DNA of 64,000 nucleotides from an uncultured Ottowia sp. (GTDB taxonomy: Bacteria; Pseudomonadota; Gammaproteobacteria; Burkholderiales; Burkholderiaceae_C). Shown here in pieces: positions 1 through 64,000 of this stretch. Location of the stretch: positions 28,090-92,089 of the forward strand of contig CAZHSD010000005.1 in assembly GCA_964534975.1 (NCBI GenBank), given 5' to 3'. A model generated the notes under the pieces. The model searched no databases and was not told where the DNA came from. It saw only the letters and a program-made list of their open reading frames with translations. Positions within the stretch are counted from its first letter, which is position 1; every line of letters starts with the position of its first letter. The position numbers were made by a program, and so were the translations under genes.

Positions 1-65
1 GCGATGCCGATGCGCAGCCGGCTGCCGTCGAGTTCGGTGACTTGTCCCTTGTCGGCTTCAAGCAT
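1..65 (-). CDS. ribH: 6,7-dimethyl-8-ribityllumazine synthase, 5' part (runs off window)
   Basis: Manual translation MLEADKGQVTELDGSRLRIGI resembles the RibH N-terminus; lies directly downstream of ribBA. Confidence 0.8.
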   Translation of the reverse strand, partial: MLEADKGQVTELDGSRLRIGI

Positions 66-75
66 GGTCGCGGAT

Positions 76-1209
76 TCAGTTTTGATGCAGGTAGCCGACC
101 ACTTCCAGGCCGAAGCCGCCGGTCATGCTCGGCAGCCGGCGCGGCGTGCCCATCAGCTGCATGCGCTGCACGCCGCAGTCGCGCAGGATCTGGGCGCCGA
201 CGCCGTAGCTGCGCAGGTCCATGCGGCCGCGCTCGGGCGCGTGCGTGGCGCGCGCCCGGCCCTGGAACTGGGCCAGCAACTGCTCGGCGCTTTCGCCGCA
301 GTTGAGGAACACCGCCACGCCGCGGCCTTCCTGCACCAGGCGGCGCAGGCTGGCGTCCACGCTCCACGAGTGCATCCCGCTGTCCGCCTCCAGCACGTCC
401 AGCACCGACAGCGGCTCGTGCACGCGCACCGGCACCACGTCCTGCGGCGACCATTGGCCGAACGCCAGCGCCAGGTGCAGGGCGCCGCTGGGCTTGTCGC
501 GATAGGCATGGGCTGTGAACTCGCCGTGCGCGGTGCGCAGGGGGCGGCTGGCGATCTTCTCGACCAGCGATTCGGTCGCGCTGCGGTGCTCGATCAGGTC
601 GGCGATGGTGCCGATCTTCAGCCCGTGCTCGGCGGCGAACAGCTGCAGATCGGGCAGGCGCGCCATGCTGCCGTCGCTCTTCATGATCTCGCAGATCACC
701 GCCGCCGGCGTGCAGCCGGCCATCGCCGTCAGGTCGCAACCCGCCTCGGTGTGGCCGGCTCGCATCAGCACGCCGCCGTCGACGGCCTGGATGGGAAACA
801 CATGGCCTGGCTGCACGATGTCGTCGGCGTTGCCGCGGATCGCGACCTGGATGGTGCGCGCGCGGTCGGCGGCCGAGATGCCGGTGGTGACGCCCTCGGC
901 GGCTTCGATCGACTGCGTGAACGCGGTGCCGTAGCGGGTGCCGTTGCGCTCGGCCATCGGTCCCAGGCCCAGTTCCTGGCAGCGCGCGCGCGTCAGCGTC
1001 AGGCAGACCAGGCCGCGCGCATGCGTGACCATGAAGTTGATCGCCTCGGGCGTGACGTGCTCGGCGGCCAGCACCAGATCGCCCTCGTTCTCGCGGTCTT
1101 CTTCGTCGACCAGGATCACCATGCGGCCGGCGCGCAGCTCGGCGACGATGTCCTCGACCGGCGAGATGGCGGCCAGCGCGGACGGGACGGAGGGCAGGGG
1201 GGCGTTCAT
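76..1209 (-). CDS. ribBA: DHBP synthase fused to a GTP cyclohydrolase II-like domain (RibBA/RibBX type)
   Basis: [30 protein letters not shown] motifs; C-terminal [12 protein letters not shown]. Confidence 0.92.
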
Positions 1210-1356
1210 GCGGATATCAAAGAGCGAATGGCGCGGACGGCGCCCGTGGCGCCTCGGGGCGAGGCGATGAAACCGACATTATCCGTGCTTTGGTCATCCG
1301 CCAGTCGGTTGCGGGCTTGGGTGCGGATGCCTGTGCCGCCCGGCGATCGGCACCGT

Positions 1357-1995
1357 TCAGGGGGCCAGGCGTTCGCGGACCCAGGCGTCCTGCTGGCGCC
1401 GATAGCACAGCCGGTCGTGCAGCCGGCTCTTGCGGCCCTGCCAGAACTCCCAGCGGTCCGGCCGCAGGCGGTAGCCGCCCCAATGCGGTGGGCGCGGCGG
1501 GTTGAGCAGGAACCTGGCGCCGTACTTGGCGGCCTCGGCGACCAGCCAGGCGTGGCCGGGGATCACCTGGCTTTGCGGGCTGGCCCAGGCGCCCAGGCGG
1601 TGGTCGAGCGGGCGGCTGCGGTAGTAAGCGTCGCTGTCGGCGTCGCTGACCTGCTCGACCAGGCCCTCGATGCGCACCACGCGCTCGAGCTCGACCCAGT
1701 GGAACTGCAGCGCCGCATAGGGGTTGCCGGCCAGTTGCTGGCCCTTGCGGCTGGCGTAGTTGGTGTACCAGACCAGGCCGTGCTCGTCGAACGCCTTGAT
1801 CAGCACCACCCGCGTGCTGGGGCGCAGGTCGTGGCCGACGGTGGCCAGCGTCATGGCGTTGGGCTCGGGCACCTCGCTCTTGCGCGCTTCCTCGAACCAC
1901 TGCGCGAACTGCCGCATCGGGTCGGCGTGCGAGGCGTCCTCGGACAGCTGGGCGCGCTCGTAGCTCTTGCGCAACTGGGCGATGTCTTGGCTCAT
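1357..1995 (-). CDS. pdxH: Pyridoxamine 5'-phosphate oxidase
   Basis: [37 protein letters not shown]; start set at [12 protein letters not shown]. Confidence 0.97.
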
Positions 1996-2011
1996 GGCGG
2001 CAGTATAGGAA

Positions 2012-2656
2012 TCAGCCGTGCGCGTCTTCATCGGCCAGCGCCAGCAGCGCGCCCAGGCGGCGGTCGCTGACGCCGTGCGCGCGCAGGCTCTCGTGCGTCT
2101 GGCGCGCGTAGTCGAGCGTGCTGCCGTAGCGCCCCACCGCGTGACGGAAGATGTGGCGATACTGCTCGCGCGGCAGCGCGCCGGTGTAGGCCGGACTGCG
2201 GCGCGACAGGGTGAAGGCCAGCGCCTCCACGGCGCCGTGCGGCGTGGCGCAGGGCAGCCAGCGCGCGTCGTAGACGCCGCTGGGCATCTCGCGTGCCCAC
2301 AGCAGGTCGAACACCGCTTCGGCGTCGCGCCGCGGGACGCGAAAGATCACGCCGCGGCAGCTGCCGCCGGGCAGCAGGGCGAACACCAGGCCGGGTTGTT
2401 CCGGCGTGCCGCGGTTGACGCGGCTCCACATGGCGAGCGCGCGATGCCAGCCATGCACGCGCGTCGTGTGGCGCTCGCTGTACTCGAAATCCGGCCGCCA
2501 GATCAGGGACGCGTAGCCGAACACCCACAGGTCCGCCTGCGCGCCGGCACGGCGGCGCCAGTCGGCGCGCGCGTGCGCCAGCATCTGCAGCGGGTCGCGC
2601 CCCGGCGGGCGCAGGTGCTCGTAATGCGCATAGGTGCTGGTGTCAGCGGGACGCAT
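2012..2656 (-). CDS. chaC: ChaC-family gamma-glutamylcyclotransferase
   Basis: [27 protein letters not shown]. Confidence 0.88.
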
Positions 2657-2698
2657 GAGTGAACTTTATACAATCGCGGCACGATTCCTGGAGTACAC

Positions 2699-3289
2699 AT
2701 GAGTTCAGATGACAACGACCACCAAGGCGTGGTGTGGGCCGTGCTGATCGGCGTGATCCTGCTGGCGGTGAGCCTGGCGATCGGCATGGGGCTGTACCGC
2801 ACCGGGCAGGGCGCGGCCGGCTCGGCCGGTGCTGCAACGGCGGTGGCCGCCGGGCCCGGCGCGGGTGGCACGGCGGCGTCGGCTGACGGCGCTGCGGCGG
2901 CACCTGCCGCGGCCACCAGCGATGCCGCACCGGGTTCGACCGCAGCTGCCGCGGCCACCGACGGCGCCAGCGTGCGGGTCGATGACGGCGTGGTCAAGTT
3001 CTATTTCGCCAGCGGCAGTGCCGAGCTGGCCGCCGGCGCCCAGGAAGCGCTGGCCGACATCGTCAAGGGCGTGGCGGCGGGCCAGACGGCGGTGATCAGC
3101 GGTTACCACGACACCACGGGCGATCCGGCCCGCAACGAGGAGCTGGCCAAGCAGCGCGCCTTTGCCGTGCGCGATGCGCTGAGGGCGCTGGGCATCGGCG
3201 AGGACAAGCTGGAGTTGGAGAAGCCCGCGGTCACGACCGATGCCGGCCACACCGCCGAGGCGCGTCGGGTCGAGGTGTCGCTCAAGTAG
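2699..3289 (+). CDS. Membrane-anchored OmpA-like peptidoglycan-binding domain protein
   Basis: N-terminal TM helix, Ala-rich linker, FASGSAEL...GYHDTTG...NEELAKQRA...ARRVEV. Confidence 0.88.
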   Translation: MSSDDNDHQGVVWAVLIGVILLAVSLAIGMGLYRTGQGAAGSAGAATAVAAGPGAGGTAASADGAAAAPAAATSDAAPGSTAAAAATDGASVRVDDGVVKFYFASGSAELAAGAQEALADIVKGVAAGQTAVISGYHDTTGDPARNEELAKQRAFAVRDALRALGIGEDKLELEKPAVTTDAGHTAEARRVEVSLK

Positions 3290-3311
3290 GCGGCGCTTCG
3301 TTTAGTCCCCC

Positions 3312-3338
3312 GAAACCCGGCGCTGGCCGGGTTTCTTG
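3312..3338 (+). terminator. Intrinsic terminator after the OmpA-like gene
   Basis: GAAACCCGGC-GCTG-GCCGGGTTTC followed by T-rich bases. Confidence 0.7.
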
Positions 3339-3372
3339 TCTTGGGGGCCGAAGCGCGTGCGACGAACGCGCA

Positions 3373-3437
3373 TCGACCGGCTCGGCGCGAACGGTGTGCG
3401 GAGTGCATGCGCGCTTCGACGGGTTCGGGGTCCACGG
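3373..3437. repeat. Two degenerate REP-like units
   Basis: TCGACCGGCTCGGCGCGAACGG and TTCGACGGGTTCGGGGTCCACGG, similar to each other, between convergent genes. Confidence 0.4.
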
Positions 3438-3491
3438 CACGGCGAGTGAGCCAAGCATCGCGCTGGGTGCGTGGACGGGCGCAGGCTGATG

Positions 3492-5012
3492 TCAGTCGCC
3501 GGCCGTGCGTCCCGCGGCGACGCCGCGCAGAAAGCCCAGGATCTCGCGCGTGACGCCCAGTGGCTCCAGCAGCGTCGCCAGCAGCATCAGGTCGCGCGCG
3601 GCGCCGATGCTGGTCTGCAGCTCGGTCGCCTGGTCCTGCCAGCGTCGCGTGCGCTCGCGCGGCAGCACGGCGCGCAGGGCTTCCAGCACGTAGCGCGTGC
3701 GCTTGGCCAGCAGGCGCACGTTGTGCTGGTGCTCGATGCCCTCGGGCGATTGCAGGTCGGTTTCCTGCATCTCCTTGACCTCGCCCTGCAGTCGTGCGTG
3801 CAGGCGCTTGGTGCGCCAGGCGGCCCAGCCCTCGATCGCCTCCCCGGCCAGTTCGGGCGTCCAGGCCGCCTGCGGCAGTGCGTGCAGCCAGCGCTCCAAC
3901 TGCAGCAGCGCCTGGCCGGTGGCCGGCGACTGCAGCGTCGACAGCAGCGCGCTGCGCCGGATGCGGCGCTCGGCGGCCACCGCCGCTTCCATGGTCTGCC
4001 ATTGCTGGGCGCGCTCGGCGTCGCCGGCGATGTAGGCCTCGCACCATTGCGGCAGGCTTTCCAGCGCCGCCACGTCCAGGTCGCGCGTGGCACCGAGCGC
4101 GTTCAGCAGTGGACGCAGGCCGCTGAGGTCCGGCCGCGGGTGGTTGGCCAGCAGTGGCTTGAACAGCCACAGCGCGCTGCGCCAGCGGCGCCAGCCGACG
4201 CGCGCCTGATGCACCAGTTCGGCGCCGTCGGAATCCACGATGCCGCACAGGTTTTGGGTGAACTGGCCCAGCATCTCGCCCAGCACCGCCTGTGCCGCCG
4301 TCAGCACCGGCGTCTCGGGTGCCAGCTCCGGCTTGCGCGCCCGCCGCGGCGCGTGGCTGGTGCCGTCCAGCAGCCGCCAGCCGCGCTCGGCCTTGCTGAG
4401 CGGGGCCGGCAGCACCGCCAGTTCGGCGGTGATGTGCTCGGCCAGCTCGAACAGCGCATCGGGCCGGCCCTTGAGCAGTTCCAACTCCAGCTCGCACAGC
4501 TCGGCCCGCAGCTCGCCGGCGCGCACCGAACCGATGTCCAGCACCACCTCGATGCGGCTGCCGTCGTCCGCGGTGTACAGCCGCAGCGTGCGCACGGCCT
4601 CGGTTTCAAAACAGGGTGCAAGCTGCGGCAGCAGCTGGCCATCGGGGTCCAGCGTCGGCCAGGGCGTGCCTTGCAGCACGATCGGGTCGAGCTCGCCGCT
4701 GCGCACGCTGGCTTCCCACTCGCCGCGCTGGCTCAGGCCGCCGGCCCCGGCGGCATCACCGGTTTTCAGCGTCTGCAACCAGCGTGCGCGGCCACGGCCC
4801 TGACGCAGGCTGCGCAGGCGCAGGGCGGCGCCGGCCCGGCGCAGGTGCTGCTCGGGCGTGTCGAAGTACAGATTCTTCAGGCGCTGCTCGGTGGGCGGCA
4901 GCTCGCTCAGCTGCGCGATGGCGGCCAGTTGGCCGCCGATCCGCTTTGGATCAGCGCCGGGCAGGGCCAGCTTGAGTTCGATCTCGGCGCTGGCGGGTGA
5001 GGGATGAATCAT
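3492..5012 (-). CDS. CYTH + CHAD domain protein (inorganic triphosphatase YgiF-like)
   Basis: EIELK, YFDTP, LRLR, ELELEL CYTH motifs; HQARVGWRRWRS, RDLDV, HNVRLLAKRTRY CHAD motifs; start uncertain (5012 or 5027). Confidence 0.9.
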   Translation of the reverse strand: MIHPSPASAEIELKLALPGADPKRIGGQLAAIAQLSELPPTEQRLKNLYFDTPEQHLRRAGAALRLRSLRQGRGRARWLQTLKTGDAAGAGGLSQRGEWEASVRSGELDPIVLQGTPWPTLDPDGQLLPQLAPCFETEAVRTLRLYTADDGSRIEVVLDIGSVRAGELRAELCELELELLKGRPDALFELAEHITAELAVLPAPLSKAERGWRLLDGTSHAPRRARKPELAPETPVLTAAQAVLGEMLGQFTQNLCGIVDSDGAELVHQARVGWRRWRSALWLFKPLLANHPRPDLSGLRPLLNALGATRDLDVAALESLPQWCEAYIAGDAERAQQWQTMEAAVAAERRIRRSALLSTLQSPATGQALLQLERWLHALPQAAWTPELAGEAIEGWAAWRTKRLHARLQGEVKEMQETDLQSPEGIEHQHNVRLLAKRTRYVLEALRAVLPRERTRRWQDQATELQTSIGAARDLMLLATLLEPLGVTREILGFLRGVAAGRTAGD

Positions 5013-5118
5013 GGGCTGACGCTGCATCAACCACGGGCTGGATGCAGCAAGAAAGCGGACGGTCCATTTGACCGGCAATTTGGGTCAGGATCATGACAGC
5101 AGGGAAGGCCGGCGTGCA

Positions 5119-5532
5119 TCAGCGCAAGCCCTGACCAGCCTGGGCTTCGCTGCGCTGAATCAATTCGATCTTGTAACCATCGGGGTCGGTGACGAAGGCG
5201 ATCACGGTGGTGCCGCCCTTGACCGGCCCGGCGTCGCGCGTGACCTGGCCACCGGCGGCCCTGATCTTCTCGCAGGCCGCATAGGCGTCGGGCACGCCAA
5301 TGGCGATGTGACCGTAGGCGTTGCCCATGTCGTACTGCTCGGTGCCCCAGTTATAGGTCAGTTCGATCTCGGCCTGGCCGGGGTTGCCGCCGGCGTAGCC
5401 GACGAAGGCCAGCGAGTACTTGTACTCGGGGTTCTCCGAGGTGCGCAGCAATTGCATGCCCAGCACCTTCGTATAGAAATCGATCGAACGTTGCAGATCG
5501 CCGACGCGCAGCATGGTGTGAAGAACTCTCAT
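5119..5532 (-). CDS. gloA: Lactoylglutathione lyase (glyoxalase I)
   Basis: [37 protein letters not shown]. Confidence 0.97.
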
Positions 5533-5801
5533 GGGTCTATTGTCGCCGTTTGCGTTCGTGCCGGTGATCGAGCCGGACAATATGCAATATATTTCCTGTT
5601 TGGGCTACAATCGGCGCCCAGTTCATAGGGAAGGCCCGAGTCGAGGCGTCCCTGGCGATGGCTAGACTCGGCTGTCACGCACAGCCGCTTGTTCAGGAGA
5701 CGATACCCCGTGGGCTCGAAACGAATGGTGCCGCGTGCTGCGGCCGGCAGGTCGGTGCGTGCGCGTGACGGGCTGCGGCATGCGCGCGGCTGGGTGACGC
5801 C

Positions 5802-6329
5802 ATGAATGGCGCGCTGGGCATGCGCGAGGGTCCGGTCGGGCGGGTGCTGCACCTGCTGTGCGACATCTGCGCCGTGATCGGCGGCATCGTGCTGATCGCC
5901 ATGGCCGGGATGACGGTGTTCAGCGTCATCGGCCGGACCTTCTTCAACTCGCCGATCCTGGGCGACGTCGAACTGGTGCAGCTGGGCCTGGCGGTGTGCG
6001 TGGCGACCTTCCTGCCCTACACCCAGTTTCGCAGCGCCAACATCATCGTCGACTTCTTCACCACCCGGGTCAGTGCCGGCACGCAGCGCTGGATGGACGG
6101 CCTGGGCGCCTTCCTGTACGCCTGCTGCACCGCGCTGATCGCCTGGCGCGTGTATGCCGGCGCCGTGATGAGCTACGAGAACCAGGAAGCCTCGATGCTG
6201 ATGAACCTGCCGATCTGGATTCCGTATGCGCTGATGGTGCCGGGCTTCGCGCTGTGCACCCTGGTGGGCCTGTACCAGGCCTGGCGCTATTGGAGCGGCG
6301 CCGACGTGGTGGAGCCAGCCGCGTCATGA
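5802..6329 (+). CDS. TRAP transporter small permease (DctQ)
   Basis: Four TM segments, VIGR, NIIVDFF; ATGA overlap with the large permease. Confidence 0.9.
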   Translation: MNGALGMREGPVGRVLHLLCDICAVIGGIVLIAMAGMTVFSVIGRTFFNSPILGDVELVQLGLAVCVATFLPYTQFRSANIIVDFFTTRVSAGTQRWMDGLGAFLYACCTALIAWRVYAGAVMSYENQEASMLMNLPIWIPYALMVPGFALCTLVGLYQAWRYWSGADVVEPAAS

Positions 6330-7648
6330 GCACCATGATGATCGGCATCTCGCTGTTCGGCTTCATGCTGCTGCTGATGGCGGTGCGCGTGCCGATCGCG
6401 ATCGCCATGTTCGTGCCGGGCGCGGTGGGCTACCTGGCCCTGTCCGGCTGGGATCCGCTGCTGGCGCACCTGCGCGGCGCGGTGTACGGACGCGTGTCGG
6501 TGTACGACCTGTCGGTGATCCCGCTGTTCATGCTGATGGGCGCGTTCGCGGTCAACGGCGGCCTGTCGAAGGCGCTGTTCGATTTCGCCAACGCGCTGCT
6601 CGGGCGCTTCAAGGGCGGCATGGCGATGGCCGGCATCCTGGCCTGCGCCGCCTTCGGCGCCATCTCCGGCTCCACCGTGGCGACCACCGCCACCATCGCG
6701 CAGGTGGCCTATCCGGAGATGCGGCGCATCAACTACTCGGGCCGGCTGGCCACCGCGGCGCTGGCCACCGGCGGCACCATGGGCGTGCTGCTGCCGCCCT
6801 CGGTCACGCTGATGGTCTACGCCATCCTTACCGAGCAGAACATCACCAAGACCTTCCTGGCCGCCTATGTGCCGGCGTTCCTGGCGGCGGCCGGCTATAT
6901 CGCGGCAATCGCCATCTACGTGCGCCTGAAGCCGGACCACGCGCCCGACGCGCGCGCCGCCAGCGGCGCCGAGATCGTGCAGGCGGCGGGCGGCGTGTGG
7001 CCGATTGCGCTGATCTTCGTCGCCGTGTTCGGCGGCATCTACGGCGGCATCTTCACGCCGACCGAGGGCGCGGCCATCGGCTCGACCCTGACCTTCGTCA
7101 TCTCGCTGCTCAAGCGCCAGCTGACCTTCAGGAAGACCATGGACTCGATCCGCACCACGGCGGTGACCAGCGGCATGATCTTCATGATCTTCATCGGCGC
7201 CGACATGATCAACGCCTCGCTGGCGCTGTCGCAGCTGCCCAACCAGCTGGCCGAGGTGATCGCCAACGCCGACATCGCGCCGGTGGTGGTGATGGGCGCG
7301 ATCATGATCTTCTACGTCATCCTCGGCGCCGTGATGGACGAGATGTCGATGATCCTGCTGACGGTGCCGGTGCTGTTTCCGGTCATCATGGGGCTGGACT
7401 TCTTCGGCCTGGACGCGTCCGAGAAGGCGCTGTGGTTCGGCGTGCTGATCCTCAGCGTGTGCGCGATCGGCATGATCTTCCCGCCGGTGGGCCTGAACGT
7501 GTACATCATGAACGGCCTGGCCAAGGACGTGCCGATGATCGAAACCTACAAGGGCGTGCTGCTGTTCCTGAGCTGGGACTTTATCCGCCTGGCGCTGCTG
7601 ATCCTGTTCCCCGGCATCACGCTGTGGATGGTGCGGCTGTTTTCCTGA
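6326..7648 (+). CDS. TRAP transporter large permease (DctM)
   Basis: VIPLFMLMG, FGAISGS, GGTMGVLLPPS, FTPTEGAA, PPVGLN. Confidence 0.95.
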   Translation: MSTMMIGISLFGFMLLLMAVRVPIAIAMFVPGAVGYLALSGWDPLLAHLRGAVYGRVSVYDLSVIPLFMLMGAFAVNGGLSKALFDFANALLGRFKGGMAMAGILACAAFGAISGSTVATTATIAQVAYPEMRRINYSGRLATAALATGGTMGVLLPPSVTLMVYAILTEQNITKTFLAAYVPAFLAAAGYIAAIAIYVRLKPDHAPDARAASGAEIVQAAGGVWPIALIFVAVFGGIYGGIFTPTEGAAIGSTLTFVISLLKRQLTFRKTMDSIRTTAVTSGMIFMIFIGADMINASLALSQLPNQLAEVIANADIAPVVVMGAIMIFYVILGAVMDEMSMILLTVPVLFPVIMGLDFFGLDASEKALWFGVLILSVCAIGMIFPPVGLNVYIMNGLAKDVPMIETYKGVLLFLSWDFIRLALLILFPGITLWMVRLFS

Positions 7649-7683
7649 TTCCAACCCCCTGTCCCCCAAGGAGACGTACTGAA

Positions 7684-8715
7684 ATGAGCTCGATCCTGAA
7701 CAAGTTCGCCATCGCCGGCGCGCTGGCGCTCGCCGCCGGCGCCGTATCGGCGCAGACGGTGCTGAAGGTGCACCACTTCCTGCCCTCGGGCTCCAGCGCG
7801 CAGCAGAAGATCATCGCGCCCTGGTGCGCCAAGATCGAGAAGGAGTCGGAGGGCGACCTCAAGTGCCAGATCTACCCGGCCATGCAGCTCGGCGGCACGC
7901 CGCCGCAGCTGCTCGACCAGGTGCGCGACGGCGTGGCCGACATCGTCTGGTCGGTGCCCACCTATTCGGCCGGCCGCTACACCAAGACCGAGGTGTTCGA
8001 GCTGCCGTTCATGGCGATCAACGCCAAGCAGGGTTCGCAGGCGCTGTGGGAGTACACGCAGAAGAACGCGCTGGATGAGTTCAAGGGCATCAAGCCGCTG
8101 TTCATGCACACCACCGAAGGCTATGTGATGCATTCCAACATGCCGATCCACAAGCTGGAGGACATGAAGGGCAAGAAGATCCGCACCGCCACCCGCGTCA
8201 GCGCGCGCATGATGGCCGCCATGGGTGGCACGCCGGTGCAGATGCCGCTGCCGCAGGTGGCCGACGCGCTGTCCAAGGGCGTGGTCGACGGCGTGCTGGT
8301 GCCCTGGGAGGCGCTGCCCGCCACCAAGCTGCACGAGATCGTCAAGTACCACCTGGACGCGCCGCTCGGCTCGCCGCGCTTTGCCAACACCATCTTCATC
8401 TTCGGCATGAACCAGGGCAAGTACGACAGCCTGACGCCCAAGCAGAAGAAGGTGATCGACGACAACTCCGGCCTGGCGGCTTCGGCCTGGGCCGGCGAGG
8501 AAGGCTTCGACAACATCGTCGAGCCGTATTCCAAGATGGCGCGTGACCGCGGCAACACCATGTCGGTGATTTCCAAGGAAGAACTGGAGCGCTGGGAAAA
8601 GGCCACCGCCGGCGTCGACGAGATCTGGCTCAAGGACGTGGCGGCCAAGGGCGGCGACGGCAAGAAGCTGATCGAGGAAGCCAAGGCGCTGCTGCAGAAG
8701 TACGCGCCCAAGTAA
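7684..8715 (+). CDS. TRAP substrate-binding protein (DctP)
   Basis: Signal peptide, IYPAMQLGG, DGVADI, KGKKIR; RBS AAGGAG. Confidence 0.95.
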   Translation: MSSILNKFAIAGALALAAGAVSAQTVLKVHHFLPSGSSAQQKIIAPWCAKIEKESEGDLKCQIYPAMQLGGTPPQLLDQVRDGVADIVWSVPTYSAGRYTKTEVFELPFMAINAKQGSQALWEYTQKNALDEFKGIKPLFMHTTEGYVMHSNMPIHKLEDMKGKKIRTATRVSARMMAAMGGTPVQMPLPQVADALSKGVVDGVLVPWEALPATKLHEIVKYHLDAPLGSPRFANTIFIFGMNQGKYDSLTPKQKKVIDDNSGLAASAWAGEEGFDNIVEPYSKMARDRGNTMSVISKEELERWEKATAGVDEIWLKDVAAKGGDGKKLIEEAKALLQKYAPK

Positions 8716-8852
8716 GCGCGCCAGCGCCGGACGGCTCGGGCCGGGCGCCGCCTGTGCGGTGGCGCCCGGCTTTCCTGATTCGCGGCGGCGTGTGGGACGC
8801 CATCCGGGGCCCTTGCGTCGACGCGTGCCTGGTCGACTTGGCGGGCGGTGCG

Positions 8853-9677
8853 TCAGATCGGAAGCGGTCCTTCGAACGCCTGCACGTGGCTGAAATGGCA
8901 GGCGATGCCGTCGCTGGCGGTCCAGCGGTACACGCCGATCATCGGCGGCTCCAGCCGACAGGCGAGCGGGGCGCCGGGGCGCAGGTTCAGGTCGATCTGG
9001 TGCGAGCTTGACGGCGCCACCACCACCGGCGCGCCGCCCAGCAGGCCCAGGATGGGGCGGTGCATGTGGCCGGCCGCGATCAGTTGCACGCCGCCGTGCG
9101 CCGCCACCAGCGTGGCGAGTTCGGCGCGGCCGCGCAGCAGTCCCAGGTCGTCCATGGCCGTGATGCCGGTGATCATCGGCGGGTGGTGCATGAAGATCAG
9201 CACTGGTTGGCCGGTGCAGCGCTGCAACGTCGACTGCAGCCAGTCGAGCTGTGCGTCATCCAGCGCACCGTGCGGCTGGCCTGGCAACACCGTGTCCAGG
9301 CCGATGAAATGCAGGCCGCCGTGCTGCACGTGCAGGCAGACCTGGTCGGGTGGCGCGCCTGCGGCCGGCGGCATCAACTCGCCGAGCAGGCGGCGTGCCA
9401 CGTCCGGCCGATCGTGGTTGCCGGGGACGGCCAGCACCAGCGGCGCGCGAGCGGCATGTCCGGGCAGCTCCTCTGCCAGCAGCTGCTGCAGCGTGCGGTA
9501 GTCCTGTTCCCGGCCGCATTCGCTCAGGTCGCCGCTCAGCAGCAGCACCTCGGGAGCGGGGTCGAACCGGCCCACGTGCGCCAGGGCGCGGCGCAGTCCG
9601 GCAACGGGGTCGGAGCGACTGCCCAGTTCAGCCGAGCCAAGGCCAATGTGCGGGTCGGTGATGTGGGCAATCAGCAT
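8853..9677 (-). CDS. Metallophosphoesterase, CpdA/GpdQ-like phosphodiesterase
   Basis: ITDPH, SGDL, PGNHD, MHHPP, GHMH. Confidence 0.9.
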   Translation of the reverse strand: MLIAHITDPHIGLGSAELGSRSDPVAGLRRALAHVGRFDPAPEVLLLSGDLSECGREQDYRTLQQLLAEELPGHAARAPLVLAVPGNHDRPDVARRLLGELMPPAAGAPPDQVCLHVQHGGLHFIGLDTVLPGQPHGALDDAQLDWLQSTLQRCTGQPVLIFMHHPPMITGITAMDDLGLLRGRAELATLVAAHGGVQLIAAGHMHRPILGLLGGAPVVVAPSSSHQIDLNLRPGAPLACRLEPPMIGVYRWTASDGIACHFSHVQAFEGPLPI

Positions 9678-9836
9678 GGTGCTGCTTTGTACACCGGCGC
9701 GATGCGCTTGCCGTGCCTTGCCGGGGCGACAAAGCGAAAAGATTCCCGAGTGGCGGGCAATAAATCTCAGTTCCGGCCCATTGCGCCACACGCCGATGGT
9801 GGCGGCGGCGCCGGAGGGTGCGCTGGTCCGGTGCGG

Positions 9837-10619
9837 CTACACCGGCACCGTGTAGTTCAGCGCCATGCGCCCGCCGTCGACCATGATGATTTCGCCGGTG
9901 ATGTAGCTGGCGGCGTCGCTGGCCAGGAAGGCCACCACGTCGGCGATCTCGCTCGGTTCACCCAGGCGCTTCATCGGCGTGCGCATCATGATCTTCTGGC
10001 GCGCCTCTTCACTGGTCAGCACCGCCTTGGCCGCCAGCTCGGTGGCGATGGTGCCGGGGCCGACGGCGTTGACGCGCACGCCCCGGTCGGCCAGCGCCAG
10101 CGCCATGGCGCGCGTGAGCTGGTTGATGCCGCCCTTGCTGACGTTGTAGCTGGCGATGTCCGGAATCGCCAGCACGCTGTTGACCGAACTCATGTTGACG
10201 ATGGCACCGCGGCCGGCCCTGGCCATCTCGCGCGCCACCGCCTGCGCCACCAGGAAGGCGCCCTTGAGGTTGACGCGCAGCACGGCGTCGAAGTCGGCTT
10301 CGCTGACGTCGAGGAAGGGCGCCGCCTTGAAGATGCCGGCGTTGTTGACCAGCACGTCGACGCGGCCGTGCGCAGCCATGACCTGGGCCACCAGCGCATC
10401 GACCTGCGCCTTGTCGCCGACGTCGCAGTGCAGGTACAGCGCGCCCAGCTCGGCCGCCAGCGCCTGGCCGCGCTGGTCGGCGACGTCGGCAATGACGACC
10501 TGCGCGCCCTCGCGCGCGAAGCGGCGCGCGCAGGCCTCGCCGATGCCTTGCGCGGCGCCGGTGACGATGACGACGCGGCCCTGCAGGCCGAAGGAAACGG
10601 AGGCGGTATCGGGGTTCAT
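9837..10619 (-). CDS. SDR family oxidoreductase
   Basis: TGAAQGIG, NNAG, YNVSK, VDGG. Confidence 0.95.
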   Translation of the reverse strand: MNPDTASVSFGLQGRVVIVTGAAQGIGEACARRFAREGAQVVIADVADQRGQALAAELGALYLHCDVGDKAQVDALVAQVMAAHGRVDVLVNNAGIFKAAPFLDVSEADFDAVLRVNLKGAFLVAQAVAREMARAGRGAIVNMSSVNSVLAIPDIASYNVSKGGINQLTRAMALALADRGVRVNAVGPGTIATELAAKAVLTSEEARQKIMMRTPMKRLGEPSEIADVVAFLASDAASYITGEIIMVDGGRMALNYTVPV

Positions 10620-10723
10620 GGCGGTTTTTTTTGACTGGGCGGGCAGGTCGCGCGCAACAGCGGCATTGTCCGGCATCCGCGTCGGCCTCTACACTGCGCG
10701 CCAGACCCGATCACACCATTGCC

Positions 10724-11110
10724 ATGACCACTGTGCTGAACCAGCCCGTTCTTTACACCGACGACGATGGCCACGCGCGCTTTCGCGACGAGCCGCTGCC
10801 GCTCACCGAAGGCAGCCCGGCGGCGCGGCTGTCGGCCCTGATGGCGTCGGGCGGCTGCCAGTTCCGCCACAGCCCGGTCGGCTTTCGCAGCGACTTCCAC
10901 TGCACCACCACGCCGCAATGGCTGGTGGTGTTGCAGGGACGCATGGAGATCGCCCTGCGGGATGGCAGCGCGCGCGTGTTCGGGCCGGGCGAGTATTTCT
11001 ATTCCAACGACACGCTGCCGCCCGGCGCCAGCTTCGACCCTGCGCTGCACGGCCACCGCAGCCGCCAGGTCGGCGACGAGGCGCTGGTCACGCTGTTCAT
11101 GCGGGCGTGA
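10724..11110 (+). CDS. Cupin-domain protein
   Basis: DFHCTTTPQWLVVLQGRMEI...FGPGE...GHRS cupin-like pattern. Confidence 0.75.
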   Translation: MTTVLNQPVLYTDDDGHARFRDEPLPLTEGSPAARLSALMASGGCQFRHSPVGFRSDFHCTTTPQWLVVLQGRMEIALRDGSARVFGPGEYFYSNDTLPPGASFDPALHGHRSRQVGDEALVTLFMRA

Positions 11111-11176
11111 GCGCCCCGGGACCATCTGTCGTGAATCGAGAGAGCGGGTCGGCGCGCCCGTGCATCTCGTGCCTTA

Positions 11177-11935
11177 TCAAAGCGCGCGCCACACCATCCA
11201 GCCGCCCAGCAACACCAGCGCGCCCATGAAGCACAGGCGAAAGCGCGCCGGCGACAGGCGCTGGCGCAGCCGCTGGCCGATCTGCATGCCGATCAGTGCC
11301 GGCAGCACCAGCAGCGCCGATCCGATCGCCGTCGTGGCCGGGTACTGCTGATTGAGTGCCAGACCCAGCGCCAAGGCCAGCGTCGACACCGTGAACGACA
11401 GGCCCATGGCCTGTACCAGGTCGTCGCGCGCCAGGCCCAGCGCCTGCAGATAGGGCACCGCCGGCACCACGAATACGCCGGTCGCGGCCGTCACCAGGCC
11501 GGTCACCGCGCCGACGAGCGGGCCGGCGCTGCGCTGCACTGCCAGGGAGGGGCGCGGCAACTGCACGCCCCACAGCCCCCAGGCGCCGTAGGCCACCAAG
11601 GCCAGCCCGAGCGCCGCCTTGGCCCAGTCGCCGGCTGGCGCGCCCAGCCACCACGCGCCCGCCAGCGTGCCCAGCACCACGCCGACCTGCATCGGCCACA
11701 GCGTGCGCAGCAGCGGCGGCAGCCCGCGCCAGGGCAGCATCTGCCAGACGTTGGTGACCAGCGAAGGCAGGATCAGCAGCGCCGCCGCCTGCGCCGGCAC
11801 CAGCCGCAGCGCCAGCAGCGCCATCGCCAGCGTCGGCAAGCCGAGTCCGACCACGCCCTTGACCATGCCGGCGGCGACGAATACCGCGATGCTGAACAGC
11901 CACAGCGAGGGCGACAGGGACAGGGTTTCGGGCAT
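11177..11935 (-). CDS. TauE/SafE (TSUP) family exporter
   Basis: AGMVKGVVGLGLP, PSLVTNVWQ, multiple TM helices. Confidence 0.9.
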   Translation of the reverse strand: MPETLSLSPSLWLFSIAVFVAAGMVKGVVGLGLPTLAMALLALRLVPAQAAALLILPSLVTNVWQMLPWRGLPPLLRTLWPMQVGVVLGTLAGAWWLGAPAGDWAKAALGLALVAYGAWGLWGVQLPRPSLAVQRSAGPLVGAVTGLVTAATGVFVVPAVPYLQALGLARDDLVQAMGLSFTVSTLALALGLALNQQYPATTAIGSALLVLPALIGMQIGQRLRQRLSPARFRLCFMGALVLLGGWMVWRAL

Positions 11936-12010
11936 GGCGGTCGATTCGGTCCGGCAAGGCGCCGATTGTGTGAGCCTGCGGCCAGCGCGTCACTGCGCCA
12001 TTCGCCGAGG

Positions 12011-12035
12011 CAGCCTCAGTCTGCGGCAGAGGCTG
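12011..12035. promoter_or_regulatory. Probable LysR operator palindrome
   Basis: CAGCCTC-N11-GAGGCTG between divergent TauE and LysR genes. Confidence 0.45.
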
Positions 12036-12060
12036 GCGCCGGCGTGTTAGTCTGCGCGCC

Positions 12061-13002
12061 ATGCGCTACGACCTGATCGACCTGCGGCTGTTCCTGCACG
12101 TGCACGAGGCGGGCAGCATCACCGCGGGCGCGGCGCGCAGTCACATGACGCTGGCCTCGGCCAGCGCCCGCATCCGCGCGCTGGAGGATGCCATCGGCAC
12201 GCCGCTGCTGCTGCGTGACCGGCGCGGCGTGCGCGCCACCCCGGCCGGACTGACGCTGGCGCGCGAGGCGCAGCAGGTGCTGGCGCAACTGGCGCAGTTG
12301 CAGGACGCGATGGCGCAGCACGCGCAGGGGCCGCGGGCGCACCTGCGCCTGCTGGCCAACACCTCGGCCGCTACGGTGCACCTGCCGGCGCTGCTGGCGC
12401 GCTTCCTGACGGCGCACCCCGGCTATACGCTGGACATGCCGGAGCTCGGCAGCGCCGACATCGCCGACGCCCTGCGGCGCACGCGTGCCGAGCTGGCCGT
12501 GCTGTCGGACGCGGCCGACCTGACTGGGCTGGATACCGTGCCGCTCTGCGCCGACCCGCTGGTGCTGATCGTGCCGCGCCGCCATGCGCTGGCCGGCGCG
12601 CGGCGCACGTCGCTGCGGGCCGCCATCGACGAGCCCTTCATCGGACTGCACGAGGGCAACGCGCTGCAGGCGCTGGTGGCGGGCCAAGCTCGCCGGCTGG
12701 CGCCCGATTGGGCCTGTCGCTGGGTGCTGGGCAGCCTGGACGCCGTGTGCCGCATGGTGGCGCTGGGTGCGGGCGTGGCCGTGGTGCCACGCGCGGTGGC
12801 CGAGCGCGAAGCGCGCGCCGGCCGGTTGAGCCGCGTTGCCCTGACCGAACCCTGGGCGGCCCGTCGGCTCGTGCTGGCCGCGCGCGACCTCAAGGCCTTG
12901 CCGGGACCGGCCGCAGGCCTGGCGCGGTTCCTGATCGACGTGATGGTCAGCCCGGAGCCGCCACCTGGGCGCGGCCCCGGCGCCCGACGTCAGCGGCCGT
13001 AG
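12061..13002 (+). CDS. LysR family regulator
   Basis: [11 protein letters not shown]...GSITAGA...SARIRALE...TPAG HTH. Confidence 0.93.
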
Positions 13003-14798
13003 CTGCCGCCCGAGCGGTTGCGATTGCCGCCACCGGTTCCGGCGTTGCCCCGGTTGCCACCGCCGCCACGCGAGCGGTTGCGCCCGCCGCCGCTCTTGCT
13101 CATCAGGTCGATGCTGGTGCGCATCGGGTCGGGCTGGCCGGCCGCGCCGTGGCTGGGCCCGGCCGGGCGATGGCGTTTGCCGTGCAGATTGGTCTGCAGC
13201 GGGTCGATGTGGCGCGGCAGGCGGTCGAGGTCGCGATCCTCGTCGTCGTCGAAGCCGCTGGCCTGCTCGCGCGGGGCGCGCGGCGGTTGCGCCTGGCCCT
13301 GCGGACGCGTACCCGGCTGACCGCCGGCGCCGTTGCCGCGGCCACGGCGGCGCCGGTTGCGGCTGCCGCGCTCGCCTTGCGGGCGGTCGGTGCGGCCGCC
13401 GTCGACCGGCTGGCCGTCGGCGCTCGCCAATTCGGCGGCGTCGTTGTCGTCCGAACCTTCGGCCGTCCGGTGGCGTGGAGGCTGGGGCGCGGGCGCGCCG
13501 CCACGGCCGCGGCCACCCTGACTGGCCTTGTTCTCGCGAATGCGCTGCATCATTTCCTGGCGCGCCGCCTTGGCGGCCGCTGCCATGACCTCGCGGCTGG
13601 GCGTGCGCCCCAGTCCGCCCCACAGGGTTTGCCGGCCCATGGCGATGGGTTCGGCCTTCTCGTCGGGCTCGGGGCCGAAGCCGTCCAGCAGGCGCACCGG
13701 AATCTGCTGTTTGGTGAAGCGCTCGATCTCGTGCATGAAGCCTTCCTCGTCCATGCAGACCAGACTGACGGCCTCGCCGCTGGCGCCGGCGCGGCCGGTG
13801 CGGCCGATGCGGTGGACATAGTCCTCGGGCACGTTGGGGATGTCGTAGTTGACCACGTGCGGCAGTTCGTCGATGTCGATGCCGCGCGCGGCGATGTCGG
13901 TCGCCACCAGGGCGCGCAACTCGCCGCTCTTGAAGTCGGCCAGCGCCTGGGTGCGCGCGGTCTGGCTCTTGTTGCCATGCAGTGCCATGGCCTTGATGCC
14001 GTGGTCGTTCAGGTAGTCGGCCACCTTGTTGGCGCCGAACTTGGTGCGCGTGAACACCAGCACCTGGCTCCAGTCGCCGCCCTCGATCAGGTGCGCCAGC
14101 ACCTCCTTCTTGCGGTTGCGGCCCACGGGATAGATCAGCTGGCTGATGCGCTCCACCGTGGTGTTGGGCGGCGTGACCTGCACGCTCCTGGGGCTCTTCA
14201 GCAGGCTGCCGGCCAGTTCGCGGATCTCGGCGCTGAAGGTGGCCGAGAACAGCAGGCTCTGCTTGTTCCTGGGCAGCAGCGCCAGCACCTTCTTGACGTC
14301 GTGGATGAAGCCCATGTCGAGCATGCGGTCGGCCTCGTCCAGCACCAGCAGCTCGACGTGCGAGAGATCGATGTGACCCTGCTGCTCCAGGTCGAGCAGA
14401 CGGCCGGGCGTGGCGACCAGGATGTCGACGCCGGCCTGGATGCGCTCGATCTGCGGGTTCATGCCGACGCCGCCGAAGATCACGGTGGAGGTCAGCTCAA
14501 GGTACTTGCCGTACGTGCGCGTCGATTCCTCGACCTGCGCCGCCAGCTCGCGCGTCGGCGTCAGCACCAGCGCGCGGATGGCGCAGGTCTTGGCGGCCGG
14601 CCGCGTGCTCAGCAACTGCAGGATCGGCAGCATGAAGCCGGCGGTCTTGCCGGTGCCGGTCTGCGCGCCGGCCAGCAGGTCGTGGCCGCCCAGCACCAGC
14701 GGAATGGCTTGCGCCTGGATCGGGGTGGGGGCGGTGTAGCCCTGCTCGTGCACAGCCCGCAGGATGGCGGGCGCCAGGTTCAGATCATCAAAAGTCAT
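12990..14798 (-). CDS. rhlE: DEAD-box RNA helicase, RhlE type, with long disordered Gly/Arg-rich tail
   Basis: [39 protein letters not shown]. Confidence 0.9.
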
Positions 14799-15035
14799 CA
14801 GTGGTGCGCCCGTCTCGTGAAGGCGCTGGGAGCTTCGGGCCTGTTCCGGCGGGTGCCGGCCAGTCAGCCAGGCAAGAAGCGGGTTCTTGTTGGGGTGGGC
14901 TCGAATCGGACGGCTTGGCGCCCGATGAACCCCAGCAGGGAAGCTGGCTGAGCCGGCTGAACTGGTGGGCCGGCAGCGCGCCTATTATCTCATGAAGCAC
15001 CGCCTTGCCCACCGGCCACCGTTGACTGTTTCGTC

Positions 15036-15584
15036 ATGACCGTTTCCACCACCTTTGGTTACAGCCCCACCGAGGATCGCCTCTGGATCAGTTGCAGCGC
15101 CTGGCCGCAGCGCGTCTGGCTGACTCGCCGCATTGCCCAGGCGGTACTGCAGGCGGGCGTGCGGATGATCGAGGCCGGCGGCGCCACCGCATCGCCGCAG
15201 GCCGATTCCCGCCCGCCCGCCGAACGCGCGGCGGCGGCGCACGACGCATCGCTCAATCGCCTGCGTCCCGGCGAGCCGCCGATGCTGAGGACCGGGCGCG
15301 AAGCGGCGGATGCGCCCGAACTCGATGGCGCGGTGCTGTGCACCCGTTTCCTGCTGCTGGATACCGGCACCCATTCCGAACTGGTGTTCAGCACCCGCGC
15401 CGGCGAGCGCCGCCTGCGGCTGGATCGCACCGAACTGCACCGCTGGCTGCATGCGTTGCAGATGGTGATGGCGCCGGCACGCTGGCACGAATGGACCGCG
15501 CCGCCCGACTGGCTGACCCGCAGCTACCTGCCGCCCGCCCTGAAGGCCTTGCTGGCGCCAGCCTCACGAATAGGTCCGAATTGA
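15036..15584 (+). CDS. Hypothetical protein
   Basis: Protein-like composition (YSPTEDRLW...WLTRR...LHRWL); fills the gap between rhlE and ettA. Confidence 0.7.
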   Translation: MTVSTTFGYSPTEDRLWISCSAWPQRVWLTRRIAQAVLQAGVRMIEAGGATASPQADSRPPAERAAAAHDASLNRLRPGEPPMLRTGREAADAPELDGAVLCTRFLLLDTGTHSELVFSTRAGERRLRLDRTELHRWLHALQMVMAPARWHEWTAPPDWLTRSYLPPALKALLAPASRIGPN

Positions 15585-15741
15585 ATGCCGGCTCCGGCCG
15601 ACGGCACAGCACCGATAATCGGACTTGAACGGCAGGTGGCTACGCCGCCGAACCGCACGCCGTCTCCTCACCGTTTTCAAGCCTTGCCTGCCGTTAGCGC
15701 TGTGCTGACGTGCGCTGGCTGCCATCCATCAGAGAGTATCC

Positions 15742-17403
<1,662 letters not shown>

Positions 17404-17592
17404 CGCATGGCGACACGGCCGACGCAAGCAGGTGCCATGCTGGCAGTGCTGGTGTTGGGCGTGGCGCACGCGGATGCCACTGGTCGCAGAACGGGTTCCG
17501 TGCCAGAAAATCGGTAGGCTGATCGGCTTCTGCGGTACGCTGGCGACTGCAGCCCGCTGGCGGGCCAGAGGCCATGGACGAGGCGACGAACG

Positions 17593-18009
17593 ATGGAATC
17601 CGCAAAGCTTGATCGGCTGGTTCAGCGCAGCATTGTGCTGCTTGCCGTGCTGTTTGGTGTGGCCACCCTGTTCGCCGGCGGGCGGGCGCTGAGCGGGGTC
17701 GATCCGGGCTACGTGGTGTACCGGCCGCTGCTGGTCTTCAACTTCCTGATGGGCTTTGCCTACATCGCGGCTGGCGTGCTGGCGTGGCGCAGCCTGGCGG
17801 CCGGCCGCCTGATCGCCGGCATCATCTTCGTGCTGAATGCGGTCGTGCTGGCCGCGGTCGTCTACCTGTACCAGAGCGGCGCCGCGGTGGCGGTGGACAG
17901 CGTGCGCGCCATGAGCTTGCGCACGGTGGTCTGGCTGGTGCTGACGGTGGGTCTGACCTGGTTGCTGCTGCGCCATCGCGACGGCGCGCAGCGTGCGATG
18001 AGGCCTTAG
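17593..18009 (+). CDS. Small integral membrane protein (about 4 TM), unknown function
   Basis: Hydrophobic helices, host-like codon usage; a decayed copy lies at 21313-21577. Confidence 0.8.
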   Translation: MESAKLDRLVQRSIVLLAVLFGVATLFAGGRALSGVDPGYVVYRPLLVFNFLMGFAYIAAGVLAWRSLAAGRLIAGIIFVLNAVVLAAVVYLYQSGAAVAVDSVRAMSLRTVVWLVLTVGLTWLLLRHRDGAQRAMRP

Positions 18010-18027
18010 ACGGACAGCCCCGAACCG

Positions 18028-18091
18028 CTCATGGGGCCTTGTTCGCCGCTGCGACGCGGGCGCACCGGATGCGGTTCAGGGCATTGAAGTG
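18028..18091 (+). pseudogene. Degenerate duplicate of the ettA 3' end
   Basis: 18061-18091 matches 17372-17402 at 26/31 nt (HRMRFRALK vs HRVRFKALK*). Confidence 0.75.
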
Positions 18092-18360
18092 GGTCTCCTG
18101 TGGGGCGTCGACGCCTGCCCCGAGGGGCCGCAGCCAGCGGCCGGAAAGCCCCGCGCCGCGGATGTCCCCGGAGCGCTTCCTCCGGAGCCGCTCGACGCAC
18201 CCCATGTAGTCGAGCGTGCTATTCTGTAACGCACCGTTAACCACTCGATGCCCGGATGAGTGCACCGGCTGCGCCAGCTGCTGAGGTGCGTTTCCCAGCG
18301 CAGCAGCGGTCTCGCGGCGCGCGGAACGGGGTTCATCGTCGCGGACTGAAGGGGACACGC

Positions 18361-19458
18361 ATGAAGAACGTCGTTCGGATCCATGCCGGGAAAGCGCGCT
18401 CGTATGTGGTGACCGAGGAAGGCGCCGTCTGGGGCTGGGGCAGCATCAGGCAACTGCGTCCCAGTGATTTCATGGCGCCGGAACAGGCAGCCGCACTGTG
18501 TGAGTCAGCGAACCCGTCTCGCGTGGGGCACTCCCGGTTTGCGCGGGCCGCCCCGATTCAATTGACGACCGTGGCTTCGTCCAGGGTCGCGGACGTGGCT
18601 GACGCTCGCGCAGACGTGCTGATGCTGACGAAGTCCCGGCAGGTCGAGACGTGCCGGCCCTGTGTGTTTCCGGACGGGAGTGCGGGGATGCGCCTGATGC
18701 ACCTGCGCGAGGTGTGCGGACTGGCCGTATCCGACAGCGCCGCTTACGCCGTGCGGCAAGGTGGCGATGTGTGGTCCTGGGGATTGAACGCGTCGGGTCA
18801 GCTTGGACGCCCTGCAGCGGGTCTTCAGGCACCACCGGGCTCGGTCCCGGATCTTCCTGCGATCACCTCGATCGCTGCGGGCGCAGGCCACGTGCTGACT
18901 CTCGACGAGGAAGGGCGCGTGTGGAGCTGGGGCGCCAATGCTGCCGGGCAGCTTGGGCAGGGCAATCTGCAGCCCCAGGCCAAACCGGTGCGGGTGCGGA
19001 TTCCCGCGCCCATCACGCAGGTCAGTGCGGGCGCAACGCACAGCTTGGCGATCGACGAATCGGGCTGGCTGTGGGCTTGGGGCTCCAATCCTCATGGTCA
19101 ACTGGGCATTTCGGACGGCAGTTATCGCACCGAACCGGCGATGCTCGAGCTGCCGTTTGCTGCCAGGGAAGTCGGCGCCGGCATGCATTTCAGCGTGGTC
19201 ACCGACCGTTCAGTTACGGTCTATGCCTGGGGATGGAACGGGTTGACCCAACTGGCGCAGGACGGAGTGACGGCAAGTGCCAAGCCCACTCGGGTGCCCG
19301 GATTGGCGGATGTGGATCAGCTGTCGGTCGGTACGGCCCACGTGCTTGCCTTGTGCGCCAGACAGGTTTTCGCCTGGGGCGACAACCGTCAGGCCACCTG
19401 CGGCCTGGCGCCTGACGTGCGTGCCGTGTCCGCGCCACGGCGTGTCGAACTGGCGTGA
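18361..19458 (+). CDS. RCC1/BLIP-II repeat beta-propeller protein
   Basis: Repeated VWSWGxNxxGQLG and AGxxH motifs. Confidence 0.9.
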   Translation: MKNVVRIHAGKARSYVVTEEGAVWGWGSIRQLRPSDFMAPEQAAALCESANPSRVGHSRFARAAPIQLTTVASSRVADVADARADVLMLTKSRQVETCRPCVFPDGSAGMRLMHLREVCGLAVSDSAAYAVRQGGDVWSWGLNASGQLGRPAAGLQAPPGSVPDLPAITSIAAGAGHVLTLDEEGRVWSWGANAAGQLGQGNLQPQAKPVRVRIPAPITQVSAGATHSLAIDESGWLWAWGSNPHGQLGISDGSYRTEPAMLELPFAAREVGAGMHFSVVTDRSVTVYAWGWNGLTQLAQDGVTASAKPTRVPGLADVDQLSVGTAHVLALCARQVFAWGDNRQATCGLAPDVRAVSAPRRVELA

Positions 19459-19471
19459 GGAGGCAAACACC

Positions 19472-21200
19472 ATGAAATCGATCGGGTCAACCCATGCCAA
19501 GCTTCTGGGCGAGAGTGCGTCGATGTCCCGCCGCGAGTGCCTGCAGTGGTCAGCGCGTCTTGCCATGGGGGCGATGCTGCCGGCCGCCGGACTGGGCCTC
19601 GCCAGTTGCGGTGGCGACGGTGACGGCGGCACCGCCGATACGCTGCCCGAGCCGCCGTTGCTGCGCTCCAGGGGCGGCCGGCTGGATCTGGAACTGCGGC
19701 TGGCGTACGCACGGCAGCAACTGCCGTATCCTCTGGTGCTCGACACGCCGGCGTATCCCGCGCCATCCAGCGTGAGGCATGTCCATCTTCGCAGCTACAA
19801 CGGCCGGTACCTGGCCCCCACGGTGCTGCTCGACAGTGGCGACATGTTGCGCGTCAAGCTGATCAATGCGCTGCCCGACAACGTTCCGAATGAATCGAGC
19901 CTGCCGTATCTCAACCACCAGAACAGCACCAACCTGCATTTTCACGGCCTGCACGTCGATCCCAAGGAGATCCGTCCCGGCGTCTTCGGCGATTACGTGG
20001 TCGATAACGCGGATGCGGGCGTGCTGCCGGGTCAGCACCGGAACCATGAGATCCAGCTGCCGGCCAATCATCCGGACGGGATCTACTGGGACCACCCGCA
20101 TCTGCACGGGGCGACGAATTCGCAGGTCCTGAGCGGCCTGTTCGGCGCCATCCTGATACGCGACCCGTCCAACGAGTTCACGGCCGACCCCGAGATCGAG
20201 GATCGCTGCATTTTCGTTCACAAGCTGGTGTTGAACGACGAGGGAAGGGTCGACTCCTTCTACGACTCCCTCATCACGCGCCGCTCTGCCTTCCTGCTCA
20301 ACGGCGCGGCCCAGCCGACCATGGTCATGCGGCCGGGACAGGTGCAGCGCTGACATTTCATCAACGCGACATGTTCTGGCCGTTCACGCCCGTGCTCGAT
20401 GGCCACGTCATGCAGGCCTATGCGCGTGACGGCAACAATCTGGACCGGAAATTCCTGCCGGTGCACGCGCAGAGCGGGCCCAGTACACCCGGCGTCACCT
20501 GGCCAGGGACGGCGATCTATCCGGGCAACCGCCTGTCGGTGGTGGTTCAGGCCGACAGCCAGCCCGGCACCTACTTTCTTCGCTCGATCCAGAGTCCGTT
20601 TGGTGACCAGGAGGAAATTGTCGCCAAGCTGGTGGTCGAGGGCTCGCCTCGCAGGATGAGTTTCCCGTCCGCCAGGCTGCTTGGCGGCCATTCGGTTGGG
20701 GTCCCCATCACCGGCGAGGAACTGGCGCGGCACGGCGGGCATCAGCGCCACCTGATGCTTTCCGTGGAAAGCCCGGACAGCGAGTTGCTGCCAGCCACGA
20801 GCGACATCGACGGCAAGGAGTGGTTCATCCCCGAAAGCGACGCGGCCGAGATCGACAAGAACTTCGTGTTCGCCGCCGGTCGCGCGGGTGGCCCGATCGT
20901 GCCATTTCAATCATCGCTCACGGAGACGCAGACCGTACCGCTCAACGCCGTCGAGGAATGGACGATCTACAACGGCAACAATATCCGCACCCGTTTCACA
21001 TTCACGTGAACGAATGCTACGTGGTGCGCATCAACGGCCAACCGGTGGAGCCCTACTGGGCCGACACCCTGGCCCTGCCGCGCAAGGGCAGCGTGACCTT
21101 TCGCTCGCGCTTCACCGACTTCACGGGGACTTTCGTGTGGCACTGCCATGCGTTGAACCATGATGACATGGGCATGATGCAGATCGTGGAAGTCGTGTGA
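19472..21200 (+). pseudogene. Tat-exported lipoprotein multicopper oxidase, interrupted by one stop and two frameshifts
   Basis: SRRECL Tat motif, LASC lipobox; Cu motifs HFHG, HPHLHG, HPFHIH, HCHALNHDDMGMM split over ORFs ending 20353, 21009 and 21200. Confidence 0.88.
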
Positions 21201-21312
21201 ACACCCACAAGAACGCACCAGCGATGCTCAGGGGGGTGACACGTCGCTCGAGGAGCGTAGAGTTGTGCGGTTGCGGGCTGCGCACCCTTCGCCCACGACT
21301 GGAGGAAAACCG

Positions 21313-21577
21313 ATGCGTCCACGCCACCCCGCTGCAACGTGTCATCGCCCTGGTCGCGAAGTTGTTCGGCGCGCTCACCCTGTTCGCGGGCGGCCGTGCG
21401 CTGAATGGCGTCGATCGGGGGTTACGCGGTATTCAGGTCATTGCTGATCTTCGATGTTCCGATGGGTGTGGCCTACATCGTCTCGGGTGTGCTGGCACGG
21501 CGCAGCGTGTGGGCAGGTCTGGTGCGACGGCGGCCGTCGACGGCGTGCGGGCGATGGGTTTTCGCACCGTGGTCCGG
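21313..21577 (+). pseudogene. Decayed copy of the 17593-18009 membrane protein gene
   Basis: LFGALTLFAGGRALNGVD / GYAVFRSLLIFDVPMGVAYI / AVDGVRAMGFRTVV in different frames match the intact paralog; frameshifts and an internal deletion. Confidence 0.85.
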
Positions 21578-21633
21578 CGTACGCCGGCCTGAGGGCGGGC
21601 CGCAGTGCCCGCGTCGATTGAAAGGAGCGTGAC

Positions 21634-22137
21634 ATGGATGCAGCGACCGCAATGGCCATGCCCGAGTGGGACGTGGTCCAGTGGTTCAACACCGGGCAGC
21701 CGATCCGCGTCGCCGACCTGAGCGGCCAGGTGGTGCTGGTGCATGCGTTCCAGATGCTGTGCCCGGGCTGCGTCATCAACGCCATCCCGCAGGCGCGCAA
21801 GGTGCACCAGCTGTACGGGCGGCGCGGCGTCGCGGTGATCGGCCTGCACACCGTGTTCGAGCACCATGACGCCATGCAGCCGCACGCGCTGCAGGCCTTC
21901 ATCCACGAATACGGCCTGCACTTTCCGGTCGGCGTCGACGCTCCGTCGGACGACGTGTCAGGCATCCCGCGCACCATGCGGCGCCTGGGCCTGCAGGGCA
22001 CGCCGACCACGTTGGTGCTGGACCGGCAGGGGCGGGTGCGCGTACAGCACTTCGGCCATCTGGAAGACCTGCCGCTGGGTGTCTTGTTGGGGCAACTGCT
22101 GACGGAGCCGTTGCCCAGCGCCGAAGCGGCGCAGTGA
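21634..22137 (+). CDS. Redoxin/AhpC-TSA family thioredoxin-fold protein
   Basis: AFQMLCPGC, GLHTVFEHH, QGTPT; RBS AAAGGAG. Confidence 0.9.
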   Translation: MDAATAMAMPEWDVVQWFNTGQPIRVADLSGQVVLVHAFQMLCPGCVINAIPQARKVHQLYGRRGVAVIGLHTVFEHHDAMQPHALQAFIHEYGLHFPVGVDAPSDDVSGIPRTMRRLGLQGTPTTLVLDRQGRVRVQHFGHLEDLPLGVLLGQLLTEPLPSAEAAQ

Positions 22138-22715
22138 GGCTGCAACCCTACGTCCAGGTCGACGACACGCCGTTCAGGGCGACGCCCGAGACCGTGCTGG
22201 CGCGGCGTGGACCGGCGCCTCACACCCGACGCAATCCTGTGGCGCTGAACGAGTGGGATTACGGCGACGTCGTGTACCGCTTTCAGGACAGCGGCCGACT
22301 GGAAGAAGTGACGCAGCGCGCGACGGTGTTGTACCTGCTGGACGTGGTGGGCGTGATCGACGTGCCGCTGGCCGGCCTGCCGGCCTTCGTGCGGGCGCAC
22401 GACGCGCAAGCCTTCGAGCGCGCTGGTTTCCTGGTGAGTCCGCGCTACGGCCTGGCTTTCGTGCCAGCCGAGCCAGGCTGGGTCACGGCGTTGGCGGCGC
22501 ACTGCATCGACAGCTGGCGCGCGCTGAGAGCCGTTGCGGCATCATCGGTGCCGGGTCAGCATCGAGTGATCGAGGCCCTTCCGGCATGGATGCGGCGTTT
22601 TCAGCGTTGGCGTCATGGCAGTTGCCCGACCGCCTTGAGGGTCTCCTCGACGTGTTTGAGCGGATCGCTGCCCTGGTGCGTGAAGGCGATCCGGCCGTCC
22701 TGCCTGATCACGTAG
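22134..22715 (+). CDS. Hypothetical protein, probably extended by loss of a stop near 22527
   Basis: GTGA overlap with the redoxin; host-like codons until WRAL, then a rare AGA and ~100 nt overlap with the opposite gene. Confidence 0.65.
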   Translation: MRLQPYVQVDDTPFRATPETVLARRGPAPHTRRNPVALNEWDYGDVVYRFQDSGRLEEVTQRATVLYLLDVVGVIDVPLAGLPAFVRAHDAQAFERAGFLVSPRYGLAFVPAEPGWVTALAAHCIDSWRALRAVAASSVPGQHRVIEALPAWMRRFQRWRHGSCPTALRVSSTCLSGSLPWCVKAIRPSCLIT

Positions 22716-23137
22716 GAGATGCGACTGGCGACGCCGGGCAGCAGCGACGCCGCATCGTAGGCCTTGATCGTCTGCGCTTTCGGGTCTGACGCGACGGCAA
22801 ACCGGTCGCGGCAGGCTTCGGTCGAGAAGCGCTTGAGCGTCTCGATGTCGTCGTGCGACATGCCGATCACGGACGCGCCCAGCGCCGCGAACCTCGGGCT
22901 GGCTTCCGCGAATGCATTGGCCTCGATGGTGCAGCCGCGCGTGAACGCCTTGGGATAGAAGTACAGCACCACCGGCCCTTTTTTCAGCGCCGCGGCCAGA
23001 TCGAAATCGAAGGTCTTGCCCGCCAGCGCGGCCGGCGTGGTGAACAACGGCGCGGTGTCGCCCGGTTCGAGCGCGGCCAGTCCGACCGATGGCAGGCTCA
23101 TCATCAGCGCGAGGGCGACTGGAAACAGGCGACGCAT
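22613..23137 (-). CDS. Peroxiredoxin (BCP/PrxQ type) with signal peptide
   Basis: VLYFYPKAFTRGCTIEA peroxidatic motif. Confidence 0.9.
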   Translation of the reverse strand: MRRLFPVALALMMSLPSVGLAALEPGDTAPLFTTPAALAGKTFDFDLAAALKKGPVVLYFYPKAFTRGCTIEANAFAEASPRFAALGASVIGMSHDDIETLKRFSTEACRDRFAVASDPKAQTIKAYDAASLLPGVASRISYVIRQDGRIAFTHQGSDPLKHVEETLKAVGQLP

Positions 23138-23228
23138 GAAGGTTCTCTCCCGGAGCTTGTGCGATGCGGCGTCACGTGGGCCATGGCGCACCGCGGCATG
23201 TTAGCCCGATGCGGCGGAACCCGCAGCA

Positions 23229-23267
23229 AAAGAAAAGTCCGCACAGTCATGGACTTGTGCGGACTTT
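23229..23267 (-). terminator. Intrinsic terminator downstream of tRNA-Thr
   Basis: AAAGTCCGCACA...TGTGCGGACTTT stem with U-tract on the minus strand. Confidence 0.85.
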
Positions 23268-23271
23268 AGGG

Positions 23272-23347
23272 TGGTGCCGACTGCCGGGATCGAACTGGCG
23301 ACCTACGCGTTACGAGTGCGTTGCTCTACCAACTGAGCTAAGTCGGC
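23272..23347 (-). tRNA. tRNA-Thr (CGT)
   Basis: GCCGACTTAGCTCAGTTGGTAGAGCAACGCACT-CGT-AACGCGTAGGTCGCCAGTTCGATCCCGGCAGTCGGCACCA, 76 nt; TATAAT at 23365-23370 upstream. Confidence 0.97.
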
Positions 23348-23464
23348 GAAATCAGGAATCCTGCATTATAAAGGGGCCTTACCCGGGCGTCGGAATCGAC
23401 GGAACTCAGCGCGCCAGGATGCCGTCCAATCCGGACGGCCAATCGCGTCCGACTACAGGAGACC

Positions 23465-24382
23465 ATGACAATGCTCAAGTCCGACCACTTGCTCGACACC
23501 CGCGCCCTGCTCGATCTTCCAGCCGAGCCGCAGGCGCCCTCGCGGCGCACGGCCTTGAAGCTGGGCCTGGGTGTCGGGTACGCGGCCGCCACGCTGCCGA
23601 TCATGGCGCAGACGGCAATCAAGACCCCGGCCGACGGCCTGACGACGGGCGAGGTGATGATCGACGTGGCCGGCTTCAAGATGCCGGCCTACCGTGCGCA
23701 ACCGGCGGGCAAGACCGGTCTGCCGGTGGTGCTGGTGCTGTCCGAGATTTTTGGCGTGCACGAGTACATCGCCGACACGGCGCGGCGCTTTGCCAGGGCC
23801 GGTTATCTGGCGATCGCGCCCGAGTTGTTCGTACGCCAGGGCGACGCGCAAAGCTATGGCGAAATGGCCAAGCTGATGAGCGAAGTCATCGCCAAGGTGC
23901 CCGATGAGCAGGTGATGGGCGATCTCGATGCCGCCGCTGTCTGGGCCGCGGCCAATGGCGGCGACGCCGGCAAGCTGGGCGTGACCGGCTTCTGCTGGGG
24001 CGGGCGCCAGACTTGGCTGTACGCGGCGCACAACCCCAGGGTCAAGGCCGGCGTGGCCTGGTACGGCCGTCTGGTGGGCGAGCCCAGCGCCCTTGCGCCC
24101 AGGCACCCCGTGGATGTGGCGGCGCAGTTGAAGGCGCCGGTGCTGGGCCTGTATGGCGAGGCCGATACCGGCATCCCCCTTGACACGGTCGATAAGATGA
24201 AAGCCGCCCTGGCCAAGGCGGCCGAAAGCGGCAACGCCGCCGCCAAGGCCTCGCAATTCGTGCTGTATCCCGAGGCGCCGCACGCCTTCCACGCCGACTA
24301 TCGGCCGAGCTTTCGCAAGGAGGCCGCCGAGGATGGCTGGAAGCGCGCGCTGGCGTGGTTTCAGCAGCATGGCGTGGCTTGA
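23465..24382 (+). CDS. Dienelactone hydrolase family protein with Tat-like leader
   Basis: SRRTALK, EIFGVHEYI, GFCWGG, HAFHADYRPS. Confidence 0.93.
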   Translation: MTMLKSDHLLDTRALLDLPAEPQAPSRRTALKLGLGVGYAAATLPIMAQTAIKTPADGLTTGEVMIDVAGFKMPAYRAQPAGKTGLPVVLVLSEIFGVHEYIADTARRFARAGYLAIAPELFVRQGDAQSYGEMAKLMSEVIAKVPDEQVMGDLDAAAVWAAANGGDAGKLGVTGFCWGGRQTWLYAAHNPRVKAGVAWYGRLVGEPSALAPRHPVDVAAQLKAPVLGLYGEADTGIPLDTVDKMKAALAKAAESGNAAAKASQFVLYPEAPHAFHADYRPSFRKEAAEDGWKRALAWFQQHGVA

Positions 24383-24407
24383 TGCGTCCATCGGCTGCGC
24401 AGCGCGG

Positions 24408-24428
24408 GCCGCCTTCGGGCGGCTTTTT
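24408..24428 (+). terminator. Intrinsic terminator
   Basis: GCCGCC-TTCG-GGCGGC-TTTTT. Confidence 0.85.
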
Positions 24429-24505
24429 CGTGCGGCGCCGACGTGGCGTCGTGCGTCCGGATCAAGTCAAGACTTTTCACGTCAACAAAACCGGCGACAG
24501 CATCC

Positions 24506-25423
24506 ATGAATCTGGCATACATCCTGATCGGCACGCTGGTGGCCGGTGTCGGCAGCGTCTGGATCGCCGCCGTGCTGTCCTTTGGCGTGCTGGCGCGCTA
24601 TACGCAGCACATGCTCAGCCTGGCCGCGGGTGCGCTGCTGGCAACCGCCTTTCTCAAGCTGCTGCCCGAGGCCTTCGAGAGTGGAATGGAGGTCCAGGCG
24701 CTGTCGATGACCTTGCTGGCTGGCCTGGTGTTCTTCTTCCTGCTCGACAAGGCCGAGTTGTGGCACCACGCGCATGAGTACCACCATGGGCTGCCGACGC
24801 TGGACGAGGCCATGGCCGCCGAAGTCGGCGCAGCCGAAAACGACCACGGCACGCACCATCACGGTCACGCCCATCACGGCCATCACACCCACGCGCACGC
24901 GCACGCGCACGCACATCACGGTGGCGGCTGGACGGTGCTGGCGGGCGACAGCGTGCACTGCTTCGGTGACGGCGTGCTGATCGCCTCGGCCTTCATGGCC
25001 GACCCGCAACTGGGCTTGGCGGCGGCGCTGGCGGTGCTGGTGCACGAGGTGCCGCACCACATGGGCGACCTGGCGGTGCTGCGATCGGGCCACGGCGGCA
25101 ACCGACGCGCCGCGCTGGTCAAGGTGTCGCTGGCCGGCGCGGCGACGGCGCTGGGCGGCGTGGTCGGTTACCTGCTGCTGGGCCGGCTGGCCGGCTTGCT
25201 GCCCTACCTGCTGATGCTGGCGGCCAGCAGCTTCATCTACGTGGCGCTGGCCGACCTGATCCCACAGCTGCAAAAGCGGTTGAACGTGCGGGCGACGGTG
25301 GCGCAAATCCTCTGGTTGGCCATTGGCATTGGTCTGGTGGCGCTGGTCGGCGCCTTGGGTGTCGAGCACGCGCATCACGACGAGCCGGCGGCGCAGCGCT
25401 CGGCCCCGGTGCACGACCATTGA
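24506..25423 (+). CDS. ZIP family metal transporter with His-rich loop
   Basis: LAAGALL, LLPEA, GDSVHCFGDG, HEVPHHMGD, FIYVALADLIP. Confidence 0.93.
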   Translation: MNLAYILIGTLVAGVGSVWIAAVLSFGVLARYTQHMLSLAAGALLATAFLKLLPEAFESGMEVQALSMTLLAGLVFFFLLDKAELWHHAHEYHHGLPTLDEAMAAEVGAAENDHGTHHHGHAHHGHHTHAHAHAHAHHGGGWTVLAGDSVHCFGDGVLIASAFMADPQLGLAAALAVLVHEVPHHMGDLAVLRSGHGGNRRAALVKVSLAGAATALGGVVGYLLLGRLAGLLPYLLMLAASSFIYVALADLIPQLQKRLNVRATVAQILWLAIGIGLVALVGALGVEHAHHDEPAAQRSAPVHDH

Positions 25424-25518
25424 AGCCGCACGATGATCGTGCAGAGCGATGCGTGTGCGCTGCGGTGCCGGACGCTCCGGCCAGCCGTGCGATGGGCCGG
25501 GTGCGCGGCAGGTCAGGC

Positions 25519-26379
25519 TCAGCCTTTGGCGACCGGCAAGCCCTCGGTGCGGCACCATTCGCTCCAGCTGCCGGCGTACAGCGCTGCCGGTGGGTAGCCA
25601 GCCAGTTCCATCGCGATCACGTTGGGCACGGCGCTGACGCCGCTGCCGCAGTGGTGCACCACGCCGTCGGCATCGTGGCCGGCGAGCAGCTGGTCGAACT
25701 CGGCCCTGAGTTGCGAGGGGGATTTGAAGCGACCGTCGGCGTCGAAGTTGTCGGTGAACGGGCGGTTGAGCGCGCCCGGGATGTGGCCGGCGACCGGGTC
25801 AAGCGGCTCCACCTCGCCGCGGTAGCGCGGCGTGGCACGGGCGTCGATCAGGGTCTGCGTTGGCCGGCCGAGCTGCTGCGCAACCTCGTCGGTCCGCGCC
25901 AGGCGGCGCAGTTCGGGCTTCAGGTGAAAGCTGCCGGCCGCACGCGGTCGGGCCGGGCCGGATGCCACCGCGCCAGCGGCGGCTTGCCAGGCCTGCAGGC
26001 CGCCGTCGAGCATGGCCACGGCATCGTGGCCGGCCCATTTGAGCATCCACCACAGGCGGCCGCAGTAGCCGCCGCCGTTGCGGTCGTAGACCACCGCCTG
26101 CATCGTGTTGTCGAAGCCGACGCTGGCCAGCCAGGCGGCGAAGCGCTCGCGCGTCGGCAGCGGGTGGCGGCCGCCGTTGACGGCTGGTGCGGGCGGGTGC
26201 GCGCTCAGGTCGCGCTCCAGGTGCGCCTGCACCGCACCCGCGATCCGCTGGTCGGCGAACATGGCGTCGGCCCGGGCCGCCTCGCCCAGCTCGCTGCTGC
26301 AGTCAAACACCATCAGCGGCGCGCCGCCGGCTTGCAGGGCTTGGAGTTCGTCGACGGAGATCAGGTGGGTGTGGCTCAT
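25519..26379 (-). CDS. Tandem-rhodanese sulfurtransferase (SseA-like)
   Basis: GRHPLP, LDGG, GHIPGA, CGSGVSA, YAGSWSEW. Confidence 0.95.
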   Translation of the reverse strand: MSHTHLISVDELQALQAGGAPLMVFDCSSELGEAARADAMFADQRIAGAVQAHLERDLSAHPPAPAVNGGRHPLPTRERFAAWLASVGFDNTMQAVVYDRNGGGYCGRLWWMLKWAGHDAVAMLDGGLQAWQAAAGAVASGPARPRAAGSFHLKPELRRLARTDEVAQQLGRPTQTLIDARATPRYRGEVEPLDPVAGHIPGALNRPFTDNFDADGRFKSPSQLRAEFDQLLAGHDADGVVHHCGSGVSAVPNVIAMELAGYPPAALYAGSWSEWCRTEGLPVAKG

Positions 26380-26380
26380 G

Positions 26381-27268
26381 TCAGTGGGACTCTGCGGGTG
26401 GGTTGGGCAGCGCGCGAGCGCGCAGGAAGGTGGCGGTCATGCCGCTGGCGATGATGGTCATCATGCCGAGCCAGCCGATCAGCGGGATCCGGTCGCCGAA
26501 CAGCAGCACGCCGAACAGCGCGGCAAACACGATGCCGGTGTACTGCAGGTTGGCCACCACCATGGTGGCGCCGCGGGTGTAGGCGCGCGTCATGCACAGC
26601 TGGCCGAGCGCGCCCAGGATGCCGACCGCCAGCAGCCACAGCGCCTGCGGCGTGTTCAGTGGGTGCATGTCGAAGAACTGCATGCCGATGCCGCCGGCCA
26701 GCGCCGCGCCGACGCAGAAATAGAACACGGTGCGCGGCTCGGGCTCACCCACGCGGCCGAGCGCGGCGACCTGGATGTAGGCCAGCGCCGACATCAGGCC
26801 CGACATCAGGCCGATCAGGCCGGCGAACAACTGGTTCTGCTCCAGCGTCGGGCGCAGCATCAGCACCACGCCGCCAAAGCCGGCCATCACCGCCAGCACC
26901 AGCGGGCCCTGGCGGCGGATGTCGGCCAGGCGCCCCAGCAGCAGGGTGCCGCCGATCAGGAATGCCGCCACCCACACGCCGCTCATGTAGTTGAGCGTCA
27001 TGGCGGTGGCCAGCGGCAGGTGGGCGATGGCGTAGAACCAGGCCACCAATGCCGACACGCCGATCATGTTGCGCCACACGTGCATCATCGGCACGGTGGT
27101 GCGCAGGCTCACATTTTGCGAGCGCATCACCGCCCACATGAAGACGATGCCGATGGCGCCGCGGTAGCAGACGATCTCCAGCGGGCCGAAGTGGGGCGAG
27201 GCGTACTTGATGCACACGCTCATCAGCGCGAAGAAGAGCGAGGCGGCAACCATCCAGGCGGCTTGCAT
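26381..27268 (-). CDS. DMT/EamA family transporter
   Basis: About 10 TM helices, EamA repeat pattern. Confidence 0.9.
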   Translation of the reverse strand: MQAAWMVAASLFFALMSVCIKYASPHFGPLEIVCYRGAIGIVFMWAVMRSQNVSLRTTVPMMHVWRNMIGVSALVAWFYAIAHLPLATAMTLNYMSGVWVAAFLIGGTLLLGRLADIRRQGPLVLAVMAGFGGVVLMLRPTLEQNQLFAGLIGLMSGLMSALAYIQVAALGRVGEPEPRTVFYFCVGAALAGGIGMQFFDMHPLNTPQALWLLAVGILGALGQLCMTRAYTRGATMVVANLQYTGIVFAALFGVLLFGDRIPLIGWLGMMTIIASGMTATFLRARALPNPPAESH

Positions 27269-27281
27269 GGGCGGCGATTAT

Positions 27282-27321
27282 CAACAGAAATGGCCCGTGC
27301 ATCGCGGTGGATGCACGGGCC
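27282..27321 (-). terminator. Intrinsic terminator after the Rieske oxygenase
   Basis: GGCCCGTGCATC-N6-GATGCACGGGCC followed by ATTTCTGTT on the minus strand. Confidence 0.7.
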
Positions 27322-27343
27322 GCCGGCGCGGCGAACGAAGGTT

Positions 27344-28480
27344 TCAGGCCGTGAGCGTGATCCCCATCGCGCGCCGGTACCACTCGTGAAAATGCTGCAT
27401 GCCGTCTTCCATCGGGCTCTGGTAGGGGCCGACCTCGTTGTCGCCGCGCAGCATCAGCGCCTTGCGGCCGGCGTCCATGCGCTCGGCGATCTCGTCGTCC
27501 TCGATGGCGGTTTCCATGTAGGCGGCGCGCTGCGCTTCGACGAACTCGCGCTCGAAGGCGACGATTTCCTCGGGGTAGTAGAACTCCACCAGGTTCAGCG
27601 TCCTGTCGACGCCGATCGGGTGCAGCGTGCTGACGGTGAGCACGTGCGGGTACCACTCCACCATGATGTGCGGATAGTAGGTCAGCCAGATCGCGCCGCG
27701 CGCGGGTTTTTCGCCGCCCTGGTAGTTCAGCAGCACCTCGTGCCACTTCTTGTACACGTCCGAGCCCGGCCTGGCGAAGGTCGGCGCCACGCCCACGGTC
27801 TGCACCGAATACTCGGCGCCGAACTGCCACTGCAGGTCGTCGCAGGTGACGAAGTTGCCCAGGCCCGGGTGGAAGGGCTCGACGTGGTAGTCCTCCAGAT
27901 AGACCTCGATGAAGGTCTTCCAGTTGTAGTTGCACTCGTGCAGTTCGACGTGGTCGAGTGCATAGCCCTCGAACGACATGTCCCTGGCCACGCCCATGCC
28001 GGCCAGATCAAAGGCGATGTCGCGGCCGTTGTCCTCGAACAGCAGGCCGTTCCATTCGCGCAGCGGGTAGTTGTTCAGGTGCAGGCAGGGATCGTGCTTG
28101 AAGTGCGGCGCACCCAGCAGCTCGCCGCTGCTGGCGTAGGTCCAGCGATGCACCGGGCAGACGATGTTGCCGCCCGCGTGCCCCTTGGCCTCGGTCAGCA
28201 GCGAGCCGCGCCCATTCAGCATGATGGCCTGGCGATGCCGGCAGACGTTGGAGATCAGCTCGACCTGGCCGTGCGGGTTGCGTGCCAGCGCGCGGCCGCC
28301 CGCCTCCTGCGGCAGGGCAAAGTAGTCGCCCGGCCTGGGCACGGACAGCGCATGGCCGACATAGCGTGGGCCGGACTCGAACAGCAGCTTCTTCTCGCGC
28401 TCGAGCAGCGCCTGGTCAAAATAGGACTGGACGGGAAGTTGACTTGCCGCCTGCTGTAACTGAAGACTCAAATCAGACAT
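27344..28480 (-). CDS. Rieske non-heme iron oxygenase alpha subunit (candidate putrescine 2-hydroxylase)
   Basis: CRH...CPVH Rieske motif, NWK..EVYLEDYHVEPFH, EDDEIAE; divergent from xseB. Confidence 0.88.
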   Translation of the reverse strand: MSDLSLQLQQAASQLPVQSYFDQALLEREKKLLFESGPRYVGHALSVPRPGDYFALPQEAGGRALARNPHGQVELISNVCRHRQAIMLNGRGSLLTEAKGHAGGNIVCPVHRWTYASSGELLGAPHFKHDPCLHLNNYPLREWNGLLFEDNGRDIAFDLAGMGVARDMSFEGYALDHVELHECNYNWKTFIEVYLEDYHVEPFHPGLGNFVTCDDLQWQFGAEYSVQTVGVAPTFARPGSDVYKKWHEVLLNYQGGEKPARGAIWLTYYPHIMVEWYPHVLTVSTLHPIGVDRTLNLVEFYYPEEIVAFEREFVEAQRAAYMETAIEDDEIAERMDAGRKALMLRGDNEVGPYQSPMEDGMQHFHEWYRRAMGITLTA

Positions 28481-28704
28481 GGTGTTCCGATGTTGAAGAC
28501 TCCCCCTATGAAGGGGCAGGAAGTCGGCGCTTTGGCATCCTGAGATGCGGCGTGCGCAAACTGGGCTGAATCCGGTGCTGGCGCGCGCCGGAACCTTTCA
28601 TTTTACTGGATCAACGCCATCACGACATGCCGCCCGGCACCGGCGTCGGACCCGCGCCATCAGCCGCTCGGCGCGACGCACCTAAAATAGCCGTTTTGCC
28701 CGCC

Positions 28705-28944
28705 ATGCCACGCAAGACCGACACCGACCCCCGGCAGCCCGCCAGCTATGGCGAGGCCGTGGAGCAACTCGAGCAGTTGATCGGGCGGCTGGAGTCGGGG
28801 CAGTTGCCGCTGGAAGAACTGCTTGGCCAGTACCAGCGCGGCACCGAATTGCTGCGCTACTGCCGCGACCGCCTGCAGGCGGTCGAGGACCAGGTCAAGG
28901 TGCTCGACGAAGGCGGTGATCTGAAGCCATGGATACCCGAGTAA
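28705..28944 (+). CDS. xseB: Exodeoxyribonuclease VII small subunit
   Basis: SYGEAVEQLE...LESGQLPLEE...YQRG; xseB-ispA-dxs order. Confidence 0.95.
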   Translation: MPRKTDTDPRQPASYGEAVEQLEQLIGRLESGQLPLEELLGQYQRGTELLRYCRDRLQAVEDQVKVLDEGGDLKPWIPE

Positions 28945-28946
28945 GA

Positions 28947-29834
28947 ATGCAGGAATTTCCGGCCTGGGTGGCCACGCAGTTGGAGCAAGTCGAACAGGCG
29001 CTGATCGACTGGGTGCCCACCGAGGTGCCGGCCGGCCTGGGTGATGCGATGCGCTATGCGGTGCTGGATGGCGGCAAGCGCCTGCGTCCGCTGCTGGTGC
29101 TGGCCGCCAGCGATGCGGTACAGGGTCACGCCGAAGCCGCGCTGCGCGCGGCCTGCGCGGTGGAACTGGTCCACGCCTATTCGCTGGTGCACGACGACAT
29201 GCCGTGCATGGACGACGACGTGCTGCGCCGCGGCAAGCCGACGGTGCACGTGCAGTTCGGCGAGGCGCAGGCGCTGCTGGCCGGCGATGCCCTGCAGGCG
29301 CTGGCATTCGAGGTGCTGACGCCAGCGCCGGCGAACGTGCCGCCAGCCATGCAGGCCGCGCTGTGCGCTCTGCTGGCGCGCGCGGCCGGTGCACTTGGCA
29401 TGGCGGGTGGCCAGGCGATCGACCTGGCCAGCGTCGGCAAGGCGCTGGCCGAGCCGGAGTTGCGGCAGATGCACAAGCTGAAGACCGGCGCACTGCTGCA
29501 GGCCAGCGCCGCCATGGGCGCGGCCTGCGGCAGCGACGTGCCGGCGGGCGTGCGGGCGGCGCTGCTGGATTACGGCGCGGCGGTCGGGCTGGCCTTTCAG
29601 GTGGTCGACGACATCCTGGATGCCACCGTCGACTCGCAGGCGCTCGGCAAGACCGCCGGCAAGGATGCCGCCGACGACAAACCGACCTACGTGTCCGTGC
29701 TGGGCCTGCAGGCTTCGCAGGCACTGGTCGATGACTTGTGGGCGCAGGCGCAGCGCGCGCTGGACGCCAGTGGCCTGCACAACACCGAGCATCTGCGGGC
29801 CTTGGCCGACCTCGCGGTGCGGCGCAGGAACTGA
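28947..29834 (+). CDS. ispA: Farnesyl diphosphate synthase
   Basis: [35 protein letters not shown]. Confidence 0.95.
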
Positions 29835-29836
29835 AC

Positions 29837-31744
29837 ATGGCCAGCAAGCTTCTGCCATCGATCCCCGACCCGGCGGCGCTGCGCCGCCTGCAGCGTACGC
29901 AGCTCAAGGAGCTGGCCGACGAGCTGCGCGAATGCGTGTTGCACAACGTCGCGCGCACCGGCGGCCACTTGAGCTCCAACCTGGGCACGGTGGAACTGAC
30001 GATTGCGCTGCACTACGTCTTCAACACGCCGCACGACCGGCTGGTGTGGGACGTCGGCCACCAGACCTACCCGCACAAGATCCTGACCGGACGGCGCGAG
30101 CGGATGCCGACGCTGCGCCAGCTGGGCGGCATTTCGGGCTTTCCGCGCCGCGACGAGAGCGAGTACGACACCTTCGGCACCGCGCATTCGTCCACCAGCA
30201 TCTCCGCCGCGCTCGGCATGGCACTGGCCGCGCGCCAGAAGGGCGAGGAGCGCAAGGCCGTCGCCATCATTGGCGACGGTGCCATGACCGCCGGCATGGC
30301 CTTCGAGGCGCTCAACAACGCCGGGGTCGAGCGCGACGCGCGCCTGCTGGTGGTGCTCAACGACAACGACATGTCGATCAGCCCGCCGGTCGGTGCGCTG
30401 AACCGCTATCTGGCGCAACTGCTGAGCGGCCACTTCTACGCCACCGCCAGGAGCGTCGGCCGCAGCGTGCTGGGCCAGGTGCCGCCGCTGTTCGAGCTGG
30501 CGCGGCGCATCGAGCAGGGCGCCAAGGGCATGGTGGCGCCGGCCACGCTGTTCGAGAAGTTCGGCTTCAACTACATCGGCCCGATCGACGGACACGACCT
30601 GGACGCGCTGATCCCGACGCTGGAGAACATCCGCGAGCTGATGGCGCAAAAGGACGGGCCGCAGTTCCTGCACGTGGTGACGCGCAAGGGCCATGGCTAC
30701 AAGCTGGCCGAGGCCGATCCGATCGCCTACCACGGTCCCGGCAAGTTCGACCCGGCGGTCGGTCTGGTTACCCCGGCGACGCCGCCCAAACCCACCTTCA
30801 CCCAGGTGTTCGGCCAGTGGCTGTGCGACATGGCGCAAAAGGACGAGCGCCTGGTCGGCATCACGCCGGCGATGCGCGAGGGCTCGGGACTGGTGGAGTT
30901 CCAGCAGCGCTTTCCCGAGCGTTACTACGACGTCGGCATCGCCGAGCAGCACGCCGTGACCTTTGCCGCCGGCCTGGCCTGCGAGGGGCTGAAGCCGGTG
31001 GTGGCGATCTACTCGACCTTCCTGCAGCGCGCCTACGACCAGCTGATCCACGACGTGGCGATACAGCAGCTGCCGGTGGTGTTCGCGCTCGACCGCGCCG
31101 GCCTGGTGGGCGCCGACGGGGCGACGCACGCTGGCAACTACGACATCGCCTACCTGCGCTGCATCCCTCATGTGAGCCTGGCCTGTCCGGCCGACGAGCG
31201 CGAATGCCGCCAGCTGCTGTCGACCGCGTTCGCGCAGGATCACCCGGTGGCGGTGCGCTATCCGCGTGGCGCGGGCGCGGGTGTCGAGCCGTTCCAGGAT
31301 CTGGGCGCCTTGCCCTTCGGCAAGGCCGAGTTGCGCCGCCAGGGCCGGCGCATCGCCATCCTGGCCTTCGGCACGCTGCTGTACCCGGCGCTGCAGGCGG
31401 CCGAGCGCCTGGACGCGACGGTGGTCAACATGCGCTGGGCCAAGCCGCTGGACACCGAACTGCTGCTGCAGGTGGCCGGTGCGCACGAGGCGCTGGTGAC
31501 GCTGGAAGAGGGCGCCGTCATGGGCGGCGCCGGCAGCGCGGTGGCCGAGGCGCTGGCGGCCGCCGGCGTGGTCATGCCGCTGCTGCAGCTGGGCCTGCCC
31601 GATGAGTTCATCGAGCATGGCGATCCGGCGCGGCTGCTGGCGCTGCAGGGCCTGGACGCCGCCGGCATCGAGGCCTCGATCCGGCGTCGCTACGCCGCCG
31701 ATCTGGCGCTGCCGGCTGCGCCGGCGCTGAAAGCGGTCGCCTGA
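29837..31744 (+). CDS. dxs: 1-deoxy-D-xylulose-5-phosphate synthase
   Basis: [38 protein letters not shown]. Confidence 0.98.
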
Positions 31745-31880
31745 CGGCCAACGGGTTCGCCGGGCGTCGCTGCGCTGCGCGGCGTCTCGACGCTAGGTGA
31801 ATTCCTGATGGCTGCGGTGGGCGGCGCGGTACTACACTCTGTTGTTGTCTTTTTGTAACCTGAATAAGGAGTGCCCTCCC

Positions 31881-32963
31881 ATGGATCGTCGTTCACTCAT
31901 CAAGCGCGCCGGCATCGCCAGCGTGCTGGCTGCCGGGGTTGCACCGGCCGTGCATGCGCAGCCGGCGGTGCGCTGGCGCATGGCCACGAGCTTCCCGAAG
32001 GCGCTGGAGACGCTGCACGGCTGTGCGGTGAAGTTCGCCGATACCGTCAAGGCGCTCTCGGGCGGCAAGTTCGAGGTATCGGTGCACGCCGGCGGCGAGC
32101 TGATGCCGGCGTTCGGCATCGTCGATGCCTTGGCCGACGACAGCATCGAAATGGGCGAGACCGCGGCCTACTACTACACCGGCAAGGATCCGTCCTTCGC
32201 CTTCGGCTGCGCGGTGCCGTTCGGCTTCAACGCCCAGCAGAGCCAGGCCTGGAAGCTGCACGGCAACGGCCGCAAGCTGATGGACGAGCTGTATGGCAAG
32301 TACAACTTCTTCGGCCTCAATGCGCTCAACACCGGCACCCAGATGGGCGGCTGGTATCGCAAGGAGATGAACAAGCCGGAGGACTTCAAGGGCCTGAAGA
32401 TGCGCCTGGGCGGCGGTGTGTTCGGCGAGTCGATGGCCAAGCTGGGCGTGGTGGCGCAGAACATGCCCGGCGGCGACGTCTACCAGGCGCTGGAGAAGGG
32501 CACGCTGGACGCGGCCGAGTTCGTCGGTCCCTACGACGACGAGAAGATGGGCTGGAACAAGGTCGCCAAGTACTACTACTACGGCGCCTGGTGGGAAGGC
32601 GGCGCCGACCTGGAGTTCTTCATCAACCAGAAGGCCTTCGCCAAGCTGTCGGCCGAGCATCAGGCCATGGTGCGCGCGGCGGCGGACACGGCCTACAACG
32701 ACGGCACGTCCAAGTACCTGACGCTCAACCCGATCTCGCTCAAGCGCCTGGTGGCCAGCGGCACGCAGCTCAAGCGCTTCAACAAGGAGGTCGTGCAGGC
32801 GGGCTTCAAGGCCGCCCAGGAGGTCTATGAGGAGCACAGTGCCAAGGACGCGCAGTTCAAGAAAATCTACGAGGATCTGCGCACCTTCCAGCGCGACCAG
32901 ATCCTGTGGAACCGGGTGTCCGAGCTGGTGTTCACGCAGGACATGGCCTCGCTCAAGATCTGA
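31881..32963 (+). CDS. TRAP substrate-binding protein, TakP-like, Tat leader
   Basis: MDRRSLIK, WRMATSFPK, NTGTQMGGW, EFVGPYDD. Confidence 0.93.
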   Translation: MDRRSLIKRAGIASVLAAGVAPAVHAQPAVRWRMATSFPKALETLHGCAVKFADTVKALSGGKFEVSVHAGGELMPAFGIVDALADDSIEMGETAAYYYTGKDPSFAFGCAVPFGFNAQQSQAWKLHGNGRKLMDELYGKYNFFGLNALNTGTQMGGWYRKEMNKPEDFKGLKMRLGGGVFGESMAKLGVVAQNMPGGDVYQALEKGTLDAAEFVGPYDDEKMGWNKVAKYYYYGAWWEGGADLEFFINQKAFAKLSAEHQAMVRAAADTAYNDGTSKYLTLNPISLKRLVASGTQLKRFNKEVVQAGFKAAQEVYEEHSAKDAQFKKIYEDLRTFQRDQILWNRVSELVFTQDMASLKI

Positions 32964-33000
32964 TGCCATGGCCGGCGCCCGCGGTGGCGCCAGCCAAACA

Positions 33001-33030
33001 GAAAACCGCAGCCATGGCTGCGGTTTTTTT
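33001..33030. terminator. Bidirectional terminator between convergent TRAP genes
   Basis: AAAACCGCAGCC-AT-GGCTGCGGTTTTTTT. Confidence 0.85.
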
Positions 33031-33076
33031 CTGCCCGTGAGGCGGGCGGCGGGCGTCCGGCCGGGCCGCCCGGGCG

Positions 33077-34948
33077 CTACTTGCCGATCGCGTCCTGGAT
33101 CGCCTTCATCGGGTCGTCCGGTTCGCCGCCGACCGGCCCGGTGGCGCCGCTGCTGTCACCCACGCCGGGTAGGCCGCCGTGCTCACCGGCCGGGGCTGGT
33201 GGCTCGGCAGCAGGCGTCGGGCTGGAGCCCGCGTTGCCGTCGGGAGCCGGGATGCCGAACAGCGGCGGTGCCGAGTGGAAGTCCGGGCTTTGATCGCTCT
33301 CGTTGAGATCCTGCAGCATCTGCTCGCCCACCGCCTTCATGTCGACCTTGATTTCCTCGTCCAGGCCGCCGGTCACCAGCACCGGGAAGGCGATCAGCAC
33401 CGCCACCATGACCAGCTGCAGCACCAGGAAGGGGATCGCGCCCTTGTAGATCTGCATCGTCGTGACCGGCTCCATGGTCTTGCCGGTGTGGCTGTCCACA
33501 TAGGGTTTCTCGGGCGCGACCGAGCGCAGGTAGAACAGCGCGAAGCCGAACGGCGGATGCAGGAACGAAGTCTGCATGTTCACCGCCAGCAGCACGCCGA
33601 ACCAGACCAGGTCGATCCCCATTTTCTCGGCGATTGGCGCCAGCACCGGCACGACGATGAACGACAGCTCGAAGAAATCGAGGAAGAACGCCAGCACGAA
33701 CACCATGACGTTCACGAAGATCAGAAAGCCCAGCTGCCCGCCCGGCAGCTTGGCCAGCAGGTGTTCGACCCAGATCGGCCCGTCGGCGGCCTGGAACACC
33801 ATGCTGAAGATGGTGGCGCCGATCAGGATGAACATCACGAAGGACGCCAGCTTGGTGGTGGTGTCGAGCGCCTGGCGCAGGAGCTTCCAGCTCAGGCGCC
33901 TGCGCATGGTCGCCATGATCAGCGCGCCCATGGCGCCCATGGCGCCGCCTTCGGTGGGGGTGGCGACGCCGAGAAAGATGGTGCCGAGCACCAGGAAGAT
34001 CAGCAGCAGCGGCGGGATCAGCACGAAGGTCACGCGCTCGGCCAGTTTGGACAGCAGCCCCAGGTGCGTGACGCGGTTGACCATCGCGACCAGCCAGGCG
34101 AAGAAGCTGCCGCCGCACATGGCGACGACGATCTTCTCGTCGGTCGGCACGAAGCTGACTTCCTCGCCTTCCCACCAGGTGTGGATGGCGGGCATCTCGT
34201 GGCCCAGCCACAGCGCCACCGCGGTCGAGAGCACCGCCAGCACCGCGAGCGAAAGATAGCCCGAGTGGCCATTGGGTTCGCGGAAGGTGCGCGCCTCGGG
34301 CGGCAGCGCCGGCACCGTCGTCGGCTTGAAGATCGCCAGCGCCAGGATCCACAGGATGTACAGCCCCATCAGCATGAAACCCGGCACGAAGGCGCCCTTG
34401 TACATGTCGCCCACGCTCTTGCCCATCTGGTCGGCCAGCACGATCAGCACCAGCGAGGGCGGGATGATCTGCGCCAGCGTGCCGGAGGCCGCGATGGCGC
34501 CGCTGGCGAGGCTGCGGCTGTAGCCGTAGCGCAGCATGATGGGCATCGAGATCAGGCCCATCGAGATCACCGACGCGGCGACCACGCCGGTGGTGGCCGC
34601 GAGCATGGCGCCGACCAGCACCACCGCCAGCGCCAGGCCGCCGCGCAAGGGGCCGAAGACCTGACCGACCGTGTCCAGCAGGTCCTCGGCCATGCCGCTG
34701 CGCTCGAGGATCAGGCCCATCAGGGTGAAGAACGGCACCGCCAGCAGCGTCTCGTTGGCCATGATGCCGATCAGGCGCAGCGGCAGCACCGACAGGATCG
34801 CCGATGGAAAGACGTCGAGGTAAACCCCAAGCAGGGCGAAGGTGAGGCCGGCGGCGCCCAGGGAGAAGGCAACCGGAAAGCCCAGGATCAGGAAACAGAT
34901 CAGCCCGACGAACATGATCGGGGCGAAGTTGGACGCGATGAATCCCAT
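33077..34948 (-). CDS. TRAP large permease with extra TM insert and Pro/acidic tail
   Basis: GFPVAFSL, LLAVPFF, SGTLAQIIPPS, QTSFLHPPFGFALFYL. Confidence 0.95.
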   Translation of the reverse strand: MGFIASNFAPIMFVGLICFLILGFPVAFSLGAAGLTFALLGVYLDVFPSAILSVLPLRLIGIMANETLLAVPFFTLMGLILERSGMAEDLLDTVGQVFGPLRGGLALAVVLVGAMLAATTGVVAASVISMGLISMPIMLRYGYSRSLASGAIAASGTLAQIIPPSLVLIVLADQMGKSVGDMYKGAFVPGFMLMGLYILWILALAIFKPTTVPALPPEARTFREPNGHSGYLSLAVLAVLSTAVALWLGHEMPAIHTWWEGEEVSFVPTDEKIVVAMCGGSFFAWLVAMVNRVTHLGLLSKLAERVTFVLIPPLLLIFLVLGTIFLGVATPTEGGAMGAMGALIMATMRRRLSWKLLRQALDTTTKLASFVMFILIGATIFSMVFQAADGPIWVEHLLAKLPGGQLGFLIFVNVMVFVLAFFLDFFELSFIVVPVLAPIAEKMGIDLVWFGVLLAVNMQTSFLHPPFGFALFYLRSVAPEKPYVDSHTGKTMEPVTTMQIYKGAIPFLVLQLVMVAVLIAFPVLVTGGLDEEIKVDMKAVGEQMLQDLNESDQSPDFHSAPPLFGIPAPDGNAGSSPTPAAEPPAPAGEHGGLPGVGDSSGATGPVGGEPDDPMKAIQDAIGK

Positions 34949-34966
34949 GGTGTGCTGCTCCGGCGC

Positions 34967-35572
34967 TCAGTGGTTCTGCGCCGGGGCAGTGGTGCGGGCC
35001 TGGTCGCGCAGGGCCTCGATCAGGGCCTCTTCGTCGGAGGACGCGTCGGGCTTGATGGTCGGGTCAGGCCCCAGCCCGCGCATGAAGGCGATGCACTTGA
35101 TCAGCTCCGACCAGCCCTGCAGCAGCAGCAGCACGAAGCCCAGCGGCAGCGCCAGCCAGACCGGCCAGCGGATCAGGCCGCCGGGGTTGTTCGACATTTC
35201 GCCGCTGGCGATCATCTGCATCGTCATCGGGATGACGTAGTACAGCACCATCAGGCAGACCGGCGTGAGAAAGAAGACCAGGCCGAGGATCTCGATGGCG
35301 AGCTGCAGCCTCTTGGGGAAGTGGCTGTTCAGCACGTCGATGCGCACGTGCTCGCGCTTGAGCAGCGTGTAGCCGGCGGCGATCAGGAAGGACCAGGCGA
35401 ACAGGTACCACTGCACCTCGAGAAAGCCGTTCGAGCTGTAGTTGAAGGCCTTGCGCACCACGGCGTTGAGCGCGCTGATGAAGGTGGCGGCAAAAATGGC
35501 CCAGATGATGTATTTGCCCACCTGGGTGTTGAGCCAGTCGATGGCCCTGGATAGCTTGAGCAGCGCCTGCAT
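34967..35572 (-). CDS. TRAP small permease
   Basis: EVQWYLF, EHVRIDV, NPGGL. Confidence 0.93.
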   Translation of the reverse strand: MQALLKLSRAIDWLNTQVGKYIIWAIFAATFISALNAVVRKAFNYSSNGFLEVQWYLFAWSFLIAAGYTLLKREHVRIDVLNSHFPKRLQLAIEILGLVFFLTPVCLMVLYYVIPMTMQMIASGEMSNNPGGLIRWPVWLALPLGFVLLLLQGWSELIKCIAFMRGLGPDPTIKPDASSDEEALIEALRDQARTTAPAQNH

Positions 35573-35715
35573 CGGGATCTCCGTGGTCTGTCTGTCTTGT
35601 CGGGTGGCCGCGCGTCGGCACGATCGGTGGACATGCGCGCGACACCTTCACATCGGCGTTTTGAGGCGCGAAGTGTGGGCGATTTTAATGAAGCTGCCGC
35701 CGCAGCAGGAGCGGG

Positions 35716-36843
35716 CTATCCCGCACGCCGGCGCTCGGATGCCGGTTTGGCGCGGGCGTACTTCCACCAGGGCAGCACCCGCGCCATCGATCGCACCTCG
35801 CCACCGTGCGAGCTGCGATAGCCGGGCAGCGCGTGCAGCACCTGCTGCCAGGCGGCGCTGGCCAGGATCTGCCGCAAGGCCGCCACCGGCGGGGTCTCCA
35901 GCGCCGACTTCAGGCACACCAGGTGGTAGTCCTCTTCCACCAGCGGCACGAAATCGAGCCCGCGCGCGCGCGCCGCAGCCTCGATGCCCAGGCCGAGGTC
36001 GGCCTGGCCGGCGGCCACCGTCTGCGCCACGGCGGCGTGCGAGGGTTCGTCGTGCCGGTAGCCCCGCACCCGTTCCGGCGCGATGCCGGCCTGCGCCAGC
36101 AACTCGTCCAGCAGCACGCGGGTGCCGGTGCCGTGTGGCCGGTTGACGAAGCGCAGCTCGGTGCGCATCAGGTCCTGGAGGCCGGCAATGCGATGTGGAT
36201 TGCCACTGGCCACCATCAGCCCCTGCGTGCGGGTGGCGAAGCCGATCAGCTTGTGCAGACCGGGTTGCAGCAGCGGCTTGTAGGTGCGCTCGGCCAGCGA
36301 GCCGACCGGCGCGTCGCGCGGGGCGTGGAAGCCGGCCATGATGCAGCGCCCCTGGTTGAGCGCCTGGATGGCGTCGACGCTGCCCATGAAGCGGATCTCC
36401 AGGTGCAGCCGCGGACGGCCGGGCACGCCGGTCACGTGGGAGCGCAGCGCGCTCAGCGCGTCGTCGTGGCTGGCGGAAAAGCGCAGCACGTGGGTGTCGT
36501 CGTCGAAGGCGACCGCGAAGCTGCGCTGCAGCTCGGCGCGCAGCGCCTCGATCTGCGGCGCCAGCCGCGCCTGCGCCTGGCGCTCGGACCACAGCAGCTT
36601 GTCGCCGAAGCTCGACAGGCGCGCCGGCTTGCCCTTTTCCCATTCCAGCAGCGGGTGGCCCAGCCGCTGCTCCCAGCGCCTGAGCTCGCCCCAGACGTGC
36701 CGATATGACAGGCCCAGCGATTCGGCCGCGCTCTTGATCGAGCCGCTGGCGCGCACCGCCTGCAGCAGGTCGATCAAGGGGTTGCGGATCAGGGCGTTGC
36801 CAGCGTCGGCGTCGAGCGAGTACGAAAGCCCAATCTGGTGCAT
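35716..36843 (-). CDS. Regulator with ModE-like HTH and C-terminal periplasmic-binding-like domain
   Basis: GSIKSAAESLGLSYRHVWG HTH; ASHD, GSVDA, FVNRPHGTGTR, ADLGLG; divergent from tupBCA. Confidence 0.88.
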   Translation of the reverse strand: MHQIGLSYSLDADAGNALIRNPLIDLLQAVRASGSIKSAAESLGLSYRHVWGELRRWEQRLGHPLLEWEKGKPARLSSFGDKLLWSERQAQARLAPQIEALRAELQRSFAVAFDDDTHVLRFSASHDDALSALRSHVTGVPGRPRLHLEIRFMGSVDAIQALNQGRCIMAGFHAPRDAPVGSLAERTYKPLLQPGLHKLIGFATRTQGLMVASGNPHRIAGLQDLMRTELRFVNRPHGTGTRVLLDELLAQAGIAPERVRGYRHDEPSHAAVAQTVAAGQADLGLGIEAAARARGLDFVPLVEEDYHLVCLKSALETPPVAALRQILASAAWQQVLHALPGYRSSHGGEVRSMARVLPWWKYARAKPASERRRAG

Positions 36844-36902
36844 GCGCCAAGTGTGCCCGATCCGCTCGCCCGGACCGCGACCAGGGCTTCGACCGCGTTT
36901 GA

Positions 36903-36920
36903 TATGCAATCATTTGCATA
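36903..36920. promoter_or_regulatory. Palindromic operator candidate between the regulator and tupB
   Basis: TATGCAA-TCAT-TTGCATA perfect inverted repeat, AT-rich in a GC-rich context. Confidence 0.65.
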
Positions 36921-36971
36921 GCTTGGAGCCCCATGGGCATGAGGGTTTGCGCAGGGTTTAGGATTCGGACC

Positions 36972-37709
36972 ATGGTGAACACCTTCGCCGACAGCGCGCA
37001 CACCGCGCTGGCTCTCATCGCCTCGTTCGACCCGACGCTGTGGACCATCGTCGCGCGCTCGCTGGCCGTCAGCGGCACCGCCTGCCTGATCGGCTACGGC
37101 ATCGGCCTGCTGGCCGGCGCCTGGCTGGGCGTGAGCCGTTTTTGCGGGCGCGGTGGCGTGCTGACGGTGCTCAACACGATGCTCGCGCTGCCTTCGGTGG
37201 TGGTCGGCCTGATGGTGTACCTGCTCTTGTCGCGCAGTGGGCCGCTGGGCTTTCTGGGCTGGATGTTCACTTTCCAGGCCATGGTGATCGCGCAGGTGGT
37301 GCTGGTGGTGCCGGTGGTGACCGCGTTGACGCGCCAGGCGGTCGAGGACGCCGACGTGCTGCACGGCGAGCAGCTCAGCTCGCTCGGCGCCAGCCGCTTC
37401 ATGCGCGGCCTGCTGCTGGCCTGGGACGAGCGCTACGCGCTGCTGACGGTGCTGATGACGGCGTTCGGCCGCGCGGTGTCGGAGGTGGGCGCGGTGATGA
37501 TCGTCGGCGGCAACATCGACGGCTTCACGCGCGTGATGACCACCGCCATCGCGCTGGAAACCAGCAAGGGCGACCTGCCGCTGGCGCTGGGCCTTGGCAT
37601 CGTGCTGCTGTCGGTGGTGCTGGCGCTGAACGCCTTGATCTCGCTGGTGCGCGGCTGGCGCGAACAGATCGATGGCGTTGCGGCCACGCGCGTGCTGGTG
37701 GCCACATGA
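36972..37709 (+). CDS. tupB: Tungstate ABC permease
   Basis: LPSVVVGL, SRSGPLG, FGRAVSEVGAVMIVGGNI, TTAIALETSKG. Confidence 0.9.
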   Translation: MVNTFADSAHTALALIASFDPTLWTIVARSLAVSGTACLIGYGIGLLAGAWLGVSRFCGRGGVLTVLNTMLALPSVVVGLMVYLLLSRSGPLGFLGWMFTFQAMVIAQVVLVVPVVTALTRQAVEDADVLHGEQLSSLGASRFMRGLLLAWDERYALLTVLMTAFGRAVSEVGAVMIVGGNIDGFTRVMTTAIALETSKGDLPLALGLGIVLLSVVLALNALISLVRGWREQIDGVAATRVLVAT

Positions 37710-38509
37710 ACGCGCCGCACGCCGCGATGCGCCTGGATGGCGCGGCCTGGCGCCAGGCGGCGTCGGCGCTGCGAGACCAGGTGGCGCTGGCGCCGCCGCT
37801 GATCTCCCTGCGTGGCATTGGCGTGCGCTTCGGCGCCGTGCAGGCGCTGCAGGACGTCACGCTGGACATCGCCGCCGGCGAGAGCGTGGCACTGATCGGC
37901 GGCAACGGCTGCGGCAAGAGCACGCTGCTGCGGGTGGTGCATGGCCTGATCGGCGCGAGCGCCGGCCAGCGGCAGGCGCCGCCGCGCCAGACCCAGGCCA
38001 TGCTGTTCCAGCGGCCCTGGATGCTGCGCACCAGCGTGCGCAACAACATCGCCATCGGCCTGTGGCTGCGCGGCGCGCCCTGGAGCCAAGCCAAGGAGCG
38101 GGCGCTGCGGGCGCTCGATCGCGTCCAGATGCGCGATCTGGCGGCGCGCAGCGCACGCGGCCTCTCGGGCGGCCAGCAGCAGCGCCTGGCGCTGGCGCGC
38201 GCCTGGGCCCAGCAGCCGCAGCTGCTGCTGCTGGACGAACCCACGGCCAGCCTGGACCCCCACGCCAAGCACGAGGTCGAGGCGCTGCTGCAGGAATTCG
38301 GCCGGCCGCCGGCCGATGGCGGACCGGCGCTGACCACGGTGTTCGCCAGCCACAACCTGGGCCAGGTCAAGCGGCTGGCGCGGCGCGTGATCTACCTGGA
38401 GCGCGGGCGCGTGCTGGCCGATCTGGCCGTGGAGCTGTTCTTCAACCCCGACGTGCTGCGCGTCGTCTCGCCCGAGGCCGATCTGTTTCTGAAAGGAGAG
38501 TTGCTATGA
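37706..38509 (+). CDS. tupC: Tungstate ABC ATPase
   Basis: GGNGCGKST, LSGGQQQR, LLDEPTASLD; ATGA-coupled to tupB. Confidence 0.88.
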   Translation: MNAPHAAMRLDGAAWRQAASALRDQVALAPPLISLRGIGVRFGAVQALQDVTLDIAAGESVALIGGNGCGKSTLLRVVHGLIGASAGQRQAPPRQTQAMLFQRPWMLRTSVRNNIAIGLWLRGAPWSQAKERALRALDRVQMRDLAARSARGLSGGQQQRLALARAWAQQPQLLLLDEPTASLDPHAKHEVEALLQEFGRPPADGGPALTTVFASHNLGQVKRLARRVIYLERGRVLADLAVELFFNPDVLRVVSPEADLFLKGELL

Positions 38510-39333
38510 GCTGGTTCCAGTCCTTCAAGCCTTCGATGGTCATCAAGTCGGCGCTGGCGGCGTCGGTGTGGGTGGCGTCGCTGGCGGCATCGGCGCAGTC
38601 GATCGTCGTCGCCTCGACCACGTCGACCGAGCAATCGGGCCTGTTCGCGCACCTGCTGCCCGAGTTCAAGCAGGCCAGCGGCATCGACGTCAAGGTGGTG
38701 GCGCTGGGCACCGGCCAGGCACTCGACACCGGCCGCCGCGGCGATGCCGACGTGGTGTTCGTGCACGACAGTCAAGCGGAGGAGAAATTCGTTGCCGACG
38801 GCTTCGGCGTCAAGCGCTATCCGGTGATGTACAACGACTTCATCCTGATCGGGCCGAAGAACGATCCGGCAGGCGCGCGCGGCAATGACATCGTCGAGGG
38901 CCTGAAGAAATTGGCCACCGCGGGCGCGCCCTTCGTCTCGCGCGGCGACAAGAGCGGCACGCACGCGGCCGAGTTGCGTTTCTGGGACCAGGCCGGCCTG
39001 AAGGATGCCAAGGGCAGCGGCTACAAGGAATGCGGCTGCGGCATGGGTCCGGCGCTGAACATGGCCGCGTCGACCGGCGCCTACGTGCTGGCCGATCGCG
39101 GCACCTGGCTCAACTTCAAGAACCGCGCCGACCTGGCGATTCTGGTCGAGGGCGACAAGCGCCTGTTCAACCAGTACGGCGTGATGGTGGTCAACCCCGC
39201 CAAGCACCCGCAGGTCAAACAGGCCGAGGCGCAGAAGTTCGTCGACTGGGTGACCTCGCCGGCCGGCCAGGCGGTGATCGCCAGCTACAAGATCGGCGGC
39301 GAGCAGCTGTTCTTTCCCAATGCCGACAAGTAG
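38506..39333 (+). CDS. tupA: Tungstate-binding protein
   Basis: ASTTSTEQSGL, GTGQAL, MYNDF, SRGDKSGTH, LFNQYG. Confidence 0.92.
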   Translation: MSWFQSFKPSMVIKSALAASVWVASLAASAQSIVVASTTSTEQSGLFAHLLPEFKQASGIDVKVVALGTGQALDTGRRGDADVVFVHDSQAEEKFVADGFGVKRYPVMYNDFILIGPKNDPAGARGNDIVEGLKKLATAGAPFVSRGDKSGTHAAELRFWDQAGLKDAKGSGYKECGCGMGPALNMAASTGAYVLADRGTWLNFKNRADLAILVEGDKRLFNQYGVMVVNPAKHPQVKQAEAQKFVDWVTSPAGQAVIASYKIGGEQLFFPNADK

Positions 39334-39418
39334 GGCGCCCGTCCGCCTGGGCCATGGCGGCGCGGGCGGGCTTGTGCCAGTGCTGCCCGCACCCGCGGGG
39401 CTGCCTGGCTGACCGGAC

Positions 39419-40173
39419 ATGCGTGCGGCCCGGCCGGTGTCGGCACCGGTGTCCGTGTACGCCGCCGGCAGCCTGCGCGAGGCGCTGAGCGCGATCGCGC
39501 GGGAACACGAGGCGGACACCGGACAGCAGATCGCGCTCACCTTCGGTGCCTCCGGCCTGCTGCGCGAGCGCATCGAGCGCGGCGAGGGCGCGCAGCTGTT
39601 CGCGTCCGCCGATACCGGGCATCCGCAGCGTCTGGCTGCCGCCGGCGGCTGGCAGGCGCCGGTGGTGTTCACTTGCAATCAGCTGTGCGCGCTGACCAGC
39701 GAGCGCATCGAGGTCACGCGGACATGCTGCTGGCGACACTGCTCGACCCCAAGGTGCGCGTCGGCACCTCGACACCCCGGGCCGACCCGTCGGGCGACTA
39801 TGCCTGGGCCTTGTTCCGCCGCGCCGAACAGCTGCAGCGCGGTGCCTACGCGGCCCTGGATGCCAAGGCGCTCAAGCTCACCGGCCACCCATCCGCACCG
39901 CAGGCACCGAAGGGCCGCGGCACCTACGCCTGGCTGATGGACGCGGGCCACGCCGATGTGTTCCTGACCTACCGCAGCAACGCCATCGCGGCGCGGAAGG
40001 AAGTGCCGCGCCTGAAGCTGGTGCCGCTGCCCGAGGCGCTGCGGGTGGGGGCCGACTACGGCCTGGGCGTTCGCCATGAGGCGCCGGCCGCGGCGCTGCA
40101 CTTTGCACGCCGCCTGCGTGAACCGCCGGCGCAGGCCGTGCTGCAGTCGCTGGGCTTTGGCGCGCCAGGCTAG
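39419..40173 (+). pseudogene. ModA-like oxyanion-binding protein, frameshifted near 39719 and lacking a clear signal peptide
   Basis: VYAAGSLREAL, FGASGLL, FASAD in one frame; TSTPRADPSGDY, VGADYGL in another. Confidence 0.85.
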
Positions 40174-40219
40174 AAGCTGGCGGCGCGGTGGCGCGGATTG
40201 CGCCTGAAATCGGAACGCG

Positions 40220-41398
40220 TCAGTCCAGCACCGCCACGCCCTTGATCTGCGCGAACAGCGCCTGGCCGGGTGCCAGCCGCAACGCCTCGGCGGACTTGCG
40301 CGTCACGCGTGCCAGCAGCGGCGTGTCGCCGGCGTCCAGCACGACCAGGGTTTGCGCCGGCCCGTCGGCGGCCAGCGAGCGCACCGTGGCCGGCACCACG
40401 TTGAGGATGCTGGAGTCGGTGGCGGGCGCCAGCGCCAGGCTGACGTCGCGCGCCTGCACGCGCAGGCGCACGCGTTCGCCCGCCCGGCGCGGCGCGTGCC
40501 CGGGCGTGTGAACGCATTGCACGCTGCCGCCGGCGAAGCCCACGTGCAGCAGCTGGTAGTCGGCATCGAGACGCTCGACCACGCCGTCGATCAGCGCGCT
40601 GGCGCCGTCGCCGTGCGCCAGCGACAGGTCGAGCCGCGTCATCAGCTCGCCCACCGGGCCTTGCGCAACCACGCGGCCGGCGTCCAGCAGCAGCATGTGA
40701 TCGGCCAGGCGCGCCACCTCGTCGAGCGAGTGCGTCACGTACAGCATCGGGATGCGCAGCTCGCGCACCACGCGCTCGAACCAGGGCAGCACCTCGGCCT
40801 TGCGCGCCGCGTCCAGCGCCGCCAGCGGCTCGTCCATCAGCAGCAGGCGCGGGCTGGTGGCCAGCGCGCGCGCGATCGCCACGCGCTGGCGCTCGCCGCC
40901 CGACAGCTGCGCCGGCCGCCGGTCCAGCAGGTGGCCGATGCCGAGCAGCTCGACCGCCTGCGCCAGCGACACCTGGCGCTTGGCCGGCGGCACGCGCCGC
41001 ATGCCGAAATCGAGATTGCGCTGCACCGTCAGGTGATCGAACAGGCTGGCTTCCTGGAATACCACGCCCAGCGGGCGCTGGTGCGTCGGAAGCCAGATGC
41101 CGGCCGCATCGTCCTGCCACACGTCGCCGGCGACGACGATGCGCCCCGGCCTGGGACGCGTCAGGCCGGCGACGGCGCGCAGCAAGGTGGTCTTGCCGCA
41201 GCCCGAGGGGCCGAACAGGACCGTGACGCCATGGCCCGGCAAGCGCACATCGACGTCGAGCGAGAAGGCCGCGCTGTAGCGGATCAGGGCGCGTGCCTGC
41301 AACGCGTCGGTGTCGGACCGGCGCGGATCCGGCGTGGCGCTGGCGCCGCCGATGACGTCGGCGATGGCCGTGGCGGCAGCGGGGTTGGGCCGGCTCAC
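40220..41398 (-). CDS. modC: Molybdate ABC ATPase
   Basis: [25 protein letters not shown]-terminal TOBE (SSILN...QIKGVA); GTG start overlapping the modB stop. Confidence 0.95.
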
Positions 41399-42075
41399 GG
41401 TGCTTTGCGCGCCTGCGTCAGATGCAGCATCAGCAGCACCAGGAAGCTGAACGCCAGCATGCCGCCGGCCAGCCAGTGCGCCTGCGCGTATTCCAGCGAT
41501 TCGACGTGGTCGTAGATCTGCACCGAGATGGTCCGTGTCTGGCCGGGGATGTTGCCGCCGATCATCAGCACCACGCCGAACTCGCCCAGCGTGTGCGCGA
41601 AGCCCATCACGGCGCCGGTCAGGTAGCCGGGCCGCGCCAGCGGCAGCGCCACGTGCCAGAAGGCGTCCAGCGGCCCGGCGCGCAAGGTGGCGGCGGCCTC
41701 CAGCGGGCGCTGGCCGATGGTTTCGAAGGCATTGATCAGCGGCTGCACCACGAACGGCAGCGAATAGATGATCGAGCCGATCAGCAGGCCCCAGAAGCTG
41801 AAGGAGAGCAGGCCCCAGCCCAGCGCCTGCGTGATCAGGCCCAGCGGCCCGTTCGGCCCCATCGCCACCAGCAGGTAGAAGCCCAGCACCGTGGGCGGCA
41901 GCACCAGCGGCAGCGACACCAGGGCGCGCACCGGCACCCGCAACCAGTTCCAGCGTCGCGAGCCGCGTGCGATCCACCAGGCCAGCGGCGTGCCGGCCAC
42001 CATCAGGATCAGCGTGGCCAGGATCGACAGTTCGATCGAAAGGCGGACGGCCGCCAGGCCGGTGGCATCTAGCAT
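41395..42075 (-). CDS. modB: Molybdate ABC permease
   Basis: [35 protein letters not shown]. Confidence 0.96.
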
Positions 42076-42084
42076 GAAAGGACT

Positions 42085-42268
42085 TCGATGGCGCTCGATG
42101 AGGTCGCCGCTGCGCGGTGTCGATGCTGAAACGACGGGAGCACGGTGACCGGATGTCGTGGAAACGCGAAATTGTCGGTCATGGATTGGCGCCGGCCGGC
42201 CCGTCGTCGCCTCGGCGTCCGCCGCACGGTCATCCGCGCCGCACGGACGCGGCCCGGGTCATCGTCAT
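42085..42268. repeat. Degenerate GTCAT-anchored hairpin array between modA and modB
   Basis: GTCAT at ~42178, 42229, 42258, 42264 with GC-rich stems between; resembles elements at 50.3, 52.1 and 61.1 kb. Confidence 0.45.
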
Positions 42269-43038
42269 TTGACCTCGTAGCCGAAGCTGCGAATGAACTC
42301 CTTCGACTGCGGCGTGCGCAGCAGGTCCATCCAGGCCTTGGCAGCGGGGTTGTCCGCGGCGCGCCTGAGGATCACCGCGTCCTGGATGATCGGCGCGTGG
42401 TACTGCGCCGGCACCACCCACATCGAGCCGCCTTTCAGCTTGCCGCCGTCCAGCACCTGTGCCATCGCCACGAAGCCCAGGTCGGCGTTGCCGGTGGCGA
42501 CGAAGTTGTAGGTCTGGCCGATGCTCTCGCCGGTCACCAGCTTGGGCTGCAGCGCGGCGCTCAGGCCCAGTTTTTCCATGGCCTCGACGGCGGCGGCGCC
42601 GTAGGGCGCGTTCTTGGGGTTGGCGATGGCCAGCTTGCCGAACTGGCCCCTCTTGAGCACCTCGCCCTTGTCGTCGACCAGTCCCTGCTTGGCCGACCAC
42701 AGCACCAGCTGGCCGGTGGCGTAGGTGAAGCGCGAGCCGGGTACGGTGTCGCCTTCCTTTTCCAGCCGGATCGGACGCTCGTCGTCGGCCGCCAGCAACA
42801 CGTCGAAGGGTGCGCCCTGCTTGATCTGGGTGTAGAACCCGCCGGTGGGGCCGAACGACAGCTTGGCTTCGTGGCCGGTGGTCTTGGCGAAGATCTCGGC
42901 CAGGGCCTTGGCCGGCGCGGTGAAGTTGGCGGCCACGGCCACGTTGACGACGTCGGCGTGGGCCGTCGCGGCGGCGAGCGAGACGATCAGTGTGGCGGTC
43001 AAGCCGAGCAGGCGGCGCAGCGTGTTGGGCGGGGTCAT
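42265..43038 (-). CDS. modA: Molybdate-binding protein
   Basis: Signal peptide, VAVAANF, GAPFDVLLAAD, ANPKNAPYGAAA, GFVA, PIIQDA. Confidence 0.96.
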   Translation of the reverse strand: MTPPNTLRRLLGLTATLIVSLAAATAHADVVNVAVAANFTAPAKALAEIFAKTTGHEAKLSFGPTGGFYTQIKQGAPFDVLLAADDERPIRLEKEGDTVPGSRFTYATGQLVLWSAKQGLVDDKGEVLKRGQFGKLAIANPKNAPYGAAAVEAMEKLGLSAALQPKLVTGESIGQTYNFVATGNADLGFVAMAQVLDGGKLKGGSMWVVPAQYHAPIIQDAVILRRAADNPAAKAWMDLLRTPQSKEFIRSFGYEVK

Positions 43039-43093
43039 GAGTTTGGCTCCTCGGGGGACAGCAGGTGGAAACAGGAAAGAAGGAAGAAAGGAT

Positions 43094-43118
43094 TCGTTAT
43101 TCAAATTGAGAATAGCGA
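43094..43118. promoter_or_regulatory. ModE-type box at the modA promoter
   Basis: TCGTTATTC-N7-GAATAGCGA, adjacent to a minus-strand TACACT (-10) at 43118-43123. Confidence 0.85.
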
Positions 43119-43139
43119 GTGTAGCATCCGCTGATGAGG

Positions 43140-44318
43140 TCATCTGGCGAATGGATCGGCGAAGCGCGGATCGGTCGCGATCGCCCCATCGGTCAGCGTG
43201 TGCAGGAACGCCAGCAGGTCGGCCTTGTCCCGGGCGTCGATGTCGATCTGGTCGATCAGCGGGTCCTTGAAGGGATTGGCGCGGCCATCGCCGGCGTAGG
43301 GGCCGTTGCCCATCTGGCGGCCGCCGTCGGCGTGGATGTCGAGCACCGCTTCCAGCGTGGCGACGCTGCCGTCGTGGAAGTAGGGCGCGGTCAGCGCCAC
43401 GTTGCGCAGGCCGGGGGCGCGAAAGCGCCCCATGTCCTCGGCGCGTGCGCTGAACTCGAACAGGCCGCGGTTGGGCGCCGGATAGGCGCCCTGGCCATCG
43501 AGGTTGTAGAGACCGAGGTTGTGGAACGCGGGCGCGCCGCTGCTGCCGTTCAGGCTGGCGAACTGGCCGCTGAAGTTGGGGCCACCATGGCAGGCGGCGC
43601 AGCGCGCACGCTCGCCGAAGAACAGCTGCTGGCCGCGCTGCTCGGCCGGCGTCAGCGCGATCTGGCCAGCCTGCGCCTGGTCGTAGCGGCTGCCGGCGGC
43701 GATCAGCGTGCGCTCGAAGGTGGCGATCGCCTTGATGATGTTGTCCCAGTGGATCGGCGCCGCTTCACCCTGGAAGGCGGCGGCAAAGCGCGCCGGGTAG
43801 CCGGCGTCGCGCCGCAGGCGATCGAGCACCTGTTCGCGGTTGCCGTCGTTGACGCCCATCTCCACCGGCTGGGTGCCGAACAGCGGCGCCTGCATCTGCT
43901 GCTCGAGCGTGCGCTGGCTCGGGTTGGCCCAGTCCAGCGTCAGTTGGTAGGCGACGTTGATCAGGCCCGGCGAGTTGCGCGGGTGGCTCTGGCCGGTGGA
44001 GCCGCGCGCCACCGAGCGGCTGTCGGCAAAGGCGCGCTCCGGCGCATGGCAGCTGGCGCACGATTGCGTGCCGTTGCCCGACAGGCGCACGTCGTGGAAC
44101 AGGTGCCGGCCGAGTTCGACCTTGGCCGCGTTCATCGGATTGTCGGCCGGCACCACGGGCGCTGCGAAGCCCGCCGGCAGGCTCCATTGCCATGGCGCCG
44201 GCGGCGCGCCAGGGGGTGCTTCGGCGGCGACGGAATCATCGCCGCCGCCGCAGGCGCTCAGGCCGACGACGGCCAGCAGGGCGGCGATCAGGGTGGGCAG
44301 TGGTCGGATACGGGGCAT
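43140..44318 (-). CDS. MbnH/MauG-like di-heme cytochrome c lipoprotein
   Basis: LSAC lipobox, PADNPM..AKVELGRHLF, CASCH, WANP, CAACH, FRAPGLRNVALTAPYFHDGS, GDGRANP. Confidence 0.9.
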   Translation of the reverse strand: MPRIRPLPTLIAALLAVVGLSACGGGDDSVAAEAPPGAPPAPWQWSLPAGFAAPVVPADNPMNAAKVELGRHLFHDVRLSGNGTQSCASCHAPERAFADSRSVARGSTGQSHPRNSPGLINVAYQLTLDWANPSQRTLEQQMQAPLFGTQPVEMGVNDGNREQVLDRLRRDAGYPARFAAAFQGEAAPIHWDNIIKAIATFERTLIAAGSRYDQAQAGQIALTPAEQRGQQLFFGERARCAACHGGPNFSGQFASLNGSSGAPAFHNLGLYNLDGQGAYPAPNRGLFEFSARAEDMGRFRAPGLRNVALTAPYFHDGSVATLEAVLDIHADGGRQMGNGPYAGDGRANPFKDPLIDQIDIDARDKADLLAFLHTLTDGAIATDPRFADPFAR

Positions 44319-44350
44319 CGGAGATCCTTGTCGCAAGCCGGTCGATGTAG

Positions 44351-44373
44351 CGCTATTCAATTATAGAATAGCG
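44351..44373. promoter_or_regulatory. Second ModE-type box between the divergent lipoprotein genes
   Basis: Perfect CGCTATTC-AATTATA-GAATAGCG; contains TATAAT (minus, 44360-44365) and TAGAAT (plus, 44364-44369). Confidence 0.88.
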
Positions 44374-44410
44374 ATTCTCTCATCACCACGACACCGAAAG
44401 CGAGCAAGAC

Positions 44411-45376
44411 ATGAGCACTGCATCCATTCCCCTGAACCCGCGCCGCGGACTGTGGGCGCACGCCCGGCGCGCGCTGCTGGTGGGCGCGTCGGCGGCCCTG
44501 CTGGCGCTGGGCGCCTGCGGTGGCGGCGGCGATGACGTCGATCGCGGTCCGACGACGATTCCGGTCGCGGCCAAGCTCAACGGCCTGTTCTGGGATGCCC
44601 AGGAGTCGCGGCTGTATCTGACCGATGACGATGCCAACGCCGTCAAGAGCTGGGACGGCGGCGAGAAGTTCTCCACCGCGTTCGAGCTGCCAAAAATGGA
44701 GGAAGGCCAGCGCCCGACGCTGGGCCAGCTCACGCGCGGGCCGGGCGGGCACCTGTACATCACGCGCTTCGGTTTCGGCAGCTACGGCACGGTGCTGGTG
44801 GCGCCGAAAGCGGGGGCGGCCTACCGGCTCGACACGCTGGATCCGACGCGCCGGCGCATCAGCCTGATCGCCGCGCCCGATGGCGCGCTGCTCGACGGCT
44901 GGTTCCGCGGCGGCACGGCGGGTGCCAGCAGCGGCAACATCAGCGAGGTGGCCATCCAGGGCGGCCAGGCCAGCGAGCGCGAGCTGGTCACCGGCCTGAA
45001 CAAGCCGGTGGGGCTGGCGGTGGTCGGGGACAAGCTGTTCGTGGCGGACCAGGGCGCCGCGGAACTGCGCGTGCATTCGCTGGCGGTGGTGCGCCGGCAG
45101 CCCGCCGCTGCTGCCGATGGGCAGTTGCTGGCCGCCTTCACGCCGGCCGACGGGCTGGACCTGATGACGGCAAGCCAGGATGGGACCCTGTACGTCGCCA
45201 GCAGCCGCGGTGCGATCTATCGGATCGGCGCTGACGCCAAGGTCGCGACGCTGGTGAGCGGCTGGCCCGGCATCCGCGGTCTGGCGCTGGACGCCGACAA
45301 CCGCCGCCTGTTCGCGGCCGTGACCGCCGTCGATGACGAGAGCCCGTCCACCATCCGCATCGTGCCGCTGGATTAG
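44411..45376 (+). CDS. Uncharacterised beta-propeller (NHL/SMP-30-like) lipoprotein
   Basis: LGAC-GGGGDD lipobox; blade-like repeats NGLFWD..LYLTD, PVGLAVVGDKLFVAD, RGLALDADNRRLF. Confidence 0.8.
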   Translation: MSTASIPLNPRRGLWAHARRALLVGASAALLALGACGGGGDDVDRGPTTIPVAAKLNGLFWDAQESRLYLTDDDANAVKSWDGGEKFSTAFELPKMEEGQRPTLGQLTRGPGGHLYITRFGFGSYGTVLVAPKAGAAYRLDTLDPTRRRISLIAAPDGALLDGWFRGGTAGASSGNISEVAIQGGQASERELVTGLNKPVGLAVVGDKLFVADQGAAELRVHSLAVVRRQPAAAADGQLLAAFTPADGLDLMTASQDGTLYVASSRGAIYRIGADAKVATLVSGWPGIRGLALDADNRRLFAAVTAVDDESPSTIRIVPLD

Positions 45377-45481
45377 GGCGTGTTCGCAGCTCCAACAATC
45401 GCGTTAACATGCCCTAAGCCGGCGGTCGCGCCGCAGATCGACCAGGCCATCCATGCGTTCGTCAACGGCACAATGCATGAC

Positions 45482-46240
45482 ATGGCCCAGCGACTTCTCT
45501 CCACCCGATCCCTGGGCTATGCCCAGGCCGACAAGCGCATCGACATCCTGAAGCAGGTGGCGCGCCATGGCTCGATCTCCGAGGCGGCGCGCTCGGCCGG
45601 CGTCAGCTACAAGGCGGCCTGGCAGGCGATCCACACGCTGACCAACCTGGCGGGCGAGCCGCTGGTCGACAGCAGCGTGGGTGGCGCCGGCGGCGGCGGC
45701 GCCCAGATCACCGCCGCCGGCGAACGCCTGCTGCACGCCGCCGAACTGATGGACCAGGCCCGGCGCCGGGTGCTGGCGCGCCTGAATGCGCCGGGTGGTG
45801 CGGCGGCCAGCGCGCTGGGCGCGCCGCGCACCAGCATGCGCAACCACCTGCGCTGCACGGTGGCCGAGCTGCTGAGCGAGGACGCGCGCGATCCGATGGT
45901 GCGCGTGGTGCTGGCGCTCGACGGCGGCGGCCGGCTGACTTCGCTGATCACGCGCGAGAGCGCCGAGCTGCTGGCGCTGGAACCCGGCCTGACGGTGCTG
46001 GCGCTGGCCAAGGCGACCGCGGTGCAGGTGGAGGCGGGCGCGGCCGGCGATGCCGAAGACAACCATCTGCCGGGGCGCGTGCTGCGCCTCTCGCGCGGCG
46101 TGCAACGCGACGAGGTCACGCTGACGCTGGCCGGCGATCAGCAGCTGGTGGGTTTTGCCGCGCGGCCCAATCGCCTGCGCGGCGGCAGCCGCGTGCGGGC
46201 GCGGCTGGACGAGAGCGCGGTGGTGATCGCGCTGGGTTGA
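45482..46240 (+). CDS. modE: Molybdate-responsive regulator ModE (HTH + TOBE)
   Basis: GSISEAARSAGVSYKAAW, GGAGGGGA, RTSMRN, ITRESAELL, AKATAV; start may be 45473. Confidence 0.9.
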   Translation: MAQRLLSTRSLGYAQADKRIDILKQVARHGSISEAARSAGVSYKAAWQAIHTLTNLAGEPLVDSSVGGAGGGGAQITAAGERLLHAAELMDQARRRVLARLNAPGGAAASALGAPRTSMRNHLRCTVAELLSEDARDPMVRVVLALDGGGRLTSLITRESAELLALEPGLTVLALAKATAVQVEAGAAGDAEDNHLPGRVLRLSRGVQRDEVTLTLAGDQQLVGFAARPNRLRGGSRVRARLDESAVVIALG

Positions 46241-46289
46241 GGCTCAGTCAGGTTTGGCCATCGATTTTTCTGATCAAGAAGGATTCCAC

Positions 46290-46718
46290 ATGAAAACCAG
46301 TGCACGCAACCATTTCGAAGGCACCGTGACCCAGCTCAAGGCCGGCGCGGTGAACGACGAGGTCGAGATCGGCACCGCCGGCGGCGTGAAGATCGTCGCC
46401 ATCATCACCCATGAGAGCGCCAGCGGGCTGGCGCTGGCAACGGGCAAGCCGGCGTTTGCGCTTATCAAGGCCTCGTCGGTCATCGTCGTCGCCGACCAGG
46501 GCAGCGCGCGTTTTTCCACCCGCAACCGGCTGGTTGGCACGGTGGCGCGCGTGCAGCCCGGCGCCGTCAACACCGAGGTGGTGATCGACGTCGCTCCCGG
46601 CACCAGCGTGGCCGCCATCGTGACCAACGAGAGTGCCGAGCGGCTCGGCCTGGCCGCGGGCAAGCCGGCGACGGCGATCTTCAAGGCCTCCAGCGTGATT
46701 GTCGGTGTGCCGGGCTGA
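46290..46718 (+). CDS. Tandem TOBE/Mop molbindin (ModG-like)
   Basis: Two repeats S(A/T)RN...GAVN.EV...KASSVI. Confidence 0.93.
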   Translation: MKTSARNHFEGTVTQLKAGAVNDEVEIGTAGGVKIVAIITHESASGLALATGKPAFALIKASSVIVVADQGSARFSTRNRLVGTVARVQPGAVNTEVVIDVAPGTSVAAIVTNESAERLGLAAGKPATAIFKASSVIVGVPG

Positions 46719-46773
46719 GTGGCGGCGCGCGGCCGGCTCGGGGCGGTTTGCGGATCGCGCAGCGCCGGCCGGC

Positions 46774-47154
46774 TCAATGGGGCAGCAGGACGCGGGCCGA
46801 CTGGATGCCTGCCGCCGTCAGCGCCAGTGAACCCAGCAGGTGCAGCAGCACCGTGCCCAGCGCCTGCGGGTAGCGCGCCGCCATCAGCATCTCGACCACC
46901 TCGGCGCTGAAGGACGAGAAGGTGGTGAGCGCACCCAGCAAGCCGGTCACCAGCAGCAGCCGCCAGACCGGGTCGAGGCCGGGGTGCTGTTGGAAGTACG
47001 CCACGCACAGACCGACCAGGTAGCCGCCGATCAGGTTGGCCGCCAGCGTGCCCCAGGGCAGCCAGGCACCGGCATGGTTGAGCCACAGCCCGAGCCGCCA
47101 GCGCAGCAGCGCGCCGGCGCAGGCGCCGAGGCAGATGGCGATGACCGCGTGCAT
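46774..47154 (-). CDS. crcB: Fluoride channel CrcB/FluC
   Basis: GALLRW, PWGTLAANL, TGLLGALTTFSSF. Confidence 0.96.
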   Translation of the reverse strand: MHAVIAICLGACAGALLRWRLGLWLNHAGAWLPWGTLAANLIGGYLVGLCVAYFQQHPGLDPVWRLLLVTGLLGALTTFSSFSAEVVEMLMAARYPQALGTVLLHLLGSLALTAAGIQSARVLLPH

Positions 47155-47178
47155 CCGGCGCCTTCGTCAGTGGTCGCT

Positions 47179-48201
47179 TCAGAACGGCGGGCCGTCGTCG
47201 GCGTCCGCCGTGACCGGGGCCAGGCTCGGGGCCGGCGCCGGGGCGGCGGCCACCGTCTTGTTGGCCGCCGCCGGTGCCTGATCGCTGACGGCGGTGGCCT
47301 CGGCCTCGCCGCCGAGCGCCGCGATCAGGTCGCTGATCAGGGCGCTCAATTCGCCGGTGGCCAGGGCCACGTCGGCATCGAAGCGGTCGTCGTCCTTCGA
47401 CTTGGCGCCGTCATCGAACACGCCTTCCTGGAACGCGATCTTCTTCAGCTGCAGCGCCTGCGTCAGCACGAAGCCGACGCGACCCTGCCAGCCGAGCGCC
47501 AGCCGGGTCGGCAGCTTGCCCTCGGCGATGTGCTGGCGCACCTCCTCGGTCTGCAGGGGGTGGCGGGTGAACTTGATCACGGCCGGCTCCTCGCCGCTGC
47601 CCTTGAGCTCGCACTCGCGCTCAATGCTGAAGTCGTGGGGCAGCGCGTCGCCCTCCGGATCGGCCAGCCAGGCGGTCATGGCCGCCTGCGGCGACTGCGC
47701 GGTCTGCAGCAGGCCGATGCCGAAGCCCTTGCCCGCCACGCGCACCAGGCTGGTGATGAGCTCGTCGGCCTTGCCCTGCGCGCCGGCGTCCAGCACCAGC
47801 AGGCGCTGGCGCGGGTCCAGCCACACGGTGACCTGGCTGCGGCGCGGAAAGGCCTGCGGCAGCAGGGCGATCAGCGCATCGTCGCGCAAATCGCGCACTT
47901 CCTTCTTGCCAGGCTTGCGGCCGCTGGTCTGCTCGATGGCATCGACCGCCTCCTGCACCTTGCGGCGCACGGCATCGCCCGGCACCGGCTTGGTCTCGAT
48001 GACGAAGCGGGCGATCCACTGCCCGTCGACCACCTCGACCAGCGCGCCATGCGCCTCGCCGCGCGGCGGTACCCAGCCGGTGGACTTCTGTTGCGTGGCG
48101 CTGCACTCGACGAACGGCTCGCCGGCCAGCGCCTGTTCCCATTGCGCCGCGGACGCCGGCCACTCGGGCGCCACGCGGTACAGCATCAGATTCTTGAACA
48201 C
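47179..48201 (-). CDS. rdgC: Recombination-associated protein RdgC
   Basis: FKNLMLYR, GWVPPRG, LLPQAF, MTAWL, FDADVAL; GTG start. Confidence 0.95.
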   Translation of the reverse strand: MFKNLMLYRVAPEWPASAAQWEQALAGEPFVECSATQQKSTGWVPPRGEAHGALVEVVDGQWIARFVIETKPVPGDAVRRKVQEAVDAIEQTSGRKPGKKEVRDLRDDALIALLPQAFPRRSQVTVWLDPRQRLLVLDAGAQGKADELITSLVRVAGKGFGIGLLQTAQSPQAAMTAWLADPEGDALPHDFSIERECELKGSGEEPAVIKFTRHPLQTEEVRQHIAEGKLPTRLALGWQGRVGFVLTQALQLKKIAFQEGVFDDGAKSKDDDRFDADVALATGELSALISDLIAALGGEAEATAVSDQAPAAANKTVAAAPAPAPSLAPVTADADDGPPF

Positions 48202-48437
48202 GAAAAACTCAACCTGTCATGAACGGCTCCAGCGGAGCCGGGACCGGCATCTTAGCCAGACATCAGTGACGGGATTCCACGGCCCGTATTTCTGAACGCG
48301 GAGGACACGGAAGTGACGCAGAAAACGCCGAAGGATTCCATGGGGTTCATCGCATCGTTGTGTACGCTGAAGGACCGGATCAAACGGATCTACAGCGCCC
48401 CTTGCGTTCGGCTATTCACCTTCTCAACCCCGCACGG

Positions 48438-49733
48438 TCACATGTGATCCGGCAGCCAGGTCGCGATCTGCGGGAAGAACCACAGCAGCAACACCATGAT
48501 GCACATCAGGAAGAAGAACGGCATGGTCACGCGCGCGATGTAGCCGATGTCCTTCCTGGTCATGCCCTGCAGCACGAACAGGTTGAAGCCCACCGGCGGC
48601 GTGATCTGCGCCATCTCGACCACGATGACGACGAAGACGCCGAACCAGATCAGGTCGAACCCGGCCGCGTTGACCGTCGGCAGCAGCACGCCCATGGTCA
48701 GCACCACCATCGAGATGCCATCCAGAAAGCAGCCCAGCAGGACGTAGAACGCGGCCAGCGCCAGCATCAGCATGAAGGGCGTCAGGCCCAGGCCGCTGAT
48801 CCATTCGGCGAGGTGGCGCGGCAGGCCGATGTAGCCCATCGACAGCGTCAGGAAGGCGGCGCCGGCCAGGATCAGCGCGATCATGCAGTACAGCCGCGTG
48901 GCGCCCATCAGCGATTGCGAGAAGGTCTGCCAGTTCAGGCTGCCCTGCAGCGCCGACAGCAGCAGCGCGCCGACCACGCCGACCGCGGCGGCCTCGGTGG
49001 CGGTGGCGATGCCGGCGTAGATCGATCCCAGCACCGCCGCGATCAGCAGCACCACCGGGATCAGGTGGCGCGATTCGTGCAGCTTCTGGCGCAGGGAAAA
49101 GCGCATGTCGGGCCGCGGCACCTGGTCGGGGTGCAGCAGCGCCCAGACCATCAGATAAGCCGAGAACAGCCCGCCCAGCAGCATGCCCGGGACGACGCCG
49201 GCGATGAACAGCTTGGCGATCGAGACGTCGGCGGCGACGCCGTAGACGATCATGATGATCGAGGGCGGGATCAAGAGGCCCAGCGTGCCGGCGCCGGCCA
49301 GCGAGCCGATGGTGATGCTGTCGGGGTAGCCGCGCTGGCCGAGCTCCGGCAGCGACATGCGGCCGATGGTGGCGCAGGTGGCGGCCGACGATCCCGATAC
49401 GGCGGCGAAGATGGCGCAGCCGATCACGTTGGTGTGCAGCAGGCGCCCCGGCAGCCAGGTGACCCAGGGCGCCAGGCCACGGAACATGCTCTCGGACAGG
49501 CGGGTGCGAAACAGGATCTCGCCCATCCACACGAACAGCGGCAGGGCGGTCAGCGTCCAGCTCGAGGCCGAGCCCCAGATCGTCACCGCCATTGCGTCGC
49601 CGGCGGGGCGGGCCGAGAACAGCTGCATGCCGATCCAGGCCACGCCGGTCAGCGTGAGGCCAATCCAGACGCCGCTGCCCAGCAGCGCGAACAGCGCCAG
49701 GATCAGCAGCGCGGTGATGCCGAAGTCACTCAT
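48438..49733 (-). CDS. TRAP large permease
   Basis: ALPLFVWMGE, GTLGLLIPPS, TATEAAA, QITPPVGFNL. Confidence 0.95.
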   Translation of the reverse strand: MSDFGITALLILALFALLGSGVWIGLTLTGVAWIGMQLFSARPAGDAMAVTIWGSASSWTLTALPLFVWMGEILFRTRLSESMFRGLAPWVTWLPGRLLHTNVIGCAIFAAVSGSSAATCATIGRMSLPELGQRGYPDSITIGSLAGAGTLGLLIPPSIIMIVYGVAADVSIAKLFIAGVVPGMLLGGLFSAYLMVWALLHPDQVPRPDMRFSLRQKLHESRHLIPVVLLIAAVLGSIYAGIATATEAAAVGVVGALLLSALQGSLNWQTFSQSLMGATRLYCMIALILAGAAFLTLSMGYIGLPRHLAEWISGLGLTPFMLMLALAAFYVLLGCFLDGISMVVLTMGVLLPTVNAAGFDLIWFGVFVVIVVEMAQITPPVGFNLFVLQGMTRKDIGYIARVTMPFFFLMCIMVLLLWFFPQIATWLPDHM

Positions 49734-50238
49734 TGTGCAGGGCCTCGTCGCCGTCCTCGTCGCGGCGGCGCCGGCCGACGATCTCCAGCCACCATTCGTC
49801 GACGAAGGCGACGAACAGCAGCACGGTGCCGACCGCCATGCCGATCTGCGGGATCCACAGCGGCGTGGCGTCGTTGGCGGTCGAGACGTCGTTGAACAGC
49901 TGCGACTGCCACACCAGACGGCAGGAGTAGAAGGCGAACAGGCCGGCCAGCAGGGTGGCCACGGCCAGCGACCACAGCTCGAACCCGCGCCTCGTGCGGC
50001 CGGCAAGACGGCCGATCAGCAGCGTCACGCGGATGTGCTCACGTTTCTTCAGCGTGTGCGCCAGCGCCAGAAAGCCGGCCGCCGCCATGCTGTAGCCGGC
50101 GTAGGCGTCGGTGCCCGGCAGGTGGAAGTTCAGCAGGCGCCCCAGGATCGAGGTCAGCACCATCGCCAGCACGCCGATCATGGCCAGCGCCGCCAGCCAG
50201 GCGGCGGCGTCGTAGAGAAGGTCGAGGAATCGGCGCAT
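49726..50238 (-). CDS. TRAP small permease
   Basis: DAYAGY, EHIRVTL, TPLWIPQ. Confidence 0.92.
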   Translation of the reverse strand: MRRFLDLLYDAAAWLAALAMIGVLAMVLTSILGRLLNFHLPGTDAYAGYSMAAAGFLALAHTLKKREHIRVTLLIGRLAGRTRRGFELWSLAVATLLAGLFAFYSCRLVWQSQLFNDVSTANDATPLWIPQIGMAVGTVLLFVAFVDEWWLEIVGRRRRDEDGDEALHNE

Positions 50239-50254
50239 GCTTGGTCGATGCCGA

Positions 50255-50402
50255 ATGAAAAATGACCGCGCCCTGGCGGGCGCATGACCTCGGCCTGCAG
50301 CCATCGATGACGGCGCTCATGGCGCCATGAATTCAATCATGCGCCGAAGGCGCGGTCATGGATGCGAAGCGGGGTCATGCGCGCGCCCGCGCGCGGTCAT
50401 GC
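50255..50402. repeat. ATGAC/GTCAT-anchored hairpin array (REP/BIME-like)
   Basis: ATGA(C) at 50262, 50284, 50307, 50327; (G)TCAT at 50337, 50355, 50374, 50396; GC hairpins between. Confidence 0.75.
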
Positions 50403-50407
50403 GGACC

Positions 50408-51388
50408 TCACTTGGCCCGATAAGCGTCGATCACCGCCTTGCCCTCGGGACCGGCCTTGTCCAGCCATTCCTTCAGCATGGTCTCGCCGACCTTTTCCAT
50501 GTCGGCCTTGAGCTGTGCCGAGGGCGCGTACACGGTCATGCCGTTCTTCTTCAGCAGATCGAGGTACTCGGTGTTCTTGCGTTCGCTGCTGGCCCAGCCG
50601 CGCGCCTCGGCGTCGGCGGCGGCTTTCAGCAGCGCGTCCTGGGTCGCCTTGTCCAGGGCGTCGAAGGCCTTCTGGTTGGCGACCACGACGTTCTTGGGCA
50701 GCCAGGCCTGGGTGTCGGCGAAGAATTTCAGGTGCTCGAAGCTCTTGGTGTCGTAGCCGGTCGAGCTCGAGGTCATGAACGCTTCGACCACGCCGGTGGC
50801 CATGGCCTGCGACAGCTCGGCCTGCTGGATCGTCACCGGCTGCGCGCCCACCAGTTCGCCGATGCGCGCGGTGGCCGGGCTGTAGGCGCGCCACTTGATG
50901 CCCTTCAGGTCGGCGGCGGCGTTGACCTGCTGCTTGCTGTAGATGCCCTGTGGCTGCCAGGCCACCGCGTACAGCAGCAGCATGCCCTGCTCGGCCAGCT
51001 TTTTCTGCACCACTGCCTTGCTGGCCTGGTACAGCTTGAACGAGTCGGCGTAGCTGGTGGCCAGGAAGGGGATGCCGTCCAGGCCCCACAGCGGCCATTC
51101 GTTCTGGAAGTTCCCCATCAGGAACTCGCCGGCCTGCGCCTGCCCGCCTTGCACGGCGCGCTTGATCTCGGGCGCCTTGAACAGCGAAGCGTTGTCATGG
51201 ATCTGGATCTTCAGCTTGCCGCCGGTGGCGGCGTCCACGTCCTTGGCGAACTGCACCAGGTTTTCGGTGTGGAAGTTGCTGGCCGAGTAGGCGCCGGGCA
51301 GGTCCCATTTGGTTTGTGCGCCGGCCGCGGTCGCCAGGCCGGTGAAGCACAGGCCCACCAACAGGTTCACAGTGCGTCGGTTCATCAT
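50408..51388 (-). CDS. TRAP substrate-binding protein (candidate pyroglutamate binder)
   Basis: KWDLPGAY..NFHT, EIKRAVQGG, AWLPKN; adjacent to 5-oxoprolinase. Confidence 0.9.
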   Translation of the reverse strand: MMNRRTVNLLVGLCFTGLATAAGAQTKWDLPGAYSASNFHTENLVQFAKDVDAATGGKLKIQIHDNASLFKAPEIKRAVQGGQAQAGEFLMGNFQNEWPLWGLDGIPFLATSYADSFKLYQASKAVVQKKLAEQGMLLLYAVAWQPQGIYSKQQVNAAADLKGIKWRAYSPATARIGELVGAQPVTIQQAELSQAMATGVVEAFMTSSSTGYDTKSFEHLKFFADTQAWLPKNVVVANQKAFDALDKATQDALLKAAADAEARGWASSERKNTEYLDLLKKNGMTVYAPSAQLKADMEKVGETMLKEWLDKAGPEGKAVIDAYRAK

Positions 51389-51586
51389 GGTGCAGACTCC
51401 TTGAGGAAAAACAAACGGTGATCGGAGCATAGGCGCTGGTGACAGTTCGGCCGAGGGTGAAAACCAGTACCGACATCGCCACGCACGGCCCGGTCCGGGC
51501 GTTGATCACGCTTGAAGTCTAAAAACGCTTCCGATAAAGTGTCAACAAATTCTCTACAAATTACCTTTTAATTCGGGAATACCCTG

Positions 51587-52120
51587 ATGGGCACCAAGTC
51601 CGCCGGCCAAGCCGGCAAGACGGCCGGCACCGGCATCGTTTCGTCCTCGCACCTGGTGTCGCCGCGCAGCGTGGAGGCGTCGGAATTCGAGTTCGGCATG
51701 ATCGTGGCCTGGAATGCCTTCAGCCGCTGGATGATGCGCTGCATGGCCGCCGCCGGCGTGCCGGACCTGACTGTGACCGACGTGCTGGTGCTGCACCACG
51801 TCAACCACCGCGCGCGCCACAAGAAGCTGGGCGACATCTGCTTCGTGCTCAACTACGAGGACACGCACGTGGTGGCCTACGCGCTGAAGAAGCTGGTGGC
51901 CGCCGGCCTGCTGTGCACCGACAAGCAGGGCAAGGACGTGTTCTACCTGCCGACCGCCGAGGGCGAGGCCGCGGTGCAGCGCTACCGCGAAGTGCGCGAA
52001 GCCTGCCTGATCGACAGCCTGGATGCGCAGCTGAACCCGAATCTGGGCGAGCTCGCGCGCCTGCTGCGCACCATGTCCGGCCTGTATGACCAGGCGGCGC
52101 GCGCGGCGACGTCGCTCTAA
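51587..52120 (+). CDS. MarR-like winged-helix regulator
   Basis: SEFEFG, FSRW..RC, DICFVLNYEDTHVV.YALKKL, LSGLYDQAAR-like end. Confidence 0.88.
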   Translation: MGTKSAGQAGKTAGTGIVSSSHLVSPRSVEASEFEFGMIVAWNAFSRWMMRCMAAAGVPDLTVTDVLVLHHVNHRARHKKLGDICFVLNYEDTHVVAYALKKLVAAGLLCTDKQGKDVFYLPTAEGEAAVQRYREVREACLIDSLDAQLNPNLGELARLLRTMSGLYDQAARAATSL

Positions 52121-52257
52121 TGACGAAATGACCTCGGCTTCGCCATCGATGACGACGCTGCGCGCCATGACTCTTCGTAGATACCGTGCGCCTCGACCGG
52201 CAGCCAGTCATTTCGTCATCGAAGCGAAGCGAGGTCATGCGCCGTCAGGCGCGTCAT
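52120..52257. repeat. ATGAC/GTCAT-anchored hairpin array, second copy
   Basis: ATGAC at 52120, 52128, 52149, 52167; GTCAT at 52207, 52215, 52234, 52253; shares ATGACCTCGGC..GCCATCGATGACG and GCGAAGCG.GGTCATGCGC with the 50.3 kb copy. Confidence 0.8.
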
Positions 52258-52274
52258 AGTTCGTTCACAAGACC

Positions 52275-55200
52275 ATGCCGAACAACACGCACACTTCCTC
52301 CCGCTGGCAGTTCTGGATTGACCGCGGCGGCACCTTCACCGACATCGTCGCCAAGCGGCCCGATGGCGAACTCATCACGCACAAGCTGCTGTCGGACAAC
52401 CCGGAGCAGTACCCCGACGCCGCGGTCGCCGGCATCCGCCAGCTGCTGAAGCTGCAGCCCGGCGAGCCGATCACGCCGGCGCTGGTGGAGTGCGTGAAGA
52501 TGGGCACCACCGTGGCCACCAACGCGCTGCTGGAGCGCAAGGGCGAACCGACGCTGCTGGTCACCACGCGCGGCTTTCGCGACGGCCTGCGCATCGCCTA
52601 CCAGAACCGGCCGCGCCTGTTCGACCGCCACATCGTGCTGCCCGAGCTGCTGTACCGCGCCGTGGTCGAGGCCGACGAGCGCGTCGACGCCAACGGCGAG
52701 CTGGTGCGAGCGCTGGACGAAGCGCGGCTCAGGGCCGATCTGCAGGCGCAGCATGCGCAGGGGCTGCGCAGCGTGGCGATCGTCTTCATGCACGGCTACC
52801 GCTACGGCGAGCACGAGCAGGCGGCGGCGCGCATCGCGCGTGAGGCCGGCTTCACGCAGGTGTCGACCTCGCACCAGACCAGCCCGATGATGAAGTTCGT
52901 CAGTCGCGGCGACACCACGGTGGTCGATGCCTACCTGTCGCCGATCCTGCGCCGCTACGTCGAGCAGGTGGCGGCCGAGATGCCGGGCGTCAAGCTGTTC
53001 TTCATGCAGTCCTCGGGCGGCCTGGCCGATGCGCTGGCGTTCCAGGGCAAGGACGCCATCCTGTCGGGGCCGGCCGGCGGCATCGTCGGCATGGCGCGCA
53101 CGGCGGAACTGGCGTTCCGGCATGCGCCGGCCGGGCGCGGCGGCCAGACCCGGGTGATCGGTTTCGACATGGGCGGGACGTCGACCGACGTCAGCCACTA
53201 CGCCGGCCAGTTCGAGCGCGAGTTCGAGACCCAGGTGGCCGGCGTGCGCATGCGCGCGCCGATGATGAGCATCCACACCGTGGCGGCGGGCGGCGGCTCG
53301 ATCCTGCAGTTCGACGGCGCGCGCTTTCGCGTCGGCCCCGAGAGCGCGGGCGCCAACCCCGGCCCCGCCAGCTACCGGCGCGGCGGCCCGCTGGCGCTGA
53401 CCGACGCCAACGTGATGGTCGGCAAGGTGCAGCCGGCGCACTTCCCGCAGGTGTTCGGCCCGCACGGCAACGAGGCGCTGGACGCCGAGGTGGTGCGCGA
53501 GCGCTTCGCCGAGATCGCCGCCCACGAGGAGGCCGGCGGGCGCACGCCCGAGGAGGTGGCGCACGGCTTCATCCAGATCGCCGTGCAGCAGATGGCCAAC
53601 GCGATCAAGAAGATCAGCGTCGCGCGCGGCTACGACGTCACGCGCTACACGCTGCAGTGCTTCGGCGGCGCCGGCGGCCAGCACGCCTGCGGCGTGGCCG
53701 ACGCGCTCGGCATGACGCGCGTGCTGGTGCATCCGCTGGCCGGCGTGCTGTCGGCCTACGGCATGGGCCTGGCGGACCAGAACGTGATGCGCGAGACCGC
53801 GGTCGAGCTGTGCCTGGCGCCGGAGCACATCGAGTCGATGCGCGACACGCTGGCGCAGCTGGCGCTGGCGGCGCAGCAGGAGCTGGAGCGCCAGCAGGTC
53901 AGCCGCGGCGACATCCACGTGCACCGGCGCGTGCACGTGCGCTACGAGGGCACCGACTCGGCGCTGATCGTGCCGTTCCCGCACCTGCATGGCGGCGATC
54001 TGTCCGATGAGGGCGTGATGCATGCCATCACGCGCAATTTCGAGGCCGCCTACCGGCAGCGCTTCGCCTTCCTGATGCAGGGCAAGGCGATGATCGTCGA
54101 GGCGGTCTCGGTCGAGGCGGTGGTGGCGGGCGACGCGCCGAGCGAGCGGCGGCACCCGACGCATCCGGTGCGCGAGATCCCATGCCGTGACCGCGTACGC
54201 ATGTACGTGGCCGGCACCGACGGGCAGCCGGCCTGGCACGACAGCGCGCTGATCGAGCGCGCCGACCTGCGGCCGGGCGATGCGATCGAGGGGCCGGCGA
54301 TCATCGCCGAGGCGAACGCCACCACCGTGGTCGAGCCCGGCTGGCGCGCCAGCGTGACGGCGTTCGATCACATCCTGCTCGAGCGCGCGGTGCCGCGCGC
54401 GATCCAGTTCGCCGCCGGCACCAGCGTCGATCCGGTGCTGCTGGAGGTGTTCAACAACCTGTTCATGAACATCGCCGAGCAAATGGGGCTGCAGCTGCAG
54501 AACACCGCCTACTCGGTCAACATCAAGGAGCGGCTGGACTTTTCCTGCGCCTTGTTCGACGCCGAAGGCAACCTGATCGCCAACGCACCGCACATGCCGG
54601 TGCACCTGGGCAGCATGGGCGAGAGCATCAAGACCGTGATTGCGCGCAACCGCGGTAGCATGCAGCCGGGCGACGTCTACGTGCTGAACGACCCCTACCA
54701 CGGCGGCACGCACCTGCCCGACATCACCGTCATCACGCCGGTGTACCTGGACGGGCAGCCGGAGCCGATGTTCTATGTCGGCAGCCGAGGCCACCACGCC
54801 GACATCGGCGGCATCTCGCCCGGCTCGATGCCGCCGTTCTCGACCCGCATCGAGGAAGAGGGCGTGCAGATCGACAACGTCAAGCTGGTCGATCGCGGCG
54901 AGCTGTGCGAGCGCGAGATGCTGGAGCTGCTGGCCAGCGGCGAGTACCCCAGCCGCAACCCGCAGCAGAACCTGGCCGACCTGAAGGCGCAGATCGCCGC
55001 CAACGAAAAGGGCGTGCAGGAGTTGCGCAAGATGGTCGAGCAATTCGGCCTCGACGTGGTGCAGGCCTACATGCAGCACGTGCAGGACAACGCCGAGGAG
55101 TCGGTGCGCCGCGCCATCACCAAGCTGGCCGCGCGCATGCAGGGCGGGCAGTTCCAGCTGCCGCTGGACAACGGCGCGCAGATCCAGGTCCAGGTGGCCA

Positions 55201-56003
55201 TCGACGGCGAGCGGCGCACGGCGCGGATCGACTTTTCCGGCACCTCGCCGCAGCAGGGCAACAACTTCAACGCGCCGACGGCGGTCTGCATGGCGGCAGT
55301 GCTGTACGTGTTCCGCATGCTGGTGGACGACGACATCCCGCTCAACGCCGGCTGCCTGAAGCCGATCGAGGTGATCATTCCGGAAGGCAGCATGCTGCGG
55401 CCCGAGCCGCCGGCCAGCGTGGTGGCCGGCAACGTCGAGACCTCGACCTGCATCACCAACACCATCATCGGCGCGCTCGGCCTGATGGGCGCCAGCCAGT
55501 GCACGGTGAACAACTTCACCTTCGGCAACGACCGCTACCAGTACTACGAGACCATCTCGGGCGGCTCGGGCGCCGGTGGCGTGTTCGACGAACGGGGCCG
55601 GCTGGTGGGCGGCTTTCCGGGCACCAGCGTGGTGCAGACGCACATGACCAACTCGCGCATGACCGACCCCGAGGTGCTGGAGTGGCGTTTTCCGGTGCGG
55701 CTGGAAAGCTACGAAATCCGCAGCGGCTCGGGCGGCGACGGGCGCTGGCGCGGCGGCGACGGCGGCGTGCGCCGGATCCGCTTCCTGGAGCCGATGACCG
55801 CCAGCATCCTCAGCAACGGCCGCGTGCGTGGTGCCTTCGGCATGGCCGGTGGCGGCGCCGGCGCGACCGGCATCAACCGCGTGCTGCGCGCGGACGGATC
55901 GGTCGAGCAACTGGGCCACATCGGCAGCGCCGAGATGCGGCCGGGCGACATCTTCGAGATCCACACGCCGGGCGGCGGCGGCTTCGGCGGCGCGGGCGGG
56001 TGA
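52275..56003 (+). CDS. oplA: 5-oxoprolinase (fused hydantoinase A/B)
   Basis: [50 protein letters not shown]; 1242 aa. Confidence 0.92.
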
Positions 56004-56022
56004 TCGGCCGCCGGCAGGGCGG

Positions 56023-56895
56023 CTACAGCCGGTAGAACGCGCGGATGCAGTCCCAGGCTTGCTGTGGCGTGTCGACCAGGGTGTAGAGCTCCAGGTCCTC
56101 GGGCGCGATCGCGCCGGCGTCGACCAGCACCTCCAGGTTGAGCAGGCGCCGCCAGTAGTCGCGGTCGTACAGCACGATCGGCACCGGCTTGGCCTTGCGC
56201 GTCTGCACCAGGGTCAGCACCTCGAACAGCTCGTCCAGCGTGCCGAAGCCGCCCGGGAAGGCGACCAGCGCGCTGGCGCGCATCAGGAAGTGCATCTTGC
56301 GCAGCGCGAAGTAGTGGAACTTGAACGCCAGGTGCGGCGACACGTAGGGGTTGGTGGTCTGCTCGTGCGGCAGCGCGATGTTCAGGCCCACCGAGGGCAC
56401 GCCGACGTCGTGCGCGCCGCGGTTGGCCGCTTCCATCACGCCCGGGCCGCCGCCGGTGCAGATGAACAGCCTTTCCTGCGGCGGCTGGCGCAGGCTGTAG
56501 CTGGCGACCAGGCGCCCGAACTCGCGCGCGTCGCGGTAGTAGCGCGAGGTGCGCACGGCGCGCTCGGCCAGCGCCAGCGCCGCCGCATCGCCGCCGGCCT
56601 GGGCGGCCGCCAGTTGCTGCTCGGCGATCTCGGGCGCAACGAAGCGCGCACCGCCGTAGACCACCACGGTGGCGTTGACGCCGGCGGCGGCGAGCGCCAG
56701 CTCGGGCTTGAGCAGTTCGAGCTGGAAGCGGATGCCGCGCGTTTCCTGCCGCAGCAGGAATTCGGGGTCGGCAAAGGCCAGCCGGTACGAATCGGGCTCC
56801 AGTGGTTCGCCGCGGTCGGCGTGCGCCTGCAATTCGGCCCAGGCGTCGGCCAGCGGGGAACGGGTCGAATCCTTGATGTCTTCGGTGGTTCTCAT
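56023..56895 (-). CDS. LOG family protein
   Basis: TGGGPGVMEAANRGA, FALRK, PGGFGTLDE. Confidence 0.92.
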   Translation of the reverse strand: MRTTEDIKDSTRSPLADAWAELQAHADRGEPLEPDSYRLAFADPEFLLRQETRGIRFQLELLKPELALAAAGVNATVVVYGGARFVAPEIAEQQLAAAQAGGDAAALALAERAVRTSRYYRDAREFGRLVASYSLRQPPQERLFICTGGGPGVMEAANRGAHDVGVPSVGLNIALPHEQTTNPYVSPHLAFKFHYFALRKMHFLMRASALVAFPGGFGTLDELFEVLTLVQTRKAKPVPIVLYDRDYWRRLLNLEVLVDAGAIAPEDLELYTLVDTPQQAWDCIRAFYRL

Positions 56896-56950
56896 GATTT
56901 GCTATTGTTATTGAAGCTGCAGCTGCAATATACCCGCATGCTTTCAAAGC

Positions 56951-56977
56951 AAAAAAGCCACGCGCTGGCGTGGCTTT
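56951..56977 (-). terminator. Intrinsic terminator downstream of efp
   Basis: AAAGCCACGC-N4-GCGTGGCTTT with a 6-U tract on the minus strand. Confidence 0.75.
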
Positions 56978-57071
56978 GTGCGGTTTTCCGGGTCGCGCAT
57001 GGATGCGCGCCTGGCCAGGCCGTCGCGCCAGCTCCTCGACGGGAGATGGCGTAGCCCTCACAGGGCCGGCA

Positions 57072-57626
57072 TCACACCCGCTTGCGGTATTCGCCGGTGC
57101 GGGTGTCGATCTCGATCTTGTCGCCCTGGTTGACGAACAGCGGCACGGCGACCTCGAAGCCGGTGGCGATCTTGGCCGGTTTCAGCACCTTGCCCGAAGT
57201 GTCGCCCTTGACGGCCGGCTCGGTCCAGGTGATCTCGCGCTCGACCACGGTGGGCAGTTCGACCGAGATTGCCTTGCCGTCGTAGAACACCACCTCGACG
57301 GCCATGCCGTCTTCCAGGTAGTTCAGCGCGTCGCCCATGTTCTCGGCTTCGACCTCGTACTGGTTGTATTCGCCGTCCATGAACACGTACATCGGGTCGG
57401 CGAAGTAGGAGTAGGTGCACTCCTTGTGGTCCAGGATGACCTGGTCCATCTTGTCGTCGGCCTTGAACACCACTTCGGTGCCCATGTTGCTGAGCAGGGC
57501 CTTGAGCTTCATGCGCACGGTGGAGGCACCACGGCCGCCGCGGGCGTATTCGGTCCTGAGGACGATCATCGGATCCTTGCCGTGCATGATGACGTTGCCG
57601 GCGCGGATTTCCTGGGCGATTTTCAT
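57072..57626 (-). CDS. efp: Elongation factor P (Arg32 type)
   Basis: [18 protein letters not shown] loop, [16 protein letters not shown]. Confidence 0.97.
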
Positions 57627-57781
57627 GGGGTGAGCCTCCAACAATGGCGTGAGCGAGGGCCGCTCGTGCATTGGATGTCTACCGGGTGTCTGCCGGATGC
57701 TGGATCTGTGCGCGCTGCGGCGAAGAAGCGAAAAAGCGGCGCCAGCTGGCACCGGCGGCGTTTTTCGCAAAGCCTTGTATT

Positions 57782-59038
57782 CTAGCGCTTTTCGGCCACG
57801 AAACCTGTCAGCTGGGTGCACAAGTCCTGCTGTGCCAGCAGGCGCTCGCGAGCGGCCAGTGCGCAGGCGTGCCAGGCGGGCAGATCGGGCGCCGGCAGGC
57901 ATCCGACTTCGATGCCGTTCCAGACGCGGTGAAAGCACCGCAGCGAGGGCGGCGCCTGCAGCCAGTCGAGAAAGGCCTCCAGCTTGGCGTGATGCGCCTG
58001 GTCGTGCTGCGGGTAGACCTGCCAGACGAAGGGCCGGCCGGCCCACAGCGCGCGCACCAGCGAGTCCTCGCCGCGCACGAAGTTGAGCTCGCAGCCCCAC
58101 AGCAGTTCGTCGTAGCCGGTTTGGGGGAACTGGGGCAGATAGGAAATGTGTAACACACCGCCCAGATAAGGCACTGGCGCGCTGTCTTTTCCCTCTCCAC
58201 CCGCAGGGAGGAGAGGGAAGGGTGAGGGGGGCGGGCGTGCAGCGCCCGTGACAGCGTGCGATGTTGACGCGTCCCTACCCTCACCCCAACCCTCTCCCGC
58301 CGGCGGGAGCGGGGGCAATGCATCCAGCGCGCTGCGGACGGCTTGACTGGCGCGGCCGGCGGTGACCAGCAGCCGCGTCGGCCGGCTGGTGCGGCGCAAC
58401 TGGGCCAGCAGCGCGTCCAGGCCGGGCGGCTCGTAGCAGAACAGCGAGATCAGTGTGGTGCCCTCGTCGCCCGCCCCGTGCCGGGCGCGCCAGCCGGCAC
58501 GATCAAAGGACGACTCGCGTTCGGCCAGTTCGCGCTCGCGCAGCAGCCCGCCGGTGCGCGGCGTGAAGCCGGGGTAGAAGAACCACTTGGTCCAGCCCGC
58601 CGCCGGGCCGTGCAGCACCGGCGAGGGCAGCCCATGCATGCGCTCGACGTAGCGCTCGGCGCTGAGGTATTCGAGGTTGATCCAGACCGGCGGTGCCGCG
58701 CCGTGCGCGCCGCCGGCACGCACGGCCGTCGCGCGGTGGGCGATGAACGGCGCTGGCAGTTCGCAGCCGAAGGCTTCGATCCACACCCTGGCGTGCGGCA
58801 AGGTGTTCAGCAGCGCGGTGTCGGTGGACGCGGTCCAGGGCAGCACGCGCACGCCGGGCACGGCGCCTTGCAGCGCACCGGGCGCCATCCAGTCCAGCGC
58901 GCGCGCGTCGTCCACCCACAGCCGCAGCTCGTGCCCGCGCGCGGCCAGCTCGCGCGCCAGGCGCCAGCACACGCCCAGGTCGCCGTGGTTGTCGACGACC
59001 CGGCAGAAGATGTCCCAGAGCAGCGGCGTGGCAGGCAC
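57782..59038 (-). CDS. earP: EF-P arginine rhamnosyltransferase
   Basis: [46 protein letters not shown]; next to efp; start approximate. Confidence 0.95.
58190..58315. repeat. Palindromic REP-like element inserted in frame in earP
   Basis: Inverted units CCCTCTCC..GGAGAGGGAAGGGTGAGGG (58190-58229) and CCCTCACCCCAACCCTCTCCCG..CGGGAG (58278-58315). Confidence 0.8.
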
Positions 59039-59102
59039 GCGGCGATTGTGCCTTTGGCGCGGCGTGCGGACGCAGCCGCGGCGCGTTCGTACACTCGGAC
59101 GC

Positions 59103-61106
59103 ATGAGCGAGATCGAGTTGCCGGCCGCGGGCGACGGTCCCGGTGCCAAACCGGTGGACCACAGCGCCGAATTGCTGGCGCAGGTGGCGGCGCTGCCGAA
59201 CCTGCCGGGCGTCTACCGCTACCACGACGCCGCCGGCAAGGTGCTGTACGTCGGCAAGGCGCGCGACCTGAGGAAGCGCGTGGCGAGCTACTTCAGCAAG
59301 AACCACGGCGGCACGCGCATCGGCCACATGGTGGGCAAGATCGCGCGGCTGAACACCACCGTGGTGCGCTCCGAGGCCGAGGCCTTGATCCTGGAAAACA
59401 ACCTGATCAAGCAGCTTCTTCCTAAGTACAACATCCTGTTTCGCGACGACAAGAGCTACCCGTACCTGAAGCTGACCGGCACCGGCGTGTTGGTGTCCGA
59501 TCCGGGTCCGGGGCCGGCCAACCCGGACGCCTACGCGCGCATGGCCTACTACCGCGGCAGCACCGACAAGCGGCACCGCTATTTCGGCCCCTATCCCGGC
59601 GCCTGGGCGGTCAAGGACACCATCCACCTGCTGCAGAAGGTGTTTCGCATCCGCACCTGCGAGGATACGGTGTTCGCCAACCGCACCCGGCCCTGCCTGC
59701 TGTATCAGATCAAGCGCTGCAGCGCGCCCTGCGTGCGCTTCATCAGCGCCGGGGACTACGCTGCCGACGTGGCGCATGCCGAGCAGTTCCTGCGCGGCGA
59801 GACGCAGGAGCTGCTGCGCGAGCTGGAGCGCCGCATGATGGCGCACGCCGAGCTGCTTCAGTTCGAGCAGGCGGCCGAGATCCGCAACCAGATCGGCGCG
59901 CTGTCGCGCGTGCTGCACCAGCAGGCGGTGGAAGTCGGCGGCGACGCCGACGTCGACATCCTGGCCGTCAAGGTGCAGGGCGGACGCGCCTGCGTCAACC
60001 TGGCCATGGTGCGCGGCGGGCGCCACCTGGGTGACCGCGCCTACTTCCCGAGCCAGGTGGAGGATGCGCAGGCGATCGCCGATGCCATGGCGGCGGCGCA
60101 GGACGACGCCGAGCTGCCCACGCTGGAAGCGCGCGTGCTGGACGCCTTCATCGCGCAGCACTACCTGGGCGTGCCGGCGCCGGCGCAGCTGATCACCAGC
60201 GAGCCGGTCAGCAGCTCGCTGCTCAAGGCGCTCTCCGACAAGGAGGAGGTCAGGATCAGCGCCACCCACGCGCCGCGCGGCCAGCGCCGCGTGTGGCTGG
60301 AGATGGCCGAGCAGAACGCCGGCCTGCAACTGGCGCGCCTGCTGGCCGAGGAAGGCTCGCAGCAGGCGCGCACGCGCGCGCTGGCCGAGGCGCTGGACCT
60401 GCCCATCGAGAACCTCGACGAGCTGCGCATCGAGTGCTTCGACATCAGCCACACCGCGGGCGAGGCCACGCAGGCCAGCTGTGTGGTGTTCCAGGGCCAC
60501 CGCATGGCCAGCAGCGACTACCGCCGCTACCGCATCGAGGGCATCACGCCCGGCGACGACTACGCCGCCATGCGCCAGGTGCTGGAGCGCCGCTACGCCA
60601 AGATCGCCGAGGCGCTGCGCGAGCAGGGCGGCGGCGAGGCCATCACGCGCGCCGCGCGCATGCCCGAGCTGGTGCTGGTCGACGGCGGCAAGGGCCAGGT
60701 GGCGGTGGCGCGCGAGGTGTTTGAGCAGCTCGGGCTGAACCTGTCGCTGATCGTCGGCGTCGAGAAGGGCGAGGGCCGCAAGGTCGGCCTGGAGGAACTG
60801 GTGTTCGCCGACGGGCGCGAGAAGCTGAGCCTGGGCCACGACTCGGCGGCGCTGATGCTGATCGCGCAGATCCGCGACGAGGCGCACCGCTTCGCCATCA
60901 CCGGCATGCGCGCGCAGCGTGCCCGCGTGCGCGTGGGCGGCAGCCGCATCGAGGAGATCCCCGGCGTCGGCCCCAAGCGGCGCGCGCGCCTGCTGCAGCG
61001 CTTCGGCGGCGTGCGCGGGGTGGAAAACGCCAGCGTCGACGACCTGGCGACCGTGGACGGCATCTCGCGCACGCTGGCCGAGCAGATCTATCGCGCGCTG
61101 CACTGA
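59103..61106 (+). CDS. uvrC: Excinuclease ABC subunit C
   Basis: [31 protein letters not shown], HhH. Confidence 0.97.
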
Positions 61107-61201
61107 TGACGGCGGCTGTGCCGCCATGACCTCGCTGCGCCTGATGACTTCGCCGCTGGCGCGGCGTCAATGACGCGCCGAAAGGCGCGGTCATCCGTCA
61201 T
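61106..61201. repeat. ATGAC/GTCAT-anchored hairpin array, third copy
   Basis: ATGAC at 61106, 61126, 61144, 61170; GTCAT at 61190, 61197; stems GGCGGC-TGT-GCCGCC and GCGCC-GAAA-GGCGC. Confidence 0.75.
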
Positions 61202-61234
61202 CGAGCCGAACCGGCAAATGCCACAATCGCGGCC

Positions 61235-61801
61235 ATGTTCTTCACCGTGCCCACGCTGCTGACCTGGACGCGCATCGTCGCGATCCCGCTCATCTTGGGC
61301 GTGTTCTACCTGCCGCTGGCACCGACGACCGCCAACCTGGCCGCGACGCTGATGTTCATCGTGTTCGCTTGGACCGACTGGCTGGACGGCTTCCTGGCGC
61401 GCAAGCTCAACCAGACCTCGGCCTTTGGTGCCTTCCTGGACCCGGTGGCCGACAAGTTCCTGGTCTGCGCCAGCCTGCTGGTGCTGGTGCACCTGCAGCG
61501 CACCGACGTGTTCGTGGCGCTGATCATCATCGGGCGCGAGATCGCGATCTCGGCGCTGCGCGAGTGGATGGCGCGCATCGGCGCCAGCAAGAGCGTGGCG
61601 GTGCACATGCTCGGCAAGCTCAAGACCTCGGTGCAGATGATCGCCATCCCGTTCCTGCTCTACGACGGCGTGCTGCTCGGCGTCATCGACACGCATCTGT
61701 GGGGCAACGTGCTGATCTGGATCGCGGCGGTGCTGACGGTCTGGTCGATGATCTACTACCTGCAAAAAGCGTTGCCGGAAATCCGTGCCCGCGTCCAGTG
61801 A
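61235..61801 (+). CDS. pgsA: Phosphatidylglycerophosphate synthase
   Basis: TDWLDGFLAR..GAFLDPVADK, REIAISALRE; uvrC-pgsA order. Confidence 0.96.
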   Translation: MFFTVPTLLTWTRIVAIPLILGVFYLPLAPTTANLAATLMFIVFAWTDWLDGFLARKLNQTSAFGAFLDPVADKFLVCASLLVLVHLQRTDVFVALIIIGREIAISALREWMARIGASKSVAVHMLGKLKTSVQMIAIPFLLYDGVLLGVIDTHLWGNVLIWIAAVLTVWSMIYYLQKALPEIRARVQ

Positions 61802-61814
61802 ACCGGCGCCACCC

Positions 61815-62726
61815 ATGAGCACCCCCAGCGACGACAGCACCGCCACCCTGATCCGCCTGATGCCGGCGGTGTTCGTCGTGATCTGGGCCACCGGCTTCAT
61901 CGTGGCGCGCTACGGCATGCCGCACGCGCCGCCGTTCACTTTCCTGCTGTACCGCTACCTGCTGTCGATCGGCTGCTTCCTGCTCTGGATCACCATCGCC
62001 CGCGTGCGCTGGCCGCAGACCGGTCTTCAATGGATCCACCTGGCGGTGACCGGCATGCTGATGCACGGCGGCTACCTGGGCGGCGTGTGGGCGGCGGTCA
62101 AGGGCGGCATGGGCTCGGGCCTGTCGTCGCTGATCGTCGGCATCCAGCCGGTGCTGACGGCGATCTGGCTGTCGGCGGTGGCCAGCAACACGCACCGCGT
62201 CAGCCGGCGCCAGTGGCTGGGCCTGCTGCTGGGCTTTGCCGGCCTGGTGCTGGTGGTCTGGCGCAAGCTGACGCAGGGCAGCCCGGGCGACATGGTGACG
62301 CCGGTCAACCTGTCCTGGGCCATCCTGGCCCTGTTGTGCATCACCGCCGGCACCCTGTACCAGAAGCGCTTCATCAAGCCCTGCGACGTGCGCACCGCCA
62401 ACACGGTGCAGTTGATCGCCGCGGCCATCGTCACCGCGCCGATGGCGCTGCTGGAAACCGAGGCGTTCCGCTGGAACCTGGAGTCGGCCGGCGCCATGGC
62501 CTGGTCGGTGCTGGGCCTGACGCTGGGCGGCAGCTCGCTGCTGTACCTGCTGATCCAGCGCGGCGCCGCCGCCAGCGTGGCCAGCCTGATGTACCTGGTA
62601 CCGCCGACCACGGCCCTGATTGCCTGGGTCCTGTTCGGCGAGCCGATCACCGTGGCCACGGTGGTCGGCATCGCGCTGACGGCGTTCGGCGTCGCCCTGG
62701 TGGTGCGTCCGGCGCGCTCGCGCTGA
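61815..62726 (+). CDS. DMT/EamA family transporter
   Basis: IWATGF, QPVLT, GTLYQK, YLVPP. Confidence 0.9.
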   Translation: MSTPSDDSTATLIRLMPAVFVVIWATGFIVARYGMPHAPPFTFLLYRYLLSIGCFLLWITIARVRWPQTGLQWIHLAVTGMLMHGGYLGGVWAAVKGGMGSGLSSLIVGIQPVLTAIWLSAVASNTHRVSRRQWLGLLLGFAGLVLVVWRKLTQGSPGDMVTPVNLSWAILALLCITAGTLYQKRFIKPCDVRTANTVQLIAAAIVTAPMALLETEAFRWNLESAGAMAWSVLGLTLGGSSLLYLLIQRGAAASVASLMYLVPPTTALIAWVLFGEPITVATVVGIALTAFGVALVVRPARSR

Positions 62727-63019
62727 CGGCGCGCGCTGGCGGTGCCCAATGTGTCACACATTTGCCGAATTCCGGGCCCGCGTGTCGCGCAAGTGCCCGC
62801 CGGGCCGCGCCTGAGCGTGGTGAAGCCTGGATTTGGGTCTAGAATTCGACGCTCGCCATTCGGGATGAACCGGGCCGGCGGGTGCGTTTTTCGCGTCGGT
62901 TGACGCGCGTGACCGTGCCGCGGTGCGGTGCATGGCGAACAGCCAGGGCGTGAGTACCCATGCCGACGGCTCCCGATGCCGCCAAACCGATTCTCGATTC
63001 TTCAAAGAGGGGCAGCTAC

Positions 63020-63292
63020 GTGAACAAGACCGAGTTGATCGAACACATCGCCAAGAACGCCGACATTTCCAAGGCGGCGGCCACGCGCGCGCTGGAAGCC
63101 ACCATCGGCGCTGTCAAGACCACGCTGCGCAAGGGCGGCACGGTCTCCCTGGTGGGGTTCGGCACCTTTGCCGTCGGCAAGCGCGCAGCCCGTTCCGGCC
63201 GCAACCCGCGCACCGGCGCAACGATTAAAATCAAGGCTGCCAAGGTGCCCAAGTTCCGTCCCGGCAAGGCCTTGAAAGACGCCTTGAACTGA
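63020..63292 (+). CDS. hupB: HU DNA-binding protein
   Basis: (M)[30 protein letters not shown]. Confidence 0.93.
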
Positions 63293-63311
63293 CAACGGCA
63301 CGGTTCGGGTG

Positions 63312-63387
63312 GGGTGCTTAGCTCAGTTGGTAGAGCGGCGCCCTTACAAGGCGTAGGTCGGCGGTTCGAGACCGTCAGCACCCACCA
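63312..63387 (+). tRNA. tRNA-Val (TAC)
   Basis: GGGTGCTTAGCTCAGTTGGTAGAGCGGCGCCCT-TAC-AAGGCGTAGGTCGGCGGTTCGAGACCGTCAGCACCCACCA, 76 nt. Confidence 0.97.
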
Positions 63388-63396
63388 GCGACAGCG

Positions 63397-63421
63397 AAGG
63401 CGAACCCCGGTTCGCCTTTTT
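63397..63421 (+). terminator. Intrinsic terminator after tRNA-Val
   Basis: AAGGCGAACC-CC-GGTTCGCCTTTTT. Confidence 0.85.
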
Positions 63422-63455
63422 CATTCTCGGTCAGCACTCACGCAGAGTTTCGCGC

Positions 63456-64000
63456 ATGTTTGATTTCATCCGCCGGCACACCAAGCTCATCATGTGGGTC
63501 TTGTTCCTGCTGGTCATCCCGTCCTTCGTGTTCTTCGGCATGGGCGACTACTCGCAGTTCAACGAAGGCGCGACCAAGGTGGCCCAGGTCGATGGCAAGG
63601 CCATCACGCAGAGCGAGTGGGACAACGCGCACCGCATGGAGGTCGACCGCGTCCGTGCCAGCGACCCCAGCATCGACCTCAGCCTGCTCGATTCGCCGGC
63701 GCTGAAGTACGCCACGCTCGAGCGCATCGTGCGCGACCGCGTGCTGCAGGTGGCGGCCACCGATGCCCACCTGATCGCCACCGATACGCGGCTGGCGACC
63801 GAGCTGCAGCAGGACCCGAGCATCGCCGCGTTGCGCCGCCCCGACGGCTCGCTCGACATGGACGGCTACCGCCGGCTGCTGGCCACGCAGGGCCTGACGC
63901 CCGAAGGCTTCGAGGCGCGCGTGCGCTTCAACCTGTCCTCGCGCCAGGTGCTGGGCGGCGTCGTCGAGTCGGGCTTCGTCGTGCCGGGGCAGGCCGACGT
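63456..64000 (+). CDS. ppiD: SurA N-terminal domain/PpiD-like chaperone, 5' part (runs off window)
   Basis: Manual translation MFDFIRRHTKLIMWVLFLLVIPSFVFFG...VAQVDG; hupB-tRNA-ppiD order. Confidence 0.85.
   Translation, partial: MFDFIRRHTKLIMWVLFLLVIPSFVFFGMGDYSQFNEGATKVAQVDGKAITQSEWDNAHRMEVDRVRASDPSIDLSLLDSPALKYATLERIVRDRVLQVAATDAHLIATDTRLATELQQDPSIAALRRPDGSLDMDGYRRLLATQGLTPEGFEARVRFNLSSRQVLGGVVESGFVVPGQAD

Follow-up and report, generated by a model that had tools for sequence, protein, structure and literature searches.

A conserved lipoprotein gene pair in a molybdenum uptake cluster

We found that a gene for an MbnH-family di-heme lipoprotein and a gene for a six-bladed beta-propeller lipoprotein form a conserved divergent pair whose regulatory link to ModE is strongly supported by sequence comparison, and that the enzyme falls in an apparently single clade that is never beside MbnP, the partner of characterised MbnH. 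In the window (the whole 64,000-nucleotide stretch from an uncultured Ottowia sp. that was analysed), the pair lies between modA and modE/mop. The enzyme gene (43140..44318, minus strand) encodes 392 amino acids with an LSAC lipobox (Cys23) and CxxCH motifs at 87 and 240, and the propeller gene (44411..45376, plus strand) encodes 321 amino acids with an LGAC lipobox (Cys36). The gap between them is exactly 92 bp (44319-44410), and these coordinates and lipoboxes agree with the initial annotation, which had described two lipoprotein genes diverging from a gap of this length between modA and modE. On one side, modA (42265..43038, minus strand; TIGR01256, 231.4 bits against a cut-off of 62.5) is followed by modB (41395-42075) and modC, which ends at 40220. 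On the other side, the propeller gene leads straight into a gene for a ModE protein with helix-turn-helix and TOBE domains (45473..46240, plus strand; PF00126 and PF03459, start codon inferred) and one for a mop/ModG-like double-TOBE molybdate-binding protein (46290..46718, plus strand; TIGR00638, 137.4 against 55). A scan of the region for sigma-70 promoters and terminators detected none, and no TonB receptor adjoins the window genes.

A variant ModE operator

The 92-bp gap carries a 23-bp palindrome (44351..44373); 32 bp separate it from the start of mbnH and 37 bp from that of the propeller gene. As the annotation had noted, the same palindrome occurs in the modA promoter (43095..43117), where it differs in one half-site. 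Its core is TATTC-N7-GAATA, one base shorter than the operator of E. coli-type ModE, for which a 28-bp consensus has been described (PMC545781). The setting otherwise resembles an E. coli-type ModE regulon, with a helix-turn-helix and TOBE regulator beside modABC and mop, palindromic CGyTAT half-sites before modA, and an operator that co-occurs with the regulator. In the 3.43 Mb of the window genome that were scanned, only three sites match the palindrome with at most one mismatch, the next-best sites having three mismatches, and no site with a spacer of 8 has fewer than three mismatches to the window half-site. Besides the site in the gap, these are two sites before modA genes: the one in the modA promoter of the window and one (G000:C37:15122) upstream of a second modA-like gene, behind which a modB-like gene and modD follow.

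Across the 201 genomes searched, which are kin and not independent, the exact box was present in 44 of 47 genomes with one ModE subfamily as opposed to 1 of 154 others, so that 44 of the 45 box-positive genomes carry this subfamily; a control with the reversed box pattern gave two matches in 35 genomes. The recognition helix of the subfamily has Gln where the neighbouring canonical ModE has Asp. The window ModE, itself of this subfamily, passes TIGR00638 (65.5 against 55) and falls under the cut-offs of TIGR00637 (87.1 against 98.5) and PRK10676 (144.7 against 369), which is consistent with a divergent subfamily. The box also stands before modA/modE, before second modA genes, before a cytochrome c-SoxC-like operon and before TonB receptors. 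By these comparisons the palindrome is a variant ModE operator, not the canonical box, and ModE very probably binds it. The box sits in the middle of the gap and both promoters would overlap it, so repression by ModE is likely. We rejected a Fur- or Zur-type palindrome, since the site tracks the ModE subfamily and mod genes, and also control by an upstream HTH-PBP regulator (35716-36909), since that gene also occurs in loci with only 24-bp boxes (L051 and L053).

An MbnH-family enzyme with His at the axial Tyr position

Profile searches bore out the MbnH/MauG-like identity proposed for the enzyme and placed it with MbnH: it scored 445.8 bits against TIGR04039 (cut-off 362.85) and 145.7 against the MauG model TIGR03791 (cut-off 443.85). 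Its best PDB match was 6E1C (E 1.6e-125, residues 36-390 aligned). The MbnH feature set of two CxxCH motifs, an inter-heme Trp, distal Gln, Pro and Glu and Ca-site residues is complete, and W130, Q141, P145, E153, N115, T310 and P312 are invariant in 28 rows. Residues were mapped onto MauG from the scores of mutant chains. Chains mutated at MauG Q103, P107, E113 and T67 scored below wild type, which indicates that their counterparts are retained, and we take the inter-heme Trp to be the equivalent of MauG W93 and the Ca-ligand numbering to carry over. W199E and W199K chains scored higher, in line with the lack of Trp at that position, and the Y294H chain scored above wild type. The fold model of the enzyme was poor (pLDDT 56, without hemes) and was used for PDB titles only. 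The window enzyme shares with MauG the di-heme fold and the peroxide-activating pocket residues, but fails the MauG model, has no mau genes in its neighbourhood and has no Trp at the W199 position.

MauG-type di-heme enzymes (MauG, BthA and MbnH) are defined by His-Tyr ligation of the six-coordinate heme (PMC11892367). The alignment points to a departure from this ligation in the window enzyme, in which His329 (codon 43332..43334, minus strand), at the axial-ligand position of the six-coordinate heme, aligns to Tyr294 of MauG and to the Tyr of 6E1C. It also aligns to Met280 of 6QKN, and the His-Met ligation of canonical bacterial cytochrome c peroxidase is not found either. The first reading had not noted this change. 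All 20 rows of the window subclade have His at this position, as do 43 of the 120 nearest homologs; Tyr is retained in 15 of 35 propeller-linked enzymes, so the chemistry may differ within the clade. The window enzyme is in this respect a natural counterpart of the engineered mutants MauG Y294H (3ORV) and BthA Y463H, both of which lose the bis-Fe(IV) signature; BthA Y463H still reduces H2O2 despite the lost band (PMC6405878). The substitution weakens the idea that the window copy modifies Trp, and from sequence the enzyme probably acts as a peroxidase.

Recurrence of the pair and exclusion of MbnP

In Comamonadaceae the pair is found repeatedly, and the box stays with it even away from the mod cluster. 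The loci, found by an alignment-based search after a single-protein search of genome contigs had given no matches, are related, partly near-duplicates and not independent. Among 40 related GTDB loci the box is conserved in 31. Both genes are present in 25, every one of them boxed, including ten with no Mo gene nearby; the outcome that would have refuted the annotated module, homologs that seldom co-occur or have no box, was therefore not observed. If the box served modE autoregulation only and the two genes were passengers inserted between modA and modE, the modA-box-modE arrangement without the cassette in both same-genus genomes searched would be accounted for, as would the run from the propeller gene into modE-mop. 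However, a box that persists at all ten detached pairs, and also before lone propellers, already largely refutes this reading, which we consider very improbable.

The annotation had seen no MbnP-like gene, and a search with TIGR04052 found none in the window genome, which is 100% complete; the neighbouring MbnP with a WxW motif that characterises GenProp0940 is accordingly missing from the window. An enzyme-first search of 125 genomes from two genera gave 27 loci, 19 with the propeller and the box and eight with MbnP and no box, with none having both partners and none neither. In 301 genomes of the family, 29 enzyme loci comprised 25 with MbnP, three with the propeller and one with neither. 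Two of 35 propeller genomes also had MbnP, in both cases adjoining its own separate mbnH. The propeller-linked enzymes (35 rows) form one side of a branch with SH-aLRT 99 in a quick unrooted tree that left out a split copy (L036) and one with a stop (L154).

The two genes might share regulation only, the propeller being a stand-alone Mo/W-binding or -handling protein and the enzyme an orphaned MbnH that was captured by a bidirectional ModE promoter and works in the periplasm as a simple peroxidase or as an electron carrier, with no physical tie to its neighbour. Several observations agree with this. At 14 of the 40 loci the propeller has no adjacent MbnH and is therefore not dependent on it, and within the clade the enzyme gene has repeatedly been lost or disrupted (a remnant in L043, the split copy in L036), so the partnership is dispensable. 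Propeller-outgroup branches lack MbnH and sometimes have another divergent partner, a gene with an Oxidored_molyb domain; by this sequence evidence the propeller appears to be the older member of the molybdenum regulon. The Tyr-to-His change is also compatible with plain peroxidase activity. Against it, all 19 loci of the clade enzyme in the enzyme-first search have the propeller, the pair relocates jointly to unrelated sites, and close pairs have dN/dS values of 0.24-0.39 (saturation at high GC raises the medians of 0.38 and 0.49; the informative values are those of the closest pairs), with many fixed changes in the His subclade. We regard shared regulation alone as unlikely.

An unnamed propeller family

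The propeller model (pLDDT 87.5) has six blades, and its match to Drp35 (Z 27.6, r.m.s.d. 2.8, 265 residues aligned, 16% identity) supports the SMP-30-type fold. Its score against Pfam SGL (PF08450) was 21.9 bits, under the gathering cut-off of 26.3. Matches in a protein-cluster atlas were generic NHL/SGL or hypothetical clusters only, and a profile search of PDB sequences returned generic propeller repeats. Of 400 other genomes in a phylum-wide sample, a single one had the propeller. In Burkholderiaceae, a canonical ModE box lies upstream of 11 of 24 propellers, compared with 2 of 2,400 shuffles; the remaining 13 loci have no box at the threshold used, about half lack a Mo gene within 1.5 kb, and one plasmid copy is surrounded by unrelated genes. 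Genes found beside distant copies include nifQ, mop and modA, where canonical ModE boxes are present, as well as a tandem AA-kinase-fold pair; a TonB receptor also lies near some of them. Far homologs include one in Minicystis rosea.

The metal site of SMP-30/gluconolactonase enzymes is built from Glu, Asn, Asn and Asp. Only N57 and D250 of the window propeller lie at blade positions that match this four-ligand site (compared by blade position). Arg and Lys are instead conserved at the blade entrances, as judged from strand positions in the model, with R289 variable in a Comamonas group. The window propeller resembles Drp35 and RPA3624 in fold, but is a lipoprotein that probably lacks the full acidic metal site. 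These comparisons bear on the possibility that the pair serves as a Mo-independent replacement enzyme (or as a ModE-activated helper of molybdoenzymes), in which the propeller would be the catalytic subunit, for instance a hydrolase or a quinoprotein-like dehydrogenase, with electrons relayed by the bis-His di-heme protein. The top fold matches of the propeller are lactonases, with PQQ sugar dehydrogenases also among them, some cassettes adjoin molybdoenzyme genes, and the SoxC-like operon belongs to the regulon. Hydrazine synthase provides a precedent, since its beta/gamma subunits join a MauG-like di-heme protein with a bis-His electron-transfer heme to a propeller (PMC12607021), although it comes from other organisms with other chemistry and the window enzyme scored 37.5 against 625 bits with its family model. 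We consider this reading improbable: the fold matches are all 9-19% identical and tied in Z, of the four lactonase ligand positions only those of N57 and D250 correspond, and the neighbours are mainly uptake and storage genes. In the window genome, the tungsten aldehyde oxidoreductase domain PF02730 was not found, and there were six matches to PF00384 and three to PF02738.

The propeller could instead be a substrate. MbnH, the nearest characterised relative of the window enzyme, oxidises a Trp of MbnP (PMC11951088), and the enzyme might likewise convert a propeller Trp to kynurenine or a quinone, creating a metal site or a catalytic cofactor useful under molybdenum limitation. The propeller takes the genomic place of MbnP exclusively, W285 is present in the propeller clade that travels with the enzyme and missing in enzyme-less outgroup propellers, and the linked enzymes that keep Tyr fit such a role. 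On the other hand, the propeller has five Trp residues and, as the annotation had stated, no WxW motif; W164 is just as conserved in propellers without the enzyme, and W285 is retained after enzyme loss, so that its pattern follows one clade. Together with His329, whose engineered equivalents lack the bis-Fe(IV) band, these points make Trp maturation of the propeller rather unlikely; enzymes of the Tyr-retaining sister group may still modify Trp.

A predicted enzyme-propeller complex

Complex prediction for the enzyme and the propeller gave an ipSAE of 0.58, compared with 0.00 for the best of three controls; runs agreed in at least 90% of contacts and partner pLDDT was at least 88. The mark for such scores is reached by 116 of 157 solved pairs and 2 of 215 mismatched pairs, and those that reach it at 0.60 or below include 18 of the 157 solved pairs and both mismatches, so that 0.58 is a weak signal both for a complex and for maturation of the propeller. 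The score may also be a memory of MauG-preMADH or hydrazine synthase, both of which are di-heme/propeller complexes. We put the chance that the two lipoproteins form a complex at about even. The earlier suggestion that the enzyme works with the propeller is supported by the genomic pairing and, weakly, by the structure prediction.

Discussion

Our preferred reading, which we hold with somewhat less than even confidence, is that the two genes form a ModE-repressed molybdenum-starvation envelope module in which a peroxidase derived from MbnH, having lost MbnP, pairs with the propeller lipoprotein and frees molybdate for ModABC. Because the usual partner gene is missing and His occupies the heme-binding Tyr position, the enzyme is probably a peroxidase that has the propeller as its new partner. 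Molybdate-bound ModE would repress both genes, so that the module would be made at molybdenum shortage. The Arg/Lys-lined mouth of the propeller, placed from strand positions in the model, would hold an anionic Mo/W species (a chelate, a thiomolybdate or reduced Mo), which the enzyme would oxidise with H2O2. The reaction would take place at the five-coordinate heme, which is intact, by chemistry of the compound I type and not of the bis-Fe(IV) type, and the freed molybdate would then pass to the ModABC importer. We offer this holding and oxidation step with low confidence, and infer the chemistry of oxidative release. Such a release would resemble the one proposed for copper in the MbnPH system; deletions of mbnP/mbnH leave copper-bound methanobactin (PMC13729199). 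Of the molybdate-regulated envelope module first suggested for this locus, the ModE link, the conserved pairing and the lack of MbnP have stood, and MauG/MbnH-style long-range Trp oxidation is not supported for the window copy, given His in place of Tyr. A substitute activity under molybdenum limitation, also suggested there, is conceivable.

Like MbnH/MbnP, the window pair joins an enzyme that passes the MbnH model to the gene of a single partner lipoprotein, and both pairs belong to metal homeostasis. In the window, the partner is a propeller unrelated to MbnP and divergently transcribed, the context is Mo/W and ModE instead of copper, and His replaces the axial Tyr throughout the subclade. 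XusB and BtuG of Bacteroides are also propeller lipoproteins in metal-uptake settings, and metal-siderophore complexes bind in the pocket of XusB or next to it (PMC13142918), but they have seven blades and are encoded with TonB transporters. No sequence or fold-search link between them and the window protein was found, no XusB-type nutrient-capture propeller was among the fold matches listed, and the likeness is an analogy only. A ModE regulon with a di-heme enzyme and a propeller lipoprotein among its members was not found reported in the literature searched, nor was a molybdenum-linked mbnH/propeller module described in that literature, which did not cover the primary MbnH papers.

MbnH has been described as the partner of MbnP in copper handling; throughout the clade found here, both the partner and the metal regulator are different. 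It is possible, if doubtful, that the MbnH scaffold was recruited from copper to molybdenum, with MbnP swapped for the propeller and, in one lineage, Tyr for His, yielding a natural bis-His enzyme that oxidatively releases molybdate or tungstate ahead of ModABC. The propeller, which has no family name, is widely retained in the ModE regulons of two Burkholderiales families and gives a direct lead on molybdenum capture ahead of ModA, and the 23-bp box, together with its ModE subfamily, can be used to mark the regulon. Some carriers are in culture, namely Ottowia thiooxydans DSM 14619 with the His form and Comamonas odontotermitis and Diaphorobacter caeni with the Tyr form, so every step of the proposal is testable. 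The Tyr/His split falls at the heme ligand on which the choice between long-range oxidation of proteins and ordinary peroxidase chemistry depends; in the literature searched, the effect of this change has so far been probed with engineered mutants, and here it is natural and fixed by evolution. If the proposal is true, the module would add an enzymatic molybdenum-mobilisation step in the envelope, and the clade would provide a natural Tyr/His pair for asking what bis-Fe(IV) is for.

A divergent gene pair beside modA shares a ModE-type box

Between modA and modE-mop, genes for an MbnH-family di-heme lipoprotein (the enzyme; 43140-44318, minus strand) and a six-bladed beta-propeller lipoprotein (44411-45376, plus strand), both with lipoboxes, diverge from a 92-bp gap. 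This arrangement, which the initial annotation had described together with a palindrome common to the gap and the modA promoter, was confirmed on the window sequence, with 23-bp copies at 44351-44373 and 43095-43117. At up to one mismatch, a genome-wide scan of the 3.43-Mb genome found only one further site, three in all, upstream of a second modA-like gene, behind which lie a modB-like gene and modD. A second modA-like gene of the PRK03537 family is also present in the window (39419-40173, plus strand), where it is split by a frameshift; the split is a difference between strains and not an assembly error, because contigs from two sequencing runs (X4 and X11) agree with the window at this place and those from two others (X7 and X9) show a one-base length difference. 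Upstream of the tupABC-like tungstate transporter genes, which lie with a divergent HTH-PBP regulator at 35716-39333, we found no 23-bp box, and this transporter is therefore probably under separate control.

On sequence grounds the palindrome is a variant ModE operator, which ModE is predicted to bind; compared with the E. coli-type consensus given in PMC545781, it is one base shorter and has TATTC half-sites. ModE of the window's subfamily occurs in 47 of 201 family genomes (46 at E 5e-45 or better and one split gene), and the exact box is found in 44 of these 47 versus 1 of the 154 others, a pattern among kin rather than a significance test. The recognition helix carries Gln in this subfamily versus Asp at the same place in the neighbouring canonical ModE, and the TOBE Ser/Arg/Thr/Lys motifs, which we take to be the molybdate site, are retained. 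The box occurs in 28 of 35 propeller-bearing genomes at one to four sites each (two matches for a reversed-pattern control). Further sites lie upstream of modA/modE, of second modA genes, of a cytochrome c-SoxC-like operon, of a separate cytochrome c gene and of a sigma-54 regulator. In family genomes, TonB receptors also have the box upstream, and a few of the sites surveyed have no explanation.

Several neighbours of these boxes may also belong to the regulon. In several genomes the 23-bp box is followed by a cytochrome c gene and a SoxC-like molybdoenzyme operon (L120:540-3901; also L086, L095, L116, L118 and L122), possibly a ModE-activated target. TonB-dependent receptors that immediately follow ModE boxes or lie within Mo islands (L202:1575-3023, L221:1445-3022 and L021:1951-3945) are candidate receptors for molybdate or a Mo-chelate. 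A TrmO/TsaA-family gene (L028:6217-6702, L030, L031, L038, L039, L049 and L114), another candidate member, follows mbnH in the same direction in 6 of 40 GTDB loci; in L049 mbnH is gone and the gene still adjoins the box, and in L114 it faces a boxed modA.

The pair is a conserved cassette

A propeller alignment search gathered 40 GTDB and 21 metagenome loci. The enzyme gene diverges from the propeller gene in 25 of the GTDB loci (frameshift-split in one), is a remnant in one and is absent from 14. All 25 two-gene loci have the box; modA lies within 4.5 kb in 12, and ten have no Mo gene nearby, some on short contigs, and still keep the box. Across the 40 loci, 36 have a 23-bp or a canonical 24-bp box and 39 a box or a Mo gene. 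An enzyme-first search of two genera (48 and 77 genomes), whose loci overlap heavily with those from the propeller search, yielded 27 loci. Of these, 19 have the propeller and the box, eight have MbnP and no box, and none has both partners or neither. The cassette is spanned by contigs of four studies, and among the indels listed none falls in either gene. The pair is thus a conserved cassette, and that its genes are mere passengers is very improbable. In 24 loci, by a crude start call, the box lies a median of 27 bp from the first start codon of the enzyme and 40 bp from that of the propeller; because both promoters would overlap the box, this points to repression of both genes through it. 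The predicted Mo-linked regulation of the pair by ModE is well supported.

The enzyme is an MbnH with a changed partner

The enzyme passed the MbnH model (TIGR04039) and failed the MauG model, and its closest structure is MbnH itself (6E1C). TIGR04039 was passed in 28 of 301 family genomes, and the 29 loci examined there have MbnP (25), the propeller (3) or neither (1) adjacent. MbnH and MbnP are described as a conserved pair in PMC3621798. The window enzyme has the propeller as its neighbour; the reported absence of an MbnP-like gene holds for the whole genome (100% complete). In a quick, unrooted tree of 60 rows, from which two rows were dropped, a single branch (SH-aLRT 99) sets all 35 propeller-linked enzymes apart. 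MbnP occurs in 2 of the 35 propeller genomes, each time next to a separate mbnH, and dN/dS is 0.24-0.39 for the closest pairs. The enzyme is thus an MbnH that has changed partner. Some MbnH-family enzymes (L288:7570-8724; P0249, P0290 and P0332) are publicly annotated as 'methanobactin export MATE transporter MbnM', which is clearly wrong.

Position 329 of the enzyme aligns to a Tyr in 6E1C, to Met280 of a canonical peroxidase and to residue 294 of MauG. The window enzyme and all 20 rows of one subclade (support 100) have His there; the residue is Tyr in the remaining 15 propeller-linked rows, and Tyr (23) or Phe (2) in 25 MbnP-linked rows. The His type accounts for 43 of the 120 nearest homologues, each with a linked change of Met314 to Leu or Phe. 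Among MauG chains, local alignment extends to 294 only for the Y294H mutant (3ORV), which also scores above wild-type MauG across the whole enzyme. From the alignment, His329 would ligate the heme iron. Chains mutated at MauG Q103, P107, E113 or T67 score below wild type, and W130, Q141, P145 and E153 of the enzyme are invariant in aligned rows; its peroxide-activating side looks intact. Some MbnP-linked MbnH (L276, L277, L279, L147 and L159) carry Phe or Met at the aligned position, which may reflect further ligand variants or local alignment shifts.

His-Tyr ligation is the defining feature of MauG-type enzymes (PMC11892367), whereas the window enzyme has His at the Tyr position. According to PMC6405878, BthA Y463H, like MauG Y294H, loses the bis-Fe(IV) band, yet H2O2 reduction continues when an external donor is supplied. 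The earlier proposal that the enzyme modifies Trp of the propeller thus becomes less likely for the window copy; we consider Trp maturation unlikely overall and more plausible for the Tyr-bearing group. Because His aligns with the ligand position and the peroxide-activating side looks intact, the window copy is more likely a peroxidase-type oxidant than a long-range Trp maturase.

The propeller appears to be the older molybdenum-regulon member

The propeller, annotated publicly as hypothetical, was modelled confidently with six blades (pLDDT 87.5). Its resemblance to lactonases and NHL domains held in fold (9-19% identity, no standout match), but Pfam cut-offs were not reached. At E values up to 1e-30 the wider family comprises 146 representatives, and R149, K198, D250, R289, D213-Q214 and an RFG motif are conserved over 62 diverse members. 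In the model, N57, Q106, R148-R149, K198, D250 and R289 lie at the starts of inner strands. Propeller topology places such residues around the opening of the central channel, so the central pocket would be mostly cationic.

The propeller occurs in 24 of 247 scored Burkholderiaceae genomes. Eleven of the 24 have an upstream canonical ModE box (versus 2 of 2400 shuffles), 11 have a divergent Oxidored_molyb gene, and in roughly half nothing within 1.5 kb points to Mo. Outgroup propellers without MbnH adjoin modABC, nifQ, mop, a TonB receptor and a tandem AA-kinase-fold pair, presumably molybdenum storage protein. In the propeller tree the enzyme occurs in a single clade only, several branches of which lack it, which suggests that the propeller joined the Mo regulon first. 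Two Mo islands without MbnH (L051:8000-16979 and L053) combine modABC, propeller, nifQ, two ModE paralogues, a porin, a binding protein and a TonB receptor, with the storage-protein-like tandem pair in L051 only. At Caballeronia-type loci (L059:3398-7897 and L254), canonical ModE boxes belong to two genes, one of DUF2325 and one for a small protein with an Oxidored_molyb domain, adjoining a short HTH-only ModE.

Complex prediction from user-supplied alignments gave ipSAE values of 0.58, 0.58 and 0.55 for enzyme and propeller (best of three controls, 0.00), with at least 90% of contacts shared between runs and partner pLDDT of at least 88; the model may remember like complexes, MauG-preMADH and hydrazine synthase. 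In a benchmark, the ipSAE mark was passed by 116 of 157 solved pairs and by 2 of 215 mismatched ones, 18 of the 157 and both mismatches doing so at 0.60 or under. The prediction thus lends weak support to binding, and to the earlier suggestion that the enzyme works with the propeller. Shared regulation with no partnership is a rather unlikely alternative.

Proposed mechanism

Most likely, molybdate-bound ModE would keep both genes off, and Mo shortage would lead to their production along with ModABC. In the envelope, the propeller would catch an anionic Mo/W species, which the docked enzyme would oxidise with H2O2, releasing molybdate. We hypothesize that Mo/W species are the substrate; that the module is instead a replacement or helper enzyme is improbable. 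The roles proposed would parallel the copper release suggested for MbnPH (PMC13729199) and the way in which XusB and similar propeller lipoproteins capture ligands (PMC13142918).

Among the papers listed by a full-text literature search, none links MbnH to ModE or molybdate, none deals with the propeller and none with the 23-bp box. Earlier mention is possible, but the cassette is a real, conserved and apparently undescribed variant of the MbnH-partner kind: an MbnH-partner arrangement that would have moved into the molybdenum regulon, with a natural heme-ligand swap.
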